Part shown: in pieces, positions 1 through 20,000 of the stretch | How the letters are laid out: each line of letters starts with the position of its first letter | Position numbering within the stretch: position 1 is the stretch's first letter | Source: an uncultured virus (IMG/VR IMGVR_UViG_3300025470_000021) | Lineage: Duplodnaviria; Heunggongvirae; Uroviricota; Caudoviricetes | Virus record (IMG/VR): IMGVR_UViG_3300025470_000021 | DNA length: 20,000 bases | Reading direction: 5' to 3' (one strand) | Notes under the pieces: model-generated | Databases searched by the model: none | Seen by the model: only the letters and a program-made list of their open reading frames with translations | What the model was told of the DNA's origin: nothing | Made by a program: the position numbers and the translations under genes

Positions 1-2
1 CC

Positions 3-305
3 ATGTGTAATCGTTGTTTATACGTTAAATACACACGACCACTTGTAGAACAAAAAACTAAAGAAATTCATGAATATCAGGTAAAAAAAGGATGTGCAGA
101 TTGTGGATACAACGCTCATCCTGCAGCCTTAGAATTTGATCATCTTGTTGGTTTTGAAAAGAAATTCAATATAGGTGAACAAGTAGGTAATTACAGTCGT
201 GAAAAACTGTGGGAAGAAATAGCAAAGTGTGAAGTGGTATGCGCCAATTGCCACGCCATACGAACGGCAAACCGTCGTAATCGAGTAGAGATTGAGGTGA
301 TCTGA
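3..305 (+). CDS. HNH endonuclease (actinophage type), probably 5'-truncated by the window edge
   Basis: CxxCG...LEFDH...KC.VVCANCH.IRT pattern; paralogous to 12284-12751. Confidence 0.85.
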   Translation: MCNRCLYVKYTRPLVEQKTKEIHEYQVKKGCADCGYNAHPAALEFDHLVGFEKKFNIGEQVGNYSREKLWEEIAKCEVVCANCHAIRTANRRNRVEIEVI

Positions 306-839
306 TGGCTGGAGGCTATAACAACTTCTCGCCACAGCAGAACTGGCAGTCCCTTGGTGCTGGCGGTATGTACGGTTACAACAATCAAACTGGCGCAGGA
401 ACTCCCGTTGCACGGGACAGTTTGGATCAGTCACGCATTGGCGTGGGCCGTATTCCATCTGCGGAATATCCCTGACGGCTACCTCGGAACGATACGATCC
501 CGTCGAGATGATCGTCTTCTTGATTCAATCAAGAATCGTGTTAATCAGAAATCATACCAACGCGGTGTTCACAAAGGTGAGCGCATTGAGCCATCTATGT
601 ATTTTTGGCCTGACTCTGTCAACATGGATAGCGGTCTTAAGCGCCAAATGAAAGCCAAACTTGTTGACATCGATGGCGGTATGGTATTTCGTGTTCCAAG
701 GGCTGCACCACAAACCCAGTTGGCTCCTGCTCCACACCTTGTTAACGATGGTAAAGCCAACACAATGGCAGATGCACCAACTGAGATCAATGCACGCCGT
801 CAAGCGATGATGGCTTACTTGAGACCTGCGTGGGCATAA
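305..839 (+). CDS. Hypothetical phage protein (~177 aa) interrupted by a +1 frameshift at CCC-TGA (470-475)
   Basis: ATG at 305 overlaps the HNH stop (TGATG); 56 codons MAGGYNN...SAEYP then TGA; the +1 frame continues PDGYLGTIRSRRDD... to the stop at 839. Confidence 0.65.
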
Positions 840-840
840 C

Positions 841-1476
841 ATGGCTATGTTTGGTGTAAACCCACACGGTCGTTGGGATAAGAACCTTGCACAGGAGCAG
901 TTCCAAGCGCATGTAGGAAACATCATGAATAAATACCGTGAAGCATCTCCAGAAATGTTAAAAGGAGGTAATGAGTGGTATCAACGCGCTAATGATATTG
1001 CAAATACTTTAGGTAAAGGGAATGTAGAAAAAGGCGCAGGAGTTATTGCAGCACTTTCACCTCAAATGGGTTGGGGTCGCAATGTTGACATGGCAAAAGA
1101 GTTATTTCAGCACGGCACTGCTTCACACACAGAAGATAACTTAAACAAAGCACTACGAATTCATGCAGGAGAAAATCCACGAGACGTACTTGGTGGACAT
1201 AAAGTTCGTAGTTTTTATGAAAACATTGTAAACCCAGAAAATCCAGACCCAGTAACTATTGATAGGCATGCTCACGACCTTGCTCTTGGATTACCATTTA
1301 AAGGATCAGGTGGCGGAACTCAAGGAGAAGCAGGAACAAACCCAGGATTAGGTGCTGTTGGTCGTTACAACCATTTTGTACATGCATACAAAAACGCTTC
1401 TAAAGAACTAGGTATTGACATACCAAATAGACTTCAAGCCGTTACTTGGGTAACTCACCGAGGAGCAATCGGATGA
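841..1476 (+). CDS. Conserved phage protein, possible helix-hairpin-helix DNA glycosylase-like fold
   Basis: WY..A, AALSPQ..W..N, GHKVRSFYENI, VTIDRHA (resembles the VDxH motif of HhH-GPD enzymes), QAVTW. Confidence 0.55.
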   Translation: MAMFGVNPHGRWDKNLAQEQFQAHVGNIMNKYREASPEMLKGGNEWYQRANDIANTLGKGNVEKGAGVIAALSPQMGWGRNVDMAKELFQHGTASHTEDNLNKALRIHAGENPRDVLGGHKVRSFYENIVNPENPDPVTIDRHAHDLALGLPFKGSGGGTQGEAGTNPGLGAVGRYNHFVHAYKNASKELGIDIPNRLQAVTWVTHRGAIG

Positions 1477-1835
1477 CACAATCATTTGACGGCAACTACG
1501 ACTACACCAAGCCATGGCGTGCACCTATTCAACCTGATCAGGTTGCAAAAAAGTGGTCGTACAACGGCCCATGGTCAACCAACATGGAGCGCCTTACTTC
1601 TCAGGCACTCATGGTTGCAACCATTCCAGGAGCCGATATTCAAGCAATGGTTCGCCCACCACTTCCACAGATTCAACTATTTCCAGAGCGTTTTGGGTAC
1701 GGCCCAAGTGTTCAACCTGGAATTGAGGATGTAGTAAGCGTAGATCGCAACTATCATGAGCCTAGAGTTTCTTGGTACTCAGGATCTCCTGCTGGCTACT
1801 CAGGTAGCAGCCGTAACGATTTGGGGACTAACTAA
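1473..1835 (+). CDS. Hypothetical protein (120 aa)
   Basis: AGGAG at 1461-1465; ATG at 1473 overlaps the upstream stop (ATGA), preferred over the 1446 start in the ORF track. Confidence 0.75.
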   Translation: MTQSFDGNYDYTKPWRAPIQPDQVAKKWSYNGPWSTNMERLTSQALMVATIPGADIQAMVRPPLPQIQLFPERFGYGPSVQPGIEDVVSVDRNYHEPRVSWYSGSPAGYSGSSRNDLGTN

Positions 1836-2035
1836 TGTTTGATGGCGACGGCGCTGAGACAATGGAACTGCAGGCTAAAAAAGTTATGCAGAATGCCATG
1901 GAATACCGTGGATCTGCTCCATGTCCAACCTGTGGAGTCATTATGAACCCAGTAGAATTTATGTATAACCAAGGTAAATGTCTTAACTGCTTGACCCAAC
2001 AAAAGGCAAGCCGAATCAAAGGAAAGATGGTCTAA
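1835..2035 (+). CDS. Small Zn-ribbon protein
   Basis: CPTCG...CLNC; TAATG coupling. Confidence 0.75.
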   Translation: MFDGDGAETMELQAKKVMQNAMEYRGSAPCPTCGVIMNPVEFMYNQGKCLNCLTQQKASRIKGKMV

Positions 2036-2036
2036 C

Positions 2037-2243
2037 ATGGCAGTTAACTCCTCACGCTCAATGAACCAGTCACTCGATGAGGGTGCAACTGACGGCAAGT
2101 ACCGCAAGGCTCGCCCAAACACTGAAGTCATTCCAGGACTTGGTAACGAAGAGACTATGCGCAACCGCGAAGCGCTACACCCATTCTCAGGTTACGGGTT
2201 TATTACCTCTGAGATGCCTAACAAAGTAAATCCAGGTAAGTAA
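2037..2243 (+). CDS. Hypothetical protein (68 aa)
   Basis: Tightly packed in the operon, 1 nt after the previous stop. Confidence 0.7.
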   Translation: MAVNSSRSMNQSLDEGATDGKYRKARPNTEVIPGLGNEETMRNREALHPFSGYGFITSEMPNKVNPGK

Positions 2244-2245
2244 TC

Positions 2246-2473
2246 ATGGCAGTCACAGCCGTACCAGATCGCGGAGATAACCCAAAGCGTAAGATTAACT
2301 TTTATCACGCTAGTGGCGATTACAGCCATAGCGCTGATGTTCGTTGGTTAAACCCTAAAGGATATCGTTCAGGACGTCCTCACGGCTCAGAGTTAAAAAA
2401 ACACATGCCACACATGGGTGGATGGGCAATGCCTGAGTACGATAACAACCCAAAAGCGCCAAAGAACGATTAG
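2246..2473 (+). CDS. Hypothetical protein (75 aa)
   Basis: Operon packing; CAGGT upstream of the ATG. Confidence 0.65.
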   Translation: MAVTAVPDRGDNPKRKINFYHASGDYSHSADVRWLNPKGYRSGRPHGSELKKHMPHMGGWAMPEYDNNPKAPKND

Positions 2474-2484
2474 TTTAACCCCAC

Positions 2485-2501
2485 AGCCCTTTTAGGGTTT
2501 T
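2485..2501 (+). terminator. Possible weak intrinsic terminator
   Basis: AGCCCT-TTT-AGGGTT hairpin running into a T-run after the 2473 stop. Confidence 0.3.
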
Positions 2502-2539
2502 ATAGGTTTGTCTCCTAGCACTAATAAGGAGAACCTATG
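2501..2539 (+). promoter_or_regulatory. Hairpin sequestering the RBS and start codon of the 2537 ORF
   Basis: ATAGGT-(TTG)-TCTCCT pairs with AGGAGA-ACCTAT. Confidence 0.5.
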
Positions 2540-3085
2540 AGCGACATCCCAGTCCTTGGCGAAAAAAAGCCAGCAGCAAATGAGCCTATGTTTCGTTTGC
2601 TCTACTGTCTTGTCTGTCAGACTCTGGAAGAATTACCGCCCTATGAAGGTCCGACAGAGTTAGATCATCTCCTAGCAGTAGCATGTGAACTACACGTATT
2701 CCCATCAGGTGAGCCTCATAAGGGCAAATTATTTGTCCTTCCTCTTAGAGTCTGGGCATCTCGTGAATCAAAGCGAGAGATCATCAAGCAGATCAAAGGC
2801 GGAGGATCAGCAGGACTTGCAGAGTTTGATGAATCATTTTATGACTCACGCTCTACCTTCATGGAAGGTGCAATGGAGTGCTACAACAAGCACAATAAGC
2901 CCAAAGAAGGTTGCTCGGATTGGCATGCAAAAGATCGTTTGCTTATTCCAAAAACGCAAAAAGAAAGAAAAGCAGAAGGTATGGGAAGTTACCTTGATGC
3001 ACCAGGACCAAAGACCTATCTATGCGATTTTTGTCCTGTAGCCATCGGTGTAGCACAGCGCAAGCAAAAGTTGATGGGAAAGTAA
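2537..3085 (+). CDS. Cys/His-rich hypothetical (probably Zn-binding) protein
   Basis: AAGGAG RBS; CLVC, CELH, CYNKH, CDFCP motifs. Confidence 0.8.
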   Translation: MSDIPVLGEKKPAANEPMFRLLYCLVCQTLEELPPYEGPTELDHLLAVACELHVFPSGEPHKGKLFVLPLRVWASRESKREIIKQIKGGGSAGLAEFDESFYDSRSTFMEGAMECYNKHNKPKEGCSDWHAKDRLLIPKTQKERKAEGMGSYLDAPGPKTYLCDFCPVAIGVAQRKQKLMGK

Positions 3086-3361
3086 ATGGCTCAAGCAATC
3101 TACACAGTCACTATTAATGACGACAGTTCAATCACCACTGTCTCGCAGGCTGCTGGTGAAGGGGTTGCTCGACAAGCAACCACCTTTGACATTTATCAAT
3201 CTAGTAAAGAACTTGTTTCAGAGATAGATAACCAACTTTTGGCTGAACGAGTTGCCAAATTGGTCTTAAATGGAATCCGCCCAACAGATCCCAGTGCAGA
3301 AATACGGGCAAAAATCATAGATGCATTAAGCGATAGAGGCATAGAACCTACTCAAAACTAA
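3086..3361 (+). CDS. Hypothetical protein (91 aa)
   Basis: Abuts the previous stop; plausible protein composition. Confidence 0.75.
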   Translation: MAQAIYTVTINDDSSITTVSQAAGEGVARQATTFDIYQSSKELVSEIDNQLLAERVAKLVLNGIRPTDPSAEIRAKIIDALSDRGIEPTQN

Positions 3362-3373
3362 TAGACTTAGGGC

Positions 3374-4312
3374 ATGAATCGCTCTGATGGTCTCGACAGG
3401 TTTGCTCAACCTATCAGTCTAGAAGGCAGAGCCACATCCTATTTTTCTAGCCCTGAGCAGGATTTAGATCCTCGTCTCTTTTCTGGCAACCAACTCAAGG
3501 GCTGGGTTCGTTCTGGGTTGATGCAACTCCTCTTTGACTTCTTACATGAGAAGTACCGTCATGCTGATCTTTGGGCACATGTATGGATTGCAGGTTCGGG
3601 TGTTTCATACCAGTGGTCTGCTGCTCGCGAACCAGGCGATCTTGATGTGTTGATTGGTGTTAACTACATCCAATTCCGTAAAGCCAACCCTGAGTATCTT
3701 GGACTTGGTGATACAGAGATTAGCCAGATGCTCAATGAAGATTTTCGTACATACCTGCAACCAGAGACAGAGAACTGGAATGGGTTTGAAGTTACTTTTT
3801 ATGTAAATCCTGGCGCTACAGACATCACATCAATTAATCCATATGCAGCATACGACCTTACTCATAACGAGTGGACCGTTCACCCACAACAACAGAGCGC
3901 ACCATACAAGCCTGTATGGGAAGCAATGGCTCAGCGTGATCGTAATATTGCATCAGAGATTGTCACTCGTTACTCAAAGGCGCTTGCTGATTTGCATGGT
4001 GCCCAGAATGATGCAGCACGCAGAAATGCAGAGTCACGATTGCAAGCATCACTTTCACAAGGCTCAGCGCTGTTTGAAGACATCCACCAAGCACGTAAGT
4101 TTGCATTTAGTCAGACAGGTGAAGGCTATTCTGATTTTTATAACTACCGCTGGCAGGCTGGTAAAAAATACGGCACAGTACCAGCGTTGCGCCAGATGCA
4201 TGATTACCTTCAAGCATACAAAGAAGGAAACGCAGAAGAAAACTATGGCGTTCAATTACCAGATACTCAGACACTCATTCGTAGAGCGGCGACATACAGA
4301 GCAAAAGGATAA
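3374..4312 (+). CDS. Pol-beta superfamily nucleotidyltransferase
   Basis: hxGS...(x)n...GDLDVLI signature (IAGSGVSYQW...PGDLDVLIGV). Confidence 0.75.
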   Translation: MNRSDGLDRFAQPISLEGRATSYFSSPEQDLDPRLFSGNQLKGWVRSGLMQLLFDFLHEKYRHADLWAHVWIAGSGVSYQWSAAREPGDLDVLIGVNYIQFRKANPEYLGLGDTEISQMLNEDFRTYLQPETENWNGFEVTFYVNPGATDITSINPYAAYDLTHNEWTVHPQQQSAPYKPVWEAMAQRDRNIASEIVTRYSKALADLHGAQNDAARRNAESRLQASLSQGSALFEDIHQARKFAFSQTGEGYSDFYNYRWQAGKKYGTVPALRQMHDYLQAYKEGNAEENYGVQLPDTQTLIRRAATYRAKG

Positions 4313-4315
4313 ACG

Positions 4316-4807
4316 GTGAACATACTACTATCACTAGACGGGGTATTAAGTTCTGACACAGGAGAACCAATCAGAGCAGGAGTAGCAATCTACTACGCTC
4401 TTAATAACGGTAACCGTGTCTCTCTCCTTACCTCACGCACTAAAGCCGATGCAGAGCAATGGCTATTTAGTCATGGAATTATTGGCTATGACGATCTTAT
4501 CTGTGACGATGTGCACCTAGAGGGCGATGATCTTAAGCGCCGTCAATTTAAGTTACTACGTAGCCAAGCACCTGTAGAGTTCTATGTAGACTCAGACCCA
4601 GCCATGTGTGCATGGGTATTTGAACAACAGCGTGTTGCCACTCTTCTATTCTCACATCCGTCATACGCTAAGATCGAAAACCGCCCCGATGCTCCTAAGC
4701 CATATCGAACGTGGGCAGAGATTGAAGAAGCAGTCAACCGAGCCAACATTGCTCGCTCTGTAGACCGCTTACGCCCAGATACCAAGATTGGCGAGTACTC
4801 TGACTAA
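4316..4807 (+). CDS. HAD-superfamily (PNKP-phosphatase-like) protein with a degenerate motif I
   Basis: ILLSLDGVL (vs DxDGxL), LLTSR motif II, K, YVDSD motif IV; GTG start after AAGGA. Confidence 0.65.
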   Translation: MNILLSLDGVLSSDTGEPIRAGVAIYYALNNGNRVSLLTSRTKADAEQWLFSHGIIGYDDLICDDVHLEGDDLKRRQFKLLRSQAPVEFYVDSDPAMCAWVFEQQRVATLLFSHPSYAKIENRPDAPKPYRTWAEIEEAVNRANIARSVDRLRPDTKIGEYSD

Positions 4808-6308
4808 GATCATATTTTCAGGAGCCGAGGTAGGCTCTAACCGCACGCTCTTAGAAGGTATGAAAGTTGAGTCGATGGGACTCAACTTCTGGGGTCTCCG
4901 TAAGCGTGGGTTGCCAAAGACTAAGATTTGGCTGATTAGTGAACACTTTACCCCAGAGACTCAGGTCATCATTGAGTCAGGGGCAGCACAAGCGGACAAG
5001 GCTGGGCTATCACGACAGGAACTGCTTTCCCTAGCCGCTGAGTACCAAGAGTTCCTCGTCAACAACGCAGATCGCGCCTTAGCCTTCCACGAGTTTGACT
5101 CCCAAGTACTAGGTAAAGAGTGGATAGAAGCGCAGCGCCCCTTCTTTGAGAACGACCCAAAGTTATGGGTAGTCTGGCATGAGTCCTACGGCATAAGTAA
5201 CTTGCGAGAACTGGCGGGCCGCTATCCCAACATACTTATACCCAACGCCGCGATAGAGGCTGTCACCAATCTATCGGGAGTGACTCGTGGTCTTGCACGC
5301 CAGACAGGAACCACCTTTCACGCCCTCGGATGTGCCAAGCCAGACAACCTAAGGCAGATACCATTTGGCTCAGCGAGCACATTGTCATGGCTATCACCGA
5401 TGCGCAGAGGCGAGACGATCGTCTGGGATGGCAAGCAGATCAAGCGATACCCCAAGCGCATGAAAGACCAAGCACGCATCCGTTATAAGACGGTTGTCGA
5501 GCGTGCTGGGCTAGACTATTCTGAGTTTGTTAAAGATAGTACCCTCGAATCGACTAGAGTTGCAGTCTGGTCATACCTACAGATGGAGTCCGCTATGGAG
5601 AAGAAACCGCCTAACTTCCACATCATTGATGGGGGTAAAAAGGACATAGTATCTGATAACAGCGATGACCTGTATACGGGGCTAATGATGGAATTAGGGG
5701 GTGACCCTTCTGATAACAGTGGTGCAGAAGGGAGGAAAGTGGAGCGTGCAGAAGTCGTAGAACGCGCCCCAGAAGAGATGCAAAATCTCCCAGTGTTTGG
5801 CTTCAAGACTAAGACAATCGTAGAGAGAGGCGATGACGGCAAGGATGTCCTTAAGGATGTTCCTGTCGTTCACACGCAACAGGCAAGCCTTCGTCAGTGC
5901 GATACCTGCTTCGTTGCAAGCAACTGCCCAGCCTTCAAGCCACAGAATCAGTGCGCATTTAACCTGCCTGTTGAGGTAAAAACCAAAGATCAACTCAAGG
6001 CGTTACTCACTGCAATTATTGAAATGCAGGGGCAAAGAGTGGCTTTTATGCGTTTTGCAGAGGAAATGAACGGTGGTTACGCAGATCCAAATCTCTCGCA
6101 AGAGATCGATCGCTTGCTCAAGTTAGTGGGCAATGTCAACGAGATGGATCAGAATAAAGAGTTCATCCAAATCACGGCAAGCCGTCAATCTTCGGGTGGT
6201 GTACTCTCTGCAATCTTCGGAGATCGCGCCCAAGCACTGAAAGAGTTGCCAGAGACACTCAAGGAAGAGTCAGTCACTAAGATCATTCAGCAATCTATTG
6301 AAGATTAG
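4788..6308 (+). CDS. TGT/DpdA-like barrel fused to a C-terminal Cys-cluster/helical domain (start uncertain)
   Basis: IIESGA (cf. DSGA), FHALG (cf. HxxG), PFGSASTLSW (cf. S.DS.SW); C-terminal CxxCx5CPxFx5C. Confidence 0.5.
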   Translation: MASTLTKIIFSGAEVGSNRTLLEGMKVESMGLNFWGLRKRGLPKTKIWLISEHFTPETQVIIESGAAQADKAGLSRQELLSLAAEYQEFLVNNADRALAFHEFDSQVLGKEWIEAQRPFFENDPKLWVVWHESYGISNLRELAGRYPNILIPNAAIEAVTNLSGVTRGLARQTGTTFHALGCAKPDNLRQIPFGSASTLSWLSPMRRGETIVWDGKQIKRYPKRMKDQARIRYKTVVERAGLDYSEFVKDSTLESTRVAVWSYLQMESAMEKKPPNFHIIDGGKKDIVSDNSDDLYTGLMMELGGDPSDNSGAEGRKVERAEVVERAPEEMQNLPVFGFKTKTIVERGDDGKDVLKDVPVVHTQQASLRQCDTCFVASNCPAFKPQNQCAFNLPVEVKTKDQLKALLTAIIEMQGQRVAFMRFAEEMNGGYADPNLSQEIDRLLKLVGNVNEMDQNKEFIQITASRQSSGGVLSAIFGDRAQALKELPETLKEESVTKIIQQSIED

Positions 6309-6324
6309 TAGTATCTGATAACAG
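5647..6324 (+). repeat. 16-bp exact repeat TAGTATCTGATAACAG (5647-5662, 6309-6324) plus a 12-bp partial copy (5709-5720)
   Basis: Direct reading of the sequence. Confidence 0.8.
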
Positions 6325-6480
6325 TCAATTATTAGATTGAAACTGGGTAGTCGTTTACCCTTTTGTCCCAGCACTTGTCAAACTTGCTTCTTAACAGGTG
6401 CGTGATAGGTTTCGTTACCTCACAATAGGGTACTCAAAATAAGTAGGGTATTTCATCAAGTAGAGAAATAGGGTATATCA

Positions 6481-8529
6481 ATGTCATTATTTTCATTCAA
6501 GTTGGCTGACGACTTTGTTGCTCCGTACAAGGCAAAGAAGGCTCCATTTGGATACCAAGATGCAGCAGGAAACTCGGTAGGAGAGATCACATTCTTACGC
6601 ACCTATTCCCGTAAAAAGGCAGATGGTACGAAAGAGACATGGGTCGATGTTTGCGAGCGAGTCATCAACGGCATGTACTCACTCCAGAAAGACCACGCCA
6701 AGAGCCAGCGTCTTCCATGGTCTGATGCCAAGGCTGCATCCTCTGCCAAGGAAGCATTCGACCGCCTGTGGAACCTCAAGTGGACACCACCAGGACGTGG
6801 CTTGTGGGTCATGGGTACACCGCTCGTCAACGAGCAACGCAACTCAGCAGCACTACAGAATTGTGCCTTCGTATCAACAGGTTCAATGACCAAGACAGAC
6901 CCAGCAAAGCCATTCGCATTTCTCATGGAAGCATCAATGCTCGGTGTGGGCGTTGGGTTCGATGACAAAGGAGCAGACAAGGAGTTCAAGATCTATGCGC
7001 CAGAAGAAGACAGTACCGCTTATGTCATCCCAGACACACGAGAGGGATGGGTCGAATCAACCGCTGCCCTCCTCAATAGTTACCTTAAGCCAGATACGAA
7101 GAAGCCTGTCTTTGATTACTCGGTCATCCGACCAGCAGGAGAACCCATCAAGATCTTTGGTGGAACCGCAGCAGGTCCAGACCCACTAATCAGACTTCAT
7201 ACATTGATCATCAAGATGTTTGCGGGCCGTGCTGGTGAGTTACTTACTCGCCGTGACATCGCTGACATCGGAAACATGATTGGTGTCTGTGTTGTCTCTG
7301 GAAACGTTCGTCGTTCAGCAGAACTATTGATGGGTCGTCTTGATGACAAGGACTTCCTTAATCTTAAAAACTATGAAGTCTATCCAGAGCGTAACTTCTA
7401 TGACCCAACAGGTAAAGATTCTGGTTGGGGATGGATGTCCAACAACAGCGTCGAAGTATCTGTTGGTCAGGATTTAACTCCAGCCATTGAGGGTATCGCC
7501 CGTAATGGTGAGCCTGGAGTTATCTGGATGGATGTATCTCGCAAATATGGTCGTCTAGCAGATCCAGAGAACAACAAGGACTGGCGTATCTCTGGCTACA
7601 ACCCATGTGCTGAGCAGTCTCTTGAGTCATACGAGTGCTGTACTTTGGTTGAGACCTACTTGAACCGCCATACAGACATCGAGGATTACAAGCGCACACT
7701 TAAGTTTGCGTACCTCTATGCAAAGACTGTAACTCTTCTTCCAACACACTGGCAAGAAACGAACGCCATCATGCAGCGCAATCGCCGTATCGGTACATCG
7801 ATGTCTGGTGTTGCTAACTTCGCTGACAACAATGGTTGGTCAGAACTTCGTACATGGATGGATGAAGGTTACAAAGTAATCCAGAGTTACGATAAGACCT
7901 ACTCTGAATGGCTAGGTATTCGTGAGTCAATCAAGACCACAACTATCAAGCCATCAGGAACAGTCTCAATCCTTGCTGGTGAAAGCCCAGGAGTTCACTG
8001 GACTGTTGGTGGTCAATACTTCTACCGCACCATTCGTTTTGCTAACTCTGATCCAATGTTGCCTCTCTTTAAATTGGCTAACTACCGAGTAGAGCCTGCT
8101 GCATCAGACCCAACATCAACATCTGTCGTCTACTTCCCAATCAAGAGCAATGCTCGTCGTAGCGAACAGGATGTATCGATCTACGAGAAAATGGCACTTG
8201 CTGCAACCGCCCAAAGATATTGGTCAGATAATTCTGTTTCAGTAACAGTCTCATTTGATCCAAATACAGAGGCTTCGGCTATTGGTACGGCTTTGCATAT
8301 GTACGATGGACAACTAAAGACTGTCTCATTCCTGCCTATGGACAATGGCTCATACGAGCAGATGCCTTACACCCAGATCACTGAGGAAGAGTATGAGAAT
8401 GAAGGAACGATGAAGTTGTTCCCTATCGATCTTGCTGGTGTCTATGCTGGTATGGCTGCTGATGCTATTGGTGAGGCTTACTGCACTACCGATGCCTGTG
8501 AAGTGAAGTTGATCAAAGACAATCAGTAA
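6481..8529 (+). CDS. nrdJ: Class II adenosylcobalamin-dependent ribonucleotide reductase (monomeric RTPR type)
   Basis: PPGRGLW, ALQNC, GNVRRSA, NPCAEQSLE, TTIKPSGTVS, WSDNSVSVT, C-terminal CTTDAC. Confidence 0.96.
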   Translation: MSLFSFKLADDFVAPYKAKKAPFGYQDAAGNSVGEITFLRTYSRKKADGTKETWVDVCERVINGMYSLQKDHAKSQRLPWSDAKAASSAKEAFDRLWNLKWTPPGRGLWVMGTPLVNEQRNSAALQNCAFVSTGSMTKTDPAKPFAFLMEASMLGVGVGFDDKGADKEFKIYAPEEDSTAYVIPDTREGWVESTAALLNSYLKPDTKKPVFDYSVIRPAGEPIKIFGGTAAGPDPLIRLHTLIIKMFAGRAGELLTRRDIADIGNMIGVCVVSGNVRRSAELLMGRLDDKDFLNLKNYEVYPERNFYDPTGKDSGWGWMSNNSVEVSVGQDLTPAIEGIARNGEPGVIWMDVSRKYGRLADPENNKDWRISGYNPCAEQSLESYECCTLVETYLNRHTDIEDYKRTLKFAYLYAKTVTLLPTHWQETNAIMQRNRRIGTSMSGVANFADNNGWSELRTWMDEGYKVIQSYDKTYSEWLGIRESIKTTTIKPSGTVSILAGESPGVHWTVGGQYFYRTIRFANSDPMLPLFKLANYRVEPAASDPTSTSVVYFPIKSNARRSEQDVSIYEKMALAATAQRYWSDNSVSVTVSFDPNTEASAIGTALHMYDGQLKTVSFLPMDNGSYEQMPYTQITEEEYENEGTMKLFPIDLAGVYAGMAADAIGEAYCTTDACEVKLIKDNQ

Positions 8530-8539
8530 AAAGTAAAGA

Positions 8540-8764
8540 CTAGGAAGCCCTGCCTTTTGGTGGGGCTTCTTGCTTTGGTACTCCTGTTAACTTCCAATCA
8601 GGCTTGCTAGTGAGATGCCACTTCTTGCACTCTTTGCAGGCATATGCGCGACAAGGAAGATCTCGCGTCTTTCCTTGTGATATGGCATTCTTCCACGCTA
8701 CTCGAAGTACTCGTTGTGCTTGTGATTCTGTTGCATAGGTACGCTTACCCGTGCACTGCATCAT
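8540..8764 (-). CDS. Small actinophage-type Zn-binding protein
   Basis: C.GK..Y...A...RAY.C..C..WHLTS pattern. Confidence 0.75.
   Translation of the reverse strand: MMQCTGKRTYATESQAQRVLRVAWKNAISQGKTRDLPCRAYACKECKKWHLTSKPDWKLTGVPKQEAPPKGRAS
8544..8569 (+). terminator. Terminator hairpin after nrdJ, at the strand-convergence point
   Basis: GAAGCCCTGCC-TTTT-GGTGGGGCTTC; G-U pairs favour the + strand. Confidence 0.7.
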
Positions 8765-9170
8765 CGTCTCCTTTTTCTGTTAAACACCACTCTTCATGAT
8801 GCTTAATGTGATTGGTTGGATTTTTTATGTACGAAATCATTGTCATCTCTGTTTGATTTATTGTAGATATTTTAAGTGAAAACAACGATGCGTCACATCG
8901 TTCGCATAATAGAACAACATAATCACCATCTAATCTCCAACCTACCTTGACTAAATGCTTCCAGAATAGTTCTTCGAACTCGCTCTTGGTAAGGCTATTG
9001 GCTTTTGATACTTGGCTATAGAAATCTTCTTTTGAATATTGGTGTGGTTTTGGGTTGTACGGCAACTCATCTTGCACCCATGTGCCTTTAATTTTGCGCT
9101 CTGTATCTTGGCGCTTCTTCTTCCAATCGTGATACTTATTCTCGCCCATATTTGGCATCTTATGCTCCAT
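8745..9170 (-). CDS. Hypothetical protein (141 aa)
   Basis: Open frame filling the gap; CERC and H...C motifs. Confidence 0.65.
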   Translation of the reverse strand: MEHKMPNMGENKYHDWKKKRQDTERKIKGTWVQDELPYNPKPHQYSKEDFYSQVSKANSLTKSEFEELFWKHLVKVGWRLDGDYVVLLCERCDASLFSLKISTINQTEMTMISYIKNPTNHIKHHEEWCLTEKGDDDAVHG

Positions 9171-9181
9171 ATCTATGAGAT

Positions 9182-9199
9182 GCCCCTCTTTCGAGGGGC
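9182..9199 (-). terminator. GC-rich GAAA-tetraloop hairpin downstream of the transglycosylase gene
   Basis: GCCCCTC-GAAA-GAGGGGC on the - strand, no U-tract. Confidence 0.5.
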
Positions 9200-9215
9200 T
9201 CTCGTGCTTCTGCTA

Positions 9216-9815
9216 TTACTTCTGCTTAGGCTTTGTCTTTCGTACTGCTTTGGTCTGATGACCTACAGTCTTAACAGCCACCTTTGCTTTATGTGCCTGA
9301 ATGTGTGCCTTGTATGGATACATGGCTAACCAGTCTTGTACGACCTTCTGCCTTGTGCCCTTCCATGCACTCCAATTTCTGCCAGCATTGCTCATTTGAT
9401 AAGCAATCTGTGCATTGGTCACAGGATTTAGCAGTTGAGCGTTGTACGCTAAACCGTAATAGGCTCGTCGATCTGCGCCCATCGAGCCAAGCATATTGAT
9501 CTGGAATAAGCCATACGAGTTGTCTCCAGTATGGACATTTCCGTTGTAATCAAGCGCATTTCCATGTGATTCTTTCATGGCTACCGCCCATGCATACTTC
9601 AAGGATTGACCTGTAAAGCCTACGGCTTGAAGCATCGTGACAAGTTCCGTTGGTTGAAACTTGGCATAGTTCTGATACTTCTTTAGCACGAGCATTTGGG
9701 CTTCTGCCTTACTAGGGGCTACGGCTGGGGCTGATAGCCCGATCATGGCTCCTAGTACTACTGCTGATGCTGAGATTGACCCCAGTATCACTCTTACTTT
9801 TGATATTGCTTTCAT
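9216..9815 (-). CDS. Secreted or membrane-anchored lytic transglycosylase (SLT/lysozyme-like)
   Basis: N-terminal hydrophobic signal; AVAMKES catalytic Glu, SYGLFQIN, NP..NA..A, W.AW; Lys-rich tail; start taken at ATG 9815. Confidence 0.85.
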   Translation of the reverse strand: MKAISKVRVILGSISASAVVLGAMIGLSAPAVAPSKAEAQMLVLKKYQNYAKFQPTELVTMLQAVGFTGQSLKYAWAVAMKESHGNALDYNGNVHTGDNSYGLFQINMLGSMGADRRAYYGLAYNAQLLNPVTNAQIAYQMSNAGRNWSAWKGTRQKVVQDWLAMYPYKAHIQAHKAKVAVKTVGHQTKAVRKTKPKQK

Positions 9816-9822
9816 AGTTTCA

Positions 9823-11100
9823 TCACTCCATAAAGTCATTGGCGAGTTCTCCTGCCGTTGACTGCTGGTGACGGAGTCGGTGTAAATACCTTTCCGTCGT
9901 TTTAATTGACTGGTGACCTAATCGCTCTTTGACCTCGTGCACATCTACCCCATTTTTTAGTAACTGGGTAGCGTTAGCGTGCCGAAGGTCGTGAGTTCTA
10001 GGAGTCCAGCCAATTCCTGACTTGGCTATTGCTTGGTTCCATGTAGTTCTCCATACTCCACGCGGTAAGTGGCTCGTCTCGTCGGTCATGGTCTGACTAA
10101 TCCTAGCCTTGCCCTTAGCCTTCCGATACTCTCGTTTCGTCTGGCTACAGGCTTGGCATCGGCAACCCCCATGTGTATAGGAGTAGAGCGTTCCATGCTT
10201 GAAGCGTTTTCCCTCTGTTGCATAGGGCTCCAGAGTGTCGATCTCGCGTGAAGGTTCTAGTTTACCTGCCGTTAATACTATCGATCGAGGGAAGAGCAGG
10301 TCATCTTTCCGCAGCGAGTTAGCCGAGACATAGGCAGCAATCTCTTGTAAGAGGGCTTTTGAGAGGGTTACGGAGCGTTTCTTGCCCGATTTAGTAGCAT
10401 CTATGACCTTGAATCGCTCGCCAGCGTTGTATTGCGCCCCTAGATCACTGACTCGTCTCTGGATAAATACTTCGCCAGAGTTAAAATTGAAATCCTTTAC
10501 CCTGAGTTCTGTAGCCTCACCGAATCTCGCCCCAGAGAGCACGAGCATCTTGGCAAGTAACTTCGCACCGGAACCGGTTCCGTCAGGCAAGTTACTTAGT
10601 ATCTTCTTAAACTCGGCAGGCTCAAGGACATTCTGCAGGTCTGGCTGGCTGACTTTGATCTTGATGCCATGCGTGGGGTTGCTGGTGATCGCCTCACTCT
10701 CGACCAGCGAGGCGAAGGCTGAGCCCAGACACGCCTTGACCTGACCCAGCGTGGCTGGCTTGACCCCCTCAAGTCTGAGGTCACTAAGTAACTTTCGAAT
10801 CTGGCGGGCAGAGATGGAAGTTACTTCATTTGCGCCTAAACGATCTCGAACATATGTACGAAAGGTCATGGTGTAGTTCTTCTTAGTGATCGGCATAAGG
10901 TCAGCCGTCTGAATCCATTTGTCGAAGTACTCGGACAGGCTAGAACCAGCCTCAGAAGGCTCTGTAAAGCCCAGAACCTCAGCCCTCAGACCCGAAGCCT
11001 CAGCCTGAGCATAGGAATCCCATGTGCCAGCAGAGAGGCGTTTGCCGTCTACTCGGTAATATGCGGTAAAGCGTTTACCGCGTTGTACTACATAAGCCAT
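9823..11100 (-). CDS. int: Tyrosine recombinase/integrase with a Zn-finger insertion
   Basis: SGARFGEA (R), TKS (K), HDLRH, LGHQS, TERY (Y); N-terminal arm-binding-like and core-binding regions; GGAGG 6 nt before ATG 11100. Confidence 0.93.
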   Translation of the reverse strand: MAYVVQRGKRFTAYYRVDGKRLSAGTWDSYAQAEASGLRAEVLGFTEPSEAGSSLSEYFDKWIQTADLMPITKKNYTMTFRTYVRDRLGANEVTSISARQIRKLLSDLRLEGVKPATLGQVKACLGSAFASLVESEAITSNPTHGIKIKVSQPDLQNVLEPAEFKKILSNLPDGTGSGAKLLAKMLVLSGARFGEATELRVKDFNFNSGEVFIQRRVSDLGAQYNAGERFKVIDATKSGKKRSVTLSKALLQEIAAYVSANSLRKDDLLFPRSIVLTAGKLEPSREIDTLEPYATEGKRFKHGTLYSYTHGGCRCQACSQTKREYRKAKGKARISQTMTDETSHLPRGVWRTTWNQAIAKSGIGWTPRTHDLRHANATQLLKNGVDVHEVKERLGHQSIKTTERYLHRLRHQQSTAGELANDFME

Positions 11101-11132
11101 AGCCACCCTCCCTCAGAGTGTTACTGGTCAGT

Positions 11133-11161
11133 ACCTTACTCGCCAGTAGAAAGTTAGTCAA
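11133..11161 (-). promoter_or_regulatory. sigmaA-type promoter of the recombinase gene
   Basis: TTGACT-17 nt-TAAGGT on the - strand, overlapped by TACTnnnCAGTA palindromes. Confidence 0.7.
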
Positions 11162-11167
11162 AAGTAT

Positions 11168-11196
11168 GGGTATCGAGTTACATAGAGAACCCAGAA
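11168..11196 (+). repeat. Left copy of a 29-bp long-range inverted repeat
   Basis: GGGTATCGAGTTACATAGAGAACCCAGAA; 27/29 match to the reverse complement of 19523-19551. Confidence 0.9.
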
Positions 11197-11204
11197 CGGT
11201 GGAC

Positions 11205-11366
11205 TTACTGGTCGGCGTTGCCGTTCCAGAAGTCGGGATTGTAGGACTTATTGATTGGGTCATTGATGAGATCAGACCAATCACAGATGCAGTCCAAGCG
11301 GTTGCTTGAACAGTTAGGACAACGATAACGATCTCCCCTAAAGAGATCTTCTAAGTAAATGGTCAC
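11205..11366 (-). CDS. Small Cys-rich protein (53 aa, not in the ORF track)
   Basis: AGGAGG RBS, GTG start; MTIYLEDLFRGDRYRCPNCSSNRLDCICDW... Confidence 0.65.
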   Translation of the reverse strand: MTIYLEDLFRGDRYRCPNCSSNRLDCICDWSDLINDPINKSYNPDFWNGNADQ

Positions 11367-11436
11367 TATTCCTCCTAGTGACTTGGGGCGTAGTCTGGCT
11401 ACGATTCCATGACAGGTTTAGGCAATGTCTACATCG

Positions 11437-11610
11437 TTATACCTCCACTACCTGAGTAGTGATGAGATCGTAGGCATCAGTGAATGCCTCCACGATCGTG
11501 ACACCACTGCCTACTGCGACAGTCCTCTCCTTCTTGTCGGTGAGGTTGACCACGATGCGATCAGACATAACTGTTACATCGATCTCGTACTTACTAGCAC
11601 TTCTTGCCAT
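11437..11610 (-). CDS. Hypothetical protein (57 aa, not in the ORF track)
   Basis: MARSASKYEIDVTV...VVEV; starts 1 nt after the stop of the HTH gene. Confidence 0.65.
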   Translation of the reverse strand: MARSASKYEIDVTVMSDRIVVNLTDKKERTVAVGSGVTIVEAFTDAYDLITTQVVEV

Positions 11611-11611
11611 A

Positions 11612-11794
11612 TTAGTTTCCCTTGCTCTCTCGTTTAGTTATCCATGTATCGATTGTTGACTTACTCCACAGAGGTTTGTTGCCGATCTGTAGATCTGGCT
11701 CTGGAAGGGTGTTTCGCTTTCGATGCCTGTATATCGTGTCGTACTTGAGACCCGACAATTTTGCGATGTCGGTATATGTAAGCCATTCGCTCAT
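11612..11794 (-). CDS. AlpA/excisionase-like winged HTH protein (candidate recombination directionality factor)
   Basis: LT..DIA..SGL..DTIY......LPEPD..IG..PLW....ID.W. Confidence 0.8.
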   Translation of the reverse strand: MSEWLTYTDIAKLSGLKYDTIYRHRKRNTLPEPDLQIGNKPLWSKSTIDTWITKRESKGN

Positions 11795-11808
11795 GCTTTA
11801 GTACTCTC

Positions 11809-12129
11809 CTAAGATTGATCTTCATTGGTTATATCTCGCTTATCTATGTATTCTAGAAATTGATCTAAGATCTTTGTTAGATCATCTACTGAGTGCTCGG
11901 TGAACCCAAGCAGGATCTCGATCACTTTCATAAGCCCCCAGATAATCATCTCTGGCTCTATGTCATTCTCTGAGAGAACGCGATCAAGATGATCGTTGGC
12001 TAGGTACTCCTTGATCTCTGGCGGTAATCCGTCTAGTCGCTCTGCCTCTACCTTGAAGCCACGAGCCACCTTGATGAATTCGCTGGCGATGAGGATTGAC
12101 TTGCGTAGTTCTATTGCCTCTTGATTCAT
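11809..12129 (-). CDS. Hypothetical protein (106 aa)
   Basis: AAGGAG RBS; helical acidic protein. Confidence 0.75.
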   Translation of the reverse strand: MNQEAIELRKSILIASEFIKVARGFKVEAERLDGLPPEIKEYLANDHLDRVLSENDIEPEMIIWGLMKVIEILLGFTEHSVDDLTKILDQFLEYIDKRDITNEDQS

Positions 12130-12131
12130 AG

Positions 12132-12284
12132 TTACTCCTTACCTTTGCAGTTAAAACATATCCACATAACATTCTCTTGATTGTGTTCGATAAACTTCCC
12201 AGAAGTAATTAGCCCCTGCTGACCGCATTGATCGCAGGTATCTAATTGATCTGGTGTTACTCTGATTAGTTCTACATAACCCAT
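12132..12284 (-). CDS. Small Zn-ribbon protein (50 aa, not in the ORF track)
   Basis: TAATG coupling; CDQC...CFNC. Confidence 0.7.
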   Translation of the reverse strand: MGYVELIRVTPDQLDTCDQCGQQGLITSGKFIEHNQENVMWICFNCKGKE

Positions 12285-12764
12285 TACGCCACCTTTCCTG
12301 TCTTTACATACTTGTGTAAGTAATCTTTATTTTTCTTGCTGGTTCTGATCTTGTGGCAGTAAGCGCATCGCACTACGCATTTGCCGATTTCTTTCTGCAA
12401 TTTGATCAATGGAATACCCTCTTGAATGCCGAGAGAGATATCGAATGACTTGCGCCCTCTAACATGGTCGAAGTCCAACCCTCTGATGTCTGCGTTGCCA
12501 CAGTCCACGCATGGGTTCTCGGATTTGTACTCAGCAACATAGGCTTGAAGTACTGCACGCCTCTTTGCCTTTGCATACTTAGTCTGCTTGATCATCACCT
12601 TGTGATTGTCGGTGTAGTGATCGTAACTAGATTTCTTCTGGCACGACCTGCACTGAGTCTGCAATTTATCAGGTCGTGCACTATTGCGATTGTAAAGATG
12701 TCGAGCCTTGTAGCGATTGCACTTGAAGCATCGCTTGGTCGTTGCTTTCATTACGCCACCTTTC
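12282..12764 (-). repeat. 16-bp exact direct repeat GAAAGGTGGCGTAATG flanking the HNH gene
   Basis: CATTACGCCACCTTTC at 12282-12297 and 12749-12764. Confidence 0.9.
12284..12751 (-). CDS. HNH endonuclease
   Basis: CxxC..., CVDCG...LDFDHV...KC.VRCAYCH.IRT. Confidence 0.88.
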   Translation of the reverse strand: MKATTKRCFKCNRYKARHLYNRNSARPDKLQTQCRSCQKKSSYDHYTDNHKVMIKQTKYAKAKRRAVLQAYVAEYKSENPCVDCGNADIRGLDFDHVRGRKSFDISLGIQEGIPLIKLQKEIGKCVVRCAYCHKIRTSKKNKDYLHKYVKTGKVA

Positions 12765-13008
12765 GTCTATTGCGTGATACATAGAGTGGAGAGTTGTAAC
12801 TCTTTCCGTAGTACATCTTTCCTCCCCATATTCCATATATCTGTGTTTGACTCTCTGCATATTCGGCGCACTGATTAAGTAGTGGACATCTCTTGCAGAC
12901 TTTAACTGCTTGTTGAATGTCTCTTCGAATCTCGAAGTTATTATCAGGAAAGAATATCTCTGGGTCAATTTGAGCGCAGAGTTGTGTGCCGTCATATGGT
13001 GGTTGCAA
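12751..13008 (-). CDS. whiB: WhiB-family Fe-S transcription factor
   Basis: C...DPEIFFP...CxxCP....C....GIWGG; GGAGG RBS, TTG start. Confidence 0.92.
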   Translation of the reverse strand: MQPPYDGTQLCAQIDPEIFFPDNNFEIRRDIQQAVKVCKRCPLLNQCAEYAESQTQIYGIWGGKMYYGKSYNSPLYVSRNRRKVA

Positions 13009-13164
13009 TTAATAGCCTCCTAAGCAGTCCTTGCCTTTGGTGTGAAGTGGTAATGCGTTCTGCATCTCGTAGAGCGTTGGTGCGTAGAGCATAGACTTAC
13101 AGGCAGAGCATTCATAGTGCCACTCCTCTGCCTGTGCATCGTATTGAAAGCCCTTGTCATTCAT
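13009..13164 (-). CDS. Small protein (51 aa, CxxC; not in the ORF track)
   Basis: ATGA coupling; MNDKGFQYD...ECSACK...H....CLGGY. Confidence 0.65.
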   Translation of the reverse strand: MNDKGFQYDAQAEEWHYECSACKSMLYAPTLYEMQNALPLHTKGKDCLGGY

Positions 13165-13409
13165 GCGTTTGCTTTTTCATTAGTGACTTTACTGAGAAGA
13201 TCTGTGATCTCTTGTTCACTCACTGGCTCCCAGCCTTCACCTTCATCGTACTGCCATTGATCAAGGAGTTCTAAAAGAGCAACTCGAATGACATTGAGTT
13301 CTGGCGCTGTAAATGGCGTATTGAGATCATACGCATTAGTGCAGGTCTGACACATTTCTGTGCGATCAACTAATTCGTTTACTTCATAACCACAGTTTGA
13401 ACAGGTCAT
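13161..13409 (-). CDS. Hypothetical protein with an N-terminal Zn ribbon
   Basis: CSNC...CQTC; AGGAG RBS. Confidence 0.7.
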   Translation of the reverse strand: MTCSNCGYEVNELVDRTEMCQTCTNAYDLNTPFTAPELNVIRVALLELLDQWQYDEGEGWEPVSEQEITDLLSKVTNEKANA

Positions 13410-13410
13410 G

Positions 13411-14166
13411 TCATGCTCCTATCTTTACGAAGTTGTGTGATTGAGTTTCAATTAAATCTCCCTCTACTACAGATATGTCAGAGAGGTTGAGTGTCTTGTA
13501 CTTCATGGTGTGAGGGTTGCTAGGAGTCGTGTAGCCCACGATGAACCTGCGACCCTGAGTGCCTACAACTATGCCGTTGCGTAATCTGCCATGCGCTTGA
13601 ATCCAGACCCAGTCATTAACCTTTAGGTTGTAGGGCTGAGCCATTACTTTACCCCACACTAGATTTCCTGCTAACTCGTTAAGCACTGACTTGTGATCAA
13701 GAAGAACCGCCTCAATATCGATGCGCTTCTTGGCTTTGTTGGTTGTCTGCTTGTGCGAGGTAGTCTGGAAGTTGTCAACGATGAATCGATCATCGCCCCA
13801 GAGATGACCAAGTACTTCTGGCTCTACATCGAGATCTCGAATGCGCCATGAGTATGCCGAGTACTTAGTCTCTGTTTGCCATTCTCCACGATCTGATAGA
13901 GACATCGCTTTGTGATCATCGAAGTATCCACAGTGACCATTCTCAAGAACATATGCCCAACTCATTGTGATCTTACGAATGATGAGTTGATGACCTTTAT
14001 AGGTCTCTTCGGTATATGAGATATCTGAGCAACGAATCTCTGCAGTGTTGCCTATATTCCTACGATTAACCCATGACCCGTACCAGACCTTACCTACCTT
14101 GTCTGAGTACTGGCTCTGGTTCTCGTAGTAATCCTTCAACCGCTTTAAGTAAAATGAATCTGTCAT
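13411..14166 (-). CDS. Hypothetical protein, possible C-terminal SH3/KOW-like barrel
   Basis: LKVNDWVWI...G.VVG...IVGY pattern; ATGA coupling. Confidence 0.7.
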   Translation of the reverse strand: MTDSFYLKRLKDYYENQSQYSDKVGKVWYGSWVNRRNIGNTAEIRCSDISYTEETYKGHQLIIRKITMSWAYVLENGHCGYFDDHKAMSLSDRGEWQTETKYSAYSWRIRDLDVEPEVLGHLWGDDRFIVDNFQTTSHKQTTNKAKKRIDIEAVLLDHKSVLNELAGNLVWGKVMAQPYNLKVNDWVWIQAHGRLRNGIVVGTQGRRFIVGYTTPSNPHTMKYKTLNLSDISVVEGDLIETQSHNFVKIGA

Positions 14167-14768
14167 CGCACCATATCCCTTGCTTCTAGAACCTTCTCTA
14201 CTAATACCTGCATGAGTGATAGGTCGAGATCGAATCGGTAAGTAGGAACATACTCACCCTGCTCGTTGCGCTTGTTACGGCTTGAGAGTTCAATCCCGTC
14301 AACTCGATTACCGATGATTGTCCGAAGAGAATCTTTGACTGCCTTAGCAACGCGATCAGCACGCTCTTGTAATTCGCGCTCTAATCTTTGGCGTTCCTCT
14401 CTCTGTTTGCGCTCTACCTCAAGGCGAATGCGCTCAGCCTCTTCTTCTTGAGTCCAGCGTTCCTCTAGAGAGGAGTACTCAGCCACAATATCCTGAGGTC
14501 GAGAGACCCAGTAGAGAGTGTTACCGAATGAATCTGACTTCACCAGATAGCCCACAGAACGAGAGCCCTGAGGGGCTGGCTTGAAGGTCGCATCGTTAGG
14601 GTTCTCTGATCGATAGACCTCGTATGCATACTTATCGAGACTGACTAACTCAGCCTTAGATAGATCTCGGCGTTGAGCCTTTGCTGGATTCTTCTTATCT
14701 GCTGAGGAGTAATCCCATGAAGGAATTACTCCATACTTGATACCGACCTTGAGTTCTGCTTGCTTCAC
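14163..14768 (-). CDS. Hypothetical protein with a coiled coil
   Basis: AAGGAG RBS, GTG start; E/R-rich helix. Confidence 0.75.
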   Translation of the reverse strand: MKQAELKVGIKYGVIPSWDYSSADKKNPAKAQRRDLSKAELVSLDKYAYEVYRSENPNDATFKPAPQGSRSVGYLVKSDSFGNTLYWVSRPQDIVAEYSSLEERWTQEEEAERIRLEVERKQREERQRLERELQERADRVAKAVKDSLRTIIGNRVDGIELSSRNKRNEQGEYVPTYRFDLDLSLMQVLVEKVLEARDMVR

Positions 14769-14778
14769 TGTTTGCTCC

Positions 14779-16716
14779 TTACGCGTTAGTTAATCTGCGA
14801 GAGATCGCGTACTTAACGATCGCTCTTGCCATTGTGATGAGATCAAGAGGGTTAGCAACTACTGCACCGATCTCACAGTTGTGAGCCTTCTCAGCAGTAA
14901 GCACTACCTCTTCATGCTTCTCTGGAATATATGCGAAGGCAGTCAATACTTTTGACTGACCCATGCGCTTGATTGCATCTTCGTTTGCATCTTGATTGCC
15001 GTACCACTCGCCGTCAGTGATGATGAAGAAGATTTTGATCTTGCGATCACTCTCAGCAAGCAACTTTGTTGCATACTTGATCGCTTGATCTGGCTCTGTG
15101 CCACCGCCACTGAATGCATCTCGAATCTGAGAATTAGATTTCTCACTAGCGCGATACAGGACATGAGTTTCATCGCAGAATGTCAGCACTGTTGTGCTGG
15201 CATCGATACGATCAAGTGCTCGCTTGATTGCGTACATTGCACGATTAGCGTTAGCGATCTTGCTCCCTGTCATTGAGCCAGAGTTGTCGATAGCGATCAC
15301 GCATTCGATGTCGGTAGCATCTTCACGACCCTCATTCCATTGATCGAAAATCGTGTCAAAATCATCGCCACGCATATAGCGACCAACACTCAAGCGACCA
15401 GCGTTCTCGTATCTATCCCATGCAGGTTCGAATGAGGCGCGAAGGCGTTCGAGTTCACGACCGAATGATCGTGATGCTTCAACCGTCACTGAGTCGGGCA
15501 TGATCTCGCTATAGCGAGCACGCTCTGGCTCTTGTGAGTTGTTTGATGTGAGAGTTGGCTGACCACTGATCACTCGAAGAATGTCATTGATCTCCTGAGC
15601 CACACCAGACTCGCTAAGAATCTGATCGAGCACTGTAGAGATCATCTCACCAGCACTAGCCCCAGCATCGAGTGACGGCTCTGGCTTGCTTTGATCTGAA
15701 TCTGAATCTGTATCCCCTGAATCTGAATCTGAATCTGAATCGGGAGTTACTTCATCGCTCTGATCATCGAAGTCAGACCAATCGATGTCCTCTGCCTTGA
15801 TCTCTGGGAGATCGTCATCGAGATCATCTGGCTTGTTATTGAGACGATCGCGCTCCTTCTCCTGCTGGCGTGGTGGCACTGGGCGAGAGTCGACTGATGA
15901 CTCGATGCCCTGCTGAGGGCGAGCACCATGACCGCATGGGTCGATGACTTTGACTGGTGTGCCTTCGCCTTCACCATTGACTGCCTTGTACTTTGGTGTA
16001 CCAGTCTCATCACCATTGCCACCCTCACTCTTTGGTAGCAGGTTGTAGTACTGCTCAATGAGTTGTAATCCGCGCTCTGTATCTGTTGGGAATACGAGAG
16101 TGCGATACTCATTGATAATCGCCTTAAACTCATCGATCTTATCTTGATGAGGATAGAGAGCACGCGACTGCTGGCGAATCTCGACAGGTAGATACCTGCG
16201 ACCGCATAGCAATGGATAAGAGTTCTCGAACACCTCTGGGTTGTTCTTGAAGTGAATCAAGATCATCGAAGTGAACCACGCGACTGTTGAAGGGTACTTA
16301 GCAGTGAAGAATGACTCGATGCGCTGATCTTCTAACGCATTGAATGCAGTCCACCACTTGTTAGCAATTACTTGCTCAACGAGATCGCTACCTTCTCGGC
16401 TGGTGTACAAGATGTGACTGACCTCGTGAAGATCAAGCCCCTTGATGCTTGCGATCGACTCAGGTGTATCAAGTTCACCGATCTCATTAGCATTGAAGTA
16501 GACATCACTAGCCCCAGACCATGCTGGGGCTTTGATTGATGCGCTCTCAACCTTGACTGTCACTGGTCGGAATGTGAAGGCAGAGTTCACACGAGAGAAG
16601 AAGCCAGTGAAGCGTTCGATACGCTGGCGTTTAGCCTCTTGTGCCTTCTGATCTTCTGTTAACTCTTTGAGTGCATCGAAGATTTCTCCGAGATCAGTTA
16701 CATTGATCTTGTCCAT
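14779..16716 (-). CDS. vWA-domain protein with an N-terminal HExxH (metallopeptidase-like) domain; CobT/NorD-like partner
   Basis: LHEVSH and NALEDQRIE; acidic D/S linker; MIDAS DNSGS, GGT, ITDG. Confidence 0.88.
   Translation of the reverse strand: MDKINVTDLGEIFDALKELTEDQKAQEAKRQRIERFTGFFSRVNSAFTFRPVTVKVESASIKAPAWSGASDVYFNANEIGELDTPESIASIKGLDLHEVSHILYTSREGSDLVEQVIANKWWTAFNALEDQRIESFFTAKYPSTVAWFTSMILIHFKNNPEVFENSYPLLCGRRYLPVEIRQQSRALYPHQDKIDEFKAIINEYRTLVFPTDTERGLQLIEQYYNLLPKSEGGNGDETGTPKYKAVNGEGEGTPVKVIDPCGHGARPQQGIESSVDSRPVPPRQQEKERDRLNNKPDDLDDDLPEIKAEDIDWSDFDDQSDEVTPDSDSDSDSGDTDSDSDQSKPEPSLDAGASAGEMISTVLDQILSESGVAQEINDILRVISGQPTLTSNNSQEPERARYSEIMPDSVTVEASRSFGRELERLRASFEPAWDRYENAGRLSVGRYMRGDDFDTIFDQWNEGREDATDIECVIAIDNSGSMTGSKIANANRAMYAIKRALDRIDASTTVLTFCDETHVLYRASEKSNSQIRDAFSGGGTEPDQAIKYATKLLAESDRKIKIFFIITDGEWYGNQDANEDAIKRMGQSKVLTAFAYIPEKHEEVVLTAEKAHNCEIGAVVANPLDLITMARAIVKYAISRRLTNA
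15694..15741 (-). repeat. In-frame hexamer tandem repeat encoding a (DS)n linker
   Basis: (TCTGAA)n on the + strand = DSDSDSDSGDTDSDSD. Confidence 0.8.
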
Positions 16717-16726
16717 GTGTTACTCC

Positions 16727-17599
16727 TTAGACTGTTGCGTACTGAGTTGTTACTGCATCTTGATCGATGCCTAGATCATCTTTGATATTGAATGATGCGC
16801 CCTCAAGAAGCATCTTGACTGCTGGGCGTTCTTCATCAGAGAAGTTGTTAGCGAACACTTCGCACGCTAGATCGAAGTTCAATTCTTTCGCTACTAATTC
16901 GAAAGTCTTGAGAATGCGTGGAGTGATTGGTGTTTCGAAGATCGTTGACTTGCTCGCCTGACCGAGATCAACGCCACGAGATTGAGAACGCATACCGAAT
17001 GCGAGATCAAGAAGAGACTCTGACTTGATGATCTTGCTCTCGATAGCGCGATCGTATTCGTAACGCATCTTGAGTTGGAAGCGATCAGCCCACGACTCAG
17101 AGAGAGGTTGTCGACCTCGGTACATTGGATTCCAGTCAGCGATCACGATGAGATCTGGGTGAGCATGAACCACTTCGTAATCTTTGGCAGTGAGCGTGAG
17201 AGTACGGCGATGATCAAGGGCTGGGTGGAAGAAGAATTGAGCATTCTTTGCGAGTTGATCGATCTCACCAAGATTGAGAACACCACCATTGCGCCAGACT
17301 TCGACATAGACCGAGTCAACCCATTCGAGTTTGCCGTCACGCGATACCCAGTTGCCCTGCAACTCGTTAGCACTGAGTGCTGAGTTAGAAGGTAGATCGA
17401 CATAAGGCAGACCGCGCTGGCTTGCGTAGTACTGAGCGAATGATGTCTTACCAGTACCAGCATGACCAGCGTTGAGGATATTGATCTTGTGCTTGCGAGC
17501 GAAGTCTGCGATCTGTAGACCAGAGATACCGAACCAGTTGCGATCGATGTAGTGCTCTTGAGATTCAAGAGTTGGAATTAATTGATTGAGTGGATTCAC
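16727..17599 (-). CDS. MoxR/CbbQ/CobS-like AAA+ ATPase
   Basis: Walker A GHAGTGKT, Walker B-like LNLGEID, NP..Y.G..., DRF, TPR; adjacent to the vWA gene. Confidence 0.9.
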   Translation of the reverse strand: MNPLNQLIPTLESQEHYIDRNWFGISGLQIADFARKHKINILNAGHAGTGKTSFAQYYASQRGLPYVDLPSNSALSANELQGNWVSRDGKLEWVDSVYVEVWRNGGVLNLGEIDQLAKNAQFFFHPALDHRRTLTLTAKDYEVVHAHPDLIVIADWNPMYRGRQPLSESWADRFQLKMRYEYDRAIESKIIKSESLLDLAFGMRSQSRGVDLGQASKSTIFETPITPRILKTFELVAKELNFDLACEVFANNFSDEERPAVKMLLEGASFNIKDDLGIDQDAVTTQYATV

Positions 17600-17609
17600 T
17601 TATTGCTCC

Positions 17610-17870
17610 TTAGTTGTAGTCGGGTGTTGGTACTTCTGGGTTCTTGATTATTGCCTGTGATACATCAGAGAGATCATCAAGTGATTGTGCGATGTCTATG
17701 AATGCGTTGTGCTCTTCGCATCGCTTGTCGATAATGATCTGCAATTTATCGAGTGCTGATTCAAGCGTTGCGATGATGACTGCTGGTGCACCTTGCTCGT
17801 TGGCGAAGTCGAGAGACTTAGCAAGCATTGCGCCCATGATGCCGAGTTCATCTAATTCGAATTCGTACAT
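17610..17870 (-). CDS. Hypothetical protein (86 aa)
   Basis: GAGGAGG RBS; abuts the upstream stop. Confidence 0.75.
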   Translation of the reverse strand: MYEFELDELGIMGAMLAKSLDFANEQGAPAVIIATLESALDKLQIIIDKRCEEHNAFIDIAQSLDDLSDVSQAIIKNPEVPTPDYN

Positions 17871-18143
17871 TTAATCCTCCTCACTTATCCACGCATTGAG
17901 TCGTAGTGAGTTCACGATCTCCCATGCAAGGGCTGATGATGACCCACGAAACTCGACACCTTGAGGGAGTGTGATCTCTGGGTTGTCTCCGTCATTGATT
18001 GCTTTGATTGCCTCGATCGCTGGCGCGACCATGACTTGAGGCACTGGTGGATAGCAATTCGATGAGAAGTGAATTGCGATCTGTTGTTCGAGTTCCAGTA
18101 CAAAATTGCCCGATGCGAGATCGGTAGCGAAATTAGAGCCCAT
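17871..18143 (-). CDS. Hypothetical phage protein (90 aa)
   Basis: GAGGA RBS; H...N.YPPVP motif. Confidence 0.75.
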   Translation of the reverse strand: MGSNFATDLASGNFVLELEQQIAIHFSSNCYPPVPQVMVAPAIEAIKAINDGDNPEITLPQGVEFRGSSSALAWEIVNSLRLNAWISEED

Positions 18144-18261
18144 TGGATTCTTCCTCTTCTAGAGTTTGGCGTAATAGATTGATATCGGGAGTAAGGACAG
18201 AGTCGAGCCAGACCGCGAAGATCGTGGCTAGAGTGCAGGAGATAAGAAGGAATAGGAACAC
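18133..18261 (-). CDS. Small membrane protein (42 aa)
   Basis: TAA-GTG junction; hydrophobic N-terminus MFLFLLISCTLATIFAVWL. Confidence 0.5.
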   Translation of the reverse strand: MFLFLLISCTLATIFAVWLDSVLTPDINLLRQTLEEEESNGL

Positions 18262-18576
18262 TTACCAGACCGCCCTTCTAACGATGCCCTGATGTTTGCT
18301 GGTAGTAACTGAGTAGCGGATTGCAGGTATCTCCCAACCATTGGCGTGATGCCAAGCGATCGGAGTTCCATAGGAGTAGACGATGAAGTCTGGCTTGTGA
18401 TCTTTCAGAAGTGCCACGACATCGCTCTGCAAGCGACCTGTGTGCAGATATTTGCCCTCCTGAAAGTAGATACCAGCCATTGAGTTGGCTTTGAATGGCT
18501 GACGGTTGAATATGTACTCACCAGCACCAGAGTTGGTAGTGCTCTTGCCTTTGATTTCTGTATAGCGTGTTGTCAT
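18262..18576 (-). CDS. Conserved phage early protein
   Basis: IVYSYGTPIAW...YSVTTSKHQ motif common in phage early regions. Confidence 0.8.
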   Translation of the reverse strand: MTTRYTEIKGKSTTNSGAGEYIFNRQPFKANSMAGIYFQEGKYLHTGRLQSDVVALLKDHKPDFIVYSYGTPIAWHHANGWEIPAIRYSVTTSKHQGIVRRAVW

Positions 18577-18716
18577 TTATTTCCCTCCCACTTTAAGAGT
18601 GTGCAGATTCTTTGATCTGCGACTTGGTGGCACTTGCCATAGACAGGGTGATGCGTGGCAATGAATGCCATGCCACCGATCAATAGTGCTGAGAAGATCG
18701 CGCCTAGTGCTTTCAT
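18573..18716 (-). CDS. Small membrane protein (47 aa)
   Basis: GGAGG RBS, TAATG and ATGA coupling; MKALGAIFSALLIGGMAFIA... Confidence 0.65.
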   Translation of the reverse strand: MKALGAIFSALLIGGMAFIATHHPVYGKCHQVADQRICTLLKWEGNK

Positions 18717-18823
18717 TAATTGACCTCCGTATTGTCGTAGTCGATGATCTCAACCTCAACACCAGCAGGACAATGCGTTACTTCTGCAACGCCACCTGAA
18801 ACTGTGATGATGATCTTGCTCAT
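18716..18823 (-). CDS. Small protein (35 aa)
   Basis: MSKIIITVSGGVAEV...VEIIDYD; coupled at both ends. Confidence 0.65.
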   Translation of the reverse strand: MSKIIITVSGGVAEVTHCPAGVEVEIIDYDNTEVN

Positions 18824-18930
18824 GCGCTCACCTTCTCTGGTGCTAGTTGATTGATGAGGAATGCATAGAGAGAAGGTGCTACTGATTGGCGTAGCACCTC
18901 TAGATCGTTGTCGATGTTATTGAGTTCCAT
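18820..18930 (-). CDS. Small protein (36 aa)
   Basis: AGGAGG RBS; TAATG and ATGA coupling. Confidence 0.6.
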   Translation of the reverse strand: MELNNIDNDLEVLRQSVAPSLYAFLINQLAPEKVSA

Positions 18931-19172
18931 TATTTGCCCTCCTGTAATAGTGCTGAGTACTGCTCAAGAAGAGTTCTGCCGTCTAGTGGGTGCTTGTACT
19001 TAGCGAAGCGCATAAACTCGTTGCGCTGAATGCGTGATCGATTGCCGAAGATAGTGACTGATAGGCGTTCGATCATTGAGTCGAGAACCTTGATCTGTTC
19101 ATCGGTTGTGCAATGAGCGCGTTCCCATGCGAATGCCTGAGCGATGCGAGCCTTGTCTGTTGTGAGAGCCAT
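18930..19172 (-). CDS. Hypothetical protein (80 aa)
   Basis: Start at MALTTDK with an AAAGGGG RBS rather than the 19436 start in the ORF track. Confidence 0.7.
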   Translation of the reverse strand: MALTTDKARIAQAFAWERAHCTTDEQIKVLDSMIERLSVTIFGNRSRIQRNEFMRFAKYKHPLDGRTLLEQYSALLQEGK

Positions 19173-19174
19173 GA

Positions 19175-19354
19175 TTACGCCCCTTTCACGATCTTTGCGA
19201 TATTGAGTGACTTGATGAAATTGATCTCGAAGCCCTCTGATCGGGTCGAGAAGAAGCGAGTGCCGTCTGCTAGAAGCAGGTCGATGAGTTGAGGCGAGAT
19301 CACGCCTTTGGCAACGATCTTGCCGTTGGTATCGATAAATACCTTTGATTTCAT
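19175..19354 (-). CDS. Hypothetical protein (59 aa), first gene of the leftward block
   Basis: AAGGG RBS; MKSKVFIDTNGKIVAKG... Confidence 0.65.
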   Translation of the reverse strand: MKSKVFIDTNGKIVAKGVISPQLIDLLLADGTRFFSTRSEGFEINFIKSLNIAKIVKGA

Positions 19355-19386
19355 TGGATTTGCCCTTCGTGTATAGATAGCACCAG

Positions 19387-19517
19387 ATTGCTATCAGAAC
19401 CGCCCACAAGTGGATTGTGAGCAGTTCTGGTGGCAATTAGTTAGGGGCTGGTGTCACTGTGCTGTCGGTCGGATTGATTACCGCCTGCACCATTGCTGGC
19501 AGTCCATGACCAGCCCC
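19387..19517 (-). ncRNA. Structured 5' leader (long hairpin plus a multi-stem element)
   Basis: 15-bp stem at 19395-19429 with G-U pairs on the - strand; 9-bp closing stem 19444-19452/19509-19517. Confidence 0.5.
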
Positions 19518-19522
19518 GCTAA

Positions 19523-19551
19523 TTCTGAGTTCTCTATGTAATTCGATACCC
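19523..19551 (-). repeat. Right copy of the 29-bp long-range inverted repeat
   Basis: The - strand reads GGGTATCGAATTACATAGAGAACTCAGAA. Confidence 0.9.
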
Positions 19552-19581
19552 CTGATACGAGGTCTGCATCACCGCGCTGGT

Positions 19582-19702
19582 TGCCCCTAGAGGATTCTGA
19601 ACCAGTAACTCGATCGAGATCGAGCACCTGCGCGTACACTGCCTAACTCGCGTGTATCTGTACCTTTTTCACTTCTGGTTCGATGCCCCTAAGGGATTCT
19701 GA
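19582..19702. repeat. 19-bp imperfect direct repeat TGCCCCTA(GA/AG)GGATTCTGA
   Basis: 19582-19600 and 19684-19702, 17/19 identical. Confidence 0.75.
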
Positions 19703-19894
19703 TCGTTCCGCGTGTGTACAAGGATGATCATTCCGTATACATAGGACAAGGTCAAATAGGCGCACCGATTTTCTGGGTCAATATGTCCGATTTATACGCA
19801 TAATTTTGGGGTCGTAAGTAAGTTTGACCAGTCATCATGTCGATATTGTCCGAATTGTGCAGATCGTTGGCACTCGGAGTAAGTGAGTGCTAGT

Positions 19895-19933
19895 TAGTTG
19901 AATGTTCAATTATGTAGTTGAAGATTCAATTAT
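19895..19933. promoter_or_regulatory. Tandem palindromic operator-like sites TAGTTGAA-NN-TTCAATTAT
   Basis: Two copies with a 20-bp period (19895-19913, 19915-19933). Confidence 0.65.
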
Positions 19934-20000
19934 CACGATGTCACGATGCGAGCCGAAATCGCGCCAAGTGTTTTTTCTTCCAGAGTTTGATACAAAGATA

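Follow-up and report, generated by a model that had tools for sequence, protein, structure and literature searches.

Inverted repeats enclosing an early gene block beside a phage tyrosine recombinase gene are most likely the strands of a leader-trailer RNA helix

Two 29-bp inverted repeats enclose a block of early genes beside a tyrosine recombinase gene (int) in a 20,000-nt stretch of DNA (hereafter the window) from an uncultured, freshwater actinophage-like virus, which raises the question of whether they act as DNA or as RNA. The initial annotation proposed that the recombinase acts on the repeats, giving an invertible switch or Flp-like amplification. The inverted repeat itself is real: the copies (left, +; right, −; Table 1) match at 27 of 29 positions with a spacing of 8326 nt, as annotated, and are the top-matched long inverted repeat of the window (93%; self-BLAST E 1.5e-5). 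An 18-nt part of the repeat, allowing up to three mismatches, occurs exactly twice, versus 0.01 occurrences expected by chance. The copies share a 13-bp identical core; their mismatches persist, and this lack of homogenisation speaks against inversion. Both are intergenic and together flank all genes between 19354 and 11205, and the left copy lies 6 bp from the −35-like hexamer of int, also as annotated. Read as the transcribed strand, the arms form 27 Watson-Crick pairs, one G-U and one A-C. We consider it most likely that these 29-base copies pair with each other in an RNA helix and do not form a DNA flip switch.

Table 1. Features of the early block and its flanks in the window
Feature	Position	Strand	Comment
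Predicted early promoter	19727..19755	-	-35 at 19755, -10 ending 19727
Leader domain D1	19552..19720	-	closed multi-hairpin domain; optional in relatives; holds right ACCAGTAAC
5' arm (right "inverted repeat")	19523..19551	-	links D1 to D3; corresponds to segments A+B in relatives
Leader domain D3	19441..19520	-	three-way junction; probable UGG/YCA pseudoknot; only domain shared by all 31 loci studied
Leader domain D4	19376..19430	-	long hairpin 19430-19393; second hairpin 19395-19376 just upstream of ribosome site
Shine-Dalgarno of first gene	19363..19368	-	start codon 19354
Early gene block, forming the loop of the proposed pairing	11205..19354	-	small ORFs and the six genes below
MoxR-like AAA	16727-17599	-	early block
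vWA protein	14779-16716	-	early block
WhiB	12751-13008	-	early block
HNH-like	12284-12751	-	early block
Xis-like HTH	11612-11794	-	early block
Lineage-specific ORF	11205-11366	-	early block
3' trailer arm (left "inverted repeat")	11168..11196	-	complement of 5' arm
Position of relatives' intrinsic terminator	11162..11167	-	terminator absent in window
Predicted int promoter	11133..11161	-	-35 11161-11156, -10 11138-11133
Two TTACT-N4-AGTAA palindromes	11121-11134, 11136-11149		over int promoter
Tyrosine recombinase	9823..11106	-	intact R/H-x-x-R/H/Y residues; CxC..C insert

FimB/E, Rci and Flp are tyrosine-recombinase inversion systems in which inverted repeats likewise lie beside the recombinase gene. 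Inversion of the block would be consistent with the intact recombinase adjoining the left copy (residues R194, H372, R375, H398 and Y407 are invariant in 8/8 recombinases), with the identical core, and with the HTH gene inside the block, which is Xis-like as the annotation had stated. Unlike those systems, the window element is found in one orientation and has segmented, freely covarying arms. The block had a single orientation in all 83 related int alleles, which argues against both the switch and the amplification, and the gene order within it is conserved in relatives. None of the 12 listed joints in the contigs of four of 24 runs changes strand, a count to be read in the light of the loss of rare variants from contigs; the contigs run through both copies, and parental flanks were found on every copy in seven loci. 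Contiguous recombination sites are not conserved alongside the enzyme: in 17 of 21 representatives of the relatives the match is broken into two to four nested pieces, and the arms are divergent in sequence. In most relatives the match is split by RNA domains of 100-370 nt, an arrangement that a recombinase site would not tolerate. In addition, a distant clade retains int and its terminator without the D3 leader domain or a clear complementary trailer. We regard the invertible-site reading as largely refuted already, and inversion of the block by the recombinase as extremely improbable. Nor do the repeats appear to be a dispersed promoter or leader motif, another suggestion of the annotation, as a complete 100-kb relative has exactly two copies; D3 is present once per record in four of four related whole records.

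A further alternative in the annotation, pairing of leader and trailer in one long transcript, fared much better, and we consider it very probable that the 8.3-kb early mRNA has its two ends base-paired at the RNA level. Supporting this expectation is the compensatory co-variation of both mRNA ends across the 21 representatives: arm sequences change between relatives, with complementarity kept within each genome. Cognate leader-trailer scores (34-81) were above all 12 of their own shuffles in 21/21 representatives, and a genome's own leader ranked top in 13, a leader with similar arms tying or winning in the other eight. Predicted joining energies were −13 to −45 kcal/mol, compared with −1 to −14 kcal/mol for shuffles. 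On the transcribed strand the non-canonical pairs comprise 20 G-U versus 8 A-C (p 0.018, kinship ignored), a strand bias that fits RNA or same-strand single-stranded DNA alike. The predicted promoter, the predicted terminator and the scarcity of internal terminators would be compatible with both arms lying on one transcript. Lineages with a single arm have one duplex of 26-29 bp and the others have 31-55 bp distributed over several pieces, as if the total grip of the pairing were what is kept. Both arms of the window and of relative L030 are identical at 28-29 of 29 positions, at 75-80% DNA identity, and neither genome has a terminator.

The annotation had also likened such a pairing to an rRNA processing stalk, in which RNase III would cut the duplex, free the leader RNA and part the early message from int. 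A stalk of this kind takes a continuous duplex of about two turns. The window duplex has an unbroken run of 20 bp when G-U is counted, which would suit RNase III; the uninterrupted runs across the 21 representatives are only 9-21 bp, interrupted by whole domains, and internal mismatches are retained in all single-arm lineages. Because the uninterrupted helices are this short, the stalk is doubtful even where the pairing stands, and we judge it quite improbable, although RNase III is described as cutting long-range intramolecular duplexes in Bacillus subtilis mRNAs (PMC11780869). The likeness to rRNA operons, as portrayed in an account of Nus-mediated delivery (PMC8632103), extends to a promoter-proximal leader with its complement kilobases downstream; the phage element differs in enclosing a polycistronic mRNA and in its segmented helix.

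In the predicted fold, the right copy is a linker within a structured leader of ~370 nt (z −3.6 for the whole leader), with a transcript start that we place near 19720. The early promoter is weak on a sigma-70 scan alone (7 sites versus 14.8 in shuffles), and in relatives a hexamer like that of this promoter lies upstream of the conserved 5' motif. Comparison of relatives places linkers A, B and C between the leader domains D1, D2 (optional), D3 and D4. As D2 and C are missing in the window, A and B appear there fused as one 29-bp inverted repeat. D3 has strong covariation (128 both-side changes versus 45 when shuffled, 0/500); at its position G17 the partner is C in 11 sequences and U in 10. 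The D3 model matches the window with 83.5 bits, a value that is high by construction. D1 has conserved motifs in 16 genomes and covariation at 6 of 10 consensus pairs, on a plain and rough alignment from which only 10 pairs were recovered. The base of the long D4 hairpin is predicted to compete with a second hairpin (19395-19376). Taken from sequence comparison, these features point to a large folded leader RNA that is common to a family of lake phages. Against Rfam 15, positions 10900-20000 of the window gave two chance-level matches only and no family at gathering score, ten loci gave no match, and one full leader gave two chance-level matches. GOLLD, ROOL, introns, ribozymes and riboswitches of Rfam 15 had no gathering-score match to the leader. 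As described in PMC12286853, GOLLD, ROOL and OLE are likewise multi-domain covarying RNAs of several hundred nucleotides, GOLLD being lake-derived; the phage RNA differs in having no Rfam match and in a leader that is completed by a distant trailer.

The geometry of a large RNA with an operon inserted in its loop, together with the invariant residues at the domain junctions of the leader, would also suit a split ribozyme or ligation substrate by which the early mRNA is circularised or spliced. We consider this very improbable, given the lack of a match to Rfam introns or ribozymes, the free gain and loss of domains, and the detection of RtcB and of RNA ligase in 0/5 records each.

The trailer occupies ~30-60 nt after the last stop codon, and in the relatives it is a contiguous complement of the linkers in nested order. 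An intrinsic terminator follows it directly in 27 of 31 loci. The window has none, its transcript being predicted to end near 11160; one is present in a close relative (L026+L012) whose 5' arm is the same. Many relatives have a −35-like hexamer beyond the terminator, and the int promoter of the window was read from the sequence, the promoter scan not having reported it. Pairing of a D1 segment with the 5' strand of the terminator, a candidate raised by permissive and noisy arm chaining, failed in L031, L153 and L156.

As an explanation of these features we tentatively favor, as the best available, a pairing that acts as a clamp in cis, fixing and protecting the ends of the message and remodelling the leader. 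The two copies would be the 5' and 3' strands of a helix closing an early transcript of ~8.5 kb. Folding of the leader would come first, C being held within the base of D4, and the trailer, supplied only by a finished transcript, would then zip onto the linkers in cis, with a predicted energy gain of −37 kcal/mol in the window. With both ends clamped, the full-length polycistronic message may be protected against exonucleases and its stable 3' end kept upstream of int. Where a lineage has arm C, the pairing would additionally open the start region of the first gene; the opening predicted for the cognate trailer in 13 of the 21 representatives favors the clamp, and the small effect in the window and the reversal in 3 representatives count against it. 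In lineages without a terminator, the window included, the 3' boundary would be marked by the long duplex. In most relatives the terminator hairpin already guards the 3' end and, therefore, protection alone leaves the conservation of D3 unexplained. Energy-only folds do not make the arms clearly more unpaired (0.54 versus 0.41 for the window arm; B and C are often lower). For pairing in cis across a translated loop of 8 kb not to be slow, the leader would have to stay close to the polymerase.

The icaR mRNA of Staphylococcus aureus, in which the 5' and 3' UTRs pair and a 7-nt anti-Shine-Dalgarno motif blocks translation and invites RNase III (PMC3868564), is like the phage element in that the ends of one bacterial mRNA pair and its fate is altered, as is predicted for the phage. 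In contrast to icaR as described there, the phage pairing covers ~26-55 bp in up to three segments, spans 7-10 kb, avoids the Shine-Dalgarno sequence and docks between folded domains.

The position of the trailer, which abuts the terminator in those 27 loci, also bears on a second role, in which the leader (chiefly D3) would travel with RNA polymerase as a processive antiterminator of the put or nut type; once transcribed, just ahead of the terminator, the trailer would pair with the tethered leader and switch it off, so that transcription stops before int. The promoter-proximal D3 (~80 nt) is similar in size to the HK022 put RNA (73 nt; PMC9378689), which is also a compact folded RNA heading a phage early operon, and in rRNA operons a 5' element is described as being tethered and "delivered" to its distal complement (PMC8632103). 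The distant clade, which lacks both D3 and a clear trailer, fits as well. However, only three strong sense-strand terminators were found in 181 kb of block interiors, leaving little to read through unless termination is Rho-dependent, and the window lineage keeps its arms without a terminator. There is no likeness to put at the Rfam level, and put in the cited description has two stems with a triplex, and no downstream complement is mentioned, in contrast to the three-way junction and pseudoknot of D3. We consider the antiterminator unlikely.

Less likely still is that the trailer and terminator are freed as a small RNA of ~90-100 nt from the 3' end, binding new leaders in trans as a repressor-free feedback or immunity. 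Its anatomy would resemble that of the 3'UTR-derived OppZ and CarZ, in which, as here, an operon carries at its 3' end a complement to one of its own upstream parts (PMC7398697), and the recombinase is intact. The annotation had noted that no immunity repressor is recognisable, in agreement with the finding of an HTH_3 repressor in 0/5 related whole records. OppZ and CarZ are described as repressing in trans at ribosome sites, whereas the phage targets are non-coding linkers upstream of D4; a repressing target over the ribosome-binding site, as expected of an autoregulatory 3'UTR small RNA, was not found. Binding of the cognate trailer is predicted to open the start region of the first gene in 13 of 21 representatives and to close it in 3, with little opening in the window (0.55 versus 0.46-0.56), rather than to block it. 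In the window lineage such an RNA would lack a stabilising terminator, and a prophage copy was not found in a search of limited sensitivity.

A more far-reaching reading can be envisaged, with the whole 7-10-kb operon as the loop insert of a split, ornate RNA, complete only when the last 50 bases are transcribed. Such an RNA would be a protein-free sensor that the transcript is finished, switching off an RNA-polymerase-bound leader or assembling an active two-piece RNA, and would time the end of the early phase with int silent without a repressor. We view this completion sensor as possible but rather doubtful; if true, phages would have a way of controlling genes that needs no repressor, and also a natural module by which long messages are stabilised or timed.

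In wider searches, a D3 pattern had two matches in 185,579 genomes, neither of which scores with the D3 model. The D3 model was not found among 151 actinobacterial genomes, nor the AAA profile among 401 genomes, part of the candidates having been scored in each case. In the stretches examined of two cultured AAA relatives, Gordonia phage Gray and Brevibacterium phage Cantare, neither D3 nor a leader-trailer repeat was present. The element is undescribed in the literature searched, and candidate-motif lists outside Rfam may hold it. The bacterial mRNA end-pairing cases compared here are short or local, whereas the phage pairing would span a whole polycistronic operon; the element is built of interchangeable folded domains and is kept across phages with integrases only 55-60% identical. 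For genome scans, the locus is a caution that an inverted repeat adjacent to a recombinase gene can be an RNA helix.

The initial annotation had also placed an outward-pointing ACCAGTAAC outside each copy. Both are at the positions given, without forming a matched pair: within leader domain D1 the right one serves as a stem strand, which is altered or missing in L027, L030 and L031, and the left one makes up half of a TTACT-N4-AGTAA palindrome. These palindromes are probable operators over the int promoter, where they occur in 19 of 21 representatives in one to four copies, compared with 15 sites in the 181 kb of block interiors.

The inverted repeat that brackets the early gene block is real, and both its position and its identity (27/29, with a spacing of 8326 nt) are as described in the initial annotation; at 93% it is the best-matched long inverted repeat within the window, far above chance expectation. 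The main interpretation placed on it there, an invertible DNA switch, is wrong. Judging from comparison with relatives, the repeat is most likely an RNA leader-trailer zipper whose putative function is to close the whole early operon. The window is phage DNA whose host is probably an actinobacterium. Besides a class II ribonucleotide reductase and a tyrosine recombinase (int), it encodes a MoxR-like AAA protein (AAA) with its vWA partner, as well as WhiB, which serves as an actinophage marker in PMC10202952. All runs containing at least half of the window are freshwater metagenomes. Three further genes (queuine tRNA-ribosyltransferase-like, DUF7178 and 312-aa; see table) possibly have a role in DNA modification.

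Coordinates of features in the window and in related viral loci (L numbers)
Feature	Sequence	Coordinates	Strand	Remarks
5' arm (right repeat copy)	window	19523-19551	-	
3' trailer arm (left repeat copy)	window	11168-11196	-	
D3	window	19520-19441		Present in all 31 loci (L048 by eye)
int	window	9823-11106	-	
DUF7178 gene	window	841-1476		
Unassigned 312-aa gene	window	3374-4312	+	
Queuine tRNA-ribosyltransferase-like gene	window	4788-6308		PHROG 887
TTACT-N4-AGTAA palindromes	window	11121-11149		Over int promoter, spaced 15-16 nt
Insertion with 53-aa ORF	window	11205-11436		Lineage-specific, between last conserved gene and trailer; missing from L029/L030
Short tandem repeat	window	15686-15749		Gives DS-rich linker in vWA protein
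Further TTACT-N4-AGTAA copy	L032	576-589		Upstream of early promoter
Gene-free stretch, 1.16 kb	L214 (Gordonia phage Gray)	17868-19027		Upstream of AAA operon
TACATAG-N3-CTATGTA palindromes	L215 (Brevibacterium phage Cantare, MK016493.1)	12902, 17322, 18234, 19874, 22755, 29348		Six, exact, intergenic; 0.07 expected

Fim, Rci and Flp are systems in which tyrosine recombinases invert DNA. Relatives were gathered by the repeat, int, the AAA protein and the RNA motif, and orientation was counted at every locus carrying int plus at least one block gene (int alleles 46-100% identical). The block is upstream of int and co-oriented with it for all 83 distinct int alleles, including the 47/47 whose loci extend to the AAA gene, and all repeat copies (7 loci) have parental flanks. 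Among the 12 joints listed in contigs from 4 of the 24 listed runs, none changes strand and all are skips; individual contigs span the left copy in three of these runs, and the right copy in one of them. The joints are moderate evidence against inversion, because contigs drop rare variants. In addition, 11/11 of the trailer copies that were compared keep the mismatch at arm position 24, which is evidence against sequence exchange between the two arms. The second orientation expected by the initial annotation was found neither in relatives nor in these contigs, and with one orientation, parental flanks and joints lacking a strand change we consider inversion by the recombinase extremely improbable. 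The suggestion of a dispersed promoter motif, with further copies elsewhere in the genome, was rejected since a complete 100-kb relative has exactly two copies. The recombinase itself has an insert at residues of about 300-325 in which H, C-R-C and C are invariant in 8/8 relatives; its PHROG match is weak, and a zinc-binding DNA-contact module is possible.

The 3' side of the pairing is unbroken in relatives, and the 5' side consists of nested segments A, B and C, linkers lying 100-370 nt apart between folded leader domains (D1-D4); the 29-mer of the window equals A and B fused, the intervening domain being absent. Arm sequences differ in distant phages, with complementarity kept within each genome. 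We scored pairing for 31 loci with both ends, reduced to 21 representatives by removing near-duplicates (truncated-leader loci were left out). The trailer was defined as the 62 nt that precede the terminator or, at loci with no terminator found, the int -35; in 11/31 loci (7/21 representatives) this segment was moved manually by 6-17 nt. Under scoring that treated G-U and A-C alike, cognate scores of 34-81 exceeded all 12 own shuffles in 21/21 representatives. The own leader was the best of 21 in 13 cases; for the remaining 8 it was equalled or outscored by a leader with a similar arm. Four representatives (the window, L030, L045 and L172) have a single long arm of 26-29 bp, and 17 have 2-4 segments, a few short outermost ones probably being noise. 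On the transcribed strand, the paired columns comprised 758 Watson-Crick, 20 G-U, 8 A-C and 13 other (G-U versus A-C excess, p 0.018, uncorrected for kinship).

A strong intrinsic terminator directly follows the trailer in 27/31 loci; none was found there in the window, L029, L030 or L031. Contigs L026 and L012, identical over the 1798 bases in which they overlap, combine the same 5' arm as the window with an intact terminator; their trailer has acquired a second G-U, and its mismatch has shifted to another position. Block interiors (181 kb) contain 3 strong terminators on the sense strand versus 12 antisense, consistent with a single transcript of the block. Downstream of the trailer are the int promoter and TTACT-N4-AGTAA palindromes, the latter in 19/21 representatives and probably operators; the left ACCAGTAAC of the initial annotation is half of one.

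A predicted promoter is located about 170 nt upstream of the right copy, which forms part of a leader of about 370 nt that folds better than 100/100 shuffles. In the D3 structure (21 sequences), 86.8% of cells are paired; both-side changes number 128, versus 45 for shuffled sequences, and the structure outperforms every slid control. Since it was built from the same sequences, the controls lean in its favour. In its pseudoknot, a G has partner C in 11 sequences and U in 10. The D3 pattern hit 27 viral loci, 26 at this leader (one assigned by eye), and the D3 model matched once in each of 4/5 whole records. It gave no match in the cultured relative Gordonia phage Gray. Genome searches with the D3 pattern, D3 model and AAA profile found no prophage copy among the part of the candidates scored, and Rfam gave nothing above chance on a full leader, on positions 10900-20000 of the window or on 10 related loci. 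Just 5' of the first gene, L038, L045, L209 and L212 carry a pyrimidine run complementary to its Shine-Dalgarno, which suggests possible translational control. The half-site of the Cantare palindromes, probably an operator or promoter motif, equals the conserved core of lake-phage arm A, which may be coincidence or shared origin.

Taken across relatives, the predicted leader-trailer pairing is selected, strand-biased and flanked by a predicted promoter and terminator; this alternative, mentioned in the initial annotation, is the one that the cognate scores, G-U bias and bracketing support. Pairing would form in cis on completion of the transcript; the energy to be gained by it is predicted at -13 to -45 kcal/mol. 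In the leader alone, arm C is predicted to be mostly sequestered at the D4 base, and the cognate trailer is predicted to open the first gene's start region in 13/21 representatives and close it in 3/21, with little effect in the window. Our tentative first choice, somewhat short of an even chance, is a cis clamp that would fix the ends and remodel the leader. A trailer acting as off-switch for a polymerase-bound antiterminator ranks second and is unlikely, and a trans-acting 3' small RNA is more doubtful again. Uninterrupted helices reach at most 21 bp, so a clamp fits better than a nuclease stalk, and we regard an RNase III stalk as improbable. Circularisation or a split ribozyme is rated lower still, above inversion only.

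The closest known systems are icaR end pairing (PMC3868564), rRNA leader delivery (PMC8632103), put RNA (PMC9378689), the 3' small RNAs OppZ/CarZ (PMC7398697), long-range RNase III sites (PMC11780869) and GOLLD/ROOL/OLE RNAs (PMC12286853). The zipper resembles icaR and rRNA delivery in principle, with membership established for none of the systems compared. No description of it was found in Rfam or in the main texts of the literature searched.

In a distant clade (AAA at most 40%) the terminator and int are retained; D3 is absent by model search and the space for a trailer is small. Chain scores there, from guessed leader windows, are 18-34.5 versus shuffle maxima of 19-32, that of L051 being borderline. 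Other long hairpins lie upstream of the first block genes in L050, L051, L057 and L059, possibly representing a different leader family.
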